From Salpingoeca rosetta (Eukaryota > Protista > Choanoflagellata), in NCBI GenBank assembly GCA_033442325.1, contig JAWQFM010000003.1:2270524-2334523 (forward strand): a stretch of DNA of 64,000 nt, in the 5' to 3' direction. The notes beneath the pieces are model-generated. The model was not told where the DNA came from. It saw only the letters and a list, made by a program, of their open reading frames with translations, and did not search any database. A program made the position numbers and the translations under genes. Shown piece after piece: positions 1 through 64,000 of this stretch (position 1 is its first letter; each line of letters opens with the position of its first letter).

Positions 1-187
1 TCTCATCGCTGCTGTCTGGGGGAGCATGGATGAAGCTCCAGTGGTCTGCCCACGTGCCCCCCACACTCCAGGTGTGATCTGTGTCTGCATGTGTGTGTGT
101 CTGTGTGTGTGTCTCCGGTGTGTCTGTGAGTGTGTCGGGGGGTGTGTGTGTTGTGTGTGTGTGTGCGTGTGTGCGTGTGTGCGTGTG

Positions 188-234
<47 letters not shown>

Positions 235-2400
235 TGTGTGTGTGCATGACTTGATGCTTGCGCCCGTGCGTGCATGACTTGATGCTTGCACTCGTGCGTG
301 CATGACCTTGTGCGTCATCTCACCCCACTCCCAACCCCACCTTCTTCCCTCTTCGCAGTCCGTGCGCATGATGTCCTTGGCGGAGATTACACAGCGGCTA
401 CAGAACGGCTCCAAGCCACTGCTGGCAGCTGTATTGGGCAAGCTGGAGCCCGATGGAAAGCCGCTGCGCGTCCACGACCAAGACGTCATGGTCAGTGTGC
501 ATTGTGTATAGTGTACATGCGTGCGTGCGTGTGTGTGTGTGTTTGTGTGTGTGTGTGAGGTGCTGAGAGGGGTTCTTGGCAAATGCTGGGGTTGTGTGCA
601 ATGTGTGGACATGGTACCAGACAGGCACACAGTGCACGAACACGCGTGTGAGTGTGCTGGCTTGTAGCAACAGTACAGCCACTGAACCTTGTCCCTTGTT
701 TTGTGCACCGTTTCTGATGCAGGCGTGGAAGAACACCGTCTATGAGCATTCATCCGCGCGCACGTCAGGCATTTGGTCAGTGAAGTAGTGTGTGTGTGCG
801 CGTGTGTGTGCGTGTGTATGCGTGTGTACACGCAGTTCCTGTTGCTTCTGGTGTATGCTTTGGCCTCAATGATGCTGTGGTTGTGTACCGCTCACGAAAC
901 AACGGGGGATGCGTAGGTCTGCCAAGAGGTCAAAATTGTCGCAGCAAGAGAGCGTGTGCAACATGGTCTTCCGTGACCATTCATCAAGGTGAGCCTTGCC
1001 ATCGACGTTGGCTCGGTGGATGATGTGCTGTGTCGACGAGCATTCGGCAAAGCACGCAGGCATACTCGCTCTTTGGCCATCTCCCTTGCTCTTCTCATTG
1101 ACACTTGACACGCACAACATACACACATGCACACACATATGCACACACATACACACACAACGCGCACACAGTGCTCAGGTTGAAGGAGGGAGTTGGGAGC
1201 TGCCATATCAGGTCACCAACAACAACTTCCAGCCCGCAAACGTGGTGCGTATGATGTTTTCTGTGGCTTGGTTTTGTCATTCACAGCTTGCACTGCACTC
1301 GCTCATCGAGCATGCCGATATCACCTCATCATTCGGCCTCTTTTGTGTGTGTATAAATGTGTGCGTGTGTGTGTGTGTGTCGTGCCTGCAGGGTGTCGTT
1401 GCGGCGCTCTTCTCGTCTGTGGCGGGACGGTCCATCGTGGTGAGGCGGAATGCAGCCATGTGCTGGCCACTGCTTGCGCGTGTGTCTGTATGTGTGAATA
1501 CGCGCCTATGCCGGGTTGCAGCGGTTTGCAATGAGTGATAGAGCAAGCTCACTGACACACACATGCACACTGACACACACACACACATGCTCACACATGC
1601 TCACATATGCTCACACACACATGCACACTCGTGAGCAGGGATACGAGACTGTTGATGAGACGGTGCCTGTTGGCCTCAACGTCCTTGGCATCGGTACTGC
1701 CGCCACACACACACACACACACACGTGTCACGAGGCGTTAATCGCATCGCATTGTCTTTGTTGCTGATGAGGTGTGGACTGCTTCTTCGCCCCACTCACT
1801 GTGATGAGTGTGTGTGTATGACCGTGTTGAACAGGCGAGTTTTACTTGACGAGCCGCGGGCTGATGATGCGCACAAGCGGCAGAGGCGTCAGTTTGTTTA
1901 CCCGCGACACGCTGCAAGATGTCATCAACAGGTGTGGCGACAAAGGGATGAGCATCTGCTTTGCTGTTTGTGGCAGCAGTTTGACGGATTGACTCTTGGA
2001 GCCCCACATACACACACACACTCACTCACTCACTCACGCACACACGCACGCACGCACACGCACGCACGCACAACCCACCACATCGCAACATTCACAACAC
2101 GCACGCCACAGTGCGCAAGCGCGGGCGTCGCTGTGGCGTGTGATGCTGCTGCTGTGCGCGACGCTGGGCACGCTGTGCGTGGTGGCGATTGTCCGCTCTG
2201 AACTGCGGCGTCTCCATACCCAGCAGGAGCGCGCGAGGCAGATGGCACGCATCATGCAGGCGCGTGCACAGCAACAACACGCCGTGCGCCAACACAGGGC
2301 ACAGCAGCAGGAGCGGCGACAGGTGCTGCGACAACACCGCGCACAGCAAGAGCAAGCGGCACGAGATAGCGACGAAGCAAACGAATCCCCCACAAACGTG

Positions 2401-2435
<35 letters not shown>

Positions 2436-2956
2436 CTCTGTGTGTGTCTGTGTGTCTGTGTGTGCCTGTGTCTGTGTGTGTGTGTGTCTGTACCTGTGTC
2501 TGCGTCTGTGTGACTGTGTGACTGTGTGACTGTGTGCCTGTGTGTCTGTGTGTCTGTGTGTCTGCTCACCTTCTTTGTCCTCCCTTACGCCCTTCTCATT
2601 ACGCTCACACTCCTTCACCAAAACCCTTTCCTCTCCCCCTCCTCCCCCTCGTCCCAACCGTTCAACCAGTGCAACGTCTGTCTCGACAATGCCTGCGACA
2701 CTGTGATTGTGGTAAGCGCCCAAGTTGAACCATTTGACGAATGCACCATGCATCTCGCATCACCTTTGCTCATTTCCACCCTCCTCACCCTCTCATCCGT
2801 TTCCTCCCTCAACCTCCTCTTGTGTTGCAGCCGTGCGGACACATGTGCATGTGCTCCATGTGCGCTGATCGGTTGCTGGACTTGCCACGGTCACAGCACC
2901 GCTGCCCCGTCTGCCGAACACACGTCGACAACATCATCCCCGTGTTTCGATCGTGA
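1..2956 (+). CDS. MUL1/MAPL-like E3 ligase (GIDE domain, TM helix, coiled coil, C3HC4 RING); multi-exon, 5' end probably outside the window
   Basis: Spliced exons include AWKNTVYEHSSARTSGIW, VEGGSWELPYQVTNNNFQPANV and GYETVDETVPVGLNVLGIG (GIDE-like), a TM segment LWRVMLLLCATLGTLCVVAIV, and the RING CNVCLDNACDTVIV-PCGHMCMCSMCADRLL..RCPVCRTHVDNIIPVFRS* with TGA at 2954-2956. Confidence 0.8.
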
Positions 2957-2996
2957 CCACGGTTGGCGGCTGTGCTTGCGCCACTCTCGAGCTGTG

Positions 2997-3077
<81 letters not shown>

Positions 3078-3290
3078 GTGCTCTTGCGTTGGGCGATTAC
3101 TTTAATTTGTAATGGAGAAGCGACACAACCAGTGGGCGCGTTGTCACAACGTCACGTAGGGTCTTTGATCACTTATGCACCCCACTCGGTCTTCAAGACA
3201 CACAAGGCATGGGGTTGACGGTGAAATCAGCAATAAACGAACAGCAATGATGAATGTATGCAAAACAGCATGTGTGCATCGGGCGTCCTT

Positions 3291-6200
3291 CTACTTTGTT
3301 GGTGTGACATGTGCAGGACAGAACCACGGCTCATCGTCATCGTCCTCTTCGTCGTCCATGTTCACTCCAGCGCACTCGGGGTGATACACGCGGGGGCATC
3401 CCTGGGCGCAACAACACGCAAGAGTGCGGCAGAGTGAGTATGCAATCCACATGGTGTACCACGGACCATTGCAATCACACAATCACACCACAAAGTGCAC
3501 AGTGACCCCTCAAAACACACCCACACGCACACGCACACAACCCACCTCAAAGTCGCACAGCAACAGGGTGCCTGGCTTGCGGCACTTGTGGCAAATGTCC
3601 TCGTGGCCGTCGGCTCCAACCAGTGGCGTCGCGCGTGACTGCGCAGCCTCGCGTCCCTGCATACACATCAGCAACCAACAACATGAATGCCAGTCCGAAT
3701 GGCACACCACCAACCGTGCACACGAAACTCGCGAAGCTCGCGAAACATTGCCACACCACACCCCCCCCCACACACACACACACACATCACACACGCGCAC
3801 ACACCAGTTTCTCGATGACGCCGCGACAGCTGCTTGCACCGCAGTGGCACGTCGTTCGACCACGGCTGCCCAGGGAATCAAGCTGCAACAAAAACACGAC
3901 ATAGTATGTGAGGGCTACGACGACAGTGATAGCGATAGCAGTAGTGTGTGGCGCGGGACAATCATTGAAAAGGGCAATCATTTGCAGAGAATATTCTTAG
4001 CACGTGATGGTGTCGAACCTGGTAGTCGAATGTGAGCTCTGTTCCTTTGGGAATGTCCTCCTTGGCAAAGATGCCAACACGCGTCTCTCCAAGCACGTTC
4101 CATTTCTGCACGCAGTGTGTCAACACGACGCATGAGTGAACGACGATGAACAGACAAGTCGACAACGCGGTTCCACACATGACGTCAGGATGCACACCTA
4201 CGCACACAAACACACACACACACACCTGTGTTTCGCAGTTGGGGCCACAGCTGTGGTTGATGAAACGGGCGAGGTTGGCTTTGTTCCGAGCATCCACAAA
4301 GCTGGAGCCAGAGAGCGACAAAATGTAGAAGCTGTGGTCATTCGCCTGCACAAAGAGAAAAGCGGGAGAAAGATGTGAGAAATACGATGAGGTAAGTGCA
4401 GCACGCGAGCACGCAAGCGCGCGCACACACACACACACACACAATGCACACGCACCGCCTGAGACGCAGCGAGGCGGCGTCGGCACTCTGTAGCGTCGAT
4501 GATTTCGCCCACGTACTCAATGACAAACTGGCCCTCGGCAATGTCCTCGCCGGCCTTGAGGCCCCAGCCCCTAGACCAGATGCGCACAACATTGGCAGAG
4601 GGAAGGAATGGCAGGTGAGCCAAGCAAAGGATGCGGAAGGTTTTACGGGAGGTGGAAAGAGAAGCGGGGGGGGGGGGGCAGACGAAGGAAAGGGATGAGA
4701 ACAAAGACAAAGAGGGACGCAAGAAGCAAGGAAACAACAAAGAGTGGTTGAAAGACAAGTGTACGGATAGACATGGGTACTGCTGCCAACACCATCAAGT
4801 AAAGGTGGGGTGTGACAGGACAACCATCGTCCGCAGAAACCTTGCTGTGCGCACAGACAGCTCTTTGCAGTGACTCGCAACATGCACTGCCCATGGGAAC
4901 AGGGGCAGGCAGAGCACCGCCATTGTGCGGAGAAGAGAAGAAAGGGAAGGAAGGCGTAGAGAGGGAAAGGAAGACGTTTCAAGGAAGGTGGCAACGCACA
5001 CGTACACACGTACACACACACGCACACACACAAAACAAAACAAAAGAATACTTTGATTGTGTGAGAAACGGGATGAGCTTTGGGTACTGGCGACGCTGGA
5101 AGCGGCGGTTCTGGCACTTGTCCTTCACAGGACACGTCTTAGGATCGCACTCGCAGTGCACAATCCGATTCAAGCACGACTGGCACACACACACAAAGGA
5201 AGGCCACACGTGCCAGGACAGAGAACACGCACACATGCCAGGATCAACGTTTGCAAGAGCATACGTGAGCTAAGCGACAAATTGAGAGCATCAAGGCTGG
5301 CACGATAGCGAACATCAGGCATGCCGGCTCACGCGCGACAACATGCGGGTACCCAAAGCACTCACGTCATCACATGTGTCAGTGGCAGGGGAGCAGCAGC
5401 ATTCCTGGCCAGGCGTGCGCTTGCGTGGAATTGTGTACACGTTTGTGCGGACACGTTGGAAGGCTGGTGGCTTGCTTGCCATCCGACCACGAATCGCCTC
5501 AAGCATCGCTGACTGCACGCGAGAAAGCGGCAAGTTAACATGCATTGGTGGTGAGTGGGTTGAGAGACAATGGGACAGAGTAGGGAACAGCATGTCCATC
5601 AGAGCAGCGAGTGGCAACCAAACACACACACACACACCTTGTCAGCCTGCACGGCATCGTAAGCGAGGGCTGCCTCCTGGAGGGCGTGTAGGAACGCGGG
5701 TTTCCCTCTGGAGGTGGAAAAGCGGCTCTTCTCGTCACCGCGCATCCAGCGGATGCACGCGTCATGGCGGCCCCACGATACCTCGTTCGTCCCAAAGAAG
5801 TTGAGCGCGAAGCAAATGCCTGCAATGATGTGATGTGACGTGATGTGATGTGGTGTGCACACGAGGGAAACGGTGGTGTCAGCAAGGGAAAGGGTAAGTG
5901 GGCGAAGCAGGGTGTAGCAGAAGAGCGGACTTTGAACAAGGTTTGGCAACCAGGAAAGGAACATGAACACAAACAAGTTTGAGAACAACAGCAAGAACGA
6001 GAAAAGGAAGGTCAAGGTGCTGTTTGTCTGCGTCAAATCCCTGGCCAGGTGTGAAAAAATGCCCCGCGCCAGAGTAGTTATCACACACAATGATGGTTGC
6101 TCTTGCACAAACTACAAAAGAGGCACGGCGCCCACGGTGTGATGCGTGCGCGCATAAAACGGCAACGCGCCACGGGCGCTGTGTGTCTTCGTGCATAAAA

Positions 6201-7775
6201 GAAGAGAGAAGAAAAGGGGGGAAGGGGGGAGGAGAGGAAGAGAGAAGGAGAGGAAGAGAAAAGGAGAGGAAGAGAAAAGGAGAGGAAGAGAAAAGGAGAG
6301 GAAGAGAGTGACAAGAGTACCGGCACAGCGCACACACACACACACACACAACACAGGTATTGCATCTGCACGCATGACGGGCTGGTTACCTGGTGGCCGC
6401 TTGGATCGCAGCGCCTCTGGGATTTGCGTGTGCTCCAGAATGCGCGCAGGCCAGAACCGGTGTTGGCCAAGCTGGCCAATGGGCGAGTGACAACGCGGTT
6501 GTTGTGGCAGGGCCGAAGAGGAACCAAAGGTGAGAGACAGAAGATTGGTATCGCAGACGGGCAAAGGAAGAGCAACTGTTTTTTGGACACCAGCCGCAAA
6601 GAGGCACACACAGTGCAACCCACCTTATACCAAACAATGTCCTGTTCCGTGGCCTTGACACCGCCAAGGCACTCGTGGCAGTACCAGGGCGAGTCCTCCG
6701 AGGGGGTGCCTGTGAGAGCCAGCACGTCCTTCAGGCACTCCTGGTGGTAGGCAGCAGGGCATGTGTCGCAGCAGAACAGCCTGCCGCCATCACCGCACGC
6801 CAGGCAGATGTTCGACTTGGCATGCTTCTCCACAGGCTGGTGCTTTGGGCACAGCAGATATATCGCATTCTGTCCATGGGGGTTCGCGCAACACATGCAT
6901 GAAATGTGAGTGTTCGCGTTATTCGACAGCACACGTGCACACACACAAACATTCGCGCACATGTGTATGATGCACACGCAACATGAATATGCACATGGCG
7001 AACGCACAAAGAACGCACGCGCAAGCATATGCACACACACACACACCCTAAAACACACACCTCATGGAGACAGCCAGCGGGAACGCAGCACGTGTGATAG
7101 GCAATGGGGCAGCGAATGCAGCGGACGAGAGGGTACGTCGACGCCTGTGGATATGTGCAGTTGGCACACTTGTGCAAGGGACACTTGAACGAGTTGTCCT
7201 TCAGTCTGTCCAGCGGAGCATACGCAGCAAACACGGGTAAGCTCTTTGACTCACGGACAGCACAGCACGTGCTTCACCGCACCGAAATACGCACAACCAA
7301 ACAAACTCAATCCAAACACACTCAACAACCAAACAAACGCCAAAACAAAATGAGCAGCAAAGAGGGTAATACAATAGGTTGCACTTGCAAAGCGAAAACG
7401 TACGCGGCGCGTGGGTTGTTGGAGATGCAGGCGCGGTGGTACTTCTTGCCGCAATTCCTGACCGAGCACGTCTGCAGACCTTCAAGGCCGCCGGGCTGCT
7501 CGCACGCAAAGCACAGGTGGTTGCCGGTCGTGCACGCGTCACACACAAACGCGCCCTGCGGAGCACAGCTGAGCCCGACGCAGAAGAGGTGATAGCTGCT
7601 AAGGCAGCCACCCTCGCAGCACAGCAGGTTGCCTGCTTCACCGCAGATGCCGCAGTAGTCATCGTGCTTCGTCACATCAACACTGCTGTCTTCGCCTGCA
7701 TCTGTCGTTGACGCGTCGCCATCGGCCGCAGCAGCGTCCGCATCCTCCTGACTCTCACGCTCCTGATGACGAAAG

Positions 7776-7812
<37 letters not shown>

Positions 7813-10800
7813 CGAGAGAGGGAGAGCGCTTGTGGGTGAATGCGTGTGTGTGTGTGTGTGTGTCTGACCCAAATAAGAGGTGTGAAAACACCAGTCGTCC
7901 AAGAACAGACAACGAAGCCCAAGGCGGAAAGGAAAAGGTGGAAGAAGAAACGTGTACGGATAGACATGGGTACTGCTGCCAACACCATCAAGTAAAGGTG
8001 GGGTGTGACAGGACAACCATCGTCCGCAGAAACCTTGGTGTGCGCACAGACAGCTCTTTGCAGTGACTCGCAACATGCACTGCCCATGGGAACAGGGGCA
8101 GGCAGAGCACCGCCATTGTGCGGAGAAGAGAAGAGAGGAAAGGGGAATAAAAGACACAGCGTGGACAAGAGAACAAGAAAGGTAGACTGACAAGGAAACA
8201 GAAAACGTGGATGGGGAGGGACACACAAAGTATGGTGCACATCGGGCCAAAACCGCGTTGGAAGAACAAAACAAGCACAAGACTGCCTCTGGTCTTGCAT
8301 ATCTTGCAGCACACAGTGAACCAAGTAACGCAGAGTCAAACGTACAGCAGCGCGTTTTGCCGCTTTTCTCCTGGTGGTTGCGGCCTTGGCATGCCACTGC
8401 TGTTGCTCTTCTTGCGTGAGCGCGTTCCACTGGTCAAGTACATGCTTGGCCGTGTCCGCAACGTCACTGTCCGCGCTTATGCCTACAAACCAAGAAAGAA
8501 GGCGACCATCGAGGGCGTCAGTTAAGCACACCACGAGGATTGCTGGCCACCACACCTCTTCCAAAACTGCAAAACAGGATTGCTCCCGCCAAATGTTGAG
8601 CCCTTGTGGACGTCACAACGTACGTTTGGAGGTTTCGAGGGTGAACAGCACCGGGCCAGACAAGGTCAAGTCCTGTTGACAAATTCAGTGTGATGAACAT
8701 CTTGTGTGAGCAGCGTTGTCGGCAGAGACTGCTGCTTTCACCCACGACCAAGCAAACCAGCCGACCGACATACCAGCCAACAATCAACACACAGACTATC
8801 AGTGCTGGCTCACCGGAGTGAGGCGAATGTGTTGGAGCATTTCGTCTGCCGCCTCCGGTGATTGCAGCTGCTCGACCTTCTGCCGGCCCAGCTCAACAAC
8901 GGCGTTTGTCTCAAACACAAGTAGCTCCCGTCGGTACCGCAGCTGCAACGCAAACACACACGCACGTGAGAGCATGTGTATCAATGCGAAAGTCAGCAAG
9001 AGTGAGAGTGTGTGTGCGTGTACATGTGGGTGAGGGAGGGAAGGGGTGATGCAAGAAGTGAGAGTACACTCGTATTCCATGGGAGGGCACGAGCAAGACA
9101 TAACAAATGAGCGTGAACCGCAGCTCGGTGCCCCACCTTGTCTTTCTCGCTCCTGTCCTTGTACACCTGCTTCTGGTCCTCGCTGAGGGCCTGCCACATT
9201 TCGCCCAGTTTGGACAAGAGCTCCTGCGGCGTCGCGCAAATCTTCTTCAGCTCTTCCTCCTTTTCCTGGGTGGAGTTGTTGAAAAGCGCCGTTGGTACAC
9301 GTGGTGAGACACGGCGTCATGGCCAAGCAGGAGCGCAGCCGCATGTGCAAGGAACACGTCAATCATGAGCAGTCAACACGCACGAGCATGCGTCTGTGCG
9401 TACCAACACACATGCGTACATGGAAATCAACAATGCCGTATGCACAGGACAGGTGTGGCACACACCTTCCGGAAGAAGATGTAGGCGGATCGGCCACGCT
9501 TTGGCTTGTTGCTGATGAGCTTCGACATGGAAGGGGTGGTGGCACCGTGTTCTCTGGCGTGTGCCACAAGCAGCTCCTTGTACTTTTCCATGTCGCGTGC
9601 GTACCGCTGGCGGTCCCGCCGCTCCAGCTCCAGATACGGCGCCTTGGCCTCGTCGGACAGCTCCTTCCACTTTTGCCCGAACACCCTGGAGGATTCTATG
9701 AGGGTGGCAACACAACACGACACGACACGACACGACACGACACCGTGAGTGAAACAGGAGCTGAACACGCATTCTGCGCATTGAGGACGAGAAAGGCCTC
9801 TGACACGCGCAGGAGGCAGATGTAACAGAGAGGACACACGAGGTGAAGTGACAACACACACAAAAAAGGGCAATAAGGGTGGGTGACACGAAGAAAGCGC
9901 GGTGTACGGATAGACATGGGTACTGCTGCCAACACCATCAGGTAAAGGTGGGGTGTGACAGGACAACCATCGTCCGCAGAAACCTTGGTGTGCGCACAGA
10001 CAGCTCTTTGCAGTGACTCGCAACATGCACTGCCCATGGAACAGGGGCAGGCAGAGCACCGCCATTGTGCGGAGAAGAGAAGAGAGGCAAGGAAAGGAAA
10101 GGAAGGTGGGTAGGTGGGTAGGTGGGTAGGTGTGGAGTAGGATGGAGACGGCAGGGAAGATAGATAGGAAAGCCAGGGGATTCGCTAGTCGCAGGTCGGC
10201 AAAGAAGGGAACGAAAGGTATGGAAACAGAGAAGATTGGGGAAAGTCGTCAAACAAGGGCACAGTGCAGCAAACATCGAACAGACCCACCTGTAACGCTG
10301 AGGGGTGCAGGGTCATTGTTGCGCTGCTCTTTGAGAAAGTAGAAAAAGGCACTCGTGTACCTGCAGAGGCGACAAGAACAAGGGTGACCGTCAGGGCATC
10401 ATGCATATTAGAGTGGCAATTGCACGCATGGCAGAGCAAGACGATTCAGCACGAGCACAAACAAAGGCTGGCCTGACTGACCGCTTTGGCTTGGGCGGTG
10501 CTGAGGCGTCCACCTCTTTCGCGCGATCTGACGTGAACAGACAACAAGAGTAAGTGTGAGCAAACAAGCACGTGCGGTGCATGTGTGTATGTGTGGTGAG
10601 TGTGCTGGGTTGACAAGAGCAAACACGACGCAAGCGCGGGTGCGAAAAAGCAGCTGAAAAGACTCGCACAACAGCTTCCAGAGTATGATGTCGCACCTTT
10701 CTTTGACTTTTTCTTCTTCTGCTTCTTCGACTGCTCCTCCTCGTCCTGTCGCTGCTGCTCCTCAACGGCAGGAGCGGGCGGTGCGTCGTACTCGCCAAAG

Positions 10801-12670
10801 CACGTCCACTCCAGGATACTGATGTATACATACACATGCGCACAGAGACACAGCCATAGGTAAACGTGTGAGCTGGCACCTACATGCTGACAACCGCAAG
10901 AGTGTACGCGTGGTTTGGGGGGGGGGAGTACAAGTTTGGAATTAAAAACAAAACCAAAAACGAGAGGGGGAGTGCATGTCTGAGCGCAACCGCGGAGCTC
11001 ACCGCTCGCGCAGGGACATGCTTGCCGCCTTGCGTGCTTGCTCCATGGAGATTTTGAATGCCTTCTGCAATGACGGCTTCACCCTCTCCTTGATCAGCTC
11101 CCATCCGCCATTCTGTGGGAAAGAGTAGCATGGTCAGCGCAGCACGGGCAATAGGTCTACGCCGCAAGTGGACAGCGAACATACAAACACAGACACATAA
11201 ACTCACGAGCACACACAAACACACACACACACATTCACCCATGGAAGACGACAAGTACGCAGGAACAGACAACAAACAAGTATTTCGTTTTCACGGTGCA
11301 AGTGAGGCGGGAGGCGCGCACCTCTTGTTGGTAATCCCACAGCCGCATGGCCGACTTGTAGCTGGACCAGGCGCGCGTGATGACGTCGCCGAAGAACTGT
11401 GGTAACAGCAATGGGCACGACGATGGCGTGTACGCACACAGTGAGAGGCACGTAAAGAAGAAAGCGTGACAGGTAGGAGTAAAAGGCCCCGCAATTCGAA
11501 AAGACGTCCTGTCCTATCTGGCGGTAAACCCCCCCCCCCACACACACACACGCATGGGCGCGCACGTGTAGTGTAAAGGTTGAAGGAGAATAAAAGCCTC
11601 ACCTGCACGTGCAGCATACGGATATCGCCGTTTGGGTTGCGCTTGATCAGGTTGCCCGTGTGTGGCTCGTACGTCAACATGGAAGGCCAAAACTGTTTCA
11701 CACAAAGGAAAGAAGCAGGTAGAGTTAGGTTGACGTGGTCTGCAAGTGGATTGCAAGCGGCATCATGACATTTGAACTTGCTCTCGCGCGCGCGTGTGTG
11801 CTTGTGTGTGCGTGTGTGTTAGGGTGTGTGGCCGTTTGTGATTGTTGTAAGTTAACCACAACACGAAGCAGCTTAAGCAGGGGTAGCAGTGACACATGAG
11901 CATTGATGCAACCCAAAAAAAAAACGTACCGGGGAACCTTTCTGCTTGACCCAGACAAGCAAACCAACGCGGGCGTGCGAGGGGATGTGTTTGCTGGCCA
12001 TGCGGTCAACAGGGTCGGCGAGGTCTCGCAGAAGTGGTGTTGGCGGCGCAGGAGCTACTGGCTGCAGTAACGAAGGCGTTTGCTGCTGCTGTTGTTGTTG
12101 TTCTTGAGATGACATCGCTTGATCCTGCGAATCCTGCTGAGGACTTGATGGTGTTGCATTCCCAGAACTCGATGTGCCTTGGCCGCTTGTGCCAGTTGTG
12201 CCGGACGTGGACGATGGAGAGGAGGCCGCATGTGGCTCCTGAGGCGAGGGCGACGACCCTTGCATGAGCAAACGGCGGCTGCGGCGACGGGTAGAGGATG
12301 TAGAGGAAGCGGTTGCAGTGTCTGGGGTTCGCTTCGCGCGCTTCGCATCCGAGGACGGCGCGGAGGCTGTCGATGACGCGGATGAGGACGATGCCGCTGT
12401 GCTTGGCGAATTCAGGGCGGGTTGTGGGTCATCCGTGTGTGCTGCAGTTGGTGGCACGGGGGTGCTGGGGGTGGAAATCGTCGCCGATGTTGTGGGTGGT
12501 GGAGGCGGGTCCAAGGGGCCCAGCGTGCCGGCCTTGCCAGCGTCGTCTGGGCGTGTATCCATGACGACAGCTGCCTTGTTGGGGACAGCGTCCTCCTCGT
12601 CAGTGGCAGCACTGCTCCCTTGTTGTTGTCGTCGTGGCGGCACGCTATCGCTCATCAACGCGTCAGCCAT
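3291..12670 (-). CDS. NSD-family (NSD2/WHSC1-like) histone H3K36 methyltransferase: PWWP - HMG boxes - 4xPHD - PWWP - AWS - SET - post-SET - PHD; multi-exon
   Basis: ATG at 12670 (MADALMSD). PWWP VGLLVWVKQKGSP-FWPSM; HMG VFGQKWKELSDEAKAPY and LGEMWQALSEDQKQVY; PHDs DDYCGICGEAGNLLCCEGGCLSSYH and NICLACGDGGRLFCCDTCPAAYH; second PWWP HRFWPARI; AWS SCLNRIVHCECDPKTCPVKDKCQNRRFQ; SET KGWGLKAGEDIAEGQFVIEYVGE..ARFINHSCGPNC..ELTFDY; post-SET CHCGASSCRG; TAG at 3291-3293. Confidence 0.93.
4757..4930 (-). ncRNA. Intronic box H/ACA-like RNA, copy 1
   Basis: Lies in NSD intron 4571-5051, sense to the host. 5' stem GCACA..TGTGC, H box ACAGCA, 3' hairpin (CGGA/TCCG, CTGTCA/TGGCAG, CACC/GGTG), ACA box at 4762-4760 followed by CTT. 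Confidence 0.72.
7950..8123 (-). ncRNA. Intronic box H/ACA-like RNA, copy 2
   Basis: Near-identical to copy 1, in the intron between the HMG-like exon and the PHD1 exon. H box ACACCA; ACA followed by CGT. Confidence 0.72.
9900..10072 (-). ncRNA. Intronic box H/ACA-like RNA, copy 3
   Basis: Near-identical copy in the intron (~9697-10288) that splits HMG box 1. One 1-nt deletion and one substitution, both in predicted loops. H box ACACCA; ACA followed by CCG. Confidence 0.72.
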
Positions 12671-12687
12671 GGTGGTGTGTGTGTGTT

Positions 12688-12721
<34 letters not shown>

Positions 12722-12918
12722 TGTGTGTGTTGGCGCCAAAACCAACCACGTCAACAACAAAGCTCAGTCACAACTCATGAGGAGCGCTTGAGTTTTTGGC
12801 GGGGGGGGGGGACGAGGTGCTGATGGTGCAGGTGCGCACATGGTGGTGGTTGGCTGGTCAGTGGCGCTGGGGCGATGATAAAGTGAAGAGAGGAAAGAGA
12901 ACAGAGCAACACGGTTTT

Positions 12919-12930
12919 TTTGGCGGGAAA
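12919..12930. promoter_or_regulatory. E2F-type site (TTTGGCGGGAAA) in the NSD/Nup54 divergent promoter
   Basis: Matches the canonical E2F consensus (TTTCCCGCCAAA on the minus strand) in the 387-bp gap between head-to-head ATGs at 12670 and 13058. Confidence 0.5.
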
Positions 12931-13057
12931 ACGCCAAGTTTGCTGAAGACTTCCGTTGATAATCCAAATGAGAAGAAATGATCATTCTTCTGGAGAACCC
13001 AGTTTTCCTTCACTTTGTGCTGTTGTCTACTGGACTCAAAATCAACACACGACGACA

Positions 13058-17278
<4,221 letters not shown>

Positions 17279-17985
17279 CTAGCCTGCACAATATGTGTGT
17301 GTGTGTGTGTGTGCGTGTGTTGGTGTGCGTGTGTTGGTGTGTGTGCGTGTGTCTGTCTGTCTGTCTCTCTGTGTCAAGACTGTTAGGTGGTCTCTCTTTT
17401 TCTTTGCCTGGTGGAAGTCAATGAATAAACAACAGCTTCCAGATATCCAGGTGCCCAAGTCGCCCTGAGTCGATTCGATTGCTGTATTCGCATGTGCACG
17501 CCCCAGACAGCACGCGAAGCGCACACTTGCGGTTAAAGGGGGGGCGTAATATAGAGCGGGGGAAGCGCACAGACACACAAGACGACGACGCAACAACATC
17601 CACAGAAACAACAATAACAAGGAGGAGGAGGAGGAGGAGAGGACAGACGAGTGTGGTGGCAGAGGGCAAGATGAGGCGGGTGCCGAGCGCACTAGCCCCA
17701 CGCGGAACAGCGTCACGAAGACCAGCCAACCACCGGCAACACCACACGCCAAGTGCAGCAAGGAGAGACACGTACGGGATAACAGTGGAGAAGACGACGC
17801 CCGTGACAACAAGACGAACCAAGCAGACCCGTTGAGGTATGTACAACGGCTCTGCAAGGCACAACACTCGCCCACTTCAAGTACACACACACGCACACAA
17901 AACGAGCAACACGCACACCATCACTTACTACAATAGGACGAGACAATGGCATGTACACAAAAACACAACACAGAGGGCAGGGTGC

Positions 17986-18766
17986 TCAGTGGAAGCCAAG
18001 CTCCTCGGGGAGGGTGAGCTGGAGCTCCTCAATGACGGGCTTCAGCTGGCCGACAACGTAGTTGTATGTCTCATCATCGGGGCTCTTGTCCTTGACGCCC
18101 TCAAACACACGCACGCACCTGTCAAACAAAAAGGGAAGGGGGTGTGAAGATTGTGAGTTGCAGTGGGCACATGTTGAAGAGCAAAGCCTTGACGCGGATA
18201 CAAGACGCTAAGGCACGCAGAAACCACGTGCACACAAGCGCACGCTCCAAGCGCATATCATACATATCAAACACCCTTGACCTCTGCACCCTGCACCCCT
18301 TCGCCCTCACCCTCACACACACACACACAACCTCCCCTGTTTCACAGCTCTTTGTCTCATCCTTGCACACACACACACACGCACGCACGCACACACACAC
18401 ACACATCCTCAAACCCTCGCACCATGACACACACACACACATGCACATAAACACGCACGTGGAAAAGTCGTTGACGCGGCGGCAGGCGCGGAGGGCCTGC
18501 TCGAGGATCACGGGCTCGGGCACAAGATCGTGGGCAAAGAGGTCGTTGAGACCGCGGCGGATGGCGTGCTCGTCGAGCGTCTCGTCGGCGAAGTACGCCT
18601 TCCACTTGGCATCAAAGTCGGCATCTGAAAGCTCCTCGTGGGTCGAGTACATGCGCGCAGCCGCGGGGCGGGCAGCTGTAGCATATACAGTGGGCGCAAA
18701 CACGAGGGAGGAAGGGGGCAAGTGAGGAAGAGAGCTGTCAGATGTGTGATTCAAACTGTGGTCGTG

Positions 18767-18856
<90 letters not shown>

Positions 18857-19004
18857 GTGTGTGTGTGTGCGTGCGTGTGTGTGTGCGTGTGTGTGTGTGT
18901 GTAAGGTCGGTGACAAATGCATTCGCTTGTTATTGGGACGCACCAACGGAGCGGAGGAGACCGGCGCGGAGTGGGGCGCGGACAACAGCACGGAACAGAG
19001 ACAT
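17986..19004 (-). CDS. COX5A: Cytochrome c oxidase subunit 5A with mitochondrial presequence; 3 exons
   Basis: Presequence [20 protein letters not shown], then [68 protein letters not shown]. Confidence 0.93.
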
Positions 19005-19627
19005 GATGTCGTTGAGGTAGTGTGTTGAGAGAAGGTTGCAAAACCCTAAGTGTGCGAGCGTGTGAGTGTGTGCATGTGCATGTGCATGCATGTGCATGTG
19101 GATGTGAGTCAGTGAGTACTGGCCTTCAACAAGCACACACAAACATATGCATGTCTCTCTGTTTGCTGATCGTGGACAACTTCCACGGGTTCTCGCTGTA
19201 CTTCCACCACGCTCCCCACATGCACACACACACACTGACACTCACACTGGCACAGTACACACCGCAGACATGCGGTCTGCCACCACTGCTCTCATCACCA
19301 TCACCATCACCATCAACCACCGACAGCACGCACAGTGGTGCAAGAGCAACGAACAGGTGTGCCGAAAGGGGTGATTGCCACTCTGACGAAAGCTACCAAC
19401 GCACATCCAGGAAAAATTATGCCGAGTTGTGCTGGAAATCGGACATCAGCATAGATGTAGGCCATGCGGTATACGTTTCGCACAAGCGGCAAGCGAAAAC
19501 GTGCGCACTCAAGCAGACTATCCACACTGCACATGCACTGCCTTTTGATTTCGGTGCGCCAACAGCCAATACAGCCAATACAAACCACCAACACCACCAA
19601 CACCAACACAACGCATAGAGAGCGAGG

Positions 19628-22130
<2,503 letters not shown>

Positions 22131-22434
22131 CCGTCTCGTTCCGTGTGTGTGTGTGTGTATGCTGTGTAGGACAAGTTGACTGTCGTTCGTGTTGTGATGT
22201 GGATGTCGTGTCTGTGTGTAGCTACCCCCATGTTTGTGTATGTGTGTGTGTGTTGAAAAGTGGTGAAACAGAATACATGCGTGTTCCTTACGGTATTGTC
22301 ACGAGTGGAAGAGCGATCTCATTTTACTATTCACGGGCCAAAGTGGCACGTGTGGCACCAAGTTTCTCCACTGGCTGGCAAGTGTGACTGACACCTGACG
22401 CTTGCTTGCTTGCAACAATACTTGCGGTCACCGC

Positions 22435-26030
<3,596 letters not shown>

Positions 26031-26232
26031 CGTGGTGGTGTTGTTCAGTGGTGTTTGTTGTGGGGTGAAAAATCACGCGGCACAAAGGCAAAATTGCATT
26101 TGTTTGTCGTCACCCTTCAAAGTCAATTTTGCCTTTAAGCTGTCGTTGTTGTTGTTGTTTTGCCCGCCGCCCACAACCGAAGCAACCACAGAGCACACCA
26201 TCCAACGCTAACACCAAGCCGCACGAGCGAAG

Positions 26233-26322
26233 ATGGCCAGCCAACCGCAGCACAAAGGGAAGAGCAAGGAGCAGCCCTTGCCTGCACCGGCAGGAAAGCT
26301 CAGGTTTGTGAGTGTGTGTTGT

Positions 26323-26403
<81 letters not shown>

Positions 26404-28624
26404 GCTCCACACAACTTCGTCCTGTCTCTGTGTGCGTCCATCAGTGCAAGCAGCATTGCTGTGTGTGCCGTATGTCCTCACGCTGCTCCTTCCAACACCC
26501 TCCTCTTGTCGCTTCACTTTGGTGCAGGCGAGGTACGCGCTCATTCTCTGTCATCGACCAGCGCCAAGTGAAGGAGGCCTTGGCACGACGCCGGCTAACG
26601 AGAGCAGAGAAGCGAGAGCGGAACAAAACCATCGTCGGCACCCAAGGTCCGCACTGCTGTTGTAATGCTGCCATGCTGTCACTTGCACCTGCCTTGACAT
26701 GATATGTATTTGCAGAGAATCTCACGTTCCAAAACGTGTGTGTGTCTGTGTCTGTGTGTCTGTGTGTGTGTGTGTATGTGCGTGTATCCTTGTGTGTGTG
26801 TATGTATGTGTCTGTGTGTGTGTGTGTGTGTCTGTGTGTGTGTGTGTGTCCCTCTCTCCCTTCCTCCGCCTCCATCTGTGGTTCTGTGTAGCATCCCAGC
26901 TCCAGCAGCGGCGAGATGCCGACGACGACACGACGCCCCCGAGTGAGGAAATGGACTCGCAGCTGATGAAGGAGCTGGAGATGCGCCGCGACATCATGAA
27001 ACTGCAGAAGGAACACATCCTGCAGCTCCAGACAGAGATGAAGAAGGTCCAGGACGAAAACCAACTGCTCATCCAGACACTAGGTACATGTCACCCCCCC
27101 CCCACAAAGTACTTTTTCCTTGCAAGTCTTTTCCGCATGCAGATGGAACGTGTTTGATGTGCCCTCGTTAATCCCTTGCGCACCATGCTGCTCCTGTTCA
27201 TGTCCCGTGATTCCAACGTCTATTGTCAGCTTCCAAGGAGCGGCAGCTGAGCGATTTGAGACTGAAGATGGAGCTGTTGTCGGGTGACACCATGAAAATG
27301 TGAGCCGAACTTCGTGCGGTGCACCCCCATACGCATCACATGTCTGCCTTGATTCGCCCCTTTCCACGCTCACTCAGTCAGTCAGTCACTCACTCACTCA
27401 CTCAATCACACACACACACACACACTCACACTCACTCCACTCACTCACTCGTCTGTCGTTCCTTCCACATCATTTCGCTCAACGCCCCCTCCCCCGCCAA
27501 CACACACCCACTCACCCACCCACTCACTCACTTACTCACTCACACACACAGCCTGCAAGAGTCGAACCGGCGCCAGAGTTTGGTTGCCGATGCGCAGCAG
27601 GATGAACTGCAGGAGCACGAGCAAGTCATCGAGGACCTGACGCAAGAGCGCGATGAGGCCCTCGGCAAAGTGCAGAGCGTGAGTTGTGCTTTGATGTGCA
27701 ATGCCGTACCTGCTTGTGGTTCAGCTGTCACTTCTGCCCGCCAAGCGCGTGCGTGCGAACAAATATACTCCGTGTTCTTCTTCGCTCACCCTTTTTTGCT
27801 GCTTGCCCCCATTTCTTCCTCCCTCCACATGTGTGCAGCTGCTTGGGCTGATTGAGGACCTTGCCACGGCGCAGCAGGTCGAAGGGAAAGAGCACATGGC
27901 CGAGTCTGCCCGCGCCGTCAAATCTGCCCTCAAACTCACCGGCGACGACAAATGTGCGCGCATGTGTGTCTGTGTGTCTGTCTGTCTGTGTCTGTGTGCG
28001 TCTGTCTTTGTGTGTGTGTGTGTGTCTGTGTGTCTGTCTGTCTGTCTGTGTGTGTGTGTGTCTGTGTGTGTGTCTGTCTGTGTGTCTGTCTGTGCGTCTG
28101 TCTGTCCCTCCCTTTCTGCCTGTCTTTCTGCCTGTCTTTCTTGACTATTGAGCTGCGTTGCCAACGTTGACATGTGCGCTAACACCACCTCCACCTTCAC
28201 ACCTTGCGCCACTCCCACCTTCCACTCCTACAGTTGCTGCACTCGCTGGTGTCCGCGAAGGCCTCCTCGCCCGTTGGTCGCAGGAGGACCTTGACCGAGA
28301 GGTGCAGCGCAGCACGCCTGCGTCTCGTGTGTTGCGTTTGAAGTTGCCTGCCCGCCCATTCTCATCCTTGTTATGTGTATGTGCACATGTGCCCAAATGC
28401 TTCGCTTGCCTCCTGCCTCACGTGTCTGCTCTCTACCCTCTGCCACACCATGCACGTGCGCGCTTGTCCACTCGTGCCCGTGCACACTTTCGCACACACC
28501 GCGACAGGTTGCGCGCCAGAACGCGTTCTTGGACGAGTATCTTGACAGCGTGACGCTCGATGTCTCCGTCTCCACCGATGACGGCGCCACGGACTCCATG
28601 GTCCACCTCTCCTCATTCCAACGA

Positions 28625-28713
<89 letters not shown>

Positions 28714-29364
28714 GTGGGGTGGCATGCTTCGCACCCTTGCTTCGCACCCTTGCTTCTCGTCCTTGCTGTATTCATGCAACGCATACCCCCCCCCCCAAAA
28801 ACCTTGCTGGCCCTTTTCCTCCCCACCATCTTCACCATCACCAGGATGCGGCCGAAGCTGCGTGGACTCCTCCGGTCGACGAATGACGTGCGCATCCGCT
28901 CCACCGCCATCAGCGAACCAGCCAGCGTCGCGCCCTCCCTCAACGCGTCCCTCAACCTCTCATCCTCCTCGAACAGACACAAGTGCGTTCACAACGCACA
29001 AGTGTGTGTGTGTGTGTGTTTGTGCTGGTGTTCAAGAGGCTGCTTTCTTGAGGTCAGCCCGGTGTTTGCAACCTTCGACGTCACAATCACTCACGTTACG
29101 GATGACCCTCATAAACACATACAAGCTCATATCCACAAACCACACGCTGACATACCCGCCCACACACTCCGCGTGCCTGCTGCAGTGGCCTGCTTCGCTC
29201 GCCCTCCTCTGCGCTCCACAGTGACACGCTCCCTGCTCGCCCATGGACTTCATCGGGCCTTCCATCCCGCACCGCCAACACCACACGCCACCGCCACCAT
29301 AGCCACCGCAGCCATCATCAACACCATGGCGGTCCGTCTGCGCCATTTAGCTCGCACGCGCTGA
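26233..29364 (+). CDS. Uncharacterised coiled-coil protein; multi-exon, 3' end uncertain
   Basis: ATG 202 bp from the MVD start. GT-AG exons give QLMKELEMRRDIMKLQKEHILQLQTEMKKVQDENQLL, ELQEHEQVIEDLTQERDEALGKVQS and VARQNAFLDEYLDSV. No family recognised. Confidence 0.62.
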
Positions 29365-29629
29365 GCAGCACGTCGCGAAGTGCACACTCGCTCCACGTTC
29401 CAACAGCATCAAGCGCGCGCACGCTTTCACATGCGCACGCGCGCTCACCGCGTGCGACCAATGGGCACACGCACACGTCGCGGCTGCTGTCGCCATCACG
29501 CTCTGCTGGTTCTGTTCGTCCACGCACCGCAGATGCCGCATCAACGCGCCGGAGACCACACACCCACTTCATCTACTGACAGCACCACTAGCTGGCATTC
29601 TGTGTGTGCGTTTGTGTGTTTGTGTGTGT

Positions 29630-29712
<83 letters not shown>

Positions 29713-30233
29713 CGGGCTAAAACTTTTGACTGTGTGTGTGCTGCTCCATGTCGACAATCATCGTTACGCGACTGTCCATCTTGGTGACAATGACCATCAT
29801 TCAGTAAAGTCTGTACTTGAAACATGTACTGAAATGATGTGCGTACATTGGGCCGCTTCTCAAAGTGTACAAGCAGCATGAGCCCAACACACTTCGGGCG
29901 CCGAGCCAACACCACTGCAACCGTGCATGGCGCAAGAGTAATAATTTGGTACAACGCACACGCACGCACACGCACATACATACACACGCACACATGAAGC
30001 TTCACTACTGTGAACAAGCGAGTGGGAATACAAACTACACAAGGGGAGTCGCTCACAGGCGGGTGCGCCATGTAAATTATTTGGCGGCGGACCCATCCCC
30101 ACCAATGCAGGACGTGCAATGTAACATAACAACAGACACACACGCGCGCGGTTGCACTCACCCGCCCAATGTGGTGCATGCAAGTGCACCCGGCGTTTAT
30201 GCGTGTCAGCGCGATTCCTGCTGGGGTTTTCAA

Positions 30234-32872
30234 TTACGCAAAGGCGGCCTCGGCACGAGGATCCACCAGCTCAAATATTAACGACGCAATCTGCGGACAA
30301 CGAAAACACATGTCAAGACCAACACAACAATCGTGAGTGAAACGTACGCAGGTCAGGGAGGCACACAGGGTTTGAGCAAGAAAGAGTGCATGCGTGCATG
30401 CGTGCATGCGTGCATGCATTATGTACGCAACCCCAACCCAACCCCTTTCGCAAAGAAGCCGAATGTGCACACACACACACACATACACAAGTCTCACACA
30501 CAAGTACAAGTGCACACACACACACACAACCACACAACACCACACGCCACAACATTTCTCAGTACATGTGCGCGCGCACCTTTGCGACATCTGTTTCATG
30601 GAGATGGTATGTGTATCTGAGCTTGTCCTTGTTGAGCGACACGAGCTCAGCACCAGAGACGTTTGACAGCGCCTGCAGCGCAGATTCGCTGATGCCAAGG
30701 CCGCAACCTAAAGCAAGCAGGAATGGAGCAGTGAGCAACCACTCAATTGCACCCATTGCTCTCATTGCACTCAGCCCAGCATTGGTTGGTCCACAGCATC
30801 CAACAACAAGGGCACACAAGACACTTGTAACACAAAATCGTCCACCTTCACACAACCACGCGCAACTACACACGCGCCCACAACCACCAGGTTTTCCGTC
30901 CCCCACCTTTCAGGTATGTGGCGACGTGCTGTGCAGACCACCGTTTGATGTTAGAGGGAAGCTGGAGCTGCTCTTCCAGCTGTGCATGCAGCATTTCCAC
31001 CTCAGCGTCACCATCATCGCCACCACCATGACTACTATCGCCACCCTTGCCAACATCATCACCATCCTCTTCGTCTCGCGGTCCACTGTTGGCTCGAACA
31101 ATGCCCTGCCACCTTCCGACAGCGCCACTATCACCATCACCATCACCATCACCATCATGTGCGTATGTGTCCGCATCCGCAGCAAAGGGGTTTCCTTCGC
31201 CTGCGTTTGCGTTGCATCGGTGCAGGCGGTGATGTCTTGTCTCACACGCACTCACGACACGGCGCGTTCGCAGCGTGACCGCGCCCACAGCATCCACATC
31301 GCCCTCAAGGTCACGGCCATCACCATTGGCGCCGCTCGCAACGCCACACGCACGCGTGGCAGCTGTGGGGGCTGAGGTCACAACAAGCAAGGAAGACGAC
31401 GAGGAAGGGGAGGAAGAGACCGTGCCTCCGAAGCGGCTTGTCTCCGCCACCATCGGCGTCGGTGTTGTCGTCGCCGTTGCGGAAGTGGCGACCGGGGTGG
31501 CGTGCGCAGAGTGTGACGACGGTGAGAGCGCGCTGCCGCTGCTCATGCGTCGCAGCGCGTCGCCCTCGTCAACCGAGGAGGAGGCGCTGTGTGGGCTCTG
31601 GCTCAGCTGCCGCCGGATGTACACCCGCCGCCACGGCTCCACCCGCAGCGACGACGACGACGACGACGGTGATGGCGATCCATCTGACACGCAGGGAAGC
31701 GGCGCAGGCGCCATGGGTGTGTGGAGGGGGGGGATGTATATGTGTTGGGGGGGTTGTATGTGTGGAGGGGGGTGTATGTGTGGAGGGGAGTGTATGTGTG
31801 GGTGGGGGGGGTTGTAAGCGTGAGTGAGTCGTGTCACGGTATCCATGAGCAAGCAAACAGCAGGGCAGCACGTGCACTGTCTCAGCGCACGATCAAATGG
31901 GCGGTATTGGAACTTCAGAAGCGCCCACCTCGCGGTGTGGGGTCGTCTGGGAAGATGTCGCCGACGCGAGAAATGCAGGTGACAAGGAGGTCCTTCACCA
32001 GCTGGTCGTCCTGCATCGCCGCCTCCAACGCGTCCGCGCTATCAAGCTGCGCAGGCGGCTGCATGTGCGTGTGTGTGTGTGTGTGTGTAACGGTGAGAGA
32101 TGCATTCATGTTCATCAGGGACACACATCACACGCTGTACACACGCACGCACACACGCACGCACACACGCACGCACACACGCACACGCACACGCACTCAT
32201 GCTGTACGCACACATGCACACATGCACGCACGCACACGTATGCGCATGGCTCAACGACCTTGTTTGAGCCCTTGCGCATGAGCGTTGGAGCAAACACAAC
32301 CGCGAGGTTTGCAGCAGACATCTTGTTGATCTCGGAGCGCTCAGCAACCTGCAGATGATGGAGGAGATGAAGGTTGGCACCAGGCGACAGGGATCGCACG
32401 TGTGAATCCCACATGAGCACAGATACTTTACAAACGCACACGCGCACGCACGCACACATACATACATACATACATACATACATACATACATACATACATA
32501 CATACATACATACATACATACATACATACATACATACATACATACATACATACATACATACATACATACATACATACATACATCCATCCATCCATCCATC
32601 CATCCACATGTACGCACACATGCACACACGCACTCACTCACCGCGTGGAGGAGATTCAGAACGTCGCGCAAGACTTCTGTGTGTGCGGTTGGAAGATAAT
32701 TTGCAATTGTCTCTTTCAGCTGTGCAATGCGATCATCCTCATTTGACAGGCGGGCAATCTTCATGGGGGGGGAGAGGGGTTGATGGTTGCGGGGGTTGTG
32801 TTTGCACAAGTCGTGGAAGGAAATGAGAGGCAAGTGTTCGAATGCAAGTGTGGTTGGCAGCAGTTCATGATT

Positions 32873-32943
<71 letters not shown>

Positions 32944-34984
32944 CGTCTGTGTGTGTGTGGGTACGTCTGTGTGTGTGTGTGTGCGTGCGATATGAGCACG
33001 TGAGCATGCGGGCATGACAGGCAACACTTGCAGCAAAACCTGTAGACCTACTTCTCTGAATGTGTCGTGGAGATTTCGGGTGAAGACTGGGTTTGGGAGC
33101 TCGCGAAGAAAGAGCTTGAGCAGGCCAGCGACGGCAGACACGTTGAAGTCAAGCGGCGTCGCATCTGCAGCAGCAAATGACCAAGACAGTGACATGTCAG
33201 CAGCGCGTGGAACATTGTGTGCTTTGTATGCACGCGTGTATGCTTTATGTGTTGGTGTGTGTGTTGATGTGTGTGTGTGTTAGTGTGTGTGTGTGTGTGT
33301 GTGTGTACTGTTTGTTTGTTTGTTTGTGTGTGTGTGTGTGTGCTGTATGCCTACGTGTGCCTGGTGTGCATCCGTGACCTAAGCGGACCACGCCCACCAG
33401 CACGACTGCTTTGAACCCGACCTTTCAGCATGTCAACGTCGTTCTCAAATCCAGCACGAAGCTCCTCAATCTAACAATGCGAGCAGAGTGAACGAAGGAG
33501 GCGACAGTGAGCACAGTGTCGTTGTGTACAGCATCGCACGAACACGCACAAGGGGAATGGGAAACGGGCATGCACAATACATACTCACACTCACACTCAC
33601 ACTCACACTCACACTCACACTCACACACACGCACTCATACACTCACACACACACACGCACACACACACGCACACACACGCACACACACGCACACACACAC
33701 ACACGTACCAGGGCCGTTCTGCCCGGGACGCGGAAAACGCCTTCTTGCTCCAGACCATATTTCGTGAGGAATGCCACGCAGCTGGCAACCACCTGGCGTG
33801 CAGTGGACACGGCGGCAAAGGGAATGCAGTGCAACACAGAAAGGCAATGTGAACAACAACTACGACCGCAAGAATCCCTCCCCCCCCCCAAAAAAAAAAT
33901 CCACCACCTACTCATCGTGCACCAATGCGTCCATGCCTCCCTCCCCCATTCAACTGCTGCCAACAGGTGCTCGTTCCCTTGTCCCACCACAACAACAACC
34001 ACCGCCGCCGCCGACCTTTGGCACGCGTCTGCGTGTGCCCTTGTATGACTCAATGAGGTCCTGGCCAAACTTGAGATAGCCGAGTGCCATGTGCAGATCA
34101 GAACTGTCAACAAACCCGACGCGCCCGCTCGCATCACGCCCAATCCACACTCCACTGCCATCACGCCAAGCACAGGTCGGTACACAGCCGTGGTGGTGAT
34201 ATGGTGGTGTTGCGGTGGTGTGAGTGAATTAAGCGAAGGACAGCAACACCACACCAGGCAACTGGAGAAGAAAGTGGCGTGCACATGCAGTGCGTGTGCA
34301 TGAGAGGCATGGATGCGTCCGTACGCGGGCAGTTGGTCGACTTTGGTGGCCAGCACCTCCACGCTGTCGCCCTTTGACAGTTCCAGATACCCTGTGCACC
34401 CCAAGCATGAGCACGGTGAGCGGATGACAGCGGAAAAAAAGGGGGCGTTGGAGGAGGTAGCGGTGCGACCGTGCAGGCACAAAACGTGCCAGTGATAGGG
34501 ATGAGAGCAGAATGCATGGATGTGCACGCGCGTGTGCGTGCATTGGATGTGGAGACATTGTGTGCGGCTAACCTGGAGGCGCTCGCTTGTGTGTTTTGAT
34601 GGCATTTGCAGAGCCGATGGTGATGCTTCGACGTCGCTCCTCGAGACAGTTGCACATCTGTACAGTAACGGTGTGCAGTGCGTGCACAGACAAACGCATT
34701 TGCAAGTGCATTTGGGCGTGTGTGAGTGTGTGTGTGTGTGTATTGGGTGCAGGAACTTGCTGCACGGGGCTTCCACAGCGTTTCAAGGCTGCAGTTGATG
34801 ACACACCTCGTATGGCTCGAGATTGAGCGAGTTGGGGCGGGAGATGAGACGATGGATCATAGCTGATGGTGCGCGGGTGTGTTGTCATGAGGGGAGGGGG
34901 GTGGCAGGCGTGGTGTGTGAACGTCAAACAGAGAAGGCGGTCGGGTCGCTTCGAGCCGCGAAATGCATGCGCATGCAACCCAAG

Positions 34985-35037
<53 letters not shown>

Positions 35038-35641
35038 ATGATTTTCGCCTTGCGCGCCGCGATTGTGACGAGGCAGGACCTGCAGGCATCATGACAAAAC
35101 CTTGTGTGAGACAGCAGTCAACGCATTAGGGGCAACAGCAGCAGAGGCAGCAGCAGGAATGCAACGGGGGTGAGTGCGGCCATTGGTGTGTGTATGTCTG
35201 TGGGAGCGACTCAACAATGTCCGTCACACAGTGCCAACACGCAGCGACACATGTCACATGCACAAGTGCAAGTGCCCGCATAACACACGTGAGGACATTG
35301 GGGTTGGCGATCGCGTGTTGAGCGCATATAGGGAAGAGCGTGAGGATGATGCGGGGGAGGTGGAAGATGGCCGTAGCGCTTCCTGCGTCGCCTGCGTGCA
35401 CGAAAACATGGTCGTGTGTCGGTGATGTATGATCGGTGATATGACAAATGCGCATGAGAGATGGTGTTAAAAGGTGAATACGTATGCGTATGCATGAGCG
35501 TCGTTGATTCGCTTGCTCTGTCTGACACATGCTTCTGGCACATGACCAGAGCAATTGTATCATGTGGTCGAAGACGTGCAATGTCAGTGAGACGCACACA
35601 GTGCAACACATGCGCGTGGTGTATGCATGTGTGCAAGTGTG

Positions 35642-35679
<38 letters not shown>

Positions 35680-36386
35680 GACGTACCTCGACGCGAGCCT
35701 TGTGCAGCATTTCAACCAGCACGTCTTGGTCGAGGTCAAAGTGCTGCACGATGACATCGTTGCAATGCACGAAACCTACGGCACCTGCGTGATCCCTTGC
35801 CACCCACGCACCGCTGTTGGCCACCACGACAATGAGCAACACGACGTGAAGCGAGAAGAAGCCAACAAGTCTGAACCACCACACACAGACACGCAACCAT
35901 TGTCGCTGGCAGCAGTCACAACAGACGCAGCAGGCACAACAACAGCCACAACAGTCACAACAGTCAGACACAGCAGTCACAACAGCCAACTCACCTTGGA
36001 CCGCGGTCCATTGATAGAATTTCAATGTCATGACCAGCTTCGAGCTCAAGAAACCCATCTGCACAACGGTAGCATCATGTGTGAGCGATGTGTGCATCGT
36101 CATTGCGGCTCGAGGCAAGGTGCAATGAGGTGCACAGCACAACATGTGTCATCGCACACAAAGACAGTTTGTACACATAAACACGCACACACGCACACAC
36201 ACACACACACAGACACACGCACAAACACACACACACACACGCACGCACGCACGCACGCACGAAGCACCAACCTGCTGGCTTTCCTCTCTGAGGACTGCGA
36301 CCAGGAGCGACACGTGCAATTGCAATGGGTGCAGCTGTGCTGTTGCGATGCTGCCTGAGTACAGCTTCGAGATCGGGTTCCAGCAT
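30234..36386 (-). CDS. RhoGAP with two SH3-like domains and a C-terminal SAM domain; multi-exon, start uncertain
   Basis: SH3-like [27 protein letters not shown] and [27 protein letters not shown]. Rho[16 protein letters not shown] (Arg finger), [34 protein letters not shown] phase-matched intron 31684-31928 joins to a Ser/Asp-rich exon and a SAM domain [27 protein letters not shown]; TAA at 30234. Confidence 0.82.
32456..32606. repeat. (TACA)n followed by (TCCA)n tetranucleotide tract, intronic in the RhoGAP gene
   Basis: Directly visible. Confidence 0.95.
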
Positions 36387-36891
36387 GCTTGCTTGCTGTG
36401 TCGCGTCGGTGTTTGTGTGTGAATACGCCCAGCCGGTGGTGTCGCAGTCACACACCACAACGATGATGTGATGACACCACCTGCGGGGATGAAGCAGCAG
36501 CAGCCGGCGGCTTCACGTCGTCAGACACAACCAACACAACCGTTTCTCTCTTCCAACTCTTGTGTTCTGCTTCACTCCCACCAACAAAAATACGCACACA
36601 GCACAGGAGCAAAAAAGCAAGCAATTGGAACAAACAAGGGTGTGGTGTCGACATTGGATGCAAGAGCGGGAGCAGCAGAGTGACAGGAACAAGGAGACAG
36701 AGGAAGAGGAACAGAGAGAGAGAGAGAGAGAGCGAGCCACGTGGGTGATCAGCAGGCAAGCAGCAGGCAGGAGGCTCCCTACCTTCAACAGCAAACAATC
36801 CAGTCAGCCAACCAGCAAGCAAGTGGACAGCAACGAACGGACCTCCGCGCCCACGTCAAAACGAGGACGAGCAAGCAAGACACCAGCAAAG

Positions 36892-36990
36892 ATGATCAAG
36901 TTGTTCAAGCTGAAGGAGAAGGCCGCCGAGGAGGCTTCAAAGGAAGGCGACTCCACCTCCGCCGCACACATTCGCGCACAGAAAGGTATG

Positions 36991-37048
<58 letters not shown>

Positions 37049-37069
37049 TGTGTGAGTGAAGCTGCCTTC

Positions 37070-37106
<37 letters not shown>

Positions 37107-37739
37107 GCCGCATAAGTCTTTGCGTGCGTGTGTGCGTGTTCATGTCTTCGATCCACCGTCATCCGCGACTCACGCGGGCTGTGTCGACGCCATTGTCCAA
37201 CCACGTTGCATGTTGCGTTCCGCAGGGAGGACTGGAAGCCCGTGCTGAGCCTGCAGTCTGTGATTGATGGGCTTTCCATCTTGCTGCTGGTGTGTTGACG
37301 CTGCTAGTCTGGGTGCCACGCCGCCCACTTGCGCTTGTGTCGTCCGCATTAACACGGTTTCGCTAGCATGAATGCACATTCACAACCCCGCACTCACGAA
37401 CCCGTAAGGTGGCACATACACTCACGCAACCACGCATACTCACAAATACACACGCACTCACACACAACCACGCACACTCACAAATACACACGCACTCACA
37501 CGCACTCACACGCATGCATGCAACGACCCCAATTGCCACAGGAGCCCAACCCTTCGGATCCCCTGAACAAGGATGCAGCGAGGGCGATGAAGCAAGACTT
37601 GAACGACTTTGAGAGGGTAAGCTGAATGCTTAGTGGATCGTGCTGCTGCCACACCTTTTGTCGTCCCACTGAGAGCCCTCCCAACCCGTGCACACACACA
37701 CACACACTCACATATACACACACACTCTCTCTCCCCCCT

Positions 37740-37806
<67 letters not shown>

Positions 37807-37895
37807 GCGCGCGCATTGGTTGTATTTGACAGACGGTGCGCAGGACGCTGAAGGGCGGGAGTGTGGACGGCATCAAGTTCGACAAGTGCCTCTGA
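36892..37895 (+). CDS. UBE2M: NEDD8-conjugating enzyme Ubc12; central catalytic exon(s) absent from this sequence (deletion, pseudogene or assembly collapse)
   Basis: Exons present: [19 protein letters not shown] (36892-36985), [21 protein letters not shown] (37226-37289), [16 protein letters not shown] (37542-37616), [20 protein letters not shown] (37833-37895). No HPN..VC segment is present. Confidence 0.85.
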
Positions 37896-38282
37896 TCTTG
37901 TGAAGAACTTCAAACGGACAACAGACAGTCCTTGTCGTACATGCACACTTCCCATGGCCACTCTGGTTTCGCCTGTTGTATCTCAAACGCGTCTCTCGTA
38001 TCGCCGCATTGCTTATGTCTTGATGTTGCCCCACATTACAACCCAACACAATACAATCATCGTGCATCTTGGAACGAGTGTGCCACGTCACGTGTGGTAT
38101 ACTAGGCTTGCAGCTTGACACGCGAGACGAAAGCAATCACGAAAGAGAGAGAGGGAGAGAGGACGGGAAACGGATGAGAGAGGGGGGTGGAAAGGGAGAA
38201 GGGCAGACAGAAACAGAGACACATAATGACACACACACACACACAACACCAGCTGTTCAACTGGCAGGGAAGTGAAACCGCC

Positions 38283-40459
38283 TCACGGATTGAGGAGTGT
38301 GACGTCAACGGCGCGGATCGTTGCATCATCTTCGGGTGCAAAATCATCAGCGTACTCGAAGACCCATGTGCCACTGGTTGTGCAGCCATCCAGCGCACTC
38401 CAGTCACCTTCCGGCTTGGCTGGGTTGGCAGGGAAGAGGGAAGTTGCAGATGGGGTCCAGCAGTGTTGTCCGTCGACGTCGGCACTGCCGCCAAGGTCCG
38501 TGGCCAGCTCCAGTTTCTGGCCACTTGGACAGCGGAGATACAAGTCCTGGCATGGGCCACAATATCGTGCGCAGCAGAGCAGCAAGCATGGAGATTGTGC
38601 GTGTGTGGGTAAGGGAGACGGAGAGGTAGAGGGGGGAGGACAAACGACAAATCTTGCAGGTTTGTTTGTGTTGGTGGGACGAAGCAATGGTCAGTGGACG
38701 GCTTACAATATCGCTGATAAATGTGTGCTTCAGATCAATGCAGATGGACTGGATATGAGACGTGGCCACAAAGTTGGGAATGTCCACAGTCTCTTCATGG
38801 CACAGGTCAGCGCTCTCAACTACGACTGCAGGAAGTGTCGTGCATGGAGATGTGGTCGTGGTAGTGGTTGTGGTTGTGGTAGTTGTAGTCGTTGTTGTGG
38901 TAGTTGTGGCTGTAGTTGTAGTTGTTGTGGTTGTGGTGGTGGTTGTGGTCGTCGTCTCGACACCGTTCACCTTGCAGCGGTGGAACCGAAGCTTGCAAGC
39001 CCCAAGGGCAGCCACAACCTACAAGTGTGTGAGTGAAGGCAGTGTGTGTGTGCAAGCCAGCGGTTGTAGGTGAGAGTACGTGCATGTCGTGTTGTCCTGC
39101 GCCACCCGCATTCATAAGCAAGGCATGGTCTAGTATGCATGCATTGAAGCACTAAGGTGTCTGTCGTCTCACGGTAGCATCCTTTGCAGCGACGCTGAAC
39201 TTGTTGGGTGCAAGCGGAGTCACGGAGGAGCCGTCTTTCAGCGACAGATCGCACGTCTACAATGATGCAGGCGTGGCAAAGATGCCAGCGTGTCATGTGA
39301 GCACAAGGAACATTAACCAATGAACGCGAGGGCACGGCTACGCATGCGCGCGTTATCACTGGACGAGGGCACGAACGGACTCTGACCGTGTATGCAAAGC
39401 AAAGTGCAAGAGCACACTTCCGCCCGCCCTTTCACGGTCGCAAAGGGGAGATAACAGTGACTCACATCCAAGCCGCAGTCTTCCTGAATGGCGTCGCGCA
39501 GCTGGCTGGCAAACTTGTCCAGCTGGGCGTCCGTAAACTCGTCGAGCTTCTGGTTACGGAGGCACTTGGTCGTCAGGACAGCGCTGGTGCTGTACGTGGT
39601 GTCCTGGCACACGTCGGTGTTTCCTTCGGCAACATAGTTCACGAGCTTGAGGTTGCACTGCATGAAACGAACCTTGGTTGTACTCATGCACGTCTCAATC
39701 GCCTCTACCGTCTGTACTCATTGTCAAAGAGCAAAGCCAAGCGATATCGCGAAGGCATTAGACGCATCCTGGGTGCACAGGACAAAGCGTCACTCTGGCA
39801 AAGGCTGCATGATCATGGAGGTCAAGAAACACATACCACCCCCATCCCCATTGAGGCGACACACGGCTTCACCCCCCCCCATCCGCTTGCGCACCCGCAA
39901 CGAGACCAAGTCACATGTGTATTTCTGCTCACCGATGCGTTGTGCACGGCAACGCGCACAGCGTTTGTGCCATCAGCCACGACCTCGATGTCGCTTGCGT
40001 TTGTCGACCGCACATCACACTGCAAAACAACGGCAGAAGGGCAGGGGGACAAGAGGAAGAGCGGCTCACATCAATTCAAATGGAACAATGCGTAAACTGT
40101 GGAAGATCTGCATACAGCGAGCATCTCCAACAATAAAGCCCCGCTTCTTTCGTACTCGCGCACACACATGTGCGCACATGCGCTTACACACACACACACA
40201 CACACACATACGTGCACACCTGGGAGAGGCCGCATGAAGCAGTGAGCTGTTCGTTGAGTTTGCGGGCAAACTTGTTGAGGCGCCAATCCTCGTACTCGGC
40301 AATCTTCTTGGAACGGATGCAGCGGAAGGTCAGCTGGGCAGAGCCATCATACTGAGTGGACTCGCAGCCCGTGGTAATGGTTGTAGCCGAGACTGGCACG
40401 GAAACCAGGGCAACAACAGCCACAACAAGGGCCGTCAGGGCGCGAAACGTCTGGGCCAT
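38283..40459 (-). CDS. Secreted protein: signal peptide, two Cys-containing internal repeats, Thr-rich stalk, C-terminal proprotein-convertase P-like domain
   Basis: Signal peptide MAQTFRALTALVVAVVALVSVPVSA; repeats SAQLTFRCIRSKKIAEYEDWRLNKFARKL..SCGL and SAVLTTKCLRNQKLDEFTDAQLDKFASQL..DCGL; poly-Thr with mixed codons; IQSICIDLKHTFISDIDLYLRCPSG..GCTTSGTWVFEYADD. Confidence 0.75.
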
Positions 40460-41228
40460 CCTGGTCAACGAGCGGTCAGTGTCTTGGTCAGAGAAGGGAA
40501 GGTGATGGGGGCGATGAAGCTAGGCGATGAAAATGAGTACCACTGACAGATCAAGCCCGCCACACCAAGCGGTGTGTTGTACAACACTTCAGCGCCTACA
40601 GCACGGCAACCAAGGCACCAGCAAGATTGTGGGATGAACTTGTTTTCCAACACAGTGCATTGCTTTCCCAGCCAAACACCAATGCTGGCACCACCCAATC
40701 CTTGAACAAAGTGGTGCAGTGGTGTGAGGTCATCGTCATGCTTGCTGCTTCGTTGTGGCAATCTTTACACCTTTGCAGCTGAGATTTCTCGTACCTGTAC
40801 GGCTTTCCAACACTCTTGACTGTTTTCCAACACAGAGAACACCCCCAAAAAATTATTCCTTCGGGAAAAGTCGATGTTGTTCGCGCGCGTGTGTTGTGTA
40901 TGGTGTATGGTGCTGGAGGGGCTGTGGGTGTGGTCTCTTGGTCTCGCTCATGCCGCTCACTCACACTCTCACACACATACACACTCTCAGCTCTCAGCTA
41001 TCGAACGGGTGATTTCATTCTCTGCTCGCTGTGCTCTGTTGCTCTTTCTCCCGGACTGCCCCTTAATCGCAGCATCCCTTGTTGCTTGCTCATCGTTTGC
41101 AACGCACTACGCAATGAATGTTTTAACTGGGACGTCCCGACACACGACATCGAACGATCATGCATGCATGACAATAATGATCAGCTAGTTACATATCATT
41201 AGCAAGTCAGGCTACCGCATTCCCGTCA

Positions 41229-41858
41229 TCACCTCTTCTTGCCCCTTCCTCGCCCTTTACCTCTCCCGCTCTTCCTGCTGCTGACTGCCTTGCGCATCGC
41301 CCAATACCTGCTTTGCTCTGCACAAGCGCCACGTGCGGGCACAGGTGTGGGTGCGTGTAATGTAGCATCATGAGCGCAGAGTGACACCAACAGCGTGTAA
41401 CCACAGGCAAATTGCACTTGCTCTCACCCTTATATCCACCAACGCTCACAGAGACACGGACGCAAACGCAAACGCAAACGCAGATGATGATCGCGACATG
41501 CCATGTTCATCTCTTCACGTGCCTACCTTTTCGATTACTGCTGCTGCCTCTGTATGTCATCCGGCGCCCTCGGCCCCTCCCTCTTCCTCTTCCCCGCGCC
41601 CGCGCTGCCGCACGGCGTGTTGCTGTGGCCGCCGCCGTCACACTGTGCTTTGGCTTCTTGTGGAACAGGTTGTCGTAGTCGAGCCCATCACTGCCTTCGT
41701 CAACACCGACTGCGCATGCCCACAATCACATGGACAAGAAGGTGAGACAATCGTGTTCTAACACCACACCTGAACGACCGCCATGACAACAAAAAAAAAA
41801 AACACAATACGCACGCAACAGACCACACTGGGCCACTTCAACGAGAAGGAGCGGCCAG

Positions 41859-41902
<44 letters not shown>

Positions 41903-43421
41903 GCACACACACGCACACACATACATTCATGCACACGCACACACATACATACATTCATGCACACGCACACGCACGCACATCCGCGCTCGCACCGTTGTAG
42001 CGAAGAGGACTAAGAGGAAGGCCATCACTGTCATACTCCACCTCGCCTTGTTCACCATCACCACAACCAACAGCTGTGTACTCATCATCGCTGTTGTCAA
42101 AGTCACCGAGCACATCTGGGGGTGCCGCCAAGTTCAACCGACTCCCAACATTGAACGACGCCCGCATATCCTCGTCTCCGAGGGCAGTGCGCGTGGTGGC
42201 ATTGGTCCTGCCCTTGGGCCGGGCAGAGTTGCGCAGGCGACTGCGCCGCTGCCCGATTGCATCAAACAGGAGCCCGCTTGCGTCATCTCCATCATCATTG
42301 TCATCACTGCTGTCGCTGATGATGCCGCCCAAGCGCGATGACGAGGCTGTGGACGACCCAGCACGACCACGACCACCGCCACGCTTGCCACGACCACCGC
42401 CGCCAACTTTGCCATCGCTTTTGTCATCAGCAAACAGATTGAGCGAGTCACCCAGCGTTCCTTCCTCCTGCAACGCCAGTGCTGCGGGCGTGCGTGACAG
42501 TGGTGTTGTCGGCTTTACAATGTCCTCTACAAGTCTCTGTCCTCGCGATTTCGGCCTTGCATTCGGATCGGGGCGTGTACGCACCCCTGCACCCGATGTG
42601 TGTGCGTGGGAGGAGAAGGGGGGGGGAGATGAATGCCGATGAGTGAAACGGGGTGGGAGATGGGAAAGTGTGAGGGAAAAGTGAGGCACAGCGCGCGTGC
42701 GTGTGTGTGTGCACGAGCGTTTGTTGTTACGTGTGTGTGTGTGTTTACGTGAGTGTATGCGCGGAAGTTCTCAAACCGTGATTGCCAACAAAGAATCAAC
42801 ACAGGCAACGAATGAAGCAAATGAGTTATGACCAAACCAAACAACCGCAACCATTGTGTACGCCAAAACTGACACACCTGGACCAGCCAATAGTTGCTCT
42901 GTGATGGACTTGTGCTTCTTCATTGCGACAACACGGCTGCTGCCGTCACCGTAGTCGTCACCGCTACTGTCCCTGCTTGTGTGACGCCGCTTCGCGCGCA
43001 GATCGCCACCCGACACCACATTGTCCGTATCGCCCGTATTGTAGTCACCATCGCCACCACTATCTCCACTACTATCTCCACCGTCATTGTTGTCTTCCTC
43101 ACTGCTCTTGTGCTGTTGTTGCTGCTGCAGTTGTTGCTGCGCTTGTGTCCGTGTCCTGCTCTTCCGGTGAAGTCGTTTTCTGCGAGCCAGGGAGAGGAAG
43201 AGAGAGGAGTGTGTTAACGTGAATGGTAGGCCGCGGGTCGCGTGTGCGAGCAAGGACTAATTGCATGAAAGTGGGAACAAGACCTTATCTGGGCGGCACG
43301 CAAGTCCAAAACACACACACACACACATTCAGGACATCCACGACATCCACGACACACAAACACACACCACCACCACCACCACCACCACCACCACCACCAC
43401 CACACACACACACACATACAC

Positions 43422-43509
<88 letters not shown>

Positions 43510-44045
43510 GTCGCACGATGCTTGACACTGGCGTCGACACGAAATCGTCCTCATCCACCAGCACCACATCAAGTGCTGGCGGGCGGCTTTGCCTGCTCTT
43601 CTTCTTGGACGGCTTCTGCTGTTGCCTGCTGTCATGAAGAGCATACACACCACCAACATGGGCTGCCGCTGCTGATGATAATGGCTCGGCATCATTAGGC
43701 GTTGCTGCTGTTGATGTTGTTGTTGGGCGCAGTTGCGACGGCGCCGTTGCCTGCGTCCATTGCGTCTCGATTGTGTCCACAACACCCACCGGCCGCCCAC
43801 CCGTTCCTGGCGATGTTCCCCTTGCTGTCGCTGCTGCTGCTGTCGTTGTTGCTGGAGGGCGTGGATGGGACGTCGTGGTAAATGGAGTCTTGGGCACAAC
43901 AAGCAGGATTCAGCAACACGATGCACACGAAGTGGTGTCGTGTGTAAGTGCACGAGGAACAATGCGTTTGAATGGAATTGTGTTGTTCACACTTGTCAGG
44001 TACGATCACTGCTCCAGGAAGGTTCTCACCCAGACCTAGACCCCC

Positions 44046-44123
<78 letters not shown>

Positions 44124-44830
44124 GCATCTTACCACATCTTCAATGTCCGGTGGCGTGTTGCGCTTGTCATCCTCGTCGTCATCCAGCAGCGTCCCAAGAT
44201 GCAGCGATCGACCCGTCAGTGCATCATCATCATCATCACCATCCTCATCATCAACACCACCACCACCACCACAATGACCCCCATCATCACTATCACGGCT
44301 GGCACCACCACCAGCAGCAAGTTGGTGTGCAGTATCGCCCCACTGTCGCGCGTTTGACAGGGGTGATAACCACTCGCTTGGTTGTTCCTGTTGGTCGCTG
44401 CCGCTATCATCACCGCCACCAAGATCCTCAGATGCACTGTCTGCATCCAACCCAGCGCTGTTGCGGCACTGCAGCTGATGGTGCTGGTCACGATGTGGTT
44501 GGTGATGTTGGTGGTGTCGGTTTTGGTGTCGTGGTTGTTGGTGTTCACGAGTGACAGCGTTGCCCGCGTCCAGGTCAGCTGGCGCAGCGGGGCTGTGATG
44601 TGGCGACTGCTTGATTGGTGGCGCTTCAACTGCCGCAGGATGGCGCTGCACTTGCTGCGAGGACGAGCCTGCACGACCATGACACGGAGGAAGGGAGATA
44701 GGGAGGGGAGGAGACGATGTTAGCGCCGAGAAAGTGAGCCTGCGCACAGTAAAAGTAAACAAACAAATGAACAAGACATAAAGTGACACACACACCCACA
44801 CTCACACTCACACCCACACACACACACACG

Positions 44831-44865
<35 letters not shown>

Positions 44866-47325
44866 TCAGTCAGCGCGCATATTTGTTGTTCAAGCGCAAA
44901 ACACCTGGTCTCCGTTGGCGGCGTCTTGGTCGGCGCGGGGTGAATTCGGGCGAGGGCGAACGGCGATCGACAGCCGGACTCAACTCACGCCCGTTCCCAG
45001 GTGCATGTGCTGCGGCCACACTGCCACTGCCACCAGCACTACCACGGCCACCTCCACTTCCACCTGACTCAACCCCATCCCTATCTTCACCGTGGTCGTT
45101 GTCATCGTCATCATCTTGCCACAGCATCAGGGTTGCTGGCCTGGCGAGTTGGGTTTCAGCGTCATGCTGCGTCGCGTCACGAACGTGCGCGCGCGTGCTG
45201 CTGTGTTCACCTGTGGGCATGTGTCCACTTGAAGCAGCGATGTCCATGTGCATGTCCCCGCCACCGCGTTTGGCATCGCCATCATCATCATCATCACCAC
45301 CACCACCATCACGACCATTCCCAACATCATCACCACAACCGTCCTCGGCCTCATCAAAGCAAGCGAGCAGATTCATGCTGCTGACAAACGGGCGCTGTTG
45401 TTGCGAATGTGCTTGCCCTTCCTGCGCTTGAGACGCGCCGGCTGCTGTTGTCACTCCCGCTATTCTTGTTGGTACTGGTGCTGGTGGTGCTGCTGTAGTA
45501 GTCGTCACTGGCCTGCCTGCTGTTGATGTGGTTGTCACGCCTCCACCACCACCACCACCACCACCACCGGTGTGACGTGTCGGGTTTGGGGCTGGACCAC
45601 ACGTCTCAGCGGCACTCGAATCATCGCTCGAATCAGACAAGACATGTCGCAACCTGGTGCCGCTGTCATCGTCACCACCATCACGACAATGACGACGACG
45701 ACCATCACCACCACCACCACCACTGCCGCTGTCACTATTGCTGTCGTTGGAAGCAGCAGAAGAAGCAGAAGAGGAGGAGGAAGAAGACACCAGTGTACCG
45801 CTTCGCCGTCTCCGTGCTGCCTTTGCTCCTCGTGCTCGCTTTGTTCTTCTTCGTGCATGTGCGAGGGCTGCAGTTGGTGGTGGTGGCGGTGGCGGTGGTT
45901 CACGCAACACGGCCTGCCCACCGTCATCACTGGTGCCTTCGTCATCATCGTCGTCACTGGCATACTCAACAACGTCACCACCACGACTCGGTCTGTTGCG
46001 GACACCGCCACCAACCACATCACCAGCCGCATCCCCGCCACCACGACCACGACCACGACGACGACGACGACCACGACCACCACTGTCATCATCATCATCA
46101 CCATCACCATCATCACCACCAGAAGTGTCATCACCACCACGGTCAGTATCAGTACCGCCACTTTGGCTCCTGTTGGTGTCTGCTGCAGCAAGCGCTGTAC
46201 TGCACAGCACCTCGGCTTCAAACAGCGCCGCCCGCTCTTCAAGCGACGCAATCCCACGTGCGCGCAGGAAGAAGCGGCGATGTGCACACATGCGCGAGTG
46301 CACTTGCTGATGAAGCACGCCCAACAGTGAACCGGTTCTGACACTGCTATCGCTGATGTTACTGCTGCTGCTGTTGTCACTGGTGCCGTTGTTATTGGCG
46401 CTGTTGTTATTGGTGCTGCTGCTGCCAGTGTTGGTGCTGGCGGTACCGTACCTTCTCTGTAGCCGCTGGCTTGCTGTGCAAGCATCAAAGCCGCGTTCGT
46501 CATCGTCGCTGTTGGTGGATTGGGGCGTTGACATGAACGTTGACGTGTGCAGGAGGTCACGGCTGTGCAGGATCACGCCTGCACCCCCACGCCCTGCAAG
46601 CATGGAGAGGCCTGCCTGCTGGAACGCAGCACGGCACCCGGCATGTGTGGCACGAAGAGGTGCGCGTGTGGCTCCAGTCTCCACCGCCTTATCCCGACAC
46701 ACGTGCGCACGCATCGTGTTCTGGTTCCTTGCGCTGCTTCGTTTTCGCTGCTGCCGCCGTGCACCCCTGCCACCGTCAGCACTGCCTCCGCCATCGTGAC
46801 CGCTATTCATCTGAATACCGGCCACATCACTGTCCTCGCCTTGAATCATCTCGGTTACGTCATTGTCATCATCATGGTGATGGAGGTCAGTACCATCACC
46901 GCCACCGTCGCTGCTGTAATTGCCGTTTCCTTCCGTAATATGTGCGCGTGCTGCTGTTCTCCGCTTCCCAACACCGCCACCATGGCCAACACCACCGTTA
47001 CGACCGCGTACGCCAAGACCATCATCGCTGCTGTCTTCGTCCTGCCCAGCAATCATCGCTGTGGCTTCCCCCGTGTCTGTACCTACCCGCCCTTGTGCTG
47101 CTCGTCCAGAACCGGGCAATCGCGCGCTCGTGTTTGCCTGCATGCCTGCAGGCACATCTGGCAGCTGTATGTGCACGGGCAGTGGGCGGCGACGGCGAGG
47201 GGTCTTGCGCGAACGATGTGGCGATCGAGAGGCCAGCAATGGTGGTGGTGGTGGTGGTGGTGGTGGTGCTAATGGTGGCCGATTCCTGTTGTGTGTGCGT
47301 ATATGTGTGTGCGTGTGTGCGTGTG

Positions 47326-47398
<73 letters not shown>

Positions 47399-48181
47399 TG
47401 TTTGGTGGCAGACGGTAACAGAAAGTGAGCGTGTTGAGAGTTGAAAAGAGGCGTGGAACACAAGCCAGAACACGTGGTGATGTCACACAGTCAGTGCAGG
47501 TGGGCGATCCAAACACAGGCCAGCGTATCCACAGTACGTGCCAGCTCTCAACTCACGCGAAAAAGCTGTGCAACTTCATCTGCTTTGGTGTACGGCCTAC
47601 AGCACAGGAACAGACAGAGCAAGCCATGGTTAAGAGCGCAAAATCACATGTTGAGAGAGCCAAGGCGCATTCTATTTGTGTTCAGACACGCGCACGCTTC
47701 AATGTTTAGCCCGCACAGGCAAGAGAGTACAACACAACCACGAGCAGAGAGATGAGCGCGTGCGGGCCACACACCTTGAGCGCTGTGCTTGGACTTGGAT
47801 GATGACGATGCGGCTGAAGGGTTTGCATCTGCGGTTGGCAGCCACGTGTCGTCGTCATCGTCGCCATCACCACCAGCGTCGTCGCTGGAATCGTGGTCAT
47901 CGTCGCCGTTACCAAAGCTGCCGGGTTCTTCATCACTGGAGGAGATGATCTCATCGTGGACGGGCGGGCTGGTTGACTGGGCTCTCCTGGCCCTCGTCGT
48001 CGCCGCTCTTGGACTGGTGCTGGCAGCTTGGCGACTATGCTGACCGGCAGTTGAGCCAGTGTCAGTGCCGTGCTGCTGTCTCAGAACTGCCGACGACGAC
48101 GAAGACGACGACGACTTTCCATGCGCCACCACGGCACGGTACACCCCGTTCCTCATCGCGCATCACAGAACGGATAGCATG
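41229..48181 (-). CDS. Large low-complexity (D/S/G/R-rich) uncharacterised protein with RG-rich basic C-terminus; boundaries approximate
   Basis: Long open exons outside microsatellites (e.g. ~44880-47280), plus exons at ~47775-48180, 44135-44670, 43515-43900, 42880-43185 and 41975-42590. Ends [26 protein letters not shown]. Confidence 0.55.
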
Positions 48182-48965
48182 CACCACCGCCGTGATCACA
48201 AAGGGTTGAAACACGGCACGTGCGTGCCTTGTCGCCAGCCTTGTGCACGAATGGCGAGGGAAGTGCCGCAAGAGAGCAGAGAACAGAGAGGGGGGTTCAG
48301 AGAGAAGAGAGAGAGAGAGAAGGAAGAGACAACGTGTGCGTGTGCAGCAGCAGCAGCAGCAGCAGCGTTGGCGCTGTGGTCGTGCGTTCGTGCAGCAACA
48401 CACACAAGTTCGCGCGGTTTCAGGACAGCCGGCAAAGTTGTGAGGATTTGTGGGAAACTTCATGCAATATTCTGCACCCAAGCGGCACAAACAACAACAA
48501 CAACAACAACACGAGCCAGACGTGTTGCTTGGCTTTGGCTTTACTGCTGTTGGCTTTGCTTCTGTTGGCTTGTTGGGTGCCACATCACACAACATCACAC
48601 CACACCACACACGCACACACACATACACATACACCTACACACAAACGAACGAACCTTTCTTCACTGTCTTGCTTGTATTTACCGTCTTGCTGGCGAAGAA
48701 AGGGAAGAAGTCACCTTACTCAAACCAAGCAAGGCACCACCAAGCAGACGAAACCCTGTTGATCCGTTCAAGCAGTTGTTGGAGTGAGCGCCTTCCTTGC
48801 TGGTTGTGTTGCTTCTGTGAGCATTTTCAAGTGCAGCATTACTGATTTGATCCATCTACCATCAACCAACGGCAGTGACACAGTCACCACCACCGCCACC
48901 GGCAATTTGCATCGGAGAAGAGCCCACTTTCAGATCTGGAGCGAGCAGCCAAGCTGTCCTCCACC

Positions 48966-49194
48966 ATGGGATGCTGTTCAAGTGCACATGTTGATGCCAA
49001 CACGCTCGTGACATCGCGGCCAACGAGCACTCAAGGTACGGGTGGTGCACGGTGCTCTTCTGAAGTGGTTGAGTGGTGGGGGCGCTGCTCTTCGCGCTGG
49101 CTTGCTGCTCGTTTGGGCACATTGACATGACAACACACGCGTTCCTGCCCGTTTCTTGATTGATGCGTGACGTTAGCTTTGAGAAGTTTGCCCC

Positions 49195-49289
<95 letters not shown>

Positions 49290-49338
49290 CCATCGGATGC
49301 ACCCTTGACCAGAAGTCAAGTGCTGGCGAAACGAAAAG

Positions 49339-49402
<64 letters not shown>

Positions 49403-49851
49403 ACTTGTACATCTTATTTTGTTTTTGTGTGTGTTTGCATTTGCATGTACTTTCTTGCGTGTGTGTCATGTCACATGACCATTGCTTGTGTTGAATGCCG
49501 CCTGACCTTCCCCCGACCATCACTCCTTGCAGTTCTGGCACACGGCGCCAGCATATGGCGGGCGACAGGAGGTGTGGGATGCACTCAAGGCGGCGTGCGA
49601 GACAGACGACACGGCGCTAGTGCATGCCATCATCGAAAGCGCGGGCATCAAGCTGCCAAATGGGACACTGCAGGTGGCCTATGATGAACTGGGCAACAAG
49701 TATGATATCCCACCGTATTGCTATTCTTTCCCGTCAAACATGATTGAGGACAATGACGAAACAAAGTTGGATGCAGCCGCTGCCGCTGCACATGGCAACG
49801 GTGCGAGCAGCAGTTCCAAGCCCGCCACGCCTGTGTCAGGTCAGTTTGCAC

Positions 49852-49921
<70 letters not shown>

Positions 49922-50829
49922 CATGTGTTTCAGCAAAGCACGCATGTGCGCACATATGTGTGTGTGTGTGTGTGCGTGTGAGGTTGCGTGCAAGCATGCA
50001 CTGCCTATGCTGCTCCGTCAAGTGTGTACGGACATCACTCACTCTTTGTGGTCGTTGTTCTGCTGTGGTGACGCAGGGAATGGCACCAGTGCGGATACAG
50101 CGACAGTGAATGCCGCCGACAAAGTAGCGTCCTCCGCAGAGCGCGCAACATCAGACAGCGAACGGAGCGATGTGCAAAAGGTGAGCGCGTGTGAGTGAGA
50201 ACGAGAGTGTTTTATACGCATGTGTATGTGTGATGTTGGTATGTTATCAGTCCTTTCCTTCCATTCTTGTTGCTTTGTTTACATGTGTGTGTGTGACCAT
50301 GCAAACGCAACGCCCACCAACAATCAATGCCATTGGCGTGTGCCTGAACAGGTTCGAGTGCTGCTGAGCAGCGGAACAAAAGTCACTGTGGAAGTCGCCC
50401 CTGAAGGTGCTGCACGTTGCTGTAGAAAGGCTTTTGTTTCGTGATGCATTGTGACATAATGCATGCATGCATGCGTGCATTCATGTACCTACCGCTGCTT
50501 GCTGCCACAAAGAAGCAAACAGCGTGTTGCATGAACGCATGTACATCTCCATACTCACACGAGCGCACTCATACACACGTAATGTTCATCCAAAGCTCAT
50601 GCTGACCCAACACATCACGACACACACACACACACGCACGCACGCACGCACGAGAACAGATACGGTGGAGTGTGTGCGCCAGCAGCTGGAGGCGATCGGC
50701 AGCGCTGCTGCGAATCGGGTGCTGATTGTGTTCTTGGGCAAACCCGTGCCGGCGTCGTGGCGAATATGCGATCTCAATCTCCATCGCAGTGATGTGCTGC
50801 AGGCGTTCGTCTTCCCCGGTGACGCCTGA
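48966..50829 (+). CDS. UBTD1/UBTD2-like ubiquitin-domain protein (MGCC acylation motif, ubiquitin-binding domain, C-terminal UBL)
   Basis: MGCCSS start; [92 protein letters not shown]. Confidence 0.9.
49194..49289 (+). repeat. (CAA)32 tract, apparently exonic polyglutamine
   Basis: Pure CAA run in frame between the acceptor TTAG| (49176) and the conserved SDAPLT segment. Confidence 0.8.
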
Positions 50830-50833
50830 TGGT

Positions 50834-50900
<67 letters not shown>

Positions 50901-51773
50901 TACACACACACACACACGCACACGCATACACACACTTCCTTTTTTCTTCTTCATGGAGCATTTTCCGTTCCCGCGGATTGAAAGTTTTCCCGCGTGTCCG
51001 TCGTGACATTTCTCGGGCGCGCCGTACCTGTCCAGTTGTGCCTGTCTCTGTAATCAAATAAGCCCTCCTCCTCCCGTTCCCTCTGTCGTGTCACTGGTGT
51101 TGTTCAGACAAACCCTGCTCTTGCCTTTCTCATGTTTGATTATTCATGCACATGCCCTTATGCTTGAGGGAAGTTTGAGTAAACGTAAGCGCACTGTTGT
51201 TATTGTTGTTGGTGGTGGTGGCGGCGCCGTTTTTGTGCACTTTTCGTGTGTTTCATGAGTGCAAATGGTCAAATCACACATATTCGTGGACGCGTTTGCC
51301 TTCTGCTTAAGACTGTTTAAACTGAGGGTTGTCCGTCTTATGATGCCAGGGACAAGAACAAGTACAACAACAGCGATAACCAGGAACAAATGCAACTTGA
51401 ACACACATGGGGGCAATACTGCTTGCCTGTCTGTACAAGCGAATTGGAACAAGAAGAAGAGGGGCGAAAACGATAGCGAAACGAACTAACTAGGCAAAAT
51501 GCAGTTGAAAGCGGAGGTGGTAAACAGCACAACAACACAGCACAATGCAACGCAATACGAGCCTTCTCTTGCTTCTCTGCTTGTTTGAAGGTGCGTTGGA
51601 AGCAAAACACACGCACAAAGATGCAGACACCGACACCGACACCGACACCGACAGACACACACATACACACCTCCACACACACACACACACACACACATAC
51701 ACACCTCCACACACACACCTCCACACACACACCTCCACACACACAAATACACACTCACACACAGAGCAGGTGG

Positions 51774-53358
51774 TCACTTGTGCTGGCTGTCAGCGCCAAA
51801 CTGGAACGAGCGCCGACGAAAATGCGGCGTCGATGTTGGCGACGACGGAGGGCGCGGCGATGACGACGAAGGCGACACGGAGTTGGCCGTTGCCGTTGGA
51901 CTGACGCTGGCGGTGGCGCGGCTGGTGAGGCTGCGACTCGTTGCCGGCGAAGCAGACGGGGATGCGGGTGTGAGGAGGTTGACCGACGCAAAGCTGGCGC
52001 CCTTCTTCAAGGCCGTCGATGCAGGCGTGCGGGTCAAGTTGGGGCTGTAGTGCGCAGCGTTGGATGAAAGGTTGCCGCTTCGCCCACGACGAGCGTCGTC
52101 GCAATCCCTCATGACACGGGTGTGCTGCTGCTGGTCCCGCTGCTGCTGGTCCTGGAAGTGGTGGTGGTGCCCTTCCTCCTGCATACCATGCGTTTCCTGT
52201 TCTTGATTTCCCCAAAGTCGCGCACTGGTATCAGAGACCTCAGCGCTCAACGCCCCATGCTTCGACTCGTCTGGCTTATCGCTGTCGCCATCTTCCTCTG
52301 CATTCTCCTTTGCATCTTCAGTTGAGGAATCCTCAAATGAGTCCACGCGCACGTGTGGCCCATTGCTTGCAAGCACGCCGCCCCCGCGCTTGTGCGGTGG
52401 TCCCATTGGCCGACTGCTCAGCATGCGCTCGCTCGTCTCTGAGCGGAGATTGACATGTGATGCGTCACCACTGCTGTCGACAGCGCGACCCTGCGCATCA
52501 TCACCACAGGCACCATCGCGCCCGTCTCTCAAGCCATCGTGTCCAGCACCACCACTGCTATTGCCACCATCACCATCACCGCCACCATTCTCATCGCCAT
52601 CATTGTCGCTGCTGTCATTGTCGCTGCTGCTGTGCGTGGGGACGAGACCAAACTGCGCGCGGCGGCGCGGGTGTGGGCAGTCCATACCAACTTCCTCTCC
52701 ATACATGTCGGACACAGCATCGTCACGGTCACTACCACTGCTCCCATCATCACGAGGATAACTGCCATCAACAGCACCGTCCTCGTCGCCATCGTCATTG
52801 TCACTGTCGCCAACGTTGTCGCGCCGCGTCGTGCTGTGGGCGGCGTGATCCCTGTCATCATCGCCATCAGCCAGGCCCTGCCCGTCACCCCACGCGTGTG
52901 CACTCATTCTGTCGGGAGCAGAGAGGTTGTACGTGCGCGAGAGGGAGACTCTTGCTTGCCGTGCCGTCTGCCGCATCTTGTTTGCACGTGCAACGAACGT
53001 GGGAGACACGCCACGGTCAACCAACGCCTGGCCCTCCGCTGCTTCAAACCGGGTGCCATTGCCAACGCTGTCGTGGCCATCATCTTCATCATCACCATCA
53101 CCAAAAAAGTCATCATCCACGTCACTGTCGTCAGGGTGGAAGTCGGCACTGTTGAACGTAAACGCGAGGTCAGGTCCAATCTCATCATCACCATCATCAT
53201 CATCATCATCATCATTGTCAGCATCATCTGGGTGTGTGTGCGTGAATTTGTCTTCGCCCGCCGCCTGTGCCAGCAGTCGCTCCTGTGCAATTTGCATCTG
53301 CGACGGACTCATGGACATGTCACGCATGTGTTCTGACAGAAACATTATTCGTGTGTGC

Positions 53359-53395
<37 letters not shown>

Positions 53396-54296
53396 CGTGT
53401 GTGTGTGTGGGGGGGGGGGAGTTGATGTGAGGAAAAGCAGGGTGTCTCAAAGCCGGTGGCAGAACGGAATTTCCCACATGTACAGAGCAGCACGCGCACC
53501 TACATCGATGTACCTCACAAATACACGCCAAACACACACACACACACACGCACACACACACGCATACACACGCACACACACGCATACACACACAAGTTCG
53601 CATACGCCTCACCTTCCACCCATTCAGGGAGTTTGTGGTCGTTTGTGCCAATGGGTCCGAGGACGAGGCGCGAGTCAATCTCCATTGCATCTGGCACCTG
53701 GCTACTGCGACGCCGCGAGCGGGACGGCACACCCGGCAGCTTGTTATACTTGGAGAACTGCTCCGAGGTCGCAATGTTGAGCGTTTCATTGTCTGTATGC
53801 GTGTGTTTGTGTGTGCATGTTCAAGTGTGTGTTACGTGACATGATGTGACATGCATGAGTGTTTGGGCTTGCACTCACTAAAACGAGTACAACTGAGGGC
53901 ACACACACAAACACACACGCACGCACACACGCACGATCAGCTGTGCGGGGCATGTGGCATTGCAGTCGCTTTCGACAACACACCATCCACATCGTCGCCC
54001 GTGTCCACGTAGAGAACTGCGTCGGAGAGCGGGCGCAGGGACGAGCGCCGGCGGCGTGACGGTGCCGGTGGTGGCGGCGCAGCAGGGCCGGGCTCCTGCA
54101 GCAGTTTCGACAGGCCGTCAATGGATTTGGAGAGCTCCAACAACGACCTACACAGAGACGAGCAAGGGTGCGCGTGAGTTGGAAGGGGGGAAGGAGTGTA
54201 TGAGAGGAGACAAAGAGTCGGTTGCACAGCACATGGATGACGTGACGATGGACAAGATTATCCAGCACGAAACGGGGAGTGGATTCTTGAGGTTCC

Positions 54297-54373
<77 letters not shown>

Positions 54374-55602
54374 CACAGAGACACACACACAACACAACAC
54401 AACACAACACAACACAGCACAGCACAACACAACACAACACAACACAACACAACACAACACAACACACTTTGTTGGAGGGGCGGGCACGCCGCTGGAGCGC
54501 CTTCGCAGGAGTGGCGAGGAAGGAGATGTCAGTTTGGAAAGGTTCTGCATGCTGTATGCAAACCGCTTGCCGCCGTCGAGGGCGCCGAATTCTGAGCTAT
54601 CGTGAGGGCTGTGGTCGTCGGGGTGACGGCGGTACGTACTGCTGCTGTTGCTGTTGCCGCTGCTGTTGTGAATGCCGCCCTGTGTGGAGCGCATGAGCTC
54701 GATGGTCAAATCGGACGACTTGTTGCGACGGTGGCCGGACCGCCTGCGAGCAGCGCCAGGTGCAGGGTGGAAGAACGATGCGGGCTTGGGGCACGTCGCT
54801 GCTTGTGTTGAGGGGAAGAGGCTTGAGTTTCGACGGCTTGTTGAGCGCGATGCGGAGCTCTCGTCCGAGAAGCCAGCAGCGGAGAGGTCTTCAACACAAC
54901 AAGTTGGCCAGGGCATACACGTGTGTGTGTGTGTGTTGATGGGGGGGGGGTTGATAATTGGTGGTGGTGGTGGTGGTGGTATGGTGGGTGGAGACAACGG
55001 CGAGGTAAGTCAAAGTTGCGGTCAGGGCAGAAGAATGTGAGCGAGAAGGAAAGCAGATGATGGGGGGAAGGGAGATGGCAACATGGGATGGGGGGCGGAA
55101 AGGTTGCAATGCGGGAGAAAGCACAACCATACCACAGCCACACCAGACAAAACAACAACGCCCCACCAACCATCAACCACTAACACGAATCCATAAGCAA
55201 TACGTACAACCTGACACACCCACCCAAGCATCTCATGACAACAAACTGTTGGCTCGAACATCATCATCATCATCAACCCAACCCGCTAACCACCACCCGC
55301 AAGTGCCACCACCACCATCATCAACACCACCACCATGAATCACGTCCGCAATGGACTGATGCCTACACCATCAGTTCCAAGCCCGTGCCAAACGCATGGG
55401 TGCAAAGGACAGCGCAAGCACACAGCACGAGACAAGGCGTGCGCCCACCATCCGACAACAATAGCCCTTCCCCCAACCGTCAAAATCAAAACGCACCGAC
55501 AGAAGCCCGCACACGCGGCATGGCTTGGGATTGCCTTCTTGAGCGGCTGTGGGAGGGTGATGCAGCCTCATCTGTGCTGCTGCGTATTCTCTCATCGCCC
55601 AT
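51774..55602 (-). CDS. Uncharacterised Ser/Asp/Arg-rich disordered protein; multi-exon, boundaries approximate
   Basis: Candidate start MGDERIRSS at 55602. Exons at ~54470-54890 (HRRNKSSDLTIE, RRRSSG), ~54005-54147, ~53612-53790, and a long terminal exon 51774-53335. Confidence 0.55.
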
Positions 55603-56253
55603 TGTTGGTGTAGCTGGTGCTGCTGTTTCGGGGTGCTGCTGCTCTTGCACACACATCCACGCGCGCGTGTGCGCTCACCAGGAACGGGCAGCCTACTTGA
55701 CTGGTTGGATAATATGCGGGTTGGTGATGGATGGCTTGTGGTTGGCGAAATGTGTTTGTGTGTGCGTGTGGGTGTGAGCGTGTGAGTGTGAGTGTGAGTG
55801 TGAGTGTGAGTGTGAGTGGCTGGGGAGGCTGGTCGGTTCTGTGGGTTGCCCTTGTGTGTGGGTGCGCACGTCAACTTTCGTGCCAGCTTCACGTCAGCGC
55901 GGGGTGGGTGGCCACCAACTATGCAAGCAAAGCACAGTTTCGCTGCCCGTGACGTGAATCAAATTTTCACACACACACACACAAAACACAAACAAGAAAA
56001 AAGCAACGAACGCAACAAACAAACGTTGCCAAGCAAGTGAGCTTTTGGCTGCTTGCGAATGTGGCACCGCCAGGCACACCAGACTGACGGAGGTTTGGGG
56101 TCGTTTATTTTGCTAGAGCAAGAGGTATTGTTCACGTCACGAAGATGGGTTGATGATGACATGTCATCATCATAATGTCATTGGCATTCTCACATTGGGG
56201 TTGGTCTCACACTGTCATCACATCGCACATCACACATTTCCTTCTGTCACTAC

Positions 56254-56339
56254 TCACACCCATTGATGGCTGCGTGCCAAGGGAGGGGCGCTCAATGAAG
56301 AACTGGTACTGCTGCGATCACCAGTGGGAGCACCACCAC

Positions 56340-56372
<33 letters not shown>

Positions 56373-56831
56373 CCAGCGTGCCGGTGCCACCGTCACTGCT
56401 CGCCACAGTCCATGTCATGCCATCACCCGAGGGGCGAAAGGTGGAAGGCAGCAGGACACCCCATATGGATCTGCCACCGTCAATGCCCAAGAACAAACGC
56501 CACCGCTGCCCAATCGTGTGCCGCTGCTGTGGTGCAGAATACACCTGCAGACACGCGCGCGCGCACGTGTGTGTTTGGTATGTGTGTGTATGTGTGTATG
56601 TGTGTGAGTGTGAGTGTGTGAGTGTGAGTGAGTGCGGGTGTGTGAGTGTGAGTGTGAGCGTGTGAGTGTGAGTGTGAGTGTGTGTGGTAAGCCTGACACA
56701 TTAGGTGTACGAGTGAAAATTTGTGGAGGAACAGGTACGGGAGGAGAGAGGAGAAGGAGGTTTGGCTCACGTGCAGGGCAAGCCGGTGTGCACGCAACAC
56801 GAAACACACACACACACACACACACAATTGC

Positions 56832-56862
<31 letters not shown>

Positions 56863-57135
56863 ACTGCACACGCACACGCACGCGCACACACACAACTGCA
56901 CACACAGACACATACCGGCCTGTCCTTCTTTGCTTGGTCTGGTTTGAACGTGGCATAGTACTCGATGGTCGTTTCGCCGCGCGAGACGAGATACACGTGC
57001 CTGCAAGTGGGGCATGGGCGACGACAAACGAAGTGAAGACACATGTGGGTGAGGGAGTATGTGAGCGTGAAGGAGAGGCACAGAGAAAGAGGGGCAAACT
57101 CAGGGACAAGCAGCTACCTCTCCTCCTCCCACGCA

Positions 57136-57182
<47 letters not shown>

Positions 57183-57815
57183 ACGCACACACACACACAG
57201 CTTGATCCTACCAGAAGAGCAGCAATCCGAGTGCAATCCCAACAGCGACGGTGAGGACAAATGCGAACGTCACAACGGGGCCGAGGTACTGGGCAGCAGG
57301 AGGAGATGCGCAGTTGGAATTCACACAATGCGAGACGAAATCATGAGCAAAGAAGCATGGCATGACATCCATCAGCAACTGCAACAAGCACACACGCACA
57401 CATACATATTCTCACACAAAAGTACACACACACGCACACACACACACACACAGACGTACACAATAACACGTCAACAACACCACAACTCACGCCAGCGAGG
57501 AGAAGGCGGCGGATCTCAATCTTGTCGGCGTTTGTTAGCGTGTCGTAGTGGAACCGCCAGCGGTAGCGAAGGAGAAACAGGGGCGCACACACCGCGCCCA
57601 CATACACGCACCCGACCCACAGGTAGGCCATGAAGAGGAAGAAGTACCGGTGGTTGCGAAACCCAATGCAGTTGTGGACCCAAGGGCAGTGATGGTCCAT
57701 TTTCAACACACAGCTGTTCATGTGCAGGTGATGAGCAAACAAGCGGGGGGGGGGAGGGGCTGTATGAGGCACGGGCAACTTTCATTGGGTGGGGCGTGTA
57801 GCAGGCGCAACTTGA

Positions 57816-57883
<68 letters not shown>

Positions 57884-59040
57884 CACACACACACACACGC
57901 ACACACACACACACACGCAGGCAGGCAGGCAGGCGTCTGCGTACCGCTTGCACACGCTGCAGTGATGCGTTCTGACTGGCTTGACACTGTCACCTGCAAA
58001 GCAGCATTGTGACAAGGAGTGTGACGCAACACTGGGCGCTAACGCACGCACAGAGAGAGAGACAGAGAGCAACGCAGCCACAAGTGCACTCACACTCACA
58101 CTCGCACACACACACACACACAGCAGCAGCAGCAGCCACACGCACACATGCGCGCGCACATTTCTTGCAAAAGGATTCGCCCGGCTGCAGCATGATGTCG
58201 TTGAGTCTCATCTGCAGAACCCAAAAGCACATGGCATAGTGGCGATGATAAGACGGCAACTGCGTACCAACACACAGAGGAAGAGGGGAGGAGAAAGACA
58301 GAGAGTAGGCACAGAGACAGAGCGGTAGACGTCGAGGTTTTAGACTCACACACACACACACACACACACACTCACTCACTCACTCACTCACACACATACA
58401 CAGGCACAAAGGCGCACACAAAGTGGTACCTTGGGTGGGTAGCCTGGGCTGGTGATGGTAACCATGAGGTAGTTGAAGATGATGTTGATGAGAAGCCAGT
58501 GGGTGAACACGACATGTGCGGCAAACCCAAGTGAGGACGTCTCCTGTTGTATGTACGGCGCCAGCACCTGCGCACGCAGCCAGACGTCATTTGAGTGAAA
58601 GGCATCATCTGCACATGCGTGCAGGTTGTGCGTGGCAGAGATGGACTAACAACTTGGCAGTGGAAAGCACGATGATCGATGCACACGACGATCGTGAGTG
58701 TGCTCACCTTGTACCATGCAATCACGATGCTGCCGATGAGCACCCACGCCAGTGGAACGAATACCTGCAGAGTAGTTGGGAGGAGAGGGGGAAGAAAGAC
58801 GGCATTAGGAGGCGAGAGAGTGTGTGAGTGAGTGAGTGTGTGTGAGTGAGAGAGAGTGTGTGCGTGTGGGGGGGGGGTGAGTGTGGTTGAGTGCGGGTGT
58901 GAGTGCGTGACATGGAGAGACTCTGTCAATGTGGAAGCATGCAAGGTGGAGAGGTAAGGAGCCAAGGGAGAGAAAGAGGGCAAGGACACATGTGCGCGCG
59001 TGCATACACGAGGACACAAACGCACACACACGCATGCATT

Positions 59041-59076
<36 letters not shown>

Positions 59077-59279
59077 AGCGCATGCATGCACATACTTACC
59101 CATCCCAGCATGTACATGAGGTTGTCTGCTACCCAGATGAATGTGTGGACGAGGAATCGAACACACGTGACCATGCCATGGCGAGTACGCGACGAGCAAC
59201 ACGGTCGACAGTTGTGCTCCACCTCCGCCGCCATGAACGCATCCAACGCCTTCAAATCCTCAACAGGCAACGGCTCCAT
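56254..59279 (-). CDS. ZDHHC16: DHHC palmitoyltransferase, ZDHHC16-like; multi-exon
   Basis: [23 protein letters not shown]; [48 protein letters not shown]; [13 protein letters not shown]; C-terminal [31 protein letters not shown], which resembles the ZDHHC16 subfamily. Confidence 0.88.
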
Positions 59280-59348
59280 CGCCCTTTTGCTTGGCTTGAA
59301 GTTGTGGTCTCGTTGATAAAAGCAAATCGTCTCCGTTAAACATCACCA

Positions 59349-59420
59349 GCGCTCATGGTCCAATGGCTAGGATCCAACCCTCCCACGGTTGGGGTCCGGG
59401 TTCGATTCCCGGTGAGCGTA
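59349..59420 (+). tRNA. tRNA-Gly (anticodon CCC)
   Basis: Acceptor stem GCGCTCA/TGAGCGT, A-box TGGTCCAATGG, anticodon arm CAACC-CT CCC AC-GGTTG, T arm CCGGG-TTCGATT-CCCGG. Confidence 0.96.
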
Positions 59421-59423
59421 CGG

Positions 59424-59430
59424 TTTTTTT
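59424..59430 (+). terminator. RNA polymerase III T-run terminator
   Basis: T7 run 3 nt after the tRNA 3' end. Confidence 0.85.
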
Positions 59431-59718
59431 CTTTTCGACGGCGGTGGCACAGCTGCGTGTGTGTAAGCCACACAAGGAAGGAAGCAAGGCCATGGTACTC
59501 CCTCACACACGCGCGAAGGGGCCCGAGCCACCTCTTTTTCTGTCTGTCTCTCGTCGCCCAAGTTCAAGAGTTCACGCCACTGCTGCGCTCCGTTGTTTGG
59601 TGGTCGATCTAATCGATGCCCAGATGATGGATGATACATTATTATTGGTCATTGGTGTACTGCAAAATGTTGTAACCACTGTAACCTGTGCCCAGCGCGA
59701 GCAGTCAACAATGTAGCT

Positions 59719-59845
<127 letters not shown>

Positions 59846-60050
59846 GCAAGCACACACGCAAGCACACACACCACCAGACCACCACTATTCACACAAGCAA
59901 TTGCAAGCCGCCATCCGCTCATCATCAAAAGCAACACAACAACATGCATCGCGCGCGGTGTGTCAAAAACAAAGAGACAAAGCAACGCTCCCACTCGGTA
60001 CATAGCTCATGCCCAATCCCCCTTCCTTCCACTTACTCCGTCCATCCCGT

Positions 60051-60909
60051 CTACTTGACGGAATTCTTGCCAAACACAGCCTCTACAAACTCGCGCGATT
60101 CCCGCCGTGAGAGGTCGCTGGCCTGGCTCGCGTTCTCCACGACTAGCTCCTCGCGCTCGCTGGTTGGGCTGCGGGACGCAATGGATGAAGGGAACTCTTC
60201 TACTTGCGTTGATGCCATAGACGACGGAATCTCGTTCATCTCCTGCACACTGATGAGGGACTGCGCAACATTGCAACATTGCAGCATTTCAGAGCACAAA
60301 CGAAACATACACAGTCGTGGTGTGAGTGACCCGAGGAAATCATCAGCCTGTGCTTGTGGCAGTCGTCGACACATGGCTGATGACCACGACCCTTGATACA
60401 AGCACTGATTGCACACACACACACACATTGCACACACACACACACATTGCACACACACATTGCACACACACACACACACACACAAAGCAACAGCAACAGC
60501 AACAACAACAGCAACAACGTTAAACAACAGCAGCGCCAGCAGTATACCGAAGTGTGGGGCATGGTGCCGTTGCGTCCCGAGCGCCAGTTGAGCTCCTGTG
60601 TCGTCTTCATGGACGACGGCAACTTCTTGGATGCGCGCGTCATGTGGCTGTGGAACTGCTCGCGCTTGCCTCTCACCGTGGCTTGCACCGTCTTGTCCCG
60701 CACGCAGTGGAACACAAAGATGAACAAGCCCTACAACGGCCATGCCACCACGAAGCCGACAAACAACACCCATGAGTGCGTGGGTTGTGACAAAGAACCT
60801 CCAAGTGACACTTGACGTGCACACAGCACAAACACGCATGCAGATGGTGAAGGGAGCAGCAACAACCGCACACCCACACACCCACCCACACCCACACCCA
60901 CACCCACCC

Positions 60910-60949
<40 letters not shown>

Positions 60950-62496
60950 ACCCACACACAAGCACCTGGAAAGCGTTGAGGATTGCAAACAGATACTGCG
61001 TCTCCAAACTCCCTGAGATGGCCACGACTCCAAAGACCCAAGTAATGCCCATGACGCAGAAGAAGCTGGCACTGACTTTGGCACTGTTGGGTATGGTGTT
61101 GTGTGTGGTGCGCTTTGTCATGAGCTTATGGACAGGCATCACAGCACGAACGCAAGCATGCCACAAGCCAAAATCACTCACGCTAAGCATGCACAAAAAC
61201 ACACACCCTCAAGGACACACAATCGCAGACGTACACAAATACACACACACACAACAAACAGATCGCTTGGCCACTCTGAACAATCACTTTGCCTCCCCAT
61301 ACAAGGAACAGAGGGAAATGTCACCTTCGAATGAGCATAGCACGCTTCCTGCTGTCGCTGTTGGTCATGCCGACGCCCAAGACCGATCGCAGAATCCGCA
61401 CGAAGAAGACAATGTTGAGGAAAACGACAACCACCAGCGGAGCAATAAACGCCCAGATGGCGCCGCTGCTCCACTTGAGCCAGCACACGTCGTAGTTGAC
61501 ATACCTATGAAGAAGGTGGTGATGGTGGTGGTGGCGGTGGCGGTGGTGGTGGAAATGTTAGCTGAGCAGCTAGACACCATCTTTGCTAGCGGCAACATCA
61601 CCACTGCGAAGGAGAGTCCCACACCACCCCTACCAGAACCAACACAATCACGCCTCCCTCTCACTCTCACTCTCACAAGAACGCACACACACACACACAC
61701 ACAACACCCCCACCATCACACCAGCGTCAACATCACAATCACCATCAACAGCAACACAGTGCACTTACTCATCTGCGCCAAGTGCGCCGCCGCTGCAGGC
61801 CACAATGAGGGCGGGTACACCGTAAGCGATGGCGGCGTAGCTGGCGTGCTTGGCCGCATCCGTCTTGCCGTTGTCAAAGACGACAACAAAGGTCTTGTAG
61901 AGGTGAATGCCCTCAATCAGCATCCAGGTGAACGAGGTGAGCAGGAAGTAGTGCAACGACGCCGCCACGGCTGTGCACTGCGATTTGCCCTGTCCGCCAC
62001 CGGTTCCCAGCACCAGCAGTAGCAGTGCTGTCGACAGGTTGATGCAGAGGTGCATAGTGATAATGCGCCCAATGGTGCGCAGCTTGCGGTACCAGGCAAA
62101 CACCGCAACGGTCAGCAGCATTGACGGAACAGACACCACCACGCCGCCAATCGTGATAATGTCCAGAGCGAGCTTGTTCGTGCTCGAAAGCGGTTTTGGC
62201 GACGTCAGTGTGGCAAAGTTGGTCAGATGCGTGCACTCGCACTCAACAACCGAGGGCGGCAGTCCCGTGGTGTTGGTGCGCGCACAGCCAGTGCCCTGCC
62301 ATGACCCAGACGAGGTGTCGTCTCCATCAAACTGCCAAAACACGCACGCATCATCGTCGCCCTCTGCTGGTGCCTCGGTCTTGTTCACACGGAAACGAAT
62401 CTGGTCACGGAGGGGTGGCACAGTGAAGATTGGCGGTGACGAGCAGGTGAGTGGTGGTTGTTAAGGATGGGATGCGCACACAAACGAATGGTAGAA

Positions 62497-62528
<32 letters not shown>

Positions 62529-62594
62529 GCAACAACAACAACAACAACTTAAACAACAACGACTTAAACAACAACAACAACAACAACAATGACG

Positions 62595-62666
<72 letters not shown>

Positions 62667-63346
62667 GCACATCACGCCGGCCAACTCACTGTGCCGTTAA
62701 AGGGCTGGTGCGTGTCCGAGTCTGCCTGGGCCAGGATGACTTGAGAGGAGATGAACGGCAAGCCCTTGTCCCGCCGCTTCTGCTGCAACTCCGCCGTCTC
62801 CTCTTCGACCGTTTCCTCGCTCAGAAACAGGCGTGGCGACGCGTAGACAGCAAAGCTGAAGTACGACGTCGGCGTTGCAGGGGACAGTTCAAGGCGTGAC
62901 TCTGTGCTGCCGCTGCCGCTGCCACTGGCAGTGCTGTCGTCATCGTCCCAGTAGCTGTCGGCGCTGTCCACGGTTGGTGGAAACACGACACGCGATTGGC
63001 TCGTGCCGTAGTTGAACGCAGCGACCTTCACATTCTGCTGCTCAATGATAAAAGATGAGTTGGCCGGCAGCGCGCGGGAAATGCTGCCCAGCGCCGTTGC
63101 AAACGCAGACGGTAGCGACGCAGACGAGCCGCTCTGTTGTCGCAACCACATGGCGGTGCACGGCAGTGCGTGAGAGAAGCACACATTCAGATGTTTGGCG
63201 CGTGGGTTGTGTGTGTATGTGTGTGTTTGAGTTAGGGAGCGAGACATGCAAAGGCTCAAGTTTGGGAAACATACACGCACAAGCACGCATGCGTCGCTCA
63301 CTTCACTCATTTTCGCTCTTTATCGCACCTCAGCTCAAATTCACAA

Positions 63347-63382
<36 letters not shown>

Positions 63383-64000
63383 ACAAACGCAAACAAAGCG
63401 CAAACACAACATACAATGGCACTTACACTGGTGATGTTGGCTTCAGCAGATTTGAGGGCTGCACTCGGCGCAGCAAGCATGTTGCTGATTGTCGATGTCA
63501 GACTCGTGGTGATGTTCCTCACGCTCTCCTCGGAGAGCGACGCGTTCAGCACGCGGCTCACAGACCCAATCACGTTCACAACCGCCTTGACATCCTCAGC
63601 GCCCATAAACTCTGTTGTTGTCGTCTCCTGGCTCAGGCTCGTTGCCACCTGCGCAACGTTCGTCGGGCTCAACGCCTCCGTCGCCAGCTCCAACAGGCGG
63701 TCGTTCCTGCACGCGGTGCTGTTGACGGCTCCAAGCACATTCAGCTTCGTGCATGTGCGCGTCGCAACAAGCGGGCGGGAGGTTGATGGACACTGCACAC
63801 TCGACACCGCGTTGCAGCCAACAACCGCGGGCCACGTCACCCCGTTAAGGACTTCGCTTGGGCAGCTGCACTTGGACTTCTTGGGCGCAGTGGTGGTCGT
63901 CGGCACGGGCGTGGTGGTCGTGGTGGCAACAGCGGCAACGCTGCTGCTTGGAGGTCCGCTGCCTATTGCCGTGTGTGCCTTCACCTGCACAGTGTACGCG
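60051..64000 (-). CDS. Adhesion GPCR (end of FN3 domain, HormR-like, GAIN/GPS, secretin-type 7TM); 5' part beyond the window
   Basis: YTVQVKAHTAIGSGPPS (FN3); CPSEVLNGVTWP..VQCP..ATRTC; GPS CVFWQF..GSWQGTGC..VECECTHLTNFATL; TMs ITMHLCINL, LHYFLLTSFTWMLIEGIHLY, MGITWVFG, YLFAILNAFQGLFIFVFHC; TAG at 60051. Confidence 0.92.
62496..62668. repeat. (CAG)/(CAA)n mixed tract, intronic in the GPCR gene
   Basis: Directly visible, between GAIN-domain exons. Confidence 0.9.

Follow-up and report, generated by a model that had tools for sequence, protein, structure and literature searches.

The window analysed here is a stretch of 64,000 nucleotides from the choanoflagellate Salpingoeca rosetta, and its minus strand carries an NSD-like gene in which an element of about 172 nucleotides occurs three times, in each case within a GT-AG intron and sense to the host, at the places where a preliminary description of this DNA had located it. 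Copy A (4759-4930, minus strand, as are all features given below for the window) lies in the intron that separates the AWS exon from the first of the SET exons, copy B at 7952-8123, and copy C (9902-10072) in an intron that interrupts the first HMG box. The sequence of copy B is also the consensus for all four copies present in the genome and provides the reference numbering, position 1 of the element being 8123. The host introns measure 481 nt for copy A (4571-5051), 583 nt for copy B (7763-8345) and 594 nt for copy C (9696-10289). Their removal brings conserved protein motifs together in frame, joining ...FLTQSK to GWGLKAGE (AWS to SET), ...KAAKRAA to ERESQED and, within the HMG box, ...PLSVT to ESSRVFGQKW, respectively.

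A fourth copy (copy D, G000:C11:1440485-1440656) was identified on another contig, sense in an intron of WDR75/UTP17, and neither BLAST nor a covariance-model search revealed copies beyond these four in the genome. All of them are intronic and sense, in two unrelated host genes. The preliminary description had spoken of three copies, a number that holds within the NSD gene and rises to four in the genome-wide BLAST search; its proposal of an amplification from intron to intron gains support from the additional copy, and the many dispersed or antisense copies that it had regarded as the mark of a transposon were not found. Pairwise identity is 98-100% among the NSD copies and likewise 98-100% between them and the WDR75 copy, as expected of recent copies, and the near-identity of the four probably stems from recent copying or gene conversion. 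Copies A to C differ at three places, as had been described, namely at the fourth, variable base of the H box (G or C) and in loops, where copy C shows a one-base deletion in the 5' domain and a U>C change in the apical 3' loop. When the four copies are compared, five sites vary, of which four fall outside base pairs and one is a C>U change opposite a G. Identity among copies ends after ACAC, which agrees with the earlier claim that it stops one base after ACA and is repeated in the comparison with a second species. The same description had considered the remainder of these introns unrelated. This is true of the flanks except for about 20 pyrimidine-rich bases upstream of the element, which agree to 90-95% between the NSD copies and to about 50% with the fourth copy, so that some relatedness of the introns extends beyond the 172 bases. 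Across the host introns, the element is placed 121-308 nt from the donor and 188-310 nt from the acceptor site. A purine-rich tract follows the element on the plus strand.

At the structural level, the element is organized as a hairpin, the sequence ACACCA, a second hairpin and ACA, with both stems ending beside the boxes. In copy B, the 5' domain is closed at its base by the pairing of 8117-8122 (CGCACA, positions 2-7) with 8043-8048 (UGUGCG, positions 76-81), a stem that ends one nucleotide before the candidate H box ACACCA (8036-8041, positions 83-88). Copies B, C (9986-9991) and D share this ACACCA version of the ANANNA hinge, copy A having ACAGCA (4843-4848). At the foot of the 3' hairpin, 8023-8027 (GCGGA, positions 97-101) pairs with 7956-7960 (UCCGU, positions 164-168) in a stem that abuts the ACA box at 7953-7955 (positions 169-171; 4760-4762 in copy A and 9903-9905 in copy C). 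The 5' domain is a three-way junction that contains a candidate pocket made of a 5' strand at 8109-8116 (positions 8-15) and a 3' strand at 8049-8052 (UGUC, positions 72-75). The top of this pocket is 11 nt from the H box, outside the canonical pocket-to-box spacing of 14-16 nt (PMC2664660, PMC7601244), and the distance between ACA and the top of the 3' loop is 20 nt, which falls to 16 nt when four additional weak pairs are admitted. A candidate recognition element spans 7961-7975; it is identical in the second species, where the last 20 bases of the element are forced by the search pattern, and the strand opposite to it varies without compensation.

The end-anchored succession of stem, ANANNA, stem and ACA is rare by chance. 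It was obtained in 5 of 20,000 dinucleotide shuffles and in 109 of 127,650 natural windows (<0.1%, a count that includes the element copies), and it is absent from the antisense strand. The H/ACA fold is at most 1.3 kcal/mol above the minimum free energy, and the fold energy is no better than that of shuffled sequences, with z = -0.33 for the element and -0.53 for its homologue in the second species.

This homologue is encoded on a metagenome contig of a distant relative, in the orthologous WDR75 intron (75 bits, E 1e-22), where the element is the sole part of the intron that aligns. Identity extends to 149 of 172 aligned bases (the last 20 being forced by the search pattern), compared with 65-71% nucleotide and 33% protein identity in the flanking WDR75 exons, and the conserved stretch opens with the initial base of the 5' stem and closes with ACAC. 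Three helices contain, in all, five base pairs that have changed on both sides with pairing kept, a number equalled by 1 of 500 shuffles and compared with 0-2 in slid controls, as judged from two lineages and an alignment fitted to the model. RNAalifold, a check suggested in the preliminary description, independently predicts the same arrangement of hairpins and boxes, with the basal stems kept in the relative, and conserved G-U pairs are compatible with the sense strand only. The hinge of the relative is ACACUG, which implies the loss of the sixth base of the H box, and contains no other ANANNA. The combination of orthologous intron, conservation and compensatory pairs argues against a transposon, an exon or a chance resemblance.

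These observations favor the interpretation of the element as an intron-carried gene, about 171-175 nt long, whose product would be a small RNA of the nucleolar type built on the box H/ACA plan and which is predicted to be read together with its host gene; we assign to this interpretation a probability of roughly 0.75 on sequence grounds. The assignment to the H/ACA RNAs, with a 5' domain that is enlarged and branched, already made in the preliminary description, is strengthened by the rarity of the end-anchored layout and by the compensatory pairs of the relative. No Rfam family was detected on the element at E<=10, except for a 9.9-bit chance match to a lncRNA, in keeping with the earlier failure to recognise one, and the element most likely represents a new family of this familiar kind. 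The family appears to predate the split of the two choanoflagellate-like species, and its older home would be one WDR75/UTP17 intron, since the only cross-species homologue found lies in WDR75; in Salpingoeca rosetta, three introns of the NSD-like gene seem to have received copies as well. In the proposed biogenesis, the host pre-mRNA would be transcribed with the element included, the H/ACA core proteins Cbf5/dyskerin, Nop10, Nhp2 and Gar1 would bind both hairpins and the boxes, and, after splicing and debranching, exonucleases would trim the intron until they meet the foot of the 5' stem on one side and a point about 3 nt beyond ACA on the other. Like intron-encoded H/ACA snoRNAs of animals, fungi and plants, the element combines two hairpins, a hinge box and ACA with stems closing at the boxes, lies sense in host introns with conservation confined to the RNA, and has one host gene of ribosome biogenesis. 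It departs from canonical H/ACA guides in the three-way junction of its 5' domain, in spacings of 11 and 16/20 nt instead of 14-16, in the H box of the relative, which is devoid of the last A, in the missing Rfam family and in a 3' hairpin with no convincing pseudouridine target. As in snoRNA paralogues duplicated in cis and trans and in snoRTs, the unit is found in several introns and in another gene with unrelated flanks. It differs from snoRTs by having neither a poly(A) tail nor target-site duplications, and copying of the trimmed mature RNA alone does not account for the approximately 15-20 bases shared upstream of the 5' stem.

Other identities were weighed against that of an H/ACA RNA gene. 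Structure and conservation are established for the element whereas its class membership is putative, and the imperfect H box of the relative, the non-canonical pocket geometry and the silence of Rfam would all be compatible with a conserved structured intronic RNA of another kind, either a cis-acting splicing regulator or another class of non-coding RNA, in which the H and ACA motifs are incidental. We consider this quite unlikely, given the rarity of the end-anchored layout and a conservation bounded exactly by the stem base and by ACA plus one base; moreover, the same element resides in introns of two unrelated genes at differing distances to the splice sites, which a portable RNA gene fits better than a host-specific regulator. 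Portability by itself, with precise copies of 98-100% identity in unrelated flanks and the purine-rich tract on the plus strand, might suggest low-copy mobile or repeat DNA of the SINE or MITE type, with no RNA function and a fortuitous resemblance to H/ACA RNAs. Against this stand the absence of terminal inverted repeats and target-site duplications at the copies, of which the preliminary description had likewise seen none, a copy number of just four, with a single orientation throughout and three copies within one gene, and the lack of similarity to tRNA, 7SL or 5S. Neither is the element delimited by GT..AG ends of its own, as it lies inside longer introns, which speaks against a transposon or introner. 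Its retention in the orthologous intron with compensatory pairs, despite 33% protein identity in the adjacent exons, leaves the mobile origin close to refuted. A coding exon was rejected: one frame is open in copies A, B and D and is interrupted in copy C by the 1-nt deletion, the indels of the relative are not multiples of three, and the open frame has no words in common with any protein. The location in an NSD-like gene recalls the human NSD2 (WHSC1/MMSET) gene, one intron of which hosts the orphan H/ACA RNA ACA11 (SCARNA22), expressed with the gene (PMC3674460, PMC6996358). Host gene family, RNA class and orphan status are common to both, three copies sit in introns of the NSD-like gene and copy A adjoins the SET-domain exons; were the two homologous, the association between NSD genes and snoRNAs would predate animals. 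Such a homology is highly improbable and is not supported by the data, as no sequence or structure similarity to ACA11 is detectable, the H/ACA families of Rfam do not score on the element even at E<=10, and the element occurs in three NSD introns plus one of WDR75, the gene that holds the sole cross-species homologue found. The near-identity of the NSD and WDR75 copies is what recent copying would produce. ACA11 is also shorter, at about 125 nt compared with about 172 nt.

Regarding its function, the predicted H/ACA RNA would most likely act on pre-rRNA via base pairing, either as a pseudouridine guide or as a helper in folding or processing. As an ordinary pseudouridylation guide, it would employ the 5' pocket (positions 8-15 and 72-75) to select U2079 of the LSU rRNA (L013 numbering). 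The pocket strands pair fully with LSU GAUA-UU-AUCGCCAU, forming 4+8 bp, two of them G-U, around the unpaired UU. Shuffles of the pocket attained this match in 4 of 1000 and in 0 of 500 cases; with several definitions of the pocket having been tried, a realistic p lies closer to 0.02. Reversed rRNA scores 7 at best, the target sequence is identical in three rDNA copies, and the relative conserves 7 of 8 and 4 of 4 bases of the two strands. Nevertheless, we regard this function as unlikely: only 11 nt separate the pocket top from the H box, the two strands can also pair mutually, and U2079 belongs to a species-specific expansion segment, a variable hairpin flanked by the conserved motifs GGUCCUAAGAGAUGGGG and CCAUCGAAAGGGAA. 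For the 3' hairpin, which is the half with the higher conservation, no pseudouridine-type target above chance was obtained in the rRNA searched. A processing role would instead resemble that of U17/snR30 (E1, SNORA73), which is essential and makes no pseudouridine, two short motifs in its 3' hairpin pairing with the ES6 segment of 18S rRNA and thereby allowing 18S processing. To our knowledge, these recognition motifs are otherwise invariant from ciliates to humans. The element might tentatively be considered the choanoflagellate counterpart of this RNA, with motifs changed together with those of its own 18S rRNA. The canonical m1...m2 pattern is absent genome-wide, and the SNORA73 model finds in the genome only a microsatellite, a false match. 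All six 18S copies carry GGAACA and UGGCGU in place of rm1 GGAAUA and rm2 UGGUUU of other eukaryotes (PMC2664660), and canonical motifs could therefore not pair there. Positions 153-161 can pair with 18S 962-971 (9 bp, one bulge) in a helix whose end at position 161 is separated from ACA (169-171) by exactly 7 nt (positions 162-168), a spacing called invariant for U17 (PMC2664660). Positions 107-113 can pair with 18S 926-933 (7 bp and one bulged A), the topology being inverse and 28 nt of 18S lying between both helices, as in yeast. In the joint pairing test, the success rate was 0.24% for shuffles and 10 of 5612 for natural ACA sites (p ~0.002 under two nulls, with a rank that varies with settings). 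Further likenesses are the H/ACA layout, the variable two-stem 5' domain with no proper pocket and a 3' hairpin that is conserved and holds a large internal loop. On the other hand, the invariant m1 AUAUUCCUA and m2 AAACCAU are missing from the element, both proposed helices require a bulge, and the ES6 site ranks from 1st to about 10th in 18S depending on window and gap choice, in pairing windows that were picked after the data had been inspected. The relative carries a C at position 108, and the 5'-domain loop that best matches rm1 is not conserved in it. The SNORA73 model does not score on the element, which at about 172 nt is shorter than the 200-240 nt of U17/snR30. In favor of the kinship with U17/snR30, one of the hosts is UTP17, active in the same processing steps (PMC7601244). 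If true, an essential 18S-processing RNA would be hosted in an intron of UTP17/WDR75, whose product works in that very step, and would then have been copied three times into the NSD gene. The multi-copy, intronic arrangement likewise recalls U17 of Xenopus, where several introns of one gene hold copies, all six introns of RPS8 containing U17 (PMC7601244).

The H/ACA-like element, of about 171-172 nt, is carried on the minus strand of the window in three copies, A (4759-4930), B (7952-8123) and C (9902-10072), and is numbered here along copy B, with position 1 at window 8123. Their host, an NSD-like gene likewise on the minus strand, encodes HMG boxes, PWWP, PHD fingers and AWS-SET-postSET. As claimed in the preliminary description, one copy lies in each of three introns, always sense to the host, and all three introns have been confirmed as GT-AG: intron A (5051..4571, minus strand; in-frame join ...FLTQSK/GWGLKAGE), intron B (8345..7763, minus strand; ...KAAKRAA/ERESQED) and intron C (10289..9696, minus strand; ...PLSVT/ESSRVFGQKW, within an HMG box). 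Their excision connects conserved protein motifs in frame. The three copies differ in three places only, namely the fourth base of the H box, where copy A shows a G/C difference, a hairpin loop from which copy C has lost one C, and the apical 3' loop, with a U>C in copy C, so that the earlier placing of the differences at an H-box N position or in loops is borne out. Identity among them stops past ACAC. The statement that the rest of these introns is unrelated holds for the flanks farther out, where about 35% identity is background for such CT-rich introns, but not for some 20 pyrimidine-rich bases immediately upstream, which are 90-95% common to the three copies. The stretches from the 3' end of the element to the acceptor measure 188, 189 and 206 nt (window 4571-4758, 7763-7951 and 9696-9901) and are unrelated in sequence.

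The three copies of the NSD-like gene are real but do not exhaust the family, since a BLAST search of the S. rosetta genome has retrieved a fourth, copy D (G000:C11:1440485-1440656), 98% identical and sense to its host. It lies in a 790-nt intron whose host exons match the beta-propellers of WDR75 (Utp17/Nan1), a small-subunit processome gene; here, about 310 nt separate the 3' end of the element from the acceptor. The genome total is four; each copy lies sense within an intron, and the two host genes are unrelated. Neither BLAST nor R1, a covariance model based on these four, detects a fifth one in the whole genome, the next-best matches having E values of 2.4 and 7.3. This is not the picture of many dispersed copies in either orientation expected of a transposon; inverted terminal repeats and target duplications are lacking at the copies, as had been noted before, and no tRNA-like head was found in the element. 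In keeping with the earlier failure to recognize its family, Rfam yields only tRNA for the whole window at gathering scores and nothing relevant either around copies A and B (E<=10) or on the loci of copies B, C and D (E<=5). Inclusion of the element as an exon has also been rejected, because the 1-nt deletion of copy C shifts the frame and indels occur in a second species (see below); besides, the element ends without splice sites. Its single open frame lacks relatives among proteins, and ten ORFs spanning the copies are absent from the protein collection. Sequencing runs that share 40-48% of the words of the window probably do so through exons only and are uninformative about the element.

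A homologue in this second species was obtained by scanning metagenome contigs with 18 fixed bases from the 3' end of the element. The scan produced 14 matches, about the chance expectation, one of which is singled out by the covariance model (L063, MDTD01179820.1, positions 2396-2622; 75 bits, E 1e-22). This contig encodes a WDR75 orthologue, and the element occupies the intron after the exon ending in ...ISFWK, the same position as that of copy D after ...IAFWQ. Between the relative and S. rosetta the adjacent exon is only 33% identical at the protein level and about 65-71% at the DNA level, and the element is identical at 149 of 172 aligned positions, the identity over the last 20 bases of the relative being imposed by the search pattern. 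Conservation runs from the first base of the 5' stem to ACAC, and only simple repeats align in the rest of the intron. An exon-level search for WDR75 relatives returned nothing. The available sequence (L063:1-3084) is that of a choanoflagellate-like eukaryote with microsatellite-rich, CT-rich introns like those of this genome, and the intron positions of its WDR75 gene match those of S. rosetta.

At the structural level, a branched 5' domain is closed by the stem 2-7/76-81, one base ahead of ACACCA (83-88), and a 3' hairpin is closed by the stem 97-101/164-168, directly ahead of ACA (169-171). This end-anchored H/ACA grammar is reproduced by 5 in 20000 dinucleotide shuffles and by 109 of the 127650 windows of 175 nt cut from the natural sequence of this stretch (the copies themselves counted), and is not found on the antisense strand; a scan without end anchoring is unspecific, with about 55 sites per strand. 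The layout originally proposed (branched 5' domain, ANANNA, 3' hairpin, ACA) is present and rare in shuffles, but the stability of the fold is not better than that of shuffled sequences on either strand (z = -0.33), nor is it in the relative; the H/ACA fold lies at most 1.3 kcal/mol above the minimum free energy. Five sites vary across copies A to D; four of them are unpaired, and at the remaining one a C>U stands opposite G (p about 0.05, weak when taken alone). In the relative, five pairs have changed on both sides with pairing kept (U24-A43>A-U, C54-G63>A-U, C117-G144>G-C, A118-U142>U-A and A120-U140>G-C), a number reached by one of 500 shuffles and compared with 0-2 in slid controls; the comparison comprises two lineages, in an alignment fitted to the covariance model. 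RNAalifold independently yields the same layout, and the conserved G-U pairs are compatible with the sense strand alone. The predicted pairs 105/159, 106/155 and 108/153 are disrupted in the relative, so that this region is an open internal loop; its 3' strand (149-163) is identical in both species while the 5' strand varies. The hinge of the relative reads ACACUG, without the sixth A of the H box, and its apical 3' hairpin carries a 52-nt insertion. Another stretch of the NSD-like gene (window 6019-6198, minus strand) conforms to the same grammar, which may mean nothing, as chance should yield about 19 clusters of this kind over the window.

Taken as sequence evidence, the layout, the sense intronic copies and the compensatory changes of the relative favor the intronic sno/scaRNA of H/ACA type initially suggested, and we put at roughly three in four the probability that the element represents a genuine structured RNA of the H/ACA type, intronic, conserved and belonging to a new family. 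With the element retained in a second species, a transposon, an exon or a chance resemblance is largely excluded. H/ACA proteins would assemble on the nascent intron, whose trimming by exonucleases, down to the particle, would follow splicing and debranching. The element appears to have had its older home in the WDR75 intron, and the NSD copies, with 98-100% identity, would be either recent or homogenized by gene conversion; the 15-20 upstream bases that they have in common speak against their origin from a fully trimmed RNA by retroposition. Such a history, from a ribosome-assembly gene as apparent older host to later entry into three introns of a chromatin gene, would make the element a clean case for how intronic snoRNAs move and stay homogeneous. 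No choanoflagellate snoRNAs are described in the literature searched; if the reading is true, the element would add a new snoRNA family close to the root of the animals, preserved in two species of their nearest relatives.

As for its target, the known system closest to the element in behavior is U17 (snR30/E1/SNORA73), which in Xenopus RPS8 resides in all six introns (PMC7601244). Its m1 and m2 motifs, called invariant in the literature, are placed 7 nt before ACA, their pairing partners in ES6 of the 18S rRNA being rm1 GGAAU(A) and rm2 UGGUUU (PMC2664660). A canonical U17 has been discarded for this genome, where the SNORA73 model has no true match and the canonical m1..m2 pattern is absent throughout. 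In all six 18S copies (L009:7802-9901, L005-L008 and L014) GGAACA and UGGCGU stand in place of the GGAAUA and UGGUUU of other eukaryotes; with the sites changed and no canonical U17, some RNA must have co-evolved with them, and the U17 of this genome must be divergent or undiscovered. The element offers a testable candidate, as its positions 153-161 pair with 18S 962-971 in a helix ending exactly 7 nt ahead of ACA, and 107-113 pair with 18S 926-933 with one bulge, in inverse topology and with 28 nt of 18S between the two helices. Only 0.24% of shuffles and 10 of 5612 natural ACA sites pass this joint test. However, the windows were picked after the data had been seen, bulges are needed in both helices, the relative has a C at position 108, and under other settings the ES6 site ranks only within about the first ten of 18S, so that a U17/snR30-like RNA pairing with the organism's own ES6 is a tentative and rather doubtful reading. 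The "ideal" co-varied U17 pattern occurs elsewhere in the genome at chance level (48 matches against 60 in the control); 30 of the 48 had flanking DNA for a basal-stem test, the best stem among them falling in a coding exon.

Less likely still is a pseudouridylation guide whose 5' pocket (8-15/72-75) selects U2079 of the LSU rRNA, in a variable hairpin of domain III, within rDNA recovered from the genome itself by pattern search. The pocket, whose strands are conserved in the relative, pairs fully around the UU at this site (4+8 bp, two G-U), which 4/1000 and 0/500 pocket shuffles achieve, and the site is identical in three rDNA copies. Against it, several pocket definitions were tried, and only 11 nt separate the top of the pocket from the H box, where the rule is 14-16 nt (PMC2664660, PMC7601244). 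The 3' hairpin has no pseudouridine-type rRNA target above chance, and three further matches, of the 5' loop to LSU 1980-1990 (11 bp; the relative has not conserved this loop), to 18S 1412-1446 (9-10 bp) and to 5.8S 133-142, were treated as unproven dredging. Outside these two readings the predicted RNA is an orphan. By host, the closest known RNA is ACA11/SCARNA22, carried by an intron of human NSD2 (PMC3674460, PMC6996358); nothing supports homology with it, WDR75 appears to be the older host, and the parallel is probably a coincidence.

Some additional features were observed along the way. The rDNA units (L008, L009, L010, L012, L013 and L014; contigs C9, C24, C22, C8 and C3 of G000, the S. 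rosetta genome) are dispersed; many sit at the ends of contigs and several are interrupted, the LSU breaking off at model position 605 or 2120 and the 18S at 626. One 18S, which contains an insertion, extends over 3272 nt, and among the rDNA loci recovered only L013 holds a full LSU. The 5.8S rRNA of this locus (L013:6571-6752) measures 182 nt against a 154-nt model, with a GU-rich insert of some 28 nt ahead of its 3' end, to part of which the first 12 bases of the element are complementary (10 Watson-Crick pairs, about chance level). In the window, (GT)n/(CA)n microsatellites occupy nearly every intron of the region, and a long (GTT)n run at 15640-15770 encodes poly-V or poly-Q/T depending on the frame. 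Adjoining the NSD-like gene, ORF 12956-13729 contains 30-nt tandem repeats (13049-13350, plus strand) encoding FG repeats of the SPFGAKPAGQ type and looks like a nucleoporin-like gene. A tRNA gene at 59349-59420 (plus strand; 58 bits) is probably tRNA-Gly(CCC), because its anticodon loop reads CUCCCAC.
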